From a virus (Duplodnaviria > Caudoviricetes): a stretch of DNA of 31,604 bases. The position numbers were made by a program, and so were the translations under genes. The stretch is from the IMG/VR virus record IMGVR_UViG_3300033067_001394, positions 1-31,604 of that record. One strand, given 5' to 3'. The notes under the pieces were generated by a model. The model was not told the origin of the DNA. It made no database searches and saw nothing but the letters and a program-made list of their open reading frames with translations. Below are positions 1-31,604 of this stretch, one piece after another; position 1 is the first letter of the stretch, and the number at the start of each line of letters is the position of its first letter.

Positions 1-224
1 TCGAGCCCCTTGTCGACGACCTCGGCCACCTCGGCGCACTCGGGGGAGCCCGCGGCCCCGCAGAGCGCACGGGCGACCGGCGCCAGCTCGCGCGCCTCGT
101 CGACGACCGCGGCCAGGTCGGCGAGGTCGTCGGCGGTGGGCACCTGGGGCCGGCAGGCGGCCGCGTAGATGATCCCGGCCGACAGCCAGAGGGAGAAGGG
201 GATGCGACTGATCGAGGAAATCAT
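1..224 (-). CDS. Putative lipoprotein (partial, runs off the window), possibly spanin-like
   Basis: Not in the ORF track. ATG at 224 overlaps the upstream stop (ATGA). Translates MISSISRIPFSLWLSAGIIYAAACRPQ..., a hydrophobic stretch followed by a lipobox-like AAAC. Confidence 0.55.
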   Translation of the reverse strand, partial: MISSISRIPFSLWLSAGIIYAAACRPQVPTADDLADLAAVVDEARELAPVARALCGAAGSPECAEVAEVVDKGL

Positions 225-487
225 GGTGTTTTCTCCGCGGTGGCGCCTTCGAGCGCGTCTTTGACCGAAGCGGGGAGCATCAGCCCGATCGCCGGCTTCG
301 TCGCCCCGCGCACGACGATTCCGATCTTCTGCCCGAGCTCGACGGCGTTCTTGAGGCGAGGCCATCGGGCCTTGGTCTCGTCACTCAGGTGGACGTTGCC
401 CAGCGCCGTGAAGAACAGGTACAGCCCCACCAGCGCCGCGAGCACTGGGTGTTGCTGCGCCCACGCGATCATTTCGTCGACCGACAT
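221..487 (-). CDS. Small membrane protein, holin-like
   Basis: Start MSVDEMIAW at 487 with GGAGG upstream. TM segment VLAALVGLYLFFTALG. Lies after the tail-fibre genes. Confidence 0.55.
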   Translation of the reverse strand: MSVDEMIAWAQQHPVLAALVGLYLFFTALGNVHLSDETKARWPRLKNAVELGQKIGIVVRGATKPAIGLMLPASVKDALEGATAEKTP

Positions 488-716
488 AGCCAAGCCTCCA
501 GACATTTGAAGCCGCGATTTGCAGCACCAGCGACACGACCAGCACGACGATTCCTGACGTGCGGTCCTTCTTCTCCAGCACTTCGAGCTTTCCCGACAGC
601 CGCGCGACCTCGGCGGAAAGGCCCGTGACCGCCGACAGCACTTCGAGCGCAAACGCCTTCGTCCGCTCGTCTTGCGACGAGGGCACCGGCGTCGGGGGCG
701 GGTCGGAGGTGCTCAT
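381..716 (-). CDS. Coiled-coil plus single-TM protein (lysis-region hypothetical)
   Basis: MSTSDPPP... with a heptad-like stretch and TM GIVVLVVSLVLQIAAS. The C-terminus overlaps the next gene by about 107 nt. Confidence 0.5.
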   Translation of the reverse strand: MSTSDPPPTPVPSSQDERTKAFALEVLSAVTGLSAEVARLSGKLEVLEKKDRTSGIVVLVVSLVLQIAASNVWRLGYVGRRNDRVGAATPSARGAGGAVPVLHGAGQRPPE

Positions 717-718
717 GG

Positions 719-1123
719 TCAAAACGGCGGGATCGCGACGCGCACGAGGCCCGCGCTGGCCGCAGCCGTGTCGAGGTCGAGCCACCGCTCCAGAGCGGCG
801 CCGGTGCTCTGCGCGGGGTCGGTGATCACGATGGCCTCGGGCGGGTCGTGATCAGGCTTCGACCCCAGCCACACCTGAAGCGCCGACCCGAAGGCCGGCG
901 CCGCCTGGAGCAGCGCTGGCAGGTCTTCGTCGAGGATCACGCTGCTGGCCCCGAAGTGCGAGGCCGGCGCCGAGCCGGTGGCCGACAGGCCGAGGGCGAA
1001 CGTCCCGATGAATTCGAGCTCGGGGTGCAGCGGTTGCAGCAACGCATTGAGCGCCGCTTCGACCGAGTCGCGAGCCTCGGCGGTGACAACTGCGAGAATG
1101 AAACCGTAGGGAGATTCAGCCAT
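719..1123 (-). CDS. Hypothetical phage protein
   Basis: 134 aa, overlaps the stop of the upstream fibre gene, protein-like composition. Confidence 0.65.
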   Translation of the reverse strand: MAESPYGFILAVVTAEARDSVEAALNALLQPLHPELEFIGTFALGLSATGSAPASHFGASSVILDEDLPALLQAAPAFGSALQVWLGSKPDHDPPEAIVITDPAQSTGAALERWLDLDTAAASAGLVRVAIPPF

Positions 1124-2633
1124 TGAGCCATCCTTCGATCACGGCCCGAGAGCCGCGGTGATCTGCACTCCACGCGTCGGTCCGCCCCACGTCGACGAAG
1201 CTCGGAATGCTCGCGTCGGTGTAGCTGCCCAACGCGCCCATCGTCACTGCATCGAGAAACGAATTTCCCCCCACGACGGTCTTGGAGACGCCGTCGACAA
1301 ACATCGCGTAGTTTTCGGGCGTCGAGGAGCCCAGGCCGTTGTAGCAAACGACCAGCGTGTGCCGGCCGGTGCCGAGCCCTGGGTTGCACCCGACGCTGAG
1401 CCCCCCTGCCCCACCGAGGTAGCAGGTGATTTCGGCGTAGCCCACGTAGTTAATCAGCGAGATGGCTGAAAAGATCGGCCCGGCGACCCTCGTGGAAAAG
1501 AGCCTCTGCGCCGTCGGCACATTGGTGCGCCGCACGAACTCCATCGCCACCGTCTGGGCCCCCGAGCCGAGGCCCCAGCCCGACATCAGAAGGCCGTCGT
1601 CGACGCCGTCGAACGACACGCGCGGCCGGCTGCCTCCGCCGAGCCCCGAGGAGTAGAAAATGGGCCTCCGGGCGCTGGTGCTCTGGGTGAGGTGGTGCGC
1701 GGCCGCGGCGTTGTCTTTCCAGCCGCCGACGGGGTCACCCGAGGCCGCCGCCGTGGTGCGCGCCGCATCCTGGTAGAGGTCGGCCGCGCCGAGGCGCAGG
1801 TCGAGCAGTAGCGACGCAAAATCCGAGGGAACGGCGCTGAGGGTGTTGTACTTCGCCAGCAAAATGGCGCTGTTCGCGGCCACGGCGGTGGCGTCGTGCG
1901 CCACCGAGTAGAGCGCCAGCTCGAGGCAGGTATTGGGCCCGGTGTACGAAGAGCTGCCCGGGACGTAGACGTTCAGCGCCAACTTGCTCGCCAGGGCGAC
2001 CAGCCCCGGACTGCCGGCCGAAGTGGCGACGAGCGTGCCGTCGACGTAAATTTTTGCGTTCGTCCCGGCCTTTACCGTGACGGCGACGACGCCGATCTTC
2101 TTCGTGGGCAGCGACCCCGCGGCGGGCCTCGCGTTCTGAGTCGTGCCGCGCGTGACGGTGAGCGTGTCCCCTGCATTCCCGTCCGACGCCGACGCGTAAT
2201 AGAGGTACTCGACAGCCATCGCGGAGCCGTCGGTGCGTGACCAGGCGAACGAGTCGTTGTTCCGATCGAACACCCCCACCCAGTAGTAGGTCGTGTCGGT
2301 GGTGGAGACGTTGGCCCCCGTCATCAGGGATTTGCCGCTGGCGAACAGCAACCCCTGATGGCGCGCGATCGACGAGTCGGCCGCGAGCGTCGGCCGCGAG
2401 CCCGCGGTCGCCTGCACCAGGTGGTTACCCGCGATCTCGTCGTCGACCCGGTAGACCGTGCCGCCGGTGACCGCCTGGGTGACGCCGTTGTCTGACCAGC
2501 AGCTCTCGACCCGCGAGGGGCGCCAGCGCCCCGCCAGCCCCGTCAGATCGATGTCCGGAGTGGAGGGCGCGACAGGGCGACGCGCGCGCGGGCCACCGAT
2601 ACCCAGGCCGCAGCCGAGTCCAATGCGAGTCAT
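1116..2633 (-). CDS. Virion fibre with two LamG/ConA-like repeats; probable head fibre
   Basis: AAGGAG RBS. Two internal repeats (...VYRVDDEIAGNHLVQATAGSRPTL and ...VGGWKDNAAAAHHLTQSTSARRPIF...FDGVDD). N-terminus MTRIGLGCGLGIGGP. Confidence 0.75.
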   Translation of the reverse strand: MTRIGLGCGLGIGGPRARRPVAPSTPDIDLTGLAGRWRPSRVESCWSDNGVTQAVTGGTVYRVDDEIAGNHLVQATAGSRPTLAADSSIARHQGLLFASGKSLMTGANVSTTDTTYYWVGVFDRNNDSFAWSRTDGSAMAVEYLYYASASDGNAGDTLTVTRGTTQNARPAAGSLPTKKIGVVAVTVKAGTNAKIYVDGTLVATSAGSPGLVALASKLALNVYVPGSSSYTGPNTCLELALYSVAHDATAVAANSAILLAKYNTLSAVPSDFASLLLDLRLGAADLYQDAARTTAAASGDPVGGWKDNAAAAHHLTQSTSARRPIFYSSGLGGGSRPRVSFDGVDDGLLMSGWGLGSGAQTVAMEFVRRTNVPTAQRLFSTRVAGPIFSAISLINYVGYAEITCYLGGAGGLSVGCNPGLGTGRHTLVVCYNGLGSSTPENYAMFVDGVSKTVVGGNSFLDAVTMGALGSYTDASIPSFVDVGRTDAWSADHRGSRAVIEGWLNG

Positions 2634-2687
2634 GAATGTCTCCTTGGTCAGCCGCGGCAGGGGCGCGCGGCCGGTCAGGTCAGGCGC

Positions 2688-3464
2688 TCACGGGAGCGCG
2701 GGGGTGCCGTACAGGGCTTGCAGGTAGACCTCGACGGCGCGGCGGTCGGTGCTGTCGAGGGCGGTGTGGTAGGTCAAGAACCGCAGCAGCAGCAGGCGCG
2801 CCGGGAACCCGCCGAGTTCGTTGTACGCGCCCAGCAGCAGGCTGGCGTCGAGCGTCGAAGAGCCGATGCTGCTGGCGTAGGAGGCGAACAGGGTACCGTC
2901 GAGGTACGCCTCCATCTTGTTGGCCCCCGCGGTGTCGATCCGCAGGCACCCGAGGTGATACGACGTGTTCGGGAAGAACCCGTTGTTCGAGATCAGGTGC
3001 GCGGTGCCGCGGTCTGCCTGGATTTCGCCGGTCTTGTAGACGTAGTCCGCGGCGACGCTGCCGGCTGTCTTGACCCGGTTGAACAGGGTGCCGGTTGAGG
3101 ACGTGATCGCGTAGACAAAGAAGTACGTGGTCGTGGTCGGGCTGGTGAACGCCGAGACCTTGAGCCACCGTGCGCCCGTGGAGAAGTCGAGCCCAGGGAG
3201 GTTGCCGCTCGGGCCCAGGTTGGTGGCGTACTGCGGGGCGTTGATCGTGACCGTCTGCCCGGCGTCGCGACCGTTGCCGCTCTGGTCCACGACGTGCTGT
3301 ACCGTCTGCCCGGCGGTGGTCACCGGGGTCGAGGTGCCGGTGTCCTGGTAGAGCGACCCGAGCACCTGCGGCCAGAGGTCCAGGATGGGCGACCCGGGAG
3401 GCGGGCCGCCACCGCTGGACGCCGGGCGGCGCCACGGCATCGCTGCCAGCAACCCGGCGCTCAC
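2688..3464 (-). CDS. LamG/ConA-like virion fibre protein
   Basis: GTG start at a GTGA overlap (3464). The motif YQDTGTSTPVTTAGQTVQHVVDQSGNG is paralogous to the repeats in 1116..2633; ends VEVYLQALYG. Confidence 0.7.
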   Translation of the reverse strand: MSAGLLAAMPWRRPASSGGGPPPGSPILDLWPQVLGSLYQDTGTSTPVTTAGQTVQHVVDQSGNGRDAGQTVTINAPQYATNLGPSGNLPGLDFSTGARWLKVSAFTSPTTTTYFFVYAITSSTGTLFNRVKTAGSVAADYVYKTGEIQADRGTAHLISNNGFFPNTSYHLGCLRIDTAGANKMEAYLDGTLFASYASSIGSSTLDASLLLGAYNELGGFPARLLLLRFLTYHTALDSTDRRAVEVYLQALYGTPALP

Positions 3465-4459
3465 GCCAGCACCAGCCCCACGATGATCACGCGCATGGTC
3501 CCGACAATCACCGCGCCGGACGTGGTGTTGCGCAGCGACAGCGTTGCCGCCGTCGCCATCGAGTAGCCGCCGTCGGCGTCGATGCCGCTGCCGGCGGTCG
3601 GCTCGATGATCACGTTCGACGACCCCGAGGCACCCGTCGCATCCATCACGTCCGTGCCGCCTGCGCTGGTGCCGATCTGCACGGTCGGGGCGCCGCTGCC
3701 GATGGTGGCCCCCGTCACCTGGTAGAGGCGCGGGGTGCAGGACAGCCGCAGCCCGGCCGGGACCGCACACAGGGTGGTGTCGTCCGAGCCGGCCGACCCG
3801 CGCACGTTGGTGATCGTGGTCTCGTACTCCCACACCCGCAGCCCCTCGCCGCGCAGCACCCCGGCATCATCGACCGACAACCGCTTGGCTTGCCCGGGGG
3901 CCAGGTAGCACGAGCCGCCGGACGGCCCGACGATCTGGAGCGTGTAGGTGCCGGTCGTGGCGTTGATGAGCACATGCTCTTGGCCGGTGCCCGCCGGCAG
4001 GGTGCAGACCCGGTGACCGGTCAGCGCCCCGGTCAGCCGCACGGTGTGGGCGGTGAGGGCGGAGGCGGACATCGCCAGCGCGCCGGTGCCCGCGACCGAG
4101 TAGGACGAGGCCGAGAGGGCAAAGCCCCCGCCGACGGCCTGGCCCCAGTAGGCCGATGCGTCGACGCCTGCCTCGAAGCTGGGGTCAGCCCACGAGGGAT
4201 ACCCGGCCGAGTCGCGCCAAATCAGGAGCTGCGTCGGGTTGCTCGGCGCCCCGGTGGAAACCCACGCGGTGCCGTTGAAAAACATCATCTCCCCGGGGTT
4301 GGTGAGGCTGCCCAGGGTGGTGTCGAGGGCGAGGCCACGCAGCTTGACGACGGAGGGATTCGGGTAGGTGCCGCCGAGGTCGCCGCCGGCTGCGCCGGTC
4401 GGGGCGCCGCCGCCACCACTAGAGGCGACCGCGCCAGAGAGAGGGGTGCCGCTCATCAC
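3461..4459 (-). CDS. Tail fibre-like protein
   Basis: Gly/Thr/Ala-rich; GGDLGGTYPNPSV and LTGALTGHRVCTLP...INATTG motifs typical of phage fibres. Confidence 0.7.
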   Translation of the reverse strand: MMSGTPLSGAVASSGGGGAPTGAAGGDLGGTYPNPSVVKLRGLALDTTLGSLTNPGEMMFFNGTAWVSTGAPSNPTQLLIWRDSAGYPSWADPSFEAGVDASAYWGQAVGGGFALSASSYSVAGTGALAMSASALTAHTVRLTGALTGHRVCTLPAGTGQEHVLINATTGTYTLQIVGPSGGSCYLAPGQAKRLSVDDAGVLRGEGLRVWEYETTITNVRGSAGSDDTTLCAVPAGLRLSCTPRLYQVTGATIGSGAPTVQIGTSAGGTDVMDATGASGSSNVIIEPTAGSGIDADGGYSMATAATLSLRNTTSGAVIVGTMRVIIVGLVLA

Positions 4460-4923
4460 AGCACCGCCGCGCTAAAGCCGACACAGTGCGCGCCGGGCGC
4501 CGTGTAGGTCGCCGCCGTGGTGGACGCCGCCCAGCGCAGTTGCGCGCTGGCCGCGACAGGCACCGCGGGGCGCCAGCCGACCGAGCCGCCCGCGGGCACC
4601 ATGATCTGATCGATGCAGGCGTCGCCGCCCGACACGGCGCTGGCCTTGTCGTGGACCTGAAACCAGATGGCGGCGGCGCTGCTGTTCCACAGCGACACCT
4701 CGACCAGTGACCCGGCCCCGGCGCTCTTGAGCGACCCGGTGCTGGCCGCGGTCAGTTGCCGCACGGCCGTGACGCCGGCCGGTGCCACCGGGGCGGTGGA
4801 CACCTGAAGTCGGCCGTATGGGTCGACCAGCAGGGGCTTGGTGCCACCGTCGGAAGCGGCCACGGGGCTGGCGGTGTACCTGCCGTACCCCAACCAGTTG
4901 AAGATCTGTTCAGGCCATCCCAT
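4456..4923 (-). CDS. Hypothetical virion protein
   Basis: 155 aa, beta-rich, coupled to both neighbours. Confidence 0.7.
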   Translation of the reverse strand: MGWPEQIFNWLGYGRYTASPVAASDGGTKPLLVDPYGRLQVSTAPVAPAGVTAVRQLTAASTGSLKSAGAGSLVEVSLWNSSAAAIWFQVHDKASAVSGGDACIDQIMVPAGGSVGWRPAVPVAASAQLRWAASTTAATYTAPGAHCVGFSAAVL

Positions 4924-4924
4924 G

Positions 4925-5590
4925 TCAGGACTCCAGCAGGGCTATCGAGCCCGCATCGAAGATCAGCGCCGGGTCGTCCCAATCGAGCCCGGACTCCTCA
5001 AACACATGCGCGTTGCCGATCAGCAGGGCGCACCACACCAGCCGGGCATGAGCCGCGCGCCATCGCTCGACCTGGCGCTTCAGGAAGTCGATGTCCCCGC
5101 GGTCCGCGGTCACATCGAACAGCAGCGCCGGGTCATCGAAGGTCAGCCCCGAGTCTTCCCAGTTGGAGGGCGCGCTGTAGGTCGTGGCGCAGGTGAGCCA
5201 GAACCGAGCCCACAGCGTGCTGGCCGGGTCCCACTGCCACGCCTCCCGGTACAGGACCGAGACGACGCCAGCAGCGGCCAGCGCCGCGGCGGTGACCCCC
5301 GTGGGCGTGCCCAGGTAGACGTAGCGGTCGAACGTCTCGGCCAGGCGCGTGCGGTAGTCGGCCTCCGTCTCGCCCGGGTAGCGCTCGGTGTTGCGCTCGG
5401 CGGCGTAGGCCGCCAGTGCGTCCGGTGCGGCAAGTAGCGGCAGGCTGGCCTTGGTGGCCTCGCGCGTGCCCTCGCGCCATGCATCCTTGGTGTGCCCCCA
5501 GAGTTGCCACCACGCCTCGCCCTGCGTACCCGCCAGCGGCGTCGGCGCGGTCTGGCTCTGAAAGAACCAGTAATCGTCGCGGTCGGCCAT
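4925..5590 (-). CDS. Baseplate wedge/tail protein (P2 gpI-like position)
   Basis: Follows baseplate J; motif ERYPGETEADYRTRL...GTPTGV. Confidence 0.7.
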   Translation of the reverse strand: MADRDDYWFFQSQTAPTPLAGTQGEAWWQLWGHTKDAWREGTREATKASLPLLAAPDALAAYAAERNTERYPGETEADYRTRLAETFDRYVYLGTPTGVTAAALAAAGVVSVLYREAWQWDPASTLWARFWLTCATTYSAPSNWEDSGLTFDDPALLFDVTADRGDIDFLKRQVERWRAAHARLVWCALLIGNAHVFEESGLDWDDPALIFDAGSIALLES

Positions 5591-6714
5591 AACAGCGTCA
5601 CCCAGGTCAGGCCGGATGTGCTGACCACGGGCACCTCGTTGCCGGCCAGCGTCTGCTCTGGCACGTTGTCGAGGGCGACGTTGACGACGCCGATATTGGC
5701 GTCGAGGATGGCCTTTTCAATCGGCGCCCGGTACACGATGCCACCGATGGGGATGGCAGCGAACAGGGCTGAGAGTGCGATGGCCGCCGACGCCTGCGCC
5801 GCGGCATTCTGCGCCGCCTTGACCTTGACGGTTCCGGTCAGGGCGACCGTTACCTGCGTGGCGTTGACCGCCGCCGGGGTCACGCACTGCGGGCGACGCG
5901 CATAGATGTAGCTGTCGACAACGGTGAGGGCGCCGCCGCTGATCGGACCAGCGCTGCCGGCCACGTACACGCGAACATGCCCGTCGCCGTAGGGGACCGC
6001 CACCGCCACCCGCGTCACCTCGGCGCTCGCTGTCGAGGCCCAGAAGCGGTAAGCGGCCTCGGTCGCGCCGTAACCAAGTTCGCCCCAGCGCGCCTTGCAC
6101 CGGGTGCGCAGGGCGGCGTCCGTCTCCTCGTCGGCGCCCTGCTGGGTGATCCACGTCCCGCCCGAGGGGGTGACCTGCGCCGCGGTGACACCGGGCAGGC
6201 TGGTGACCAGCTCGACCGTCGCACCGTCCGGGATGTTGCCGGCCGCGCCCGCGGTCTCGGCCTCGAACATCACCGTCACCGACCCGGACGCCGGCAAGGT
6301 CTGCGGCAGCGGGTAGGCGGTGCTGTCCACCACCCGGAACCGGGTGCCGTCCACGGTCACGACGACCTGGCCGGCGTCGGTGATGTCGATGGGGCCGATG
6401 CCACCGCCGTCGGTCAGGGTGATGACCCCTTGCGTGTAGACGGCGGGCTGGCGCGTGAGGTTGTAGCCCTGCGCCGCGCGCAGCGTCAGCCACGGCCCCT
6501 CGGCGTGGTCGACGAAGCCACCGCCCGCGATGGCGCCGATGACCTGCGTGAGGTCGGCGTACGAGACCGCCTCCAGTTCAAAGAAGGTCCGCGGGACGCT
6601 GCCCGCCTGCCACGAGTAGGCGGGGAAGCCGGCGACGGCGGCCAGGGCCACCAGCGTCGCCAGCGTCTCGTCGGTGGTGCTGCCCGCGAGGAGGTCGGTG
6701 AGAGGGAGGGCCAT
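5143..6714 (-). CDS. Baseplate J-like protein (J-like sequence ends near 5593; the ORF runs on to 5143)
   Basis: Start MALPLTDLL at 6714; motifs AETAGAAGN, GADEETDAALRTR, AYRFWA, GHVRVYV. Confidence 0.85.
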   Translation of the reverse strand: MALPLTDLLAGSTTDETLATLVALAAVAGFPAYSWQAGSVPRTFFELEAVSYADLTQVIGAIAGGGFVDHAEGPWLTLRAAQGYNLTRQPAVYTQGVITLTDGGGIGPIDITDAGQVVVTVDGTRFRVVDSTAYPLPQTLPASGSVTVMFEAETAGAAGNIPDGATVELVTSLPGVTAAQVTPSGGTWITQQGADEETDAALRTRCKARWGELGYGATEAAYRFWASTASAEVTRVAVAVPYGDGHVRVYVAGSAGPISGGALTVVDSYIYARRPQCVTPAAVNATQVTVALTGTVKVKAAQNAAAQASAAIALSALFAAIPIGGIVYRAPIEKAILDANIGVVNVALDNVPEQTLAGNEVPVVSTSGLTWVTLLWPTATITGSFRARPRRRRWRVRRARRGGNSGGTPRMHGARARARPPRPACRYLPHRTHWRPTPPSATPSATRARRRPTTARAWPRRSTATSTWARPRGSPPRRWPLLASSRSCTGRRGSGTRPARCGLGSGSPAPRPTARPPTGKTRG

Positions 6715-6716
6715 GT

Positions 6717-7388
6717 TTACACTCGCAGGACTTGAAGGTTGGCGTTGAGTTGCGTGATCGTGAGGACCAGCGCGAAGGGCCCGGTGGCGCTCTCCAGCCG
6801 ACCGCGGACGGTCAGGGTCAGGCTGCCGGTGGGGCCCGCGAGGGACAGATCCACGGCGGCACTCGCCACCCGCTCGTCGGCGGTGGCCTGCGCCACCAGC
6901 GCCGCCCGGATGGCCTGCAACCGCGGGGAGTCGGCGCCTGCGTTCAAGAGCGCGCGCACGTCCTCGCCGTAGGTCTCGTCGTAGACCAGCCCGCCGAGCG
7001 GGGTGAGCCAGCGCCGCGCGACCGCCTCGGCCACCGCGCGCTGGCCCGAGATGGGCCGGAACTGCGGGTCCAGGTCCGGGAACGTCGAGACATCGGTGCC
7101 GAGCGGGTCGGTGATGGTGAGCGTCGGCACCGGGCGCGTCTGCCGGAACAGCGCCAGGGAGCACGCCGCCCGGACCCGCAGCTCGGCCGCCACCAGCTCG
7201 ACCGGGCCGAGGGCGACACCCTGCACCCGGGCCTCGTCGGCCACCTGGCGCAGCGCGACCGGGATCAGGGCGCCGAGGGCACCGGGGGCACTGCTACCGC
7301 TGGCGCTGACGGGCTCGCGGGTCGAGAGGAGGGCGAGGGTCGCCGTCCAGCTCGTGCCCGAGCCGGTAAGGGTGGCTTCGAGGGTCAT
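6717..7388 (-). CDS. Baseplate wedge protein, gp25/GPW-like
   Basis: AEAVARRWLTPLGGL.YDETYG...ADERVASA, immediately upstream of J. The true start may be later (e.g. GTG at 7130). Confidence 0.7.
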   Translation of the reverse strand: MTLEATLTGSGTSWTATLALLSTREPVSASGSSAPGALGALIPVALRQVADEARVQGVALGPVELVAAELRVRAACSLALFRQTRPVPTLTITDPLGTDVSTFPDLDPQFRPISGQRAVAEAVARRWLTPLGGLVYDETYGEDVRALLNAGADSPRLQAIRAALVAQATADERVASAAVDLSLAGPTGSLTLTVRGRLESATGPFALVLTITQLNANLQVLRV

Positions 7389-7441
7389 GGGGCCTTGGCG
7401 GCTCGCTCGCCCGCGAGGGCAAAAGGTGCGAGCCTCGTGGG

Positions 7442-8035
7442 ATGAAAATGTTTTGGTTGCTCTGCCTGGGGTTCGTCGGCTGCTGCCCGTCCGGCCAAAC
7501 GAAGACCGATGGCGACTTCAATCCGGCGCCATCGGCGGCCCCCGCCCCAACGTCGACCTACGAACCATCCGACCCGCCCAAGGAGGCACCCGTGCCGGTC
7601 GTCCTGCCAATGCGCGGCCTGATCTGCGCGCCCGCGGTCGTTGAGGAGGGATGGTGTCCGGCGGTGGTGCCACCGGAGACCACGCCGCGTCAGATCGTGG
7701 ACGTGGCGCGATGGCTACGGGCGACGCGGTCCGTCAAAATGTTCTGGCGCATCTACGACAACGAGAAGCGAGTCAACGAGGTCGAGGCGTTCAAGGAGAG
7801 CGGCAAGGACATGCCGAAGGACTTGAAGAAATGGGCCGAGGACCACGAGGTCGCATCGGTCACGACGTGGAAGACGCCGAGCGACGACAAGCCGCTCTGG
7901 CGGGTCAACTGGAACTTCGGGACCATGGCCGGCGACGGGCCGCGCGAGACCATCATCGGCCCGGGTCGCTTCCCGCGGATTCCACCGCTACCGTCCGCGC
8001 TCTACCCGGCCTCGAAGATCCCGATGCCGAAGTGA
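7442..8035 (+). CDS. Putative lipoprotein (moron)
   Basis: MKMFWLLCLGFVGC lipobox-like signal, then a Pro-rich linker. Antisense to the late operon. Confidence 0.7.
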   Translation: MKMFWLLCLGFVGCCPSGQTKTDGDFNPAPSAAPAPTSTYEPSDPPKEAPVPVVLPMRGLICAPAVVEEGWCPAVVPPETTPRQIVDVARWLRATRSVKMFWRIYDNEKRVNEVEAFKESGKDMPKDLKKWAEDHEVASVTTWKTPSDDKPLWRVNWNFGTMAGDGPRETIIGPGRFPRIPPLPSALYPASKIPMPK

Positions 8036-8066
8036 CCGACTAGTCCTTGGCGACCTTGGCGGCGCG

Positions 8067-8348
8067 GTGCTTGTCGATGGCGTCTATGGCGGCCTGACCC
8101 CGAGCGGGCTGATGCACGTCGCCGTGTTCAACGAGCGCCAGCCCATCCCGGAACAGGCTACCTACGTCCTCAACGAAAATGGCATCGAGAGAGAGCGGCT
8201 CGACCTGCGCCAGTCCAAGCAGGGCTTCGTGCGCGAGGTCGAGGCCAACCTGATGATGAGCGTCGAGACGGCCGAGTTGCTGCGCGACTGGCTCACCACC
8301 AACATTGCCGTTCTCAGGAAGGCGCTCAAGGATGCCGACCGTGGCTGA
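8067..8348 (+). CDS. Small conserved-type hypothetical (DUF3467-like), possibly N-truncated
   Basis: VDGVYGGLTPSG...FNER...REVEANLMMSVETAELLRDWL pattern recognised from memory. Confidence 0.55.
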   Translation: MLVDGVYGGLTPSGLMHVAVFNERQPIPEQATYVLNENGIERERLDLRQSKQGFVREVEANLMMSVETAELLRDWLTTNIAVLRKALKDADRG

Positions 8349-8763
8349 GGCGAGCGCATCGGGAAGGCCGCGGCTGCTTACCTTCGTGGAGGCGGCGCTA
8401 CCTGATGTGCCGCGGAGGATGACCAGCGCAGCACTAGGTGCGGCCCACCCTGCCTTTGCCAGGACGCTGACCCCTCGCCACCGCGTGTCAGAGTCCAAGT
8501 CCATGACTCAGCAGCAGCGAACCATCACCGCCCTTCACAGCGTCAGCGTCCCTGGCGTTACCCACATTGCGGTCTCACCGGATGGCCTGGACGTGGTCTT
8601 CCTCGGTCCCGTCACTACGGTCGAAGTCTCCTTGGCCTGCCAGGAAGTTCTGGAGTCCGTCCGCGATGTCGTCGGACCAGACGTTGCCGGCGGTTTCATC
8701 GCGAGGGCGCCCGAAGTGTTCCCGGACTATCAACCCGTCACCGCGCACCGCCATGAATCATGA
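8332..8763 (+). CDS. Hypothetical partner of the HEPN gene (start 8332 or 8503)
   Basis: Overlaps the HEPN start by 11 nt; small alpha/beta protein with a LDVVFL strand. Confidence 0.5.
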   Translation: MPTVAEASASGRPRLLTFVEAALPDVPRRMTSAALGAAHPAFARTLTPRHRVSESKSMTQQQRTITALHSVSVPGVTHIAVSPDGLDVVFLGPVTTVEVSLACQEVLESVRDVVGPDVAGGFIARAPEVFPDYQPVTAHRHES

Positions 8764-9118
8764 GCAACTAGCCCAGGAGAACTTCAAGCGCGCCAGGCTC
8801 GGCGGGGAGATAGAGGGTCAACACCCCGGCCTGGAATGGCGTGTGACGGTGTTCTTCTACGCGGCACTCCACGCGGTCACCCACGCCATCCTTGCGAGCA
8901 ATCCGAACGCCCGGCTTGACCACAGCCAGAGGCGGCAGATCGTCCTGCTCCAGCCGCAGTTTGCCGGCATCCGACGGTCCTATGGCGCGTTGGAAGCCAT
9001 GTCACAGAAGGCCCGGTATAAGCCTGAGACGCACCCGTTCGTAGTTGACGAGTACAAGGTCGCGCGGGCACATGCCCTTGCGGTCATGGCCGGCGTGGGT
9101 GTTGCCGTGCCCAAGTAG
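8753..9118 (+). CDS. HEPN-domain-like protein
   Basis: Start MNHEQLAQEN at 8753. The W..T..FYAALH...H..R...Y..L...S.KARY pattern matches HEPN/UPF0332-type helical bundles. Confidence 0.65.
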   Translation: MNHEQLAQENFKRARLGGEIEGQHPGLEWRVTVFFYAALHAVTHAILASNPNARLDHSQRRQIVLLQPQFAGIRRSYGALEAMSQKARYKPETHPFVVDEYKVARAHALAVMAGVGVAVPK

Positions 9119-9149
9119 CCCCGACTCGCCACCCACCCCGCCCGCGCGC

Positions 9150-9155
9150 TACCCT
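9150..9155 (+). promoter_or_regulatory. Putative -10 element (TACCCT) of a leaderless transcript
   Basis: TANNNT hexamer 6 nt upstream of ATG 9162; no SD present. Confidence 0.35.
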
Positions 9156-9161
9156 GCCCCC

Positions 9162-10793
9162 ATGAGGCTCTGGACACTGGCACTGGTGGCGATGGTGGCG
9201 GCGTGTGGCTCGGACGACGGTGGCAGCGTCCCTGGCTCGCCGGCCCCGACGGGCATGGGCGGCGCGGGATCTGGCGGGGCACCGTCGCAGTCCTGCGTGC
9301 CAGGCACCACCATTGCGTGTCTGGGCCCCGGCGCTTGCCAGGGCGCCCAACCGTGCAAGGCCGACGGCTCGGGTTACGAACCCTGCGACTGCGGCGGCGG
9401 CAGCGCTGGCGCGGGTGGCGCGTCTGGCGGTGCTGGTGGAGCCGGCGGGCAGGGTGCGGGAGGCAAGGTCTGCGTCGCGCTGACGGTGGCACAGGCTTGC
9501 TCTGGCAAGCAGTGCGGCGCCGCGGCCGACGGGTGCGGCGGCACACTGGTCTGCCCCGCGTGTGACCCGTGGCTCAAGTGTGAGGCACAGGCCAGCGGGG
9601 TATCGATCTGCACAGGCAACTGCAAGCCGTTCAACGCCGATCTTCTCGACCCCGACATCAAAGCCAAGTGCCTGAAGCAGACGCAGGACAAGGTGCAGGT
9701 TCAGGAGTGCGGGTACGACGACACGAACAAGCCCGACGGCTGCCTGATTACCCTGAATCCCGGGGTGCCCAAGGACAGCGTCCTCTGCTGCGCGCCAAAC
9801 AAGTTACGGTCGGATGACCAGCGCGCGCACGCTGCGCGGCCCCTTGATCTGCGGCGTGCCCGAGACAATGGTGTTGGCCTGCTGGTAGAGCTGCACGGTG
9901 AACGTCGCAGCGCTCGCGGCCGTGTACACGATGCCGGGACACAGCGGGCTCGACCCGGTGTTAGCGCAGTTCCAGACCCGCTTGGACGCGAGCTGTACGC
10001 CGCTGCTGACCGAAATGGCGACGTAGCCGTCAGCATCTGCCGCCTGCGGGGCAAAGGTGCAATGGCCGTCAATGATGGCGATGTCGTCCTGCTCCATTGC
10101 CAGGCTCAACGTCGGACCAAACACGCCGCCGCCGGTCGTGACGTTGGTCGTCGCGCTGACCTCTGTGCTTTCGACCGCCTCAAGAATCCGGTTGGGCGGC
10201 GGCAGCGTCTGCACGTCGAGCTTCAAGACACCGCCTGTAAAACTCGCGATGTAGTACAGGCTGCTGACCCAGTAGCCCACGGTAGCCGTGGAGTCGTACC
10301 GGAAGCCTGCGATGTCCGTGCCGACCAGCGAGCCCGCGTGATAGCAGAACATCCGGGGGATGTTTCCGGTGGCCAGAATGGCCACGTCGCCCTCGGCCGC
10401 CCCGGCGATTGCCTTGAGGTTGGCAGTCGAGGTGACCTTGCGGATCTTGGTGATGCCGTTGGTCGCGATGGCGTCGTACAGGTAGCGCGTGCGGTTGGCC
10501 AGAGCCTGCAAGGCGGTGCGCAGGTAGGAGCCCGGCCCGGCGCCCACGGGATCGCCCGCGGTGGGCACCTGGACGGGGTCGGTGAAGGCGCTGCTGTCGG
10601 TGAGGTTCGTGGGCATGGTCAGACTCCCGAGCGGAGGATCTTGAGGGTGGTGGCGCCAGCGCTGCCGCCCTCGGCGACCAGCAAGACGGCGAACGTGGAT
10701 TGGGTGGGGGTGATGCCGCCGTCGACATCGGCGCCCGCGAGGGTCGTGGTCAGCTCGCTGCCGAATGACCCGGCGGCGCCCTCGTATTCGTAG
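9162..10793 (+). CDS. Cys/Gly-rich lipoprotein (recognisable part ends near 9803; the ORF runs on antisense to tail genes)
   Basis: MRLWTLALVAMVAAC lipobox, GGAGG linkers and many Cys (DGCGGTLVCPAC), typical of myxobacterial surface lipoproteins. Confidence 0.7.
   Translation: MRLWTLALVAMVAACGSDDGGSVPGSPAPTGMGGAGSGGAPSQSCVPGTTIACLGPGACQGAQPCKADGSGYEPCDCGGGSAGAGGASGGAGGAGGQGAGGKVCVALTVAQACSGKQCGAAADGCGGTLVCPACDPWLKCEAQASGVSICTGNCKPFNADLLDPDIKAKCLKQTQDKVQVQECGYDDTNKPDGCLITLNPGVPKDSVLCCAPNKLRSDDQRAHAARPLDLRRARDNGVGLLVELHGERRSARGRVHDAGTQRARPGVSAVPDPLGRELYAAADRNGDVAVSICRLRGKGAMAVNDGDVVLLHCQAQRRTKHAAAGRDVGRRADLCAFDRLKNPVGRRQRLHVELQDTACKTRDVVQAADPVAHGSRGVVPEACDVRADQRARVIAEHPGDVSGGQNGHVALGRPGDCLEVGSRGDLADLGDAVGRDGVVQVARAVGQSLQGGAQVGARPGAHGIARGGHLDGVGEGAAVGEVRGHGQTPERRILRVVAPALPPSATSKTANVDWVGVMPPSTSAPARVVVSSLPNDPAAPSYS
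9804..10616 (-). CDS. Tail fibre/baseplate-attached protein
   Basis: Start MPTNLTDS at 10616; ALQALANRTRYL motif typical of fibre N-termini. Confidence 0.75.
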   Translation of the reverse strand: MPTNLTDSSAFTDPVQVPTAGDPVGAGPGSYLRTALQALANRTRYLYDAIATNGITKIRKVTSTANLKAIAGAAEGDVAILATGNIPRMFCYHAGSLVGTDIAGFRYDSTATVGYWVSSLYYIASFTGGVLKLDVQTLPPPNRILEAVESTEVSATTNVTTGGGVFGPTLSLAMEQDDIAIIDGHCTFAPQAADADGYVAISVSSGVQLASKRVWNCANTGSSPLCPGIVYTAASAATFTVQLYQQANTIVSGTPQIKGPRSVRALVIRP

Positions 10794-11110
10794 ACGCGCA
10801 GGCTGCCCGAGGTGATCAGGTTCTGGATCTTGAGGACCAGCTCGAGCTTGGCCTTCAACAGGCCATACTTGACCTGCAACTCGCCCAGCACCGACAGGGC
10901 CGGCGGCACGATGGCGACGGATGCGGCGGCGGCCAGGTTGGCGGCAAAGACCAGGGTGCCGCCGACGCTGGGCGGCTTGAAGGTCGTGGTGATCTTGAGC
11001 AGCGCGGCGACCTGCCCCGTCAGGCCCGGGATGTCGAGCGAGGCCACGGCCTGCGCCAGCACCGGGATGGCCACGGCCGCCGACAGCTTGCCCTTGTAGG
11101 AGATCGTCAT
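10619..11110 (-). CDS. Hypothetical baseplate-region protein
   Basis: 163 aa, ATGA-coupled to the upstream gene. Confidence 0.7.
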   Translation of the reverse strand: MTISYKGKLSAAVAIPVLAQAVASLDIPGLTGQVAALLKITTTFKPPSVGGTLVFAANLAAAASVAIVPPALSVLGELQVKYGLLKAKLELVLKIQNLITSGSLRVYEYEGAAGSFGSELTTTLAGADVDGGITPTQSTFAVLLVAEGGSAGATTLKILRSGV

Positions 11111-11628
11111 GCACTGTTGGCCTTGCTGCTGCCGCTGGTGATGTAGCCCTGCATGGTGTCGGTCACGGTCAGGGTGCCGGTGGCCGGTGCCCCGGCAACC
11201 GTGCCAGCGAAGGGGATTAGAGAAGGCATGGCGACCTCGATCAGGTCACCTACCCGGGCCAACGGTGCGGCGCCGGCCTCGTCGGCCAGGTAGATGGCCG
11301 GGGCCTTCACGACGGCCTTGACCGAGGCGGTGACCGTGATGGTGTCGAGGCTGTCCGCGTCGAACAGCACCGCCACCGGCCGGGTCACGTCGCCCTCGGA
11401 AAAGGCGAGGTGGACGCGGGCGTCGGTCTTCACCTTGACGACCACGCCGGGCAGCCCCCGCACGGGTACCCGGGACAGGCCCGCGCCCCACCGCGCGCTG
11501 TCCGGCTTCAGGTCTACGGTGCCATCGTCGTTCATGGCCTTGACCGTGGCGGGGTAGAGCGCAAAGGCGTCCACCCGGCCCATGACCCGCTCGACCAGCG
11601 CCGAGAAGAGTTCGCCTAGGCTAGCCAC
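11107..11628 (-). CDS. Baseplate spike (gpV/gp45-like)
   Basis: GTG at 11628 with AGGAG; OB-fold-like YPATV...DGTVDL...VPV and C-terminal LARVGD...ITSGS. Confidence 0.7.
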   Translation of the reverse strand: MASLGELFSALVERVMGRVDAFALYPATVKAMNDDGTVDLKPDSARWGAGLSRVPVRGLPGVVVKVKTDARVHLAFSEGDVTRPVAVLFDADSLDTITVTASVKAVVKAPAIYLADEAGAAPLARVGDLIEVAMPSLIPFAGTVAGAPATGTLTVTDTMQGYITSGSSKANSA

Positions 11629-12284
11629 AACTCGCTCCTGATCTCGTCCGGGCCGAGGCGGTGAATCACGGTATCGATGCGCTGCCCGTCGAGCGTCTGC
11701 CCGGCCTGCAACGCCCACGGCGCCGAGGTGGCCAGGGTGACGCGACCGAGGGCCGGCGCACGGGCGGTGACCTGCTGGTCCTTGCCCAGCGTCAGCACCC
11801 CGCCCGGGTCCGGGCCGAGGTACACTGTGCCGTCGGGCAGCACGCGCCACAGCACGCCGAGGGCGGCGGCCAGCGCGGCCACCTGCGCCCCGGCGGCGCC
11901 GGCCTGACGCGACCAGCGGGCCCACAGGGGCGAGAGGGTGGCCGACGGGCTGGTGCCGCTCAGGGTCTCCCCGGCAGCGGTAAGGATCTGCCCGGCGATG
12001 ACGCGTGGGCTCACGTTGCGGTAGGAGGCGCCCGGGAGGGTCTTGCCGAGGCCGTCGGCCCCGCCGACCAGGCGGACGGCCGCCGGGCCGCCCTCGGTGA
12101 CGACGCCGCCGCGGACCACGGTACCCCGCCAGGTGGCCTCGCCGTCGGCCCAGGACAGCGCCACGGCGCCGGACGGGGCGGTGCCCGCGTCGAGCCACAG
12201 ATCGGCCTGCCAGACCCCTTGGCGGGGCACGGTGACATGCCCACGGGTCACGGCCTTGCCGGCGATGGTGAGGGTAGCGGGCAT
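11616..12284 (-). CDS. Baseplate hub-like protein
   Basis: Start MPATLTIAG at 12284; PRQGVWQADL and WRVLPDGTVYLG motifs; located between tape measure and spike. Confidence 0.65.
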   Translation of the reverse strand: MPATLTIAGKAVTRGHVTVPRQGVWQADLWLDAGTAPSGAVALSWADGEATWRGTVVRGGVVTEGGPAAVRLVGGADGLGKTLPGASYRNVSPRVIAGQILTAAGETLSGTSPSATLSPLWARWSRQAGAAGAQVAALAAALGVLWRVLPDGTVYLGPDPGGVLTLGKDQQVTARAPALGRVTLATSAPWALQAGQTLDGQRIDTVIHRLGPDEIRSELWLA

Positions 12285-12285
12285 C

Positions 12286-12843
12286 TCACGGTCCCTTGGC
12301 GGTGCCGCTGCTGGACGGCGCCGACGGGGCCCCGGCCGGCTCGACCGCAGCGACGGTGGGGGCGTTGAGGGTAGGCACGCCGAGCGGGGCTCGCTTCGGC
12401 AAGAGCCACTGCTTGCACCCGAGGGTGACCAGGCGGCTCTGCGGCACCGGGCCCTCTTTGAGCCAGTCGATTTTCTCGACCACCACAGCAGTAACCCCCG
12501 CAGCGTCGGTGACCGGGTGGGCCAGCACAAACGGCTGCGGGGGCTTCTTGCTCTTCTTGGGCGCGACGATGGAGAGCAACTCGTCCAGGTCGGACAGGTG
12601 CTCAGGCGTCCACACGACGATCTCGATCCCGACCTCGGCCGGGTCGATGCCCTGGAACCGAAGCTGGGCGCTGTCGAGGCCGGGGCCGTTGGCGCTGTCC
12701 ACCTTGCGCTGCGTGGTGCAGGTGACCTTGACCAGACCGGGCACCCGCTGCGACGCGAGGAAGCAGGCATCCCACGCCGACGCCAGGGCGGGGTCGGCGA
12801 TCTGGACGCCGCTGTCGGCGAGGAAGATGGGGGTGGCGGCCAT
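12286..12843 (-). CDS. Tail tube initiator-like/hypothetical
   Basis: Directly follows the tape measure gene; 185 aa. Confidence 0.6.
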   Translation of the reverse strand: MAATPIFLADSGVQIADPALASAWDACFLASQRVPGLVKVTCTTQRKVDSANGPGLDSAQLRFQGIDPAEVGIEIVVWTPEHLSDLDELLSIVAPKKSKKPPQPFVLAHPVTDAAGVTAVVVEKIDWLKEGPVPQSRLVTLGCKQWLLPKRAPLGVPTLNAPTVAAVEPAGAPSAPSSSGTAKGP

Positions 12844-12844
12844 G

Positions 12845-14671
12845 TCAGGTCACGGCCCCAAGTTCGAGGCCCATCTCGGCAAACAGGGCGCGCAGCCGCT
12901 CGTCGACCATCCGGGCCAGGGCCTCGGTGTCGACGTTGCTGCCGGCGGGGACGTTGATCTGTACGGCGCCCGGCGCGACGGTGACGGAGCCACCGCGGCC
13001 ACCGCCGGCCCTCACGTTGGCCTGCATGGCCGGCTGGGCGAGGCCCGCGTCGGCGGCGCGCTCGACGGACGGACCGCCGCGCTCGATACCTTGCGCGAAG
13101 CCTTCGGCCGAGTAGGCGCCGAGTTTCATCATCACCCGCGAGGGCGACTTGATCTGCAAGAGCTTGCGGACGCTCTCGGGCAGCAACTGCGCCAGCGCCT
13201 CCAGCCGGGCCACGAGCTTGGCCTTGGCCGAGTCGACGCCGTCGGCGATGCCGTCCACCAAGGCCAGGCCGATGCTGCCGGCGGCGCCTGCGATGAAAGC
13301 GGCAACGCTCGCGAGCTTGGCCTCCAGGTAGGCGATGGCGCCGAGCCCGGCGGCGATGCCCACGACGACGTACCCGAAGGCGGTGCCGATGGTCTTGAGC
13401 GCGGAGCCGAAGTCGGCGGCCGAGCCCTTGCCCACGCCGAGCACGCCAATCAGTTCGCCCACCGTGTCGGCGGCCTCGCTGAAGCCCTCGCCGAACCCGG
13501 ACCCGAAGGCCTCGATCAGCGGGGCCATGGTGTCCCACAGGTCGGCACCGCCCGCGATGATCTTGTCGAGGACGGCCAGCAGTTGCTTGCCGCTGTCGCT
13601 CGCCGGGTCCAGCGCCGTGGCAACGCGGTTGAGGATGCCCAGCAGCCGGGTGGCCAGCGGGCCCGCGTTGGCGTCGTCGAACAGGCCCTTGATCCGCTGC
13701 TGGATCAGGTCGATGGCACCCGTGACGGTCTTGGCCTGGAATGCCTGCTGAAGCCCGCCGAACGCGCTCTCGCCAGCCACCTCGAGATTGACCTTGGCAA
13801 ACACGTCGACGGCCTTCTGACCGCGCAGGCCCATGCCGCCGTCGGCACCGGCCAGCCGCTGATCCACTAGCCGCTTGACGGCCACCGGGTCGAGGCCGGC
13901 GCTCTTGATGTTCAACTGCTTGGCCAGCGCCTCATAGACGCGGTTCTGGCCACCGGCCGCAAGCAGGCCGGCAAAGCTTTTCTCGACCGACAGAGCCTCG
14001 TTGCGCTTGAGCGACAGCAGGGCATCGCCAAGTTTCTCGACGCCGATGTCTTGCCCGCCCGAGGCCACCTTGAGCGAGGCGGCGAGTTGGACGAGTTGTT
14101 GACTCTCGCCCGTGGTGAGGCCCGAGCCGACCAGCTTGGAAAACTGCTCGGTCACGGTGCGGCGGTCCTGCCCGGTTGCCCGGGAGATGCCCGCGATGAA
14201 GCCCATGGTCTTCCGCGCAGCCTCGGCCGAGCCGAGCTGGAACGTCAGCGCCGCCTGGGTGTTGTCGCGGTAGCGCTGTGCGTCCAGCAACTCCTTGCCG
14301 CCTGCGATGGCGAGGCCACCGGCTGCGGCGCCCACCGCGGCCAGTGCCGCCGTCGTGGCCGCAGCAGCCCCGGCAATCTTGCCCAGCGCGGCGACCTGCA
14401 ACTCGGCGCCCTTGCGGACGATGGCGATCTTGTCGGCCGCATTCAACTGTCCCGACGCGAAGCGCTCGAAGGTGGCCGCCGCTGGCTTGCCGAAGGTCGC
14501 CTCGATCTTGCCCTTGATGGCGTCGAGCCCTTTGGTTGCCGCCTTGCCGGTCAGGGCCCCGTCGAGCTTGCCCTTGATGGCGCCGAGCTTCCCCTGAAGC
14601 GCACCGACGGCGCCGGCCATCTTCAGCGCAGGACCGCTGAACTTGTCGACCAGCTCGAAGGCGAATTTCAT
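12845..14671 (-). CDS. Tape measure protein
   Basis: 608 aa, Ala/Gly-rich and helical; starts MKFAFELVDKFSGP and has a C-terminal IKSPSRVM motif. Confidence 0.9.
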   Translation of the reverse strand: MKFAFELVDKFSGPALKMAGAVGALQGKLGAIKGKLDGALTGKAATKGLDAIKGKIEATFGKPAAATFERFASGQLNAADKIAIVRKGAELQVAALGKIAGAAAATTAALAAVGAAAGGLAIAGGKELLDAQRYRDNTQAALTFQLGSAEAARKTMGFIAGISRATGQDRRTVTEQFSKLVGSGLTTGESQQLVQLAASLKVASGGQDIGVEKLGDALLSLKRNEALSVEKSFAGLLAAGGQNRVYEALAKQLNIKSAGLDPVAVKRLVDQRLAGADGGMGLRGQKAVDVFAKVNLEVAGESAFGGLQQAFQAKTVTGAIDLIQQRIKGLFDDANAGPLATRLLGILNRVATALDPASDSGKQLLAVLDKIIAGGADLWDTMAPLIEAFGSGFGEGFSEAADTVGELIGVLGVGKGSAADFGSALKTIGTAFGYVVVGIAAGLGAIAYLEAKLASVAAFIAGAAGSIGLALVDGIADGVDSAKAKLVARLEALAQLLPESVRKLLQIKSPSRVMMKLGAYSAEGFAQGIERGGPSVERAADAGLAQPAMQANVRAGGGRGGSVTVAPGAVQINVPAGSNVDTEALARMVDERLRALFAEMGLELGAVT

Positions 14672-14683
14672 GGGGTAGCCCGG

Positions 14684-14847
14684 TCAGCGTTTGGTGTGAA
14701 TCTGCCGGTGAATGTCGAGGGCTTCGGCGATCAGGAGAGCGCCGGCCCGTGCGCGTGGACCCTCGGCACCTTGCGCCAGCTCGTGGAGGCACTGTGCGGC
14801 CGTCCACTGGTCACTGCGCGCCTGCGCGAAGGTGCTCAGAGTTTTTC
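14684..14847 (-). CDS. Frameshift extension (gpGT-like) of the tail assembly chaperone
   Basis: The -1 frame is open from the GAAAAAC run at the chaperone 3' end to 14684, just before the tape measure start. Confidence 0.55.
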
Positions 14848-15159
14848 GGAGAACGTGTCGACGATGCCAGCGATCTGCATGGCCTCGTTGCCCGCGGTCA
14901 TGAGAAGGCCGGGCTTGGCGGCGGCGATCTTGGCGACCTCGGCCGCGTCCGGGAAGACGAGGCACGCCTGGCCGATCTCGAAGATGGCCTCGGTCTTGCG
15001 CCGGCCGCCCTCACCGATCTTGTCGATGGCGCGCTGGAACTCGGCCTCGGACGGGCCGCGGACGACGAACACCTGGCCGCCGCGTTCCAGCGAGAACTTG
15101 CGCAGCTCGCCGTGCTTGGCCTTGAGGGTGTCGATGATGTCGGGGGTGAGTTCGATCAT
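14836..15159 (-). CDS. Tail assembly chaperone
   Basis: 107 aa between tube and tape measure genes. Confidence 0.75.
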   Translation of the reverse strand: MIELTPDIIDTLKAKHGELRKFSLERGGQVFVVRGPSEAEFQRAIDKIGEGGRRKTEAIFEIGQACLVFPDAAEVAKIAAAKPGLLMTAGNEAMQIAGIVDTFSEKL

Positions 15160-15167
15160 GGAATCTC

Positions 15168-15626
15168 TCAGACGCCCAGCATGGTGGGCAGCGGATTGAT
15201 GCCGTCGGGGATGACCATCATGACGAAGAGGTCGAACTTCACGGCGAGCGGTTCGTTGCCCTGGGTGAAGCTCTTGTCCTCGGTCTTGATGCGGCAGCCG
15301 ATCAGTTTGTCGGTGATGACCGGGTCGCCCTTCTTCGGGCTGTACTTGGCGACCACGTTGAACACCTTGGTCATGTAGCCGTTGCCAAGGATGGCCTTCA
15401 GCTCGTTGGCCTCGCTCAGGTACATCTCGACCGAGCCCTCGGCCGAATAGGTGCCCTGGGTGTGACCGAGCACCTGCGGCGAGATGCCGCGGACCTCGCC
15501 GGGCTCCAGACTGTGCTTGTAGCTCAGCGCCTTGAGACCGTTAATCTTGAGGGTGCCGATCTCGATCTGGAGTGAACTCCAATCATGGCGCAATCCATTT
15601 ATCAGTGGGTAGTCGGGGAGGGCCAT
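15168..15626 (-). CDS. Tail tube protein
   Basis: Start MALPDYPLING at a TGATG overlap with the sheath stop; 152 aa, beta-rich. Confidence 0.8.
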   Translation of the reverse strand: MALPDYPLINGLRHDWSSLQIEIGTLKINGLKALSYKHSLEPGEVRGISPQVLGHTQGTYSAEGSVEMYLSEANELKAILGNGYMTKVFNVVAKYSPKKGDPVITDKLIGCRIKTEDKSFTQGNEPLAVKFDLFVMMVIPDGINPLPTMLGV

Positions 15627-17065
15627 CAGGTCACCGTGGTCGAGAGGTTGGGGTTGGTGAATCCGACTTCGGCGTCGATGGTCTTCGCGTACCCCTTCGG
15701 GCGGACGCGGAGCTTGCACTTGATAGTGCTGGTCGAGAGCACGTTGTTGGCGCGGTCGGTCGTGGCGCCGACGCCGCTGGCCAGGTTCGGCTGCATGAGC
15801 GCCTGGGCCAGGGCGGCCGACACGGCGGCGTCGATGGTCTGGGCCTCGCCCTCGTCGATGGTGCCGTTGTCGTTCACCACCAGCTCGACGTTGACGAACT
15901 GGAGCAGGGCGGCGTACCCGACGCGCGAGGCTGCATCCATGACCTGCCGGTACTGGATCAGCTGGAAGTCGCTGCCGGCCGGCGCCATGATGCGGGGGTT
16001 GCAGACGTAGCCCCCGTTCATCCCGACGAACGAGCGCAGGGTGAGGAACCCGGCAGCGTCCAGGCCGGGCGTCTTGCGCTCGTCCCGGGTGAGGCTCTGC
16101 ACCGCGTCGAGCGGCCCCGACTTCACCTCGCCGAGGTCCTGGCTCAGGGTCATCGCCATAGCCCGCGCAGCTGCTGGCCACGCCGCGCCGCGGCTGAACG
16201 CCCGGCCCGAGATGACGCTGGTGACCGAGGCGAACCCGGCAGCGACCGAGACCCGCTTGGACACGAACGACGAGAAGCCGGCGATGATGTTGGCGTCGGT
16301 GTCCGAGGCGCACTGGATCAGACCCCAGGCGTCCCGGTGCGCCGTCGCCTGCGCCGTCAGGAACGTGTCCAGGGTCGAGGCCATGGTGGCCGACCCGGCG
16401 ACGTTGGCAGCCTCGCCCACCGCGAACACGAAGCGCCAGGCGCGGGCGTCGCCGGCCAGCGCGGTCAGCGCGGTGTTGAGGTTGGTGTTGGTGTAGGCCG
16501 GCGCGACGCAGGTGGCCGCGTAGGTGTCGTTGACGACGTAGGTACCGACCGCAAACGCGATGGTCAAACCCGTGTCGGTGGCGTAGGTGGTGACCGTGGC
16601 GGCGGTCACGATCTCGTCGCCGTAGGTCGGCCCGGCCGGGTTGTCGGCGTCGAACGCCACCCGGAAGCGCGCGGTCCCGCGGGCGCCGCCGAGGGTGATC
16701 TTGATCTTGATCGAGTAGGCGTCGAGCGGCGTCCCGGTGAAGGTTGCGCCCGGGTCAGGGCTGGTGCCGGTCATGGTGACCGTGCCGACGCTGCCCGCGG
16801 TGCTGTTGGTGGTGGGCACCACGATCACGGGCTTGCCGCTGACGGCGAGGATCAGCGCCGCCGCCTCGACGGCCGGGCCGCCCGAGATGCTAGTGCCGAG
16901 GGTGTCGCGCAGGGTCTGGAGGTCGGTGAACTCGTAGACGGTGTTCGCCGTGCCCTTGGTGCAGGTGCCGACGACGGCGCAGCGGTCGGTGCCGAGGCCC
17001 GCGGCCGAGCCGAGGGCGCCGTCCTTGACCGTCACGGTCACGTCGGGAAGGTTCGTGATGGCCAT
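15626..17065 (-). CDS. Tail sheath protein (DUF2586-like)
   Basis: 479 aa; N-terminal LPDVTVTVKDGALG and C-terminal SDFQLIQYRQVMD...RPKGYAKTI. Confidence 0.85.
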   Translation of the reverse strand: MAITNLPDVTVTVKDGALGSAAGLGTDRCAVVGTCTKGTANTVYEFTDLQTLRDTLGTSISGGPAVEAAALILAVSGKPVIVVPTTNSTAGSVGTVTMTGTSPDPGATFTGTPLDAYSIKIKITLGGARGTARFRVAFDADNPAGPTYGDEIVTAATVTTYATDTGLTIAFAVGTYVVNDTYAATCVAPAYTNTNLNTALTALAGDARAWRFVFAVGEAANVAGSATMASTLDTFLTAQATAHRDAWGLIQCASDTDANIIAGFSSFVSKRVSVAAGFASVTSVISGRAFSRGAAWPAAARAMAMTLSQDLGEVKSGPLDAVQSLTRDERKTPGLDAAGFLTLRSFVGMNGGYVCNPRIMAPAGSDFQLIQYRQVMDAASRVGYAALLQFVNVELVVNDNGTIDEGEAQTIDAAVSAALAQALMQPNLASGVGATTDRANNVLSTSTIKCKLRVRPKGYAKTIDAEVGFTNPNLSTTVT

Positions 17066-17355
17066 AATCGGATCTCTCCGTGCTGGGCCGCGTGAATGGC
17101 GGCGTCGTAGTCAGAGGCGGGCAGCAGCAGGCCCACGCACCAGTGATTGGCGATGTAGGCGGCGCGGTACGCCCACTCGGGCGTCTTGCGCTCGCGCTGC
17201 CATTCCTCGACCGTGCAGGTGAAGCGCGCGGTGATGGGCGGGGACAGCGGCGGGTAGTCGAGGGCAACGGGCACAAGGTCGCCGACCTTGGCCACGGGCT
17301 TGGCGGGGCCGTCATCCAAGAGGATGGGGCCCACCTGAACGACGGTCTCGGGCAT
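17038..17355 (-). CDS. Hypothetical protein
   Basis: 105 aa filling the gap before the sheath gene; GGAG upstream. Confidence 0.6.
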   Translation of the reverse strand: MPETVVQVGPILLDDGPAKPVAKVGDLVPVALDYPPLSPPITARFTCTVEEWQRERKTPEWAYRAAYIANHWCVGLLLPASDYDAAIHAAQHGEIRLWPSRTFPT

Positions 17356-17367
17356 CAGGGCTCCGGG

Positions 17368-17898
17368 TCAGGGATAGGGGGTGTCGACCTGCGTTCCGTC
17401 GGGGAACTCGGCCTCGGTCTGGGTCTTGGCCTGCGTCGGGATGATCGTGTTTTGCGACTGCCCCATCGGCATCTCGAGGATCGGTTGCCGGAAGGCGACG
17501 CGCATCACGTAGACCTCGGCGAACTGCGCCCAGCCGCTCTCGTTCTCGCTGAGGTAGCCACCGCCGATCAGCGCGTAGGCGCCGTGGGTCAGGCGGTGGA
17601 TGGCGCTGGCGAGGTCGTGGGCCAGCCGTTCGGTGTCGTCGAACGAGGCGGCGGCGACGTGGATCTCGCACGGCGCGACGCGGGTGCGGAAGGCCTTGGG
17701 CCGGCGCGCGGCGCTCTGGCCGACGTAGTCCGGCGCCTCGAAGGTCTCCTCACCGGGGCGCGGCGGGATGTAGACGATCCGGGGCATCGCGTCCTCGTTG
17801 TTGGCGAGGTACCGGGCCCCGGTGCGCGGGTTCAGGTCGGGCCAGTCCTTGACCAGCTCGGCCGTGATGCCATCGAAGATGTCGCCGAGGGTGCTCAT
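17368..17898 (-). CDS. Tail completion/terminator-like protein
   Basis: Position after the gpG-like gene; ATGA-coupled. Confidence 0.6.
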   Translation of the reverse strand: MSTLGDIFDGITAELVKDWPDLNPRTGARYLANNEDAMPRIVYIPPRPGEETFEAPDYVGQSAARRPKAFRTRVAPCEIHVAAASFDDTERLAHDLASAIHRLTHGAYALIGGGYLSENESGWAQFAEVYVMRVAFRQPILEMPMGQSQNTIIPTQAKTQTEAEFPDGTQVDTPYP

Positions 17899-18368
17899 CC
17901 GAAGAACGCCTCCAGCGCGTCGAGGGCGGCCTCATCCAGCCGCGTCGCCCACGTCGCCGGCAGGCTGTCGCCCTCGGGCAGAAACGGGCGGGCGGGGATG
18001 GTCACGGTCTTGCCGAAGAACTGGCGCAGCTTCGGGCTGTAGAGCCCGCGCTTGCCCTTGGCGTGGATGGTCGCGCCGTACTGGTGGACGGCCGCGTAAG
18101 AGACGTTGGTGCCGACGGTGAAGCCGGCCCCGGTGTCGTTGAGGGTGATGCTGCTGGCGAGGCGCCCGGTGTCGCGCAGCGGTTGCCCGCCACGCCGCAC
18201 CGGGGCCCACGCCTGCCCGGACGGGGAGACCCCGCGCGAGAACCCCTCGGCCACCAGCGCCTTGCACTCCAGCCCGACCTGCTTGGCCACGCGCTTGACA
18301 CCGTCGGACCCGATGCGCGCAAGTTGGCTCTTCAACAGAGCCAGTTCGGCATAGTCTCCGGTAATCAC
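17895..18368 (-). CDS. Virion morphogenesis protein (Mu gpG/tail completion S family)
   Basis: SPSGQAWAP, LRDTGRLASSI, VGTNVSYAAVHQYG and IPARPFL motifs. Confidence 0.9.
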   Translation of the reverse strand: MITGDYAELALLKSQLARIGSDGVKRVAKQVGLECKALVAEGFSRGVSPSGQAWAPVRRGGQPLRDTGRLASSITLNDTGAGFTVGTNVSYAAVHQYGATIHAKGKRGLYSPKLRQFFGKTVTIPARPFLPEGDSLPATWATRLDEAALDALEAFFG

Positions 18369-18402
18369 TTGTTTTTCGCCTTTTCGTGACTATGGAAGTG
18401 AT

Positions 18403-18915
18403 ATGCAGACGCTTGACGAACGGTTCTGGGCGAAGGTTCAAAAAGGCGATGGGTGCTGGCTATGGACAGCCTGCAAGGATCAGTCCGGATACGGGCGTCT
18501 TGGAGCGCGCGTCGATGGCAGTTTTTTCGTGTTCAAAGCCCACCGACTCTCCTGGGAACTGGCGCATGGTCCGATTCCAGAGGGCGTCTGCGTGCTGCAT
18601 CGATGCGACACACCTTCCTGCGTTCGACCCGACCACCTGTTTCTTGGCTCGAAGCAAGACAACTACGACGACATGGTCAACAAGGGGCGGCGACGTATCG
18701 TCTTCGGTGGCGTGGCAAAGCTCGCTGCCACCACGCCGGGGGCCTTCGCTGGTACCAAAAACCCGAGGGCAAAGCTGACGGATGAAGATGTGCGATACAT
18801 AAGACACATGTCCGATGAAGGTACGTCTCGGATCGAGCTGGCTCGAAAGTTTGGGATCACCGGCCCGGCCGTGCGCATGATCGTCACGCGCACGACCTGG
18901 CGTCACGTTGTCTAG
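18403..18915 (+). CDS. Free-standing HNH endonuclease with C-terminal HTH
   Basis: RFWAKV..GDGCWLW, AHRLSW, VLHRCDTPSCVRPDHL..G...DN, then NPRAKLT...LARKFGI. Confidence 0.92.
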   Translation: MQTLDERFWAKVQKGDGCWLWTACKDQSGYGRLGARVDGSFFVFKAHRLSWELAHGPIPEGVCVLHRCDTPSCVRPDHLFLGSKQDNYDDMVNKGRRRIVFGGVAKLAATTPGAFAGTKNPRAKLTDEDVRYIRHMSDEGTSRIELARKFGITGPAVRMIVTRTTWRHVV

Positions 18916-18927
18916 CCCGCGGCGCGG

Positions 18928-19344
18928 TCAGCGAATGGGCATGTCGCCCCAGCCGCGCGCGGTGGCGCTGGCGACGCGGGGGCCGCCCTTGCCGGCGACG
19001 GGGGCACCTGCGCTGTTCAGGGTGATCTCGCGACGCGCCAGCTTGGTGAGCCAAGAGACGGCGGCGTCGCGGTTGATCTTGAACAGCTCGTTGGAGCCGG
19101 CTTCCACGTTGAGGCCGCGGAAGCTCATGATCTGCCACATGGCGAGCCAGCAGACGTGACGCACCAGGGCGGGGTCGTAGGGCTCGGTCAGGGGCGCGGT
19201 GGCCTGGTCCGGGATGTAGTTCATGGCCTCGCCCGAGGCGTCGGCCAGGGCCTGCTCTTGCACCGCGGTGGAGACCGAGGCGAGCGCCCCGGCCGGCACG
19301 ACCTTGGCAAGCTGCGCCGTCGTCGCGAAGACGGGGGCAGCCAC
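18928..19344 (-). CDS. Head-tail adaptor, Mu gp36/DUF1320-like
   Basis: ALADASGEAMNYI...PL...LVRHVCWLA...DAAVSWLTKLARREITL. Confidence 0.8.
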   Translation of the reverse strand: MAAPVFATTAQLAKVVPAGALASVSTAVQEQALADASGEAMNYIPDQATAPLTEPYDPALVRHVCWLAMWQIMSFRGLNVEAGSNELFKINRDAAVSWLTKLARREITLNSAGAPVAGKGGPRVASATARGWGDMPIR

Positions 19345-19347
19345 GGG

Positions 19348-19797
19348 TCAGCTCCGGCCTGACCGGGAGGCGATGAGCTTGGCGGCCTTGCGCCGGGCCA
19401 CCTCGGCCTCCAGCGCCTCGGTCGAGGCCAGGCTCATGTCGACCAGCTCGCGCGCGACCACGGGGCCGGCGACGTGCTTCTCGGCCTCCTCGGCGCTGAT
19501 CTCGTTGCCGACCAGCAGCACGATCTCCGGGTCCTTGCGGCACTCGTCGATGGCGGACTGCGTGAGGACGACCTCGATGGGGTTCTCGCTCCAGAAGACC
19601 GAGATGCCCTCGCCGTCGGTGGACTTGGCGATCTGGCCGCGGAACTTCCCGCGCGCCGGGCCGCGGCCCGTGCAGACGAAGAAGCGCTCGGTGGCCGGCG
19701 CCTTGCTGGGCGCGTTGACCGCGGCGATGGTCTCGGCCATGGGCGAGGCGGGCTGGGGCTGCGCTGCCAGGGGCAGGCTCTTGTCAGCCGCCGCCAT
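19348..19797 (-). CDS. Hypothetical (Mu gp35-like position)
   Basis: ATG at 19797 overlaps the capsid stop (TGATG). Confidence 0.65.
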   Translation of the reverse strand: MAAADKSLPLAAQPQPASPMAETIAAVNAPSKAPATERFFVCTGRGPARGKFRGQIAKSTDGEGISVFWSENPIEVVLTQSAIDECRKDPEIVLLVGNEISAEEAEKHVAGPVVARELVDMSLASTEALEAEVARRKAAKLIASRSGRS

Positions 19798-20744
19798 CAG
19801 GCCACCGCCTTGGCGGCGAGCCACCAGAGGGCGACGCCAGCGACGCCACGCATGTCGATGCCGAACTCAAACTCCTTGCGCCGGTAAACCGACTCGTCGT
19901 TCGGGTTGAACATCGGCACGAGCACGGGGCTCTTGCGGTTCTGGTACAGGAACGGCTTGATCGACTTGGTGGTGTCGAGCAGGTACCAGGTGGTGGCGTC
20001 GGCGCCGAGGTCCGGGAGGACCAGCAGCTCGGCCGAGCCCTTGAGCGGGTTGGAGTACCCGCCGACGTTGGTGTCGTTGCCGAGGGTCTGCGCGGCCACC
20101 ATGTCGCTGTTGAGGATCATGCGGGCCTGCATCTCGAGCGCGGGCGGCACGACCAGCAGGTTCGGGGTGATGTTGAACCGCTCGCCGCTCTCGTCGCGGA
20201 AGTTCATCATCGCCGCGCGAACGATGCGGTAGTTGTCGAACGTCAGCGCCTTGCCGCTCGACCAGTAGTTCTGCTGGGTCGAGCCCGCGAAGCCGCCGCC
20301 GGGAAACTTGTTCACCGGGTGGCTGGCATCGAAGAAGTTTTGCCCGTCGTGACAGGCGGTGCTCTGGCCGGCGCGCATGATGTCGCGGATCAGCAGAGCG
20401 GGCTTGCGCTTGGCCTGCTGGGCGACCATGGGGAGCACGGTCTGCATCCAAACCCCGTACTGGTCGTCCTCGACCTTGTTGCGGTCGAGCTTGACGGTCA
20501 GCTCGAAGTCCTTGTTGGACAGCTTGTAGTCGTAGGTCGCCACATCGTGCGCCTGACGGTCGCCCGTCCACTCGCGCAGCTGCGGGATCTGGGCGACCAG
20601 GGGATAGATCTCGTCCTTGGTCGAGGACTGGATCACGGTGCCGACCTTCTCGACGTAGTCAGAAGAGGCGGCCTCGTAAGCCTGCTGAAACTTGATCTGG
20701 ACGTTCTGCGTGAGAATCGCCAGGTTCGAGCCGTTGATGATCAT
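19797..20744 (-). CDS. Major capsid protein, Mu gpT-like
   Basis: PQLREWTGDR, NKDFELTV..DRNKVEDDQYG, DGQNFFDASHP, LVVPPALE, WYLLDT.K.IKP; AGGAG RBS. Confidence 0.95.
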   Translation of the reverse strand: MIINGSNLAILTQNVQIKFQQAYEAASSDYVEKVGTVIQSSTKDEIYPLVAQIPQLREWTGDRQAHDVATYDYKLSNKDFELTVKLDRNKVEDDQYGVWMQTVLPMVAQQAKRKPALLIRDIMRAGQSTACHDGQNFFDASHPVNKFPGGGFAGSTQQNYWSSGKALTFDNYRIVRAAMMNFRDESGERFNITPNLLVVPPALEMQARMILNSDMVAAQTLGNDTNVGGYSNPLKGSAELLVLPDLGADATTWYLLDTTKSIKPFLYQNRKSPVLVPMFNPNDESVYRRKEFEFGIDMRGVAGVALWWLAAKAVA

Positions 20745-20759
20745 GGTGGTGTGCTCCTG

Positions 20760-21602
20760 TCAGGCGGGCGCGATGGCCACGATCAGGGTGCCGGCGGGCA
20801 CGACGACGCCTGTGCCACCCTTCGCGATGGCGAACGTGAGGACGTTGCCAGCGGCAACGGTGTTGTTGGCGAGGGTGCCGAGCGAGACCGGCACGAAGGC
20901 GGTCCAGTTGCCGGCGACCGCGGTGGTGGTGATGGTGGCGACGGTGGACGCGCCGCCGCCCGCGCCGTCGCGCTTGGCGAGGGTCAGGGTGGCGTTATTG
21001 CTCGCGTCGCCGGTCAGGGCGGCCGAGGGGGCGTACCAGGCGCCGACGATGGTGCCGGTGCGGCTGACGCGGTTGAACACCGTCTCGCTGGTGGCGGTGC
21101 CGGCGGCGCCGTCGGCGGCCACCTTGAGGTACTGCGCCTGCTTCAGCGCGGCGAGGTTGAGCAGTTCGAAGGCGCCGAGGCCGACCGAGACCCAGACGCC
21201 CGACGAGTCGAGGCCGAGGATCTGGCCAGCGGCCGAGCGGGCGCCCGAGTTGCTGGTCAGCGCGACGGTCTGGTCGTCGGCCAGGTAGCAGACGCTGCCC
21301 ACGTTGGCCTGCGCGATGGCATCGCCGGACGTGCTGTTCTCGAAGCGGAAGACCCCGAGCAGCACCTCGACGGACAGGTCGCCGTCGGCGCCGGTCGAGT
21401 TGTCGACGGTGGCCAGCGCCTTGCCGACGGCGACGAGGCCGAGGCCCGACGCGGCCGGCGCGGCGTAGCCAGCGTTCAGCGCGACGATGCTGCCGGCGTA
21501 GATCTTGGTGGAGCCCTTGACGGGCAGGTACAGCTTGGCCGGGGTGGGACCGGACGAGCCAGCAAACTGCGGCGTGAGCCGCTCAGCGGTGAGGGCGGAC
21601 AT
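20760..21602 (-). CDS. Capsid decoration/cement protein with an extra C-terminal domain
   Basis: PVKGSTKIYAGSIV...G.A...VDN..GADG...VG..CYLADDQTV; located between protease and capsid. Confidence 0.75.
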   Translation of the reverse strand: MSALTAERLTPQFAGSSGPTPAKLYLPVKGSTKIYAGSIVALNAGYAAPAASGLGLVAVGKALATVDNSTGADGDLSVEVLLGVFRFENSTSGDAIAQANVGSVCYLADDQTVALTSNSGARSAAGQILGLDSSGVWVSVGLGAFELLNLAALKQAQYLKVAADGAAGTATSETVFNRVSRTGTIVGAWYAPSAALTGDASNNATLTLAKRDGAGGGASTVATITTTAVAGNWTAFVPVSLGTLANNTVAAGNVLTFAIAKGGTGVVVPAGTLIVAIAPA

Positions 21603-21623
21603 GGTCTAGGTGGTCCTTTCCGG

Positions 21624-22361
21624 TCAGGCGGGCAGCTGGGCGCGCAGCTTGACGAAGTCGTCGACGCTGAGGCCGGACGCCTGGATGATCTTCTTCTGGT
21701 CTTCGGTGATGACGTTGGCTGCGGCGGCCTCGGTGGCGTTGCCGGCCGGGGTGGCGACCGACGACGCGGCGACGATCACGGGCTTCTTGGCGAGGTAGCC
21801 CTTGAGCCACTCCTCGTCCTTGATGCCCTGCGCGATCAGGTCATCGACCTCGGCGGGCGAGACGTTGCACTTCGGGCCGGGGGTGGCCGACGCCTTCACG
21901 AGCGCGGTCACGCGGTCTTTCTTGGCCTGGTCCTTGGCGGCCTTGTCGGACGCCTCCAGCTCGGCCACGCGGGCGGTCAGCTTGACGACGGCGCCCTGGC
22001 TCTCGCCGAGGGCCTTGAGGGCGCCGACGATGCGCGAGGCATCCTTCTCGCCCGTGGCCTCGCGGGCCGCGGCGACGATGCGCGAGGCGGCCTTGGCCTC
22101 CTCTTTCTTCTCGTCGTCGGCGGCCTTGTCGGCCTCGTCCTTCTTGCCGTCGTCGGAGGTCTTCTCGGCCTCTTTCTTTTCGGACGGCGGGGGCAGATCC
22201 TCGGCCAGCTTGGCCAGGGTCTCGCCACCTTCGGCCAGTTTGCGGCAGCGCTCGGCGAGGGCCTTGAGGTCGGCCTTTTCCTTGTCCTCGCCCTCGCCCA
22301 TCTTTTCGATGTCGTCGGCCAGCTTCAGCAGCGCGGACGCATCGACGTACTTGTCTTCCAT
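21624..22361 (-). CDS. Nested in-frame scaffold protein (Mu Z-like)
   Basis: Internal ATG (MEDKYV) preceded by AGGAG at 7 nt spacing, just after the protease domain. Confidence 0.65.
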   Translation of the reverse strand: MEDKYVDASALLKLADDIEKMGEGEDKEKADLKALAERCRKLAEGGETLAKLAEDLPPPSEKKEAEKTSDDGKKDEADKAADDEKKEEAKAASRIVAAAREATGEKDASRIVGALKALGESQGAVVKLTARVAELEASDKAAKDQAKKDRVTALVKASATPGPKCNVSPAEVDDLIAQGIKDEEWLKGYLAKKPVIVAASSVATPAGNATEAAAANVITEDQKKIIQASGLSVDDFVKLRAQLPA

Positions 22362-22841
22362 ACTGGTTCTCCTGCTCGTTGCAGTGCGTCCGCTCCGTCG
22401 GCTGGCGACGAGCGGCGTCAGGTTGTGGGTCGCCGGCATCAACGTCAGGGCGACGTTGAGGATCTCGGTGATGTGGCCGTCCTCGTCGGCCATGAACGCG
22501 GGCGAGAAGTAGCGCTGCTCCCTCGCCCGAATCATGCGCGCGGCGGTCTCGGTCCAGGTGACGCCCGTGGCCCACAGGCCATCCGGTCGGACCTGAAGCC
22601 CGGCGATCCATCCGGCGGCGCGCTGAGGTGTCCCATCAGCCTCTTCAAAGACCCCGTGGCCATAGTCCACGGAGAGGTCGTTGCCGTAGCCAACATGCCT
22701 CTCGACGCAGGCCGCGGCGTCCTCCGGGGTCAGGACAAATGTGCCCTTGGTCGTCTCGACCTGCCCCAGCGGGAACAAGCGAAACTCCGTCGGCGGCTCG
22801 GTCCCGGTGGACAGCCGAATCGGTCGTCGTGGGTAGTGCAT
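21624..22841 (-). CDS. Mu-like prohead protease (gp32/I) with C-terminal scaffold region
   Basis: DYGH, AAGWI, GLWA..V.WT, RYFSPAF and VALTLMPA motifs, then a charged helical region. Confidence 0.9.
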   Translation of the reverse strand: MHYPRRPIRLSTGTEPPTEFRLFPLGQVETTKGTFVLTPEDAAACVERHVGYGNDLSVDYGHGVFEEADGTPQRAAGWIAGLQVRPDGLWATGVTWTETAARMIRAREQRYFSPAFMADEDGHITEILNVALTLMPATHNLTPLVASRRSGRTATSRRTSMEDKYVDASALLKLADDIEKMGEGEDKEKADLKALAERCRKLAEGGETLAKLAEDLPPPSEKKEAEKTSDDGKKDEADKAADDEKKEEAKAASRIVAAAREATGEKDASRIVGALKALGESQGAVVKLTARVAELEASDKAAKDQAKKDRVTALVKASATPGPKCNVSPAEVDDLIAQGIKDEEWLKGYLAKKPVIVAASSVATPAGNATEAAAANVITEDQKKIIQASGLSVDDFVKLRAQLPA

Positions 22842-22848
22842 GGCGGTC

Positions 22849-24447
22849 CTAGGTCGGCGGGGTGCCGAAGCCCTCGGCGGCGCTCACGGGAGGCGGCTCG
22901 GCGGCGATGCCCGCGGCGGCGGCCTGGCGCCGTGTCAGCGGGTGAAACGTGGCCCGGCAGTTGAAATGCCTGGGTGGGAAATTCTGCCGCCACCACGCAT
23001 GGTCGGCGGGCAGGATGGTGCCGTTGGCGACCTTGCACCCGCTCGTGGTGCGGCCGTCGACCACGGCGTCAAACTGCCAGTACGGCCGCATCGCCAGCGT
23101 GTCCGGGTCGGTGGCCTCGGCGTGGCGCCCGGCGTTGTATGCACAGTTGCTAATGAGCAATCGTTGTGATACATACCAGCCCCCCTCGGTCTGAAGGTCG
23201 TAGACATGACCCCTGAAAAACCCGTACCCAATCTCAACGATTTGATCCGTCGTTATGAGTCCGGAGCTTCCGTGAAGGAGCTTGCCGATGAAGCCGGGAT
23301 CGGCGCGCCCGCGCTGACGCGCAGGTTCCGAAATGCTGGCGTCAAGATTCGAGGCCGGGCCGAGGCACGTCGACTGAAGGTTGCCCTGCCAGATGAGACG
23401 CAACGCATCATCGTAGAGCGCTACAAGCGAGGCGAGAGCGCCCCTGCACTGGCGAAGCAACTCGGGCTGACCACCTGGCAGGTCTATGGCTTCCTGAAGA
23501 GCATTGGCCAGAGCCGGCGAAGCGCGTCGGATGCCAAGGTTGCCGAGTGGGCGGCCCTGCCAGATCAGGCCAAGGCCGCTCGCGTTGCCACCATGGCTCC
23601 AGCCTGGGGCGCCATTCGAGGCCGGCGTGTTCCGCTGGAGGAGAAGATCAGGGCCGCGAAGACTCGGTACGAGCGGCTGCTGGGACGCGGAGAGGGCGAG
23701 GATGAACTCGCGAACGCAATCAAGGATCTTGGCCTTGACGTTGCGCAGCAGTTCGCCATCGGACCTTACAACGTCGACATAGCCATCCGTTCGAGCCGCA
23801 TCGCCGTGGAGGTCGAGAGGCCCAAGAGTCCGACTCACGGTTCGTCCAGGCTCACTAGCCAGAGAACGAAATACATCCTCGATCAAGGCTGGACGGTCCT
23901 GTTCGTTTTTTTGAACAAGGCCAAGCGCGGGTCCACCGTCGATGCCGCCAGCGCGAGCAAAGACGTTGTCTCCATTGCGGAGATGCTGCGCGGCGACGAA
24001 TCCGTAAGGGGTAAGTACGGGGTGGTTGGGAGTAACCGTGAGGTGTCGCCCGGATTTTGTTCGAAGCTGAAGAACATCCCCCGCATACCTGGCTTTTGAC
24101 GCCGCAACGAATCGCCCCTCAACCGTCTGCCCGGGGACAAGACACTGCACGTTGGTGCGAAAGATGGTCTCCAGCCGGCTGGCCGGGTTGCCCTTGCTGC
24201 CGACCCACTCGGACTGAAGCTTCTCGCCCACCGCGGCCTTGAACGCTTCGAGGTCGGTGCCCTGTTCGAGGGCGCTGTCCAGGGCCGCCTGGACGCTGGC
24301 GATCAGGTCGAGCTGCGCCGTGCCCGCGACCGTGAAGGCCCGTTTCTTGGCCTCGTCGGTCAGCGCGTCGTACTTGTCCTTGGGCATCGCCAGCCGCTTC
24401 CGGTGCCACTCGATGGCGGCTTGGGGTGCGGTGGGCGATGGGGGCAT
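22849..24447 (-). CDS. MuF/gp30-like minor head protein interrupted by an intein
   Basis: RAFTVAG, RLETIFRTNVQ | CAYNAGR, PYWQFDAVVDGRT and WW..NFPP.HFNCR motifs. The spliced product would be 199 aa. Confidence 0.92.
   Translation of the reverse strand: MPPSPTAPQAAIEWHRKRLAMPKDKYDALTDEAKKRAFTVAGTAQLDLIASVQAALDSALEQGTDLEAFKAAVGEKLQSEWVGSKGNPASRLETIFRTNVQCLVPGQTVEGRFVAASKARYAGDVLQLRTKSGRHLTVTPNHPVLTPYGFVAAQHLRNGDNVFARAGGIDGGPALGLVQKNEQDRPALIEDVFRSLASEPGRTVSRTLGPLDLHGDAARTDGYVDVVRSDGELLRNVKAKILDCVREFILALSASQQPLVPSLRGPDLLLQRNTPASNGAPGWSHGGNASGLGLIWQGRPLGNLGIRRASPALANALQEAIDLPGGQPELLRQCRGALASLVALYDDALRLIWQGNLQSTCLGPASNLDASISEPARQRGRADPGFIGKLLHGSSGLITTDQIVEIGYGFFRGHVYDLQTEGGWYVSQRLLISNCAYNAGRHAEATDPDTLAMRPYWQFDAVVDGRTTSGCKVANGTILPADHAWWRQNFPPRHFNCRATFHPLTRRQAAAAGIAAEPPPVSAAEGFGTPPT
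23146..24144 (-). mobile_element. Intein, 333 aa
   Basis: Block A CLVPGQTV (C1 codon 24142-24144), block B LTVTPNHP, block F HVYDLQT, block G LLISN followed by Cys+1. Removing it restores the MuF motif RTNxxxAYNAGR. Confidence 0.93.
23206..24099 (+). CDS. HTH-HTH + DUF559/Vsr-like endonuclease, antisense within the intein
   Basis: ATG with GAAGGT 7 nt upstream. Two repeats RRYESGASVKELADEAGIG / ERYKRGESAPALAKQLGLT, then E..L...G....Q..IGPYNVDIAI...IAVEVE...R...I...GWTVL. Confidence 0.82.
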   Translation: MTPEKPVPNLNDLIRRYESGASVKELADEAGIGAPALTRRFRNAGVKIRGRAEARRLKVALPDETQRIIVERYKRGESAPALAKQLGLTTWQVYGFLKSIGQSRRSASDAKVAEWAALPDQAKAARVATMAPAWGAIRGRRVPLEEKIRAAKTRYERLLGRGEGEDELANAIKDLGLDVAQQFAIGPYNVDIAIRSSRIAVEVERPKSPTHGSSRLTSQRTKYILDQGWTVLFVFLNKAKRGSTVDAASASKDVVSIAEMLRGDESVRGKYGVVGSNREVSPGFCSKLKNIPRIPGF

Positions 24448-24449
24448 GG

Positions 24450-24803
24450 CTAGGGTCGATGGACAAAGGTGACCGACTCGGTAGGCGCAAAGGCGAGCAT
24501 GGTGCGCTTCAGCCCGAAGGACTCGGCCAGCGGCACGAGCCTCACGTCGTCGCTGACCAGCAGCGTCAGCAGCATCTCGCCGCGACCGCCGCCGAGGGCG
24601 CAGGTGATGCCCACCTGTCGGACCTTGGCCAGTGCCTTATCGGTCGCCTTGGTCCACCGCTCGTCGTGGCCCGGACCCGAGCGGTAGTGCAGCATGGCAA
24701 ACAGGCGGTGGCCCTTGGCCGCCTCCTGCTTGGCGATGTAGTCCGCGTGGGGCTGGAGCTTGCCGAGGGCTTCCCGGGCGTCGTTCCTGGTCTGGTCGCT
24801 CAT
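24450..24803 (-). CDS. Hypothetical protein
   Basis: 117 aa filling the gap before MuF. Confidence 0.6.
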   Translation of the reverse strand: MSDQTRNDAREALGKLQPHADYIAKQEAAKGHRLFAMLHYRSGPGHDERWTKATDKALAKVRQVGITCALGGGRGEMLLTLLVSDDVRLVPLAESFGLKRTMLAFAPTESVTFVHRP

Positions 24804-24834
24804 GCCGGCCAGCGTGCGCCCACGCGGCGAGGGG

Positions 24835-25104
24835 TCACCACAGGACCGTGATCTTCTGCGCCGTGGTGGTGGCCGAGATGATCGCCAGGGCCTGGATCAT
24901 GATGGTCTCGCCATCGACCAGACCGGAGATGGTAACCGAGGCACCGTCACGGGCGCGGGTGACGGTGAGGTCGCCGCCGGTCCCGATCCGGATGGCCCGG
25001 CAGGGGCCGCGCGCCGTCTCGAACGTGACGTTGCTGACGAGGGCGCCGCTGGTCGCATAGCTCTCGAAGTCGGGGCTGGAGATCAGTTTGTCAGCGAGGC
25101 TCAT
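24835..25104 (-). CDS. Head spike base protein-like (RcGTA Rcc01079 type)
   Basis: 89 aa; RAIRIGTGGDLTV...DG..VT...G....I......TTA..I..LW pattern recognised from memory. Confidence 0.65.
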   Translation of the reverse strand: MSLADKLISSPDFESYATSGALVSNVTFETARGPCRAIRIGTGGDLTVTRARDGASVTISGLVDGETIMIQALAIISATTTAQKITVLW

Positions 25105-27079
25105 CGTGGTTCTCCAGAGCGCGCACGGCGTTGCGGCCGGCGAGCTGCGACAGCACCAGGGCGTGCTCGGTCACCTGGGCCAGCTCGGTCGGGTTCAGGT
25201 CGGTGGCCGCCTTGCTCAGCGCGGCGCGGATCTCGTCGTAGGACTTGGCCCCGTCGAGCGACGCCAGGACCGCCTGTACCGTGGGCGCCATCGCCTTGGC
25301 GGCGCGGTCCCGGGCGATGCTGCCCACGTCCTCGACGAAGGCGCCGGCCTCGACCGCGGGGGCCGGGGCGCGGACGGCCAGCGCGTGGACGTGGCGCGAG
25401 GTGGTCTCGGCGGCGTCCATTTGCTTGGTGAGCTTGTCGGCCCACGCGCGGCCGGGGTCGCCGCCCCACAGGGCCCAGGCGATGCGACCGGCCGACGGGT
25501 AGCCGTCCTCACCGGGTGACCAGCCCTCGCCGCTCTTGTCGGCCTCGTGGCGAGCGAAGTAGGACGCCATGCGCCGCGCCGTGTCCGGGCTGACGCTGCG
25601 CCCGTTGGACAGGTCGCGAGCGCGGGCCACGCCGACCTCGGTGCCACCGCGGCCGTATTCGTCGCGCCAGTCGAGCCCGCGCTGGGCCTCCTCGCGCACG
25701 CCGTCCGGGGGGCTGAAGTCAATGTGATCGAAGCGCCCGAGGGCGTGGCGCGAGACCGCGTCGGCCTGCGGGCCCACCGGGGCGGCGTCGTCGGCTGCCG
25801 GCGGTGGCGGGGGTGCCACCGGGGCAGGCGGGGCGCCGGGGGGCGCCACGGCCACGGGCGGCGGCTCCTCGCCGGGCTCGTGCAGGGGAAGGTTGTAGCT
25901 CGCCAGCAGCGCCCGGCGGTCGACCCACGGGGCGACCTGCGCCAGGTTCAGCAGGGCCGTGGACAGCGACACCAGCGTGTCGGCCTTGAGCTTGCCGTCA
26001 TCCGGCGGCTCCACGTCGAAGCGGAGCACCGGGGCAAGGTCCGGGTCGCCGTAGTTGAAGGCGGCCCACGCGCGCAGCACCTGGCGCCGGAACCCGGCCA
26101 CCAGCCCGCGCTCGTCGGCTTCGAGGTAGTCCTGCCGCACCTGCCCGTGGACCTTGGCCGCGGCGAACGAGCCGCCGCTGACCTCGGTGGTGAGGTTCTG
26201 ACCGAGCAGGGCGAGGGTGATGCGCTTGTCGGCGTCCTCGGTGGCGTTGCGAAAGGTCTCCCACCCGGTCGCCGTGGCCTCGACCAACTCGATGTCGTAC
26301 TTCTGGCCGTCGATGCCCGTCGGGCACGAGACGACCATGGCCGAGCCGGCGTCACGGATGTCTTGGAAGAATCCGATCTTGTCGTCTTCCGTGGTCTGCG
26401 ACGGGATCGTGGCCTTGCGGATCGGCAGGCCATAGATCTCATTGAACCGCATCCAGTCGCGGAATGCGTATTGCCTGCCGAGCCAGGGTATGGCGATGCT
26501 GCGCACGGCGCCCTGAATCCAGGCGCGGTACTCACCCTCGGGGGTCAGCAGCAGCCACTTGCCATCGCCGGGGGTCACCGCCACCGGCCCCTCGCTCGTG
26601 TTGAGCATGTACTGGCGGGTGGCCCAATTGAACCACAGAAACTGCGGGTGCCAGACCTTGAGCGAGAACGACCACGCGGAAGCGTCGCCGGTCCAGAGGA
26701 TCTCGGCCACGGCGAAGCCCATCATCACCTGCCAGCGCAGGAGCTGGATCATCGACTCGGTCAGGTCGGTCTCGGCCCACAGGGTCTCGAGGTCCTTGGC
26801 CGCGGTCTTGGCCTTGCGGCGGTCACCGCGCGGGCTCGGGGTGATCTCGCGCGGCAGGCCCAGCAGGCCCTTGCACCGGGTGTTGAGCGCGGTGGCGACG
26901 CGGTCATCGCGCTGCACCGACTCGCTCAACTGGGCGCTGAGGAGAAACTGCCCGAGGTCGTGGTTGTCCAGCGCCTGCTGGATCGAGACCGTGCCCCACG
27001 AGCCGGTCCAGGCCATGACCGGCATGTCCTTGCGGACCTGCGTGTCAGGCGAGCGGGGCAGCGTGGGCGGGGTGGTCAT
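25091..27079 (-). CDS. Portal protein (Mu gp29/DUF935) with an inserted extra domain
   Basis: GFAVAEILW, DWMRFNEIYGLP and ITLALLGQNLTT..GGSFAAAKVH..VR motifs; follows TerL. Confidence 0.93.
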   Translation of the reverse strand: MTTPPTLPRSPDTQVRKDMPVMAWTGSWGTVSIQQALDNHDLGQFLLSAQLSESVQRDDRVATALNTRCKGLLGLPREITPSPRGDRRKAKTAAKDLETLWAETDLTESMIQLLRWQVMMGFAVAEILWTGDASAWSFSLKVWHPQFLWFNWATRQYMLNTSEGPVAVTPGDGKWLLLTPEGEYRAWIQGAVRSIAIPWLGRQYAFRDWMRFNEIYGLPIRKATIPSQTTEDDKIGFFQDIRDAGSAMVVSCPTGIDGQKYDIELVEATATGWETFRNATEDADKRITLALLGQNLTTEVSGGSFAAAKVHGQVRQDYLEADERGLVAGFRRQVLRAWAAFNYGDPDLAPVLRFDVEPPDDGKLKADTLVSLSTALLNLAQVAPWVDRRALLASYNLPLHEPGEEPPPVAVAPPGAPPAPVAPPPPPAADDAAPVGPQADAVSRHALGRFDHIDFSPPDGVREEAQRGLDWRDEYGRGGTEVGVARARDLSNGRSVSPDTARRMASYFARHEADKSGEGWSPGEDGYPSAGRIAWALWGGDPGRAWADKLTKQMDAAETTSRHVHALAVRAPAPAVEAGAFVEDVGSIARDRAAKAMAPTVQAVLASLDGAKSYDEIRAALSKAATDLNPTELAQVTEHALVLSQLAGRNAVRALENHDEPR

Positions 27080-28512
27080 GTCGGGCGGCGGATCTGGTCG
27101 CGGAACTTGTCGAGGTCGGAGCGGGACAGGCTGGGCGCGGCCAGGGCGTCGTAGGCCGCCGCCATCGCGTCGATCTGGTCGTCGTGCCGGTCCTTCTGGC
27201 CCGTGAAGATGCGGACCTCGGACACGAATGCCGACGCCCAGGCGGGCGTGGACGGGGGCAGGAACACGCGGCCGTCGTTCCAGGCAGCGGCGACCGGCTG
27301 CGCCCGGATGAACTTGTCCGCGACGGCGGGCTTGGCTTCGATGCTGAGGCGGGCCTTGCCGTCGGCCGACAGGTTCATCAGGTCGACCACGCCGCGCTCG
27401 GTACCGCCCACGTAGGCAACCATCCGGGCCGTCGGGTACTGCTGCTGCAACGCCCGCAGCCGTTCGGCAAACACGGGCGCCGGGGCCTGCATCCGGTGCA
27501 GGTCAAGGATGTAGAACTTGCGACCGACCTCGGCCATGACCACCGCGACCGAGTAGTCGCTGGAGGTCTTCTCGGTGTAGGCGAGGTCGATACCGATGAC
27601 GACGCGGTAGCCAGGCGGCGGCGAGGCCAGATGCACGTCGCCGAAGACGCTGCCGCCCTTGGGGCGGGGGCGCTGGTCGTACAGGCTGGCCCAGTCGTAC
27701 GGGCCCACGTCGCGCTTGCGCTCTTCGAGGAAGTCGGCCGGCATGTACTCCGGCCACAGCGCCTCGCCGGGCTGCCGCGGGTCGCCGGGGTCGGTGCCAT
27801 CGGCGATGGCGCGCAGTTCGACGACCTCCCAGGACTTGCCGCTGTCCCCCTCGCGCAGCCACCCGATCAGGTCGTCCGGGTGCCAGCGGGTATGCACCAC
27901 CAGCACCGACGCCTGCGGGTGAACGCGGGTCATGGCGGTGGAAGTCCACCAGCCCTTGATCTCCTCGCGGATAACGGCGCTCTCGGCCTCGGCCCGGTTC
28001 TTGTGCGGGTCGTCGACCAAAAGCACGCCATCGACCGGATTGCCCGTGAGGGGTCCCCCGACACCCGTGGCAAGCAGCCCGCCGCCGGCCGTGGTCACCC
28101 ACTCGTTGACCTTGTTGGCGTCGTCGCGGAGCTTGACCCCGGCGGCCAGGGTGTAGTCGCGCGCCAGCCGGCTCTTGGTAAAGGCGAGCTGGGCGGCATA
28201 CGAGGCGTAGGCGTTGCGGAGGTGCGGCTTGCGCCGCAGCAACCACGCCAGCGCGTGCAGTAGCGTCTCGGTCTTGCCGTGCTGCGGCGGCACGCTCACC
28301 AGCGCCCGGACCCGCTCGCCTTGCGCGATGCGCTCGAACAGGTCGGTCAGCCTGGCGAGGTGCCGCGGGCTTGACCACCGCGGGGTGACCGCAGGGATAA
28401 AGTCTTGAAGGGGGCCAGCGAGGCGGCGGCGGCGCCGCAACTCTAGCTCAGCCTGCGCCTGGATCTTCGGCGTCGGTCGAATGACCCGCGGCGAGTGCGG
28501 CGAGTTGTTCAT
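27076..28512 (-). CDS. terL: Terminase large subunit (start uncertain)
   Basis: Walker A VPPQHGKT, Walker B LLVDDP, TRWHPDDL, nuclease IGIDLA and HDDQIDA. Confidence 0.95.
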   Translation of the reverse strand: MNNSPHSPRVIRPTPKIQAQAELELRRRRRLAGPLQDFIPAVTPRWSSPRHLARLTDLFERIAQGERVRALVSVPPQHGKTETLLHALAWLLRRKPHLRNAYASYAAQLAFTKSRLARDYTLAAGVKLRDDANKVNEWVTTAGGGLLATGVGGPLTGNPVDGVLLVDDPHKNRAEAESAVIREEIKGWWTSTAMTRVHPQASVLVVHTRWHPDDLIGWLREGDSGKSWEVVELRAIADGTDPGDPRQPGEALWPEYMPADFLEERKRDVGPYDWASLYDQRPRPKGGSVFGDVHLASPPPGYRVVIGIDLAYTEKTSSDYSVAVVMAEVGRKFYILDLHRMQAPAPVFAERLRALQQQYPTARMVAYVGGTERGVVDLMNLSADGKARLSIEAKPAVADKFIRAQPVAAAWNDGRVFLPPSTPAWASAFVSEVRIFTGQKDRHDDQIDAMAAAYDALAAPSLSRSDLDKFRDQIRRPT

Positions 28513-28915
28513 CCGTGAGCTTGGAGACATCGACGGTCTGGATCGGCCCACCGTTGGGCCCGCTGATCTCGGCCCGGCTCACCGTGCCCCACCGTTTCGG
28601 GTACTTGCGCTCCAGCCGCCACGCAGCCGCGCGCCAGTCCTCGGCCGCGGCCTTGCTGACGGCGAGCACGTCGCGCATCTCGGCCTGCGCCGTGGCCTCG
28701 TGGACCGCCTCGACGAACTCGGCGTAGATGGTGCCCGGGTACTTGTTGCCGCGCTTGAGCCAGCGGTACAGGGTCACCTTGTTGATGCCGGCCGCGGCGG
28801 CGGCGGTCTCGACGTAGGCGCCGGCCCGGATGGCGTTGACGATCTTGGCTTGCCGTTCCGGCGTTAGCCGTGTCTTGCGCCCGGGCTTACCCTTGGGCTT
28901 GTCGGCAGGGGGCAT
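28448..28915 (-). CDS. Terminase small subunit-like HTH protein
   Basis: GRKTRLTPE...AAAAAGINKVTLYRW, WRAAAWRLER and EISGPNGGPI motifs; directly upstream of TerL. Confidence 0.8.
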   Translation of the reverse strand: MPPADKPKGKPGRKTRLTPERQAKIVNAIRAGAYVETAAAAAGINKVTLYRWLKRGNKYPGTIYAEFVEAVHEATAQAEMRDVLAVSKAAAEDWRAAAWRLERKYPKRWGTVSRAEISGPNGGPIQTVDVSKLTDEQLAALAAGHSTDAEDPGAG

Positions 28916-29639
28916 CTTCGTCAGTCAGTTGGAGCGCCGGGATCGGAGTCGCACCGTCCCCTCCTGCTTGGGTGGCAGGCGTGCCGCTGTCTGCACATCC
29001 GGCGCGTAGGATCTTTTTCGGGTAGGGCTTGGACAGGGGCGTGATTCGGTCACGCATGTCGCTGTCCAAGGGCATCAGATACGTGTGCTTTCCTGGCATT
29101 TTTCTAGAAGGAAGATCACGCCACTTATGGGCGCCAGAAGGGTCTGACTTGCGTTTGCCTTGACCAAACGCCCCATAAGTAACCTCACGAGAATGTTTCC
29201 ACCGGCCCTCGTGGAGATATTGCGTGCTTTCGCCAGACCTGCCTACATAGGTCCAACTGCCACCCTGGTAAATGCCACCGTGATGACCTTCGCTTGGGTC
29301 AGCGTAACTCACAACAAGGCGAATGCCGGGTGCATTCTTGCGCAAGAAACGGAGCGCGATGGCGACCACTCTGGTTACCGGCGTCTGGTGCTCTCGCAAT
29401 GCAACGCGCACCAGTTCGCAGCACTCTGTTTGAGTCAGGCCATAGGGCGAACCGATATTCTGGTTTGCCCCGCGAGAGAAAAGAACGCAGCCGATGTATT
29501 TGCCATCTTCCCACGCTCCGATCTTGACGAGTGGCGGCATGGGCAGGCGCTTGGAGTAGTGCCAGTTTTCCACGGCGTACTTGGCCGCCTCATGGGTGCA
29601 CCAGTCCACCTTGAGCGTGGGCTTACTTGCGGAACTCAT
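28887..29639 (-). CDS. Mom-like (GNAT-fold) DNA adenine modification protein
   Basis: HYS, ELVRVAL, LVVSYADPSEGHHGGIYQG.SW.Y.G, K..Y and YPK motifs characteristic of the Mom family; start MSSASK at 29639. Confidence 0.85.
   Translation of the reverse strand: MSSASKPTLKVDWCTHEAAKYAVENWHYSKRLPMPPLVKIGAWEDGKYIGCVLFSRGANQNIGSPYGLTQTECCELVRVALREHQTPVTRVVAIALRFLRKNAPGIRLVVSYADPSEGHHGGIYQGGSWTYVGRSGESTQYLHEGRWKHSREVTYGAFGQGKRKSDPSGAHKWRDLPSRKMPGKHTYLMPLDSDMRDRITPLSKPYPKKILRAGCADSGTPATQAGGDGATPIPALQLTDEDAPCRQAQG
28930..29005 (-). tRNA. Non-canonical tRNA-Gly(CCC)-like element, 76 nt, with encoded CCA
   Basis: GCGCCGG AT GTGC AGACAGCG GCAC G CCTGC CACCCAA GCAGG AGGG GACGG TGCGACT CCGATC CCGGCGC T CCA. 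Perfect 7-bp acceptor, 4-bp D and 5-bp anticodon stems; the T stem has a one-base bulge. Confidence 0.78.
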
Positions 29640-30165
29640 GGCCACAGTTGGGGCAGGAGATGGGCTTGATGGAATCAAGGTCTCCTTGGTCGTCCTCTGT
29701 CCCAGGCAGGAAGTCAGGAATGCTCGCGGCCATCTTGTCCAGTTCGGCTGAGTCCCACCCGGCCAGGGCGGCGTCGTCCAGCCCGTACTCGGACAGGATG
29801 CGCGCGACCTCGCCCGTGTCCCACTCTGCCTTCTCGTTGAGCTTGTTGTCAGCGAGTGCGAGCAGGTGCGCGTCGGCCGGGTCCAGGTCCAGGTAGCGCA
29901 CGGGTACCCGGGTCAGCCCCAGGGACTCAGCAGCCAGGATGCGGGTGTGGCCGGCGATGATCTCCCCGTCTGCCCGCCGGGCCAGGATGGGGGCGCCGAA
30001 GCCAAACCGCTTCATGCTGGCCGCTACCGGGGCGACGGCTGCCTGGTTCTTGCGCGGGTTGCGGTCCCACGGCTTCAGGCTCTTGATCTCCACCCACACC
30101 GCGGCCGGCTCCGGGTGGGCCGTGTCCTGCGGTGCAATCGGTGCGCTTACGTTGCTTTTTGCCAT
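29623..30165 (-). CDS. ParB/Srx N-terminal domain protein
   Basis: LKPWDRNPRKN, SMKRFGFGAPI, IIAGHTR and LADNKLNE motifs; C-terminal CPNCGHEF. Confidence 0.9.
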   Translation of the reverse strand: MAKSNVSAPIAPQDTAHPEPAAVWVEIKSLKPWDRNPRKNQAAVAPVAASMKRFGFGAPILARRADGEIIAGHTRILAAESLGLTRVPVRYLDLDPADAHLLALADNKLNEKAEWDTGEVARILSEYGLDDAALAGWDSAELDKMAASIPDFLPGTEDDQGDLDSIKPISCPNCGHEFRK

Positions 30166-30284
30166 GGATGACCACGGCGGCGGATCGCGCGTACACGTCC
30201 CGCCACCCTTCCTGCGGTGGCATGACGGGGGTGTGCGCGCGGCGGCGCCGACCCCCACAGCCCCTAAAGAAGAAAAGCGGACCT

Positions 30285-30313
30285 GTGGCAGTCCGTGGCA
30301 GTCCGTGGCAGTT
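30285..30313. repeat. Tandem 10-bp direct repeat GTGGCAGTCC, about 3 copies
   Basis: gtggcagtcc gtggcagtcc gtggcagtt, intergenic, upstream of the late operon. Confidence 0.85.
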
Positions 30314-30536
30314 ATTCGCCCAGCCGGTTGACCTGCAACGCCAGGACAATCGAGGCCCACCGCTCCGGGTTCTGCGCCTGCACCGTGGCCAGGTAGATCA
30401 CACGGCGCCCCCCTTCCCTGCCGGTCTGGAGCGTCCCCCGGTCGGCCTGCCGGCGTACGGTCCCGATGGGCGTGCCGGTCATGTCGGCGTACTCGCGCAG
30501 GGTGTACCAGGGCTTGATGTGAAACCCCCGGGTCAT
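30312..30536 (-). CDS. Small Xis/MerR-like winged-HTH DNA-binding protein
   Basis: ATGA-coupled start at 30536; YTLREYADMTGTPIGTVRRQADRGTL...GGRRVI. Confidence 0.75.
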   Translation of the reverse strand: MTRGFHIKPWYTLREYADMTGTPIGTVRRQADRGTLQTGREGGRRVIYLATVQAQNPERWASIVLALQVNRLGE

Positions 30537-31105
30537 GGCCGCAGGGTCGCCCCCTCGACCTTGGCCCGGCGGGCGGTGGCTGCCGCGCGGGCCTCGTCCC
30601 GGTAGGCGGCCGAGGCCCCGACCAGCGCGATCCTCGCCTCTTGCCGCAGGTTGGCCAGCCCCGCCACGGCGGCAGCCTGGTCGTCGGCGTGGCCGCTGGC
30701 CTTCTGCTTGCGCAGCCACTCCCGCAGGGTGTCCCGGGCGACGTGGTGGCGCTGGGCGGTCAGCAGCACCAGGGACACGGACAGGGTGCCGGCGCGCAGG
30801 GGCGCCCACTCCGCGGCCCCTGCGGCGGGCTGGCCGGGGCCGAGGGCGGCGCGCAGGGTGACGCGGTGGCGGGGTTCCAGGGCGTCCAGGATGCGCGTGA
30901 TGCGCTTGGCGCGGGTGGCGGCGTGGTAGGCGACCTCGGACAGGTCCGGGGTGCCAGACTGCACGGCTGAGGCCCGGCCTTCGGAGAGGCGGTCGAGCAT
31001 CGGGCCGAGGGACGACCGGAGGCCCATGAGCCCCTCGGCGTCGTTGTAGAGCCAGATCAGGTCGGCCTCGTCCAGCGGGTCCAGGCGGGTATCGGCGATC
31101 AGCAT
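30533..31105 (-). CDS. Hypothetical helical protein (possible late regulator)
   Basis: 190 aa, coupled to the HTH gene; CATGAT lies 6 nt before its ATG. Confidence 0.65.
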   Translation of the reverse strand: MLIADTRLDPLDEADLIWLYNDAEGLMGLRSSLGPMLDRLSEGRASAVQSGTPDLSEVAYHAATRAKRITRILDALEPRHRVTLRAALGPGQPAAGAAEWAPLRAGTLSVSLVLLTAQRHHVARDTLREWLRKQKASGHADDQAAAVAGLANLRQEARIALVGASAAYRDEARAAATARRAKVEGATLRP

Positions 31106-31135
31106 GACGGAATCATGCGCCCGTGCGGAGAGGGG

Positions 31136-31372
31136 TCAGCCTGCCGGCGCGTCCAGGGCAGCCTGCACCGCGCGGGCCGAGGCGGCGTGGGGCAACTCGG
31201 GCCAGTGGTCCGGGTGGCCGGCGTGCAGGTCGCAGGCGGGCGAGCCGGGCGGGTGGGGGTCGTCCACGTCCAGCCGCCGGGTGGCCAGGGCGCCACAGCG
31301 GCACCGGGGCAGGGCGGCGAGCAAGGCGCGGCCGTGGAAGTGCAGCAGGGCCAGGCGGGCGGTATCGGTCAT
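31136..31372 (-). CDS. Small Cys/His hypothetical protein
   Basis: MTDTARL...CRCG...CDLH; ATGA overlap at 31369-31372. Confidence 0.5.
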   Translation of the reverse strand: MTDTARLALLHFHGRALLAALPRCRCGALATRRLDVDDPHPPGSPACDLHAGHPDHWPELPHAASARAVQAALDAPAG

Positions 31373-31563
31373 GTCCCCGACCCTACCCCGCCCCGCCGAG
31401 GGGTCGCCCACCCGCTCCTGACCACCCCGCGCAGGCCCCCGGTCTCGTACGTCCGCGCCAGGTACCACAAGCGCACCGACGCGGCCTCGCACCGGGCGCT
31501 GTGCTCGCCCAGCCACACCGCCACAGCGCGCAGGGCGCGGCCTACCCGGGGCCTCACGCCCAC
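31369..31563 (-). CDS. Small hypothetical protein
   Basis: Its stop overlaps the next start; otherwise weak support. Confidence 0.35.
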   Translation of the reverse strand: MGVRPRVGRALRAVAVWLGEHSARCEAASVRLWYLARTYETGGLRGVVRSGWATPRRGGVGSGT

Positions 31564-31604
31564 CCCCGGAGGTCGCAGCGGTCGGCCTGACGGCGGCGCT
31601 TGTG

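Follow-up and report, generated by a model that had tools for sequence, protein, structure and literature searches.

The DNA analysed here, referred to as the window, is the whole 31,604-nucleotide stretch of a virus record (31.6 kb, completeness approx. 59%, GC approx. 69%), whose minus-strand genes were identified with Pfam as those of a terminase, a Mu-type portal, MuF, a Mu I protease, a gpT head protein and a baseplate component. The MuF gene, which is flanked by those of the portal (Portal_Mu, 2e-59) and of the Mu I protease (Mu-like_Pro, 8e-47), is interrupted by an intein, and most of the latter is overlapped on the opposite strand by a second open reading frame (ORF) predicted to encode a nuclease (table 1).

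Table 1. Features of the MuF locus in the window (^ marks an intein insertion point).
Feature	Positions	Strand	Details
MuF/SPP1-gp7-like head morphogenesis gene, host of the intein	22849..24447	-	532 aa including intein; Phage_Mu_F 2e-12
N-extein	24145..24447	-	101 aa, ending ...LETIFRTNVQ; 93-96% identity to intein-free L285, L287, L288
Contiguous class-1-type intein	23146..24144	-	333 aa; C1, T38-P-N-H41, GHVYDLQ, S332-N333, Cys+1
Block B, T38-x-x-H41	24022..24033	-	double-coded with nuclease C-terminal strand Y271-G-V-V274; T38 and H41 in 125/125
Sense motif D111-L-H113-G114-D115-A116	23797..23814	-	reverse complement of nuclease I199-A200-V201-E202-V203
Block F, H313-V-Y-D-L-Q318	23191..23208	-	reverse complement is nuclease SD-like site and start codon
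Block G, S332-N333	23146..23151	-	penultimate Ser, not His
C-extein	22849..23145	-	starts CAYNAGR; includes a second intein site (CxC-type, HFN^CRA), empty here
Six bases accompanying the intein	23140..23145	-	Cys-Ala, TGT GCA (empty allele Ser-Ala, AGC GCC); source of the +1 nucleophile
Antisense nuclease gene	23206..24099	+	297 aa; exact codon register (register 0) with intein
SD-like GAAGGT	23193..23198	+	7 nt upstream of ATG
Two tandem HTH units	23233..23505	+	approx. aa 10-100; 2LVS, E 2.8e-10
Vsr/DUF559/I-Bth0305I-like nuclease domain	23683..23994	+	aa 160-263; E165, Q182, Y188-N189, D191, E202, R220
Nuclease C-terminal tail	23995..24096	+	aa 264-297; over N-terminal splicing region of intein

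The intein and the gene on its opposite strand

The residues expected of a class 1 cis-splicing intein are all found in the window (C1, T38/H41, D316, N333 and Cys+1), and C1, T38, H41 and N333 are invariant in 125 non-redundant relatives. A penultimate His is usual, but not obligatory, in class 1 inteins; the window has Ser332 at this position, which among the 125 relatives is occupied by Ser in 58, His in 52 and Lys in 11. In the predicted model, a HINT fold is built from approx. 106 residues, roughly 1-65 and 296-333, which are also modelled with confidence; pLDDT values are 70-79 at approx. residues 83-127 and below 50 at 128-211 and 243-283. Structure comparison of the model gave Z 11.9 with 1AT0 (rmsd 1.6, 106 of 145 residues aligned) and Z 11.6 with the Mtu RecA intein, 2IMZ (110 of 144 aligned). 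With these class 1 residues present and a HINT fold in the model, the initial annotation of a 333-residue intein with normal splicing blocks is confirmed.

The antisense gene was also correctly described as a complete 297-codon ORF in codon register with the intein, the two frames sharing the same triplets (register 0). Its end reaches intein residue 16, so that the overlap comprises residues 16-313 of 333 (89% of the intein); the earlier statement that its C-terminus overlaps block B is thus correct, but understates the extent of the overlap. Pfam searches returned HTH_58 above the cut-off (2e-7) and MTES_1575 (1.6e-5) and DUF559 (1.6e-3) below it, while in PHROGs the protein matched HTH families only, and no nuclease family. 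The structural model, based on a six-sequence alignment (mean pLDDT 74.5), consists of two HTHs connected by a helical linker to an alpha/beta domain. A Foldseek search with it gave no match at E <= 0.001, the top rows being helical mitoribosomal proteins; re-examination of Foldseek's top 1000 yielded Z 10.1 for 3HRL (rmsd 1.9), Z 9.8 for I-Bth0305I, 3R3P (rmsd 3.3, 96 residues), and Z 9.4 for Vsr, 1CW0 (rmsd 5.7, 133 residues), the Vsr match covering model residues 140/161-295 (end points only). The family profile matches 3HRL at 9e-6 and 3R3P at 9e-4. Model and profile thus agree with the two HTHs and the DUF559/Vsr-like motifs recognized at first, and point to a Vsr/I-Bth0305I-like fold; applied to both frames, these approaches predict a HINT fold on the sense strand and a Vsr-type nuclease fold on the antisense strand.

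The residues conserved in the nuclease of the 125 relatives are D191 (125), E202 (124), R220 (123), E165 (121) and Q182 (121), and the window nuclease retains E165, Q182, N189, D191, E202 and R220. The GxxWH motif, present in 65/116 matched relatives, is mostly missing from the sub-clade of the window. The family His found seven residues after E202 corresponds in the window to His211, which is two residues off and lies in a loop with pLDDT <50. No Asp is found in the five residues that precede R220 in the window, where 11/116 relatives have one, and T90 and R278 depart from the family consensus (Arg in 108/125 and Gly in 102/125, respectively).

The start signals of the nuclease gene lie within block F. 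Its ATG is the reverse complement of the His313 codon, CAT, and its SD-like site that of the VYDLQ codons. Both coincidences, initially pointed out for the window, hold family-wide: His313 is encoded by CAT in 89/102 relatives versus 41% in the exteins, and Leu317 by CTC, which spells the SD, in 93/111 versus 24%. A GGAG- or GAGG-containing SD is present in 90/125 relatives, the GAAGG form of the window being weaker, and in 21/25 of the relatives that do not have the His a start codon is found within six codons. That His313 is there solely to supply the ATG is made less likely by the finding that the Mja KlbA intein likewise has GHIYDL, so that this residue may be ancestral and have been co-opted later for the start codon. 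In positions 22600-24500, a scan revealed neither a sigma-70-type promoter driving the antisense strand (expected 0.1) nor a terminator (expected 1.5).

Family distribution and selection on the two strands

The intein has 180 protein relatives. Viral contigs were also scanned, and the best 80 of 509 loci obtained with the intein query and the best 80 of 310 obtained with the nuclease query were considered, a choice by which decayed copies are under-sampled. A nuclease match is present on the opposite strand in 80/80 of the best intein-query loci and, conversely, an intein match lies opposite the nuclease in 78/78 nuclease-query loci (two window copies excluded), none of which is free-standing. 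Both intein ends were called in 150 of 164 sequences, which were reduced to 125 non-redundant ones by removing 25 near-duplicates; the 14 loci for which both ends were not called all have opposite-strand intein and nuclease matches. In each of the 125 full inteins, a single ORF matching the nuclease profile lies antisense in register 0, as compared with 13.4 frames expected to be open from their own extein codons. The frame extends from block F and terminates upstream of block B, passing through the His position in 123 inteins and starting three codons in for the other two, and it crosses block B in 125/125. A Vsr-type fold is thus predicted and no sampled homologue is broken by stops (125/125 intact, in a sample that favours intact copies), two results opposite to those named at the outset as adverse to the initial proposal. 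The relatives are found in 67 GenBank phage records (Gordonia, Salmonella, Pseudomonas, Vibrio, Escherichia and other phages) and in eight genome contigs (MAGs) from several phyla; eight Gordonia phage records are homologous to the nuclease, with E values down to 8e-15.

Among the 125 relatives, the most variable codon position is the third of the intein in blocks A, B, F and G, and the first of the intein, which is the third of the nuclease, at residues 106-295. In the middle region of 14 close pairs, 40% of the sense versus 29% of the antisense residues differ, and the relation is reversed at the splicing ends (sense 18% versus antisense 29%, and 12% versus 33%). When the window is compared with P0007, which has its intein at the same site, 81 of the 118 changes seen among sense residues of the overlap could leave the corresponding nuclease residue unaltered (34% expected), as opposed to 0/5 outside the overlap, P0007-P0012 being compared with the window as proteins only. 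The nuclease core is identical to that of the window at 86/90 positions in P0003 and at 63/90 in P0004, and the linker at 41/50 and 24/50, respectively. The per-strand comparison suggested at the outset indicates, therefore, that the middle of the intein evolves mainly under the constraints of the nuclease, and its ends under those of splicing.

Double selection was evaluated by conditioning each column on the requirement of the other strand. In block B, T38 and N40 were found to be selected on both strands and codons 36 and 43 to be selected for antisense Gly and Tyr, codon 43 being GTA or ATA (antisense Tyr) in 103/125 relatives versus 12.8% of the Val/Ile codons of the exteins. Conservation of I88-E89 and of H113-G114-D115(-G116) exceeds what the nuclease needs (H113 is present in 110/125 relatives versus 18.7 expected), and of the 54 loci that only the nuclease query retrieved, 45 have the H, 52 the G and 52 the D. 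The control columns vary freely across synonymous options, and the columns under selection are not phylogenetically independent. In these alignments, selection acts on both strands at the same codons, namely, at blocks B and F and at the HGD/AVE columns. The view that the central part of the intein is a shadow translation is only partly correct: it applies where the nuclease dominates selection, but not to I88-E89 and H113-G114-D115, for which selection acts on the intein frame.

The intein is approx. 32 residues short between blocks A and B, and residues 85-127 may complete the HINT fold out of order. The structural alignment of the intein is sequential and, by design, blind to a permuted HINT segment, and one intein of conventional spacing, too few for a profile, is present among the fetched sequences. 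A conserved folded domain in the sense insert had been indicated as an observation adverse to the two-strand reading; part of the insert is indeed conserved, with pLDDT values of 70-79, but the two-strand reading stands. A tentative extension, to which we give somewhat less than even credence, is that the two genes are structurally interlocked, the HINT fold having lost approx. 32 residues between blocks A and B and been rebuilt by residues approx. 85-127. The rebuilding residues (P-x-x-I-E-D-V-F ... D-F-H-G-D-G) are the reverse-strand translation of the nuclease catalytic core; block F would in turn lend the nuclease its start signals, and block B its final strand. Loss of one gene would then entail that of the other, which would account for the lack of a decayed copy among the 125 relatives, and the homing element would be barred from the usual decay to a mini-intein. 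If the HGD segment does complete the HINT fold, the core would be permuted or smaller than 125 residues, the size of the gp41-1 intein (10.1101/546465), and overprinting would shield a selfish gene from decay.

Insertion site and signs of mobility

In 107 of the 125 relatives the intein is inserted before the CxC motif, and in 123 before a Cys; the Ser+1 scored for L129 is a boundary error, its intein ending at ...AHN^CHC. The RTNxQ/M site in the central region is occupied in the window and in P0007, P0008, P0010, P0011 and P0012. In a midpoint-rooted FastTree tree of 144 sequences, which holds five of these six inteins (P0010, close to P0008, was omitted), the RTNxQ clade has a support of 0.988 and is nested among the CxC-site inteins. 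The lineage at RTNxQ is likely to descend, through a single change of site, from inteins at the C-terminal CxC motif of MuF.

The insertion is in frame and at an exact site, as intein-free alleles (L285, L286, L287 and contigs of X9 and X10) join precisely at RTNVQ^xAYNAGR. L285, L286 and L287 are empty alleles at 93-96% identity, and both empty and filled alleles are present in contigs of runs X9 and X10, which belong to one study. At the empty-allele joint (23139 to 24145), 1005 nt are skipped and six other letters are found instead. L285 and L287 are identical from -21 to +21, where the window differs at -16, +1, +3 and +6, and the variant tract is restricted to the intein and 6 nt. Cys+1 is present in 6/6 same-site inteins, which form one clade and thus count as one event, and in 0/112 and 0/65 empty alleles; 34 of the latter 65 have neither Ser nor Thr at +1.

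In a contig of X14 the intein has two listed differences in 999 nt (at most seven), both listed ones at nuclease third positions, and the N-extein at least 17 differences in 295 nt (approx. 6% divergent); the same contig carries a second insertion, of approx. 978 nt net, at the CxC-type site. A near-identical intein in divergent exteins has been read as recent homing (bioRxiv 10.1101/2025.01.02.630785). The near-identical empty alleles, along with the near-identical intein in exteins that diverge by approx. 6%, are here taken as signs of a recent movement of the element. The exteins of X14, L285 and L287 are, however, mosaic, indicating frequent recombination, and the patchy presence could also arise by ordinary recombination among mosaic phages. 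A search of viral contigs for the DNA pattern of the same-site intein returned only two records, both identical to the window.

Proposed mechanism, alternatives and known systems

On the basis of the two reading frames, the folds of the predicted models, the strand-specific selection, the empty alleles and the patchy distribution, the locus is proposed, with a probability of approx. 0.85, to be a two-strand homing element, in which the intein would splice from MuF and the antisense nuclease would cut intein-free MuF alleles. MuF would be restored by class 1 splicing through C1, T38/H41, D316, N333 and Cys+1, the penultimate His typical of this class being absent. The nuclease would be translated from an antisense transcript, using the ATG and the SD hidden in block F; its two HTHs would recognize the target, and E165/D191/E202 would cut the DNA of a prophage or co-infecting phage close to RTNVQ^SAY. 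Repair would then copy the 999 nt of the intein plus 6 nt of the C-extein into the cut allele, so that the element would install its own Cys+1 and alter its target. In such an element the expression of the nuclease may be uncoupled, as first suggested, from that of the late genes and from splicing. The Vsr-like fold, the intact frame in all 125 relatives and the dominant antisense selection in the middle of the intein favour this reading, which had been put forward initially with, as its alternative, the invasion of a mini-intein by a free nuclease gene in reverse orientation. A recent event of the latter type at the MuF locus is not supported, because the family, although very divergent, has one and the same geometry throughout, and 0/78 nuclease-query loci are free-standing.

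Among the other explanations, the one that survives best, although it is improbable, is that the antisense gene is catalytically dead or decaying in the lineage of the window and that the intein is now spread solely by ordinary recombination among related phages. The loop after E202 without GxxWH, the lack of an Asp before R220, the weaker SD, the off-consensus T90 and R278 and the frequent recombination indicated by the mosaic exteins of X14, L285 and L287 would all be consistent with it, but every invariant family residue is retained, identity of the core to that of P0003 and P0004 exceeds that of the linker, the 81/118 sense changes with respect to P0007 are neutral for the nuclease, and the variant tract is limited to the intein and 6 nt. 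We regard as slightly less probable still that the antisense protein mainly benefits the phage, homing being a side effect. A role as a DNA-binding regulator would fit the strong HTH signal, and one as a MuF-cutting nuclease directed against competitors would require the same cleavage and be compatible with homing. Long retention of the gene, with no decayed copy in 125 although the homing cycle predicts decay, would be explained by a benefit to the phage; sampling, however, favoured intact copies, and the gene is always within the intein (78/78 nuclease-query loci), with which it travels between sites and host genes.

That the plus-strand ORF results only from a codon usage rich in GC3, as a shadow of the intein on the other strand, is refuted by conservation (the frame is open in 125/125), by strand-specific selection, by the double-coding columns, where rare GTA/ATA codons are fixed as the antisense Tyr requires, by the fold and profile matches of the antisense protein, and by GC3 values that fall to 0.47-0.70 inside the intein versus 0.87-0.96 in the other genes. 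The length of the open frame is of little help in this respect: in eight ordinary genes of the window only 10 of 3745 codons give an antisense stop and, antisense stops being so rare in their codon use, an open antisense frame of 297 codons has P approx. 0.45. Both frames being open for approx. 900 nt, which had been brought forward as evidence, thus carries little weight in this GC-rich genome, and frame length was rejected as a proof of the antisense gene.

The opposite-strand layout, implied at first to be new, had already been reported: anti-sense VSR-like HENs in full inteins, including those of minor capsid hosts, were described by Gosselin, Arsenault and Gogarten (bioRxiv 10.1101/2025.01.02.630785), and the literature searched, with subscription journals outside its coverage, yielded no other report of the element family. 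As described in the preprint, the actinobacteriophage elements resemble that of the window in the contiguous intein, the opposite-strand nuclease, the minor capsid host, the helical linker and the matches to 3R3P and 1CW0; they differ in that the window has the RTNxQ^C site, the co-imported Cys+1 and no GxxWH. MuF genes of Gordonia phages (Fosterous, Affeca, Angelicage, Vivi2) contain a 27% match to the window nuclease, and Fosterous has, like the window, a His-CAT start and an ORF through block B, but uses the CxC site. The preprint describes the anti-sense elements as seemingly rare and places their second ORFs, as a rule, away from the splicing domain, whereas in the family of the window the ORF crosses block B in 125/125 and the relatives are found in 67 GenBank records and several phyla. 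The preprint also attributes no recognizable structure to the in-frame insert; in the window, the insert combines stretches of low confidence (128-211 and 243-283) with a better modelled one at approx. 83-127, and its HGD motif is selected in the sense frame. The main text of the preprint has no passage on a 'start codon' or 'block B', nor selection or mechanism data on the layout, although insertion sites or selection may be covered in its supplements. Among the papers retrieved, none dealt with a +1 residue imported together with an intein.

What is new here is the RTNVQ^C insertion site with its co-imported Cys, the filled/empty test pair, the codon-level two-strand selection, and the HGD motif in an intein whose HINT core is shortened. 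The filled allele and the 93-96% identical empty ones are a ready pair for the first cleavage or homing assay of the family, and a site switch within one gene by an element that brings its own +1 nucleophile would be a route into sites without one. The family also provides an extensive natural example of two proteins with predicted folds that are encoded almost entirely on opposite strands of the same DNA (the overlap covers 89% of the intein).

With respect to better known nucleases, the window protein shares with I-Bth0305I an N-terminal DNA-binding part and a C-terminal Vsr-like nuclease, D191 aligning with D196 (PMC3239194), and it resembles I-Bth0305I in fold and, likely, in role. I-Bth0305I is encoded on its own in a group I intron of recA, while the window nuclease lies inside an intein and has HTHs as DNA-binding units. 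The first Glu and the metal-binding Asp of EDxHD are present (E165 in 121/125, D191 in 125/125), but I-Bth0305I H213 and D222, which are required for dimerization or cleavage (Taylor et al. 2011, PMC3239194), have no in-register counterpart in the window; without the in-register His and the last Asp the protein was not classed as an EDxHD member. The split inteins with a free-standing Vsr-like HEN described by Dassa et al. (2009) also combine an intein in a phage gene with a Vsr-like nuclease that is encoded separately, but their HEN is located between the halves, while the window intein is contiguous and its nuclease fully overlapped on the other strand. Finally, the insertion in the ShiLan phage methylase, as reported in PMC11855218, similarly hides a homing nuclease in another frame with the host frame kept open; it differs from that of the window in that its out-of-frame nuclease belongs to the HNH family and no intein is recognized.

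HTH content and the empty junction

The 125 non-redundant inteins of the family fall into two length classes, of approximately 273 and 325 aa, and the gap of approximately 50 residues that separates them is located in the HTH region, the two classes having one versus two HTH units. The close intein-free relative L285 carries, near position 1797, two directly repeated copies of CAACG, 18 nt apart and flanking the empty insertion site. Such a pair could fit recognition by tandem HTHs, or may be a chance occurrence.

Other insertion sites within and apparently outside MuF

In a contig of sequencing run X14 that contains the intein of the window, the C-terminal CxC-type site (HFN/CRA, window 22959/22960; the slash marks the junction) is interrupted by a second insertion with a net length of approximately 978 nt, which is probably another family member inside the same MuF gene. 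Additional family sites in this MuF region are RxE/T, with Thr+1, found in protein P0009 and in viral-contig locus L076 (2501-3427), which cluster together in the tree (support 0.998), and NPQY/CDMVFRTN (L371 / P0120). P0009 harbours two family inteins, and the site used in the window is unoccupied there (Ser). At two further loci, L108 and L042, the host genes are apparently non-MuF, with junctions ...DKYGT/CVVAAADH and ...NQIGA/CSIND, the former resembling a cysteine-protease active-site motif.

Other genes and variable segments

Other features of the window
Feature	Position	Strand	Remarks
Mom-family DNA modification gene and adjacent ParB-like gene	28887-30360	-	Mom: Pfam 3e-43; upstream of terminase module
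117-aa ORF	24450-24803	-	immediately upstream of MuF, in 391-nt presence/absence insert

Base modification by the Mom-family product could affect nuclease targeting. The insert with the 117-aa ORF is absent from the intein-free relatives L285, L287 and L288 and from contigs of runs X4 and X14, and is present in the intein-free contig of X10; the ORF had no match in Pfam or PHROG, and its Atlas best was 0.79. The Pro/Ala-rich 25757-25903 stretch of the portal gene fails to align to L285 and L288, both close relatives, whereas its two flanks align to them at 91-92%.

Follow-up and report, generated by a model that had tools for sequence, protein, structure and literature searches.

A degenerate tRNA-Gly-like RNA within the 3' end of phage Mom-family genes, a candidate dedicated glycyl donor for DNA modification

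The locus analysed here raises the question of whether a phage DNA-modifying enzyme can carry, within its own gene, the RNA that supplies its glycyl group. It is found in a 31.6-kb linear virus record that is 59% complete, hereafter referred to as the window (the whole stretch of DNA that was analysed). According to the available text of PMC13219725, phage Mu's Mom enzyme transfers glycine from Gly-tRNA-Gly to the N6 of adenine in double-stranded DNA, and the product rearranges to 6-NcmdA and serves restriction evasion; the enzyme accepts all three E. coli tRNA-Gly isoacceptors and rejects Gly-tRNA-Ala. A sequence-only reading of the window had named Gly-tRNA as a reported donor for Mom, which is borne out for the Mu enzyme by this source, and had proposed that the phage co-expresses a private tRNA-Gly with its Mom-like gene.

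The window exhibits the gene order ParB-N, mom, terS, terL and Mu-type portal, followed by head and contractile-tail genes. The Mom-family GNAT ORF (28887..29639, minus strand, 250 aa) is directly preceded by a ParB-N domain gene (29623..30165, minus strand), which overlaps its start. Upstream of Mom, a ParB gene is likewise present in Appa, phiEf11, Wyborn and L382, and in Martha with one gene in between. Downstream, the gene of the terminase small subunit (terS, 28448..28915, minus strand; phrog_4102, E 1e-38) is overlapped by the Mom tail, and is followed by terL (27076..28551, minus strand; Terminase_6N/6C) and the Mu-type portal gene (25091..27079, minus strand; Portal_Mu, 202 bits). No sigma-70-like promoter was seen in 28700-30600, and no informative repeats were found. 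A terminator-like hairpin is present at 30278-30295 (minus strand), just upstream of the ParB-N gene, with three such sites observed for 1.3 expected. The GC content of the Mom coding region (29010-29600) is 54-59%, against 64-79% in its neighbours, as for a separately acquired module.

With regard to the protein, the Mom-like GNAT identity claimed from the sequence holds. Residues 9-208 match PF25680 with 148.3 bits (cut-off 27.1) over model positions 2-202 of 202, the ORF falls in phrog_1384, and the sequence of the Mu Mom crystal structure (PDB code 8bv8) is matched with an E-value of 2.9e-11. The predicted fold (pLDDT 85.9) gives 8bv8_A and 8bv8_B as top Foldseek hits (E 9.9e-13, TM 0.63/0.70), the next hits being at about 1e-4. 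The window ORF belongs to the Mom family, with a GNAT fold closest to that of Mu Mom, and 4739 database proteins match it at E ≤ 1e-10. It shares with Mu Mom the family, the fold and the C-terminal YPK, with an identity of 27.5%. In contrast, the Mu protein ends at YPK without any RNA and draws on host tRNA-Gly, whereas the window ORF embeds the RNA, and Mu mom sits after gin/com, whereas the window mom lies between ParB-N and terS. Residues H58, Y59, R111, D149, Y159 and W181 (Mu numbering) are conserved in the window Mom, S124 is replaced by a threonine, R151 by a serine, and W48 by a glutamate. In 87 aligned Mom rows, H58, Y59, R111, D149, Y159 and S/T124 are near-invariant, and R151, W48 and W181 vary. 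As R151 is unconserved in every RNA-linked Mom clade, and W48 is likewise variable there, these two residues are specific to Mu rather than family-wide. R151 is described as essential in Mu Mom, the R151A variant being inactive (PMC13219725, available text), and its replacement by a serine in the window counts against assuming an identical chemistry. The Mom domain ends at the YPK codons (29024-29016). The C-terminal ~42 residues are read across the RNA, and disorder is predicted for them, with pLDDT values below 50 at residues 216-238.

The RNA itself is a 76-nt degenerate tRNA-Gly-like cloverleaf with a CCC anticodon, located at 28930..29005 on the minus strand and recognised from its sequence, its fold and its covariation among relatives. 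The 5' strand of its 7-bp acceptor stem (28999..29005) pairs with 28940-28934 and comprises G1-C72, C2-G71 and G3-C70. It is followed by A8, a 4-bp D stem lacking G18G19, and an anticodon arm (28963..28979) with a 5-bp stem, A33, and C34-C35-C36 at 28972-28970. The T arm (28941..28958) exhibits a loop starting with UGC and an A (28943) that bulges out between pair 50-64 and pair 51-63, and the discriminator U73 and an encoded CCA (28930..28933) complete the molecule. The sequence-only reading had described this cloverleaf, from 29005 to 28930 and ending in U-CCA, with the glycine identity elements (C35/C36 and U73 included) retained and the decoding features lost, and each of these features was found again. 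It had also placed the RNA a few codons after YPK and taken the rest of the protein to be solely its translation: the first part stands, as the RNA begins 10 nt past the YPK codons, and the second does not, as the ORF continues for 40 nt beyond the CCA to a stop that overlaps the terS start, itself located 14 nt past the CCA. The RNA is present in a single copy in its record. ARAGORN called no tRNA gene in the window, Rfam gave no tRNA match there up to E 5, and the folding energy of the single sequence is unremarkable (z -0.57; 51 of 200 shuffles as good). As the single sequence folds no better than chance, the significance of the RNA rests on its relatives. In two wastewater metatranscriptomes of one study, one contig each covers 28739-29091 and 28781-29093, spanning the RNA together with the end of mom and the start of terS; as ends, strand and level are not visible in these contigs and they may derive from DNA, they were not counted as support for expression.

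The best 80 of 114 viral Mom relatives, with 49-66% identity, were retained, which gave 81 loci with the window. An element closed by GCG..CGC is present right after YPK in 79 of them, the exceptions being L006, which lacks it, and L075, whose contig ends inside the gene. The search required the three pairs of GCG..CGC and preferred U-CCA among candidates, and the GCG..CGC criterion is weak by itself, since 22% of random windows exhibit it. As a control, a perfect 7-bp GCG..CGC stem with U73 at most 160 nt from YPK was observed in 77/81 loci, compared with 71/7502 random windows of the same loci. The 59 distinct elements measure 67-76 nt. The 20 homologous elements of 76 nt align without gaps, with 96.9% of the cells paired and compensatory double changes at 15 of 21 pairs; in the T arm, all cells (100%) are paired and 4/5 pairs exhibit double changes. 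None of 500 shuffles reaches the main scores, which exceed all six slid controls (34-42% paired), kinship alone being able to beat shuffles on percent paired and less so on pair counts. In 26 shorter elements, the acceptor, anticodon and bulged T stems are kept, the D hairpin is absent, and 11/18 pairs covary. The model built from the 76-mers recovers 58 of 61 sources, 20 of which are its training set. Existing tools mostly pass over these RNAs: only 2 of 57 related loci were called by ARAGORN, and the Mom-linked element exceeds the RF00005 gathering score in only 2 of 14 loci tested. The sequence-only reading expected homologues to exhibit conserved, covarying stems, an NCC anticodon and U-CCA together with a poorly conserved peptide; all of these were found, the peptide being read in three frames. 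One of the loci, L016, exhibits two equal-scoring copies of the element (1312-1381 and 2023-2092), 711 nt apart, from a duplication or an assembly repeat.

The residues kept by these elements differ from those lost. The bacterial glycine identity set consists of G1-C72, C2-G71, U73, C35 and C36 (PMC9976931, available text). U73 is present in 59/59 distinct elements and the CCA is encoded in 48/59, 11 being without it. The 58 elements that could be parsed all exhibit an NCC anticodon loop, with ACC in 33, UCC in 21, CCC in 3 and GCC in 1; the size and the flanks of the anticodon loop vary widely, and the CC is kept. U8, U33 and the elbow formed by the D and T arms serve decoding. A uridine is found at position 8 in 2/58 elements and at position 33 in 17/58, the T-loop TTC in 5/58, and a T-stem bulge in 55/58; 35/58 are shorter than 73 nt and without a D arm. 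Among the 20 76-mers, G18G19 is present in 2, and A58 and the bulged A in all 20. The commonest anticodon corresponds to tRNA-Gly(ACC), reported as banished from nearly all organisms in the available text of PMC6720975. In six window genes, GGC accounts for 100/156 glycine codons and GGG, which CCC would read, for 30/156. The pairs 49-65, 50-64 and 51-63 set the affinity for EF-Tu (PMC3239215 and PMC7826273, available parts), and the T-stem bulge falls within these three pairs. The bulge probably weakens EF-Tu binding; the available text of PMC3239215 makes no mention of the term "bulge". The family can be regarded as a natural experiment on how small an RNA can be and still be charged with glycine.

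The link with Mom was also approached from the RNA, with a query consisting of the bulged T arm and the 3' end alone, so that the bulge and U-CCA are built into the resulting set. At least 120 viral and at least 120 metagenome contigs match this pattern. Among the matches listed, a Mom gene lies near 209/240 loci, i.e. 112/120 viral and 97/120 metagenome loci. The RNA family counts at least 251 distinct natural sequences. With a profile of close homologues, Mom was detected near 72/80 fully fetched viral loci among the matches listed, and 39/39 lower-scoring Mom neighbours exceed the Pfam cut-off. With three clade profiles, again among the matches listed, Mom is in the flank of 75/80 and 37/40 viral loci and of 66/80 and 31/40 metagenome loci; these profiles were made from the viral neighbours of the 75/80 set and are independent for the other sets only. 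In the two sets of 80, 19 loci are without Mom in the flank: nine are cut by contig ends, three lack a cloverleaf and appear to be chance matches, L262 has an incomplete element next to a transposase-like ORF, and in L162 the Mom core and the 5' part of the RNA are deleted together. L123 and L223 represent a single element, the viral record of which exhibits Mom ~1.3 kb upstream, and L276, L281 and L287 are complete elements with full flanks and no Mom in the 1.2 kb around them. For the sets of 40, each of the 12 misses has less than 400 nt on both sides. Two of these loci deserve mention in their own right. In L123 (935-2868), the order is Mom, a glycosyltransferase-like gene, the RNA and terS, with a possible second DNA-modifying enzyme between Mom and the RNA, and in L281 (~1154-1229, RNA orientation), a bulged ACC-type RNA with a near-canonical D arm precedes a long ORF on an AT-rich marine contig.

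Several arrangements of the RNA are observed. In clade A, which ends in YPK and includes the window, and in the distant clade B, the RNA is located in the 3' ends of the Mom genes; clade B is sister to Mu with an SH-aLRT of 99 in a quick unrooted tree. The cloverleaf and D-armless forms are intermixed in both clades, with 19 changes each, and this mixing suggests exchange of the RNA. In a looser group, the RNA lies just ahead of Mom; most of these RNAs have U8 and UCC, with anticodon loops of 4 or 6 nt. Tandem pairs are found at L125, L176, L247, L252 and L278, and the RNA is antisense to Mom in Appa and L109. Such upstream, antisense and tandem placements are as expected of a diffusible product. 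Nine cultured phage regions were opened: the RNA follows Mom in Martha, Wyborn, Pan3 and B2_17, and Appa exhibits a near-canonical tRNA-Gly(CCC) on the strand opposite to Mom. Only Appa and B2_17, among the cultured phages bearing the RNA, have the element annotated. The near-canonical members of L018, L059, L082, Appa and Wyborn are called tRNA-Gly by ARAGORN. In L109 (35-586), the RNA converges with a GNAT-like ORF, whose 3' end it faces and which resembles homing-endonuclease-fused families and, weakly, Mom. In L137 and L175, a D-armless form follows a Mom with a tail that matches protein P0050, attributed by a source to Burkholderia ambifaria (157-kb contig), so that the system reaches sequenced bacterial genomes.

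The RNA is not universal among Mom loci. The RNA model, which detects the window record, gave no hit in five records (Mu, VSiP, phiEf11, pAEv1818 and L006), the RNA was found in 0 of the 27 Mu-clade loci fetched out of 45, and no RNA was seen at L085, L087 and L382. The RNA is dispensable, as Mu Mom works with host isoacceptors and several Mom relatives lack it. Of the private tRNA-Gly proposed earlier, the linkage with Mom is therefore upheld and the exclusivity is not: given the use of three host isoacceptors by the Mu enzyme and the existence of RNA-less relatives, the RNA may be a booster rather than a requirement. The need for it may depend on the host. Loss of the RNA in Mu is inferred only, as the quick tree is unrooted. 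Two Bacillota-hosted, clade-A-like Mom loci, L089 (phiEf11) and L382 (a Lactobacillus amylovorus record), have kept the upstream ParB and lack the RNA.

A further characteristic concerns the reading frame through the RNA. The Mom tail reads the RNA in all three frames (28, 19 and 12 of 59), and conservation by codon position is flat within the RNA (0.76, 0.73 and 0.72), compared with 0.81, 0.88 and 0.54 in the last 23 Mom codons. Nevertheless, the Mom frame crosses the RNA without a stop in 57/59 elements, against 50/118 for the other frames, and in 30/32 against 29/64 after thinning to 80% identity. Among the matches listed of the RNA-first sets, the values are 74/82 against 72/164 in clade A and 51/60 against 47/120 in clade B. 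In the same vein, a T-stem variant that spells TGA is present in 13/24 of the short elements in which it falls outside the Mom frame and in 1/11 of those in which it would fall within it. Of 54 loci with a called ORF, 23 exhibit an overlap of 1 or 4 nt between the Mom stop and the following start, and 12 a deeper one, figures that have no null control. As the frame is kept open although the peptide is unconserved, read-through is maintained, and this sequence evidence indicates selection for an open frame across the RNA. The three frames, the flat conservation and the low pLDDT rule out that the tail is a conserved functional peptide. Many annotated Mom C-terminal tails are by-products of an overlapping RNA gene. 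The read-through would be explained by any one of translational coupling with terS, shielding of the packaging mRNA against cleavage, or an either-or decision, transcript by transcript, for enzyme or donor. The large family, with its D-armless, upstream, antisense and tandem forms, and the selection on the frame go beyond the sequence-only reading.

A tRNA-dependent transferase served by a non-ribosomal tRNA is a kind of system that is already known. In S. aureus, ordinary Gly-tRNA is kept away from FmhB by EF-Tu, whereas non-proteogenic tRNA-Gly species with TGC/TGT loops escape it; the available text of PMC7826273 describes such dedicated tRNAs as known from staphylococci alone. These species, NP1-NP3, are donors for FmhB, FemA and FemB and, in the available parts of PMC7826273 and PMC3239215, share with the window RNA the glycine identity, TGC/TGT instead of TTC, and an altered T stem. 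They are paired with a tRNA-dependent GNAT-fold transferase, as the window RNA is with Mom, and provide a working model for it. However, NP1-NP3 are free-standing genes of the staphylococcal chromosome, all with UCC and with a T stem weakened by A49-U65, U50-A64 and A51-U63 (PMC7826273, available text), whereas the window RNA exhibits CCC, G-C, A-U and C-G pairs and a bulge, and is not of staphylococcal lineage. More generally, the phage RNAs carry ACC, UCC or CCC, are bulged and often D-armless, are located in the enzyme gene or next to it, and their target would be DNA rather than the cell wall. With canonical tRNA-Gly (RF00005; Appa and Salinibacter phage B2_17), the window RNA has in common the cloverleaf, the length of 76 nt and the identity elements of acceptor and anticodon; the family shades into near-canonical members, and the window RNA, unlike canonical tRNA-Gly, is below Rfam and ARAGORN detection. 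We found no publication linking a phage-encoded tRNA-Gly to Mom in a search that covered subscription journals thinly. By term search, no such link appears in the available text of PMC13219725, its preprint and PMC7824862, and the supplementary homologue data of PMC13219725 may bear on it. What appears to be new here is a candidate non-ribosomal tRNA for a transferase that is viral, directed at DNA, and encoded inside the enzyme ORF. Also new is a Mom frame that is kept free of stops through the RNA although the peptide is unconserved.

RNase P cleaves tRNA precursors, and tmRNA tags messages without a stop. We consider it probable that the RNA is a dedicated glycyl donor for Mom, shielded from the ribosome: the glycine marks that are kept, the ribosome marks that are shed, and the tracking of Mom across clades and orientations are best explained in this way. 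RNase P and 3' trimming would release the RNA from a late ParB-mom-terS-terL transcript, the CCA would be added after release where it is not encoded, and the host GlyRS would charge the released RNA with glycine. The T-stem bulge would keep it off EF-Tu, leaving a free pool of Gly-RNA reserved for Mom, which would use it off the ribosome to modify adenines in phage DNA. With less support, each transcript might be either translated through, which would give Mom and pass ribosomes on to terS, or cut into the donor and a stop-less mom fragment. Such a choice, suggested by the location of the Mom stop beyond the RNA, would set the ratio of enzyme to donor.

The position of the RNA within an ORF at the mom/terS junction, the frame kept open and the overlap of the Mom stop with the next start (23/54) would also suit a cis-acting mRNA element, such as a GlyRS-binding or RNase P site, which controls Mom or terS, for example by sensing the glycyl supply, and is never a donor. 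This seems unlikely, as members of this RNA family are also seen upstream of Mom, antisense to it (Appa, L109) and as tandem pairs, as U73 and an encoded CCA are charging requirements, and as the amino acid matches the known donor of Mom. We give somewhat less credit still to a decoy or buffer, not a substrate of Mom, that absorbs defences directed at tRNA-Gly (anticodon nucleases, acetylating toxins) or offsets the drain of Mom on Gly-tRNA. The variable size and flanks of the anticodon loop around the kept CC are compatible with it, as are the binding of Gly-tRNA-Gly by TacT and the use of the host pool by Mom (PMC13219725, available text), but it gives no reason for the tracking of Mom in 209/240 listed loci and in several clades, and the pool for translation cannot be replenished by a non-decoding RNA.

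That the RNA is a functional, if unusual, phage tRNA-Gly supplementing translation is highly improbable, even with some members that are near-canonical and called by ARAGORN or annotated (Appa, B2_17). Most members lack U8, U33 and TTC and exhibit the T-stem bulge, 35/58 are D-armless, and the commonest anticodon, ACC, is the one reported absent from nearly all organisms (PMC6720975, available text). The CCC of the window would, moreover, read only the GGG codons, 30 out of 156. tRNA genes are common integration sites, and no integrase was found among the scanned window proteins, the record being 59% complete so that one could lie elsewhere. A decaying att-site remnant of a host tRNA-Gly, raised as a caveat by the sequence-only reading, nevertheless has a negligible probability: the cloverleaf is whole, with compensatory changes and a shared derived bulge, and its place within one of the ORFs of the packaging module is fixed. 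It is also present in Appa, listed as lytic with one tRNA, as the only tRNA of this phage (PMC7302621, available text).

Going beyond the role as a dedicated donor, one gene may give both an enzyme and its RNA cosubstrate, the carrier having shrunk to a 68-nt D-armless form, been swapped between Mom clades and been lost in Mu. We hold this broader reading tentatively, at slightly under even chances; if true, the textbook enzyme of Mu would be the exception. The glycyl donor of Mom has become known only recently, as a host tRNA, and a dedicated RNA is a candidate answer to the competition with EF-Tu. It would, if true, extend the principle of non-ribosomal tRNAs to viruses and DNA chemistry. 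Standard tRNA finders mostly miss this RNA family, and cultured carriers are available: Arthrobacter phages Martha and Wyborn and Microbacterium phage Appa.

A last observation concerns the head genes of the window. The Mu F-like head morphogenesis ORF (22849-24447, minus strand) exhibits an Intein_splicing match over residues 116-422, below the cut-off, and an ORF for an HTH and DUF559-type nuclease (23206-24099, plus strand) lies antisense within it. Together, the two ORFs resemble an intein-like insert that bears an endonuclease gene in antisense orientation.
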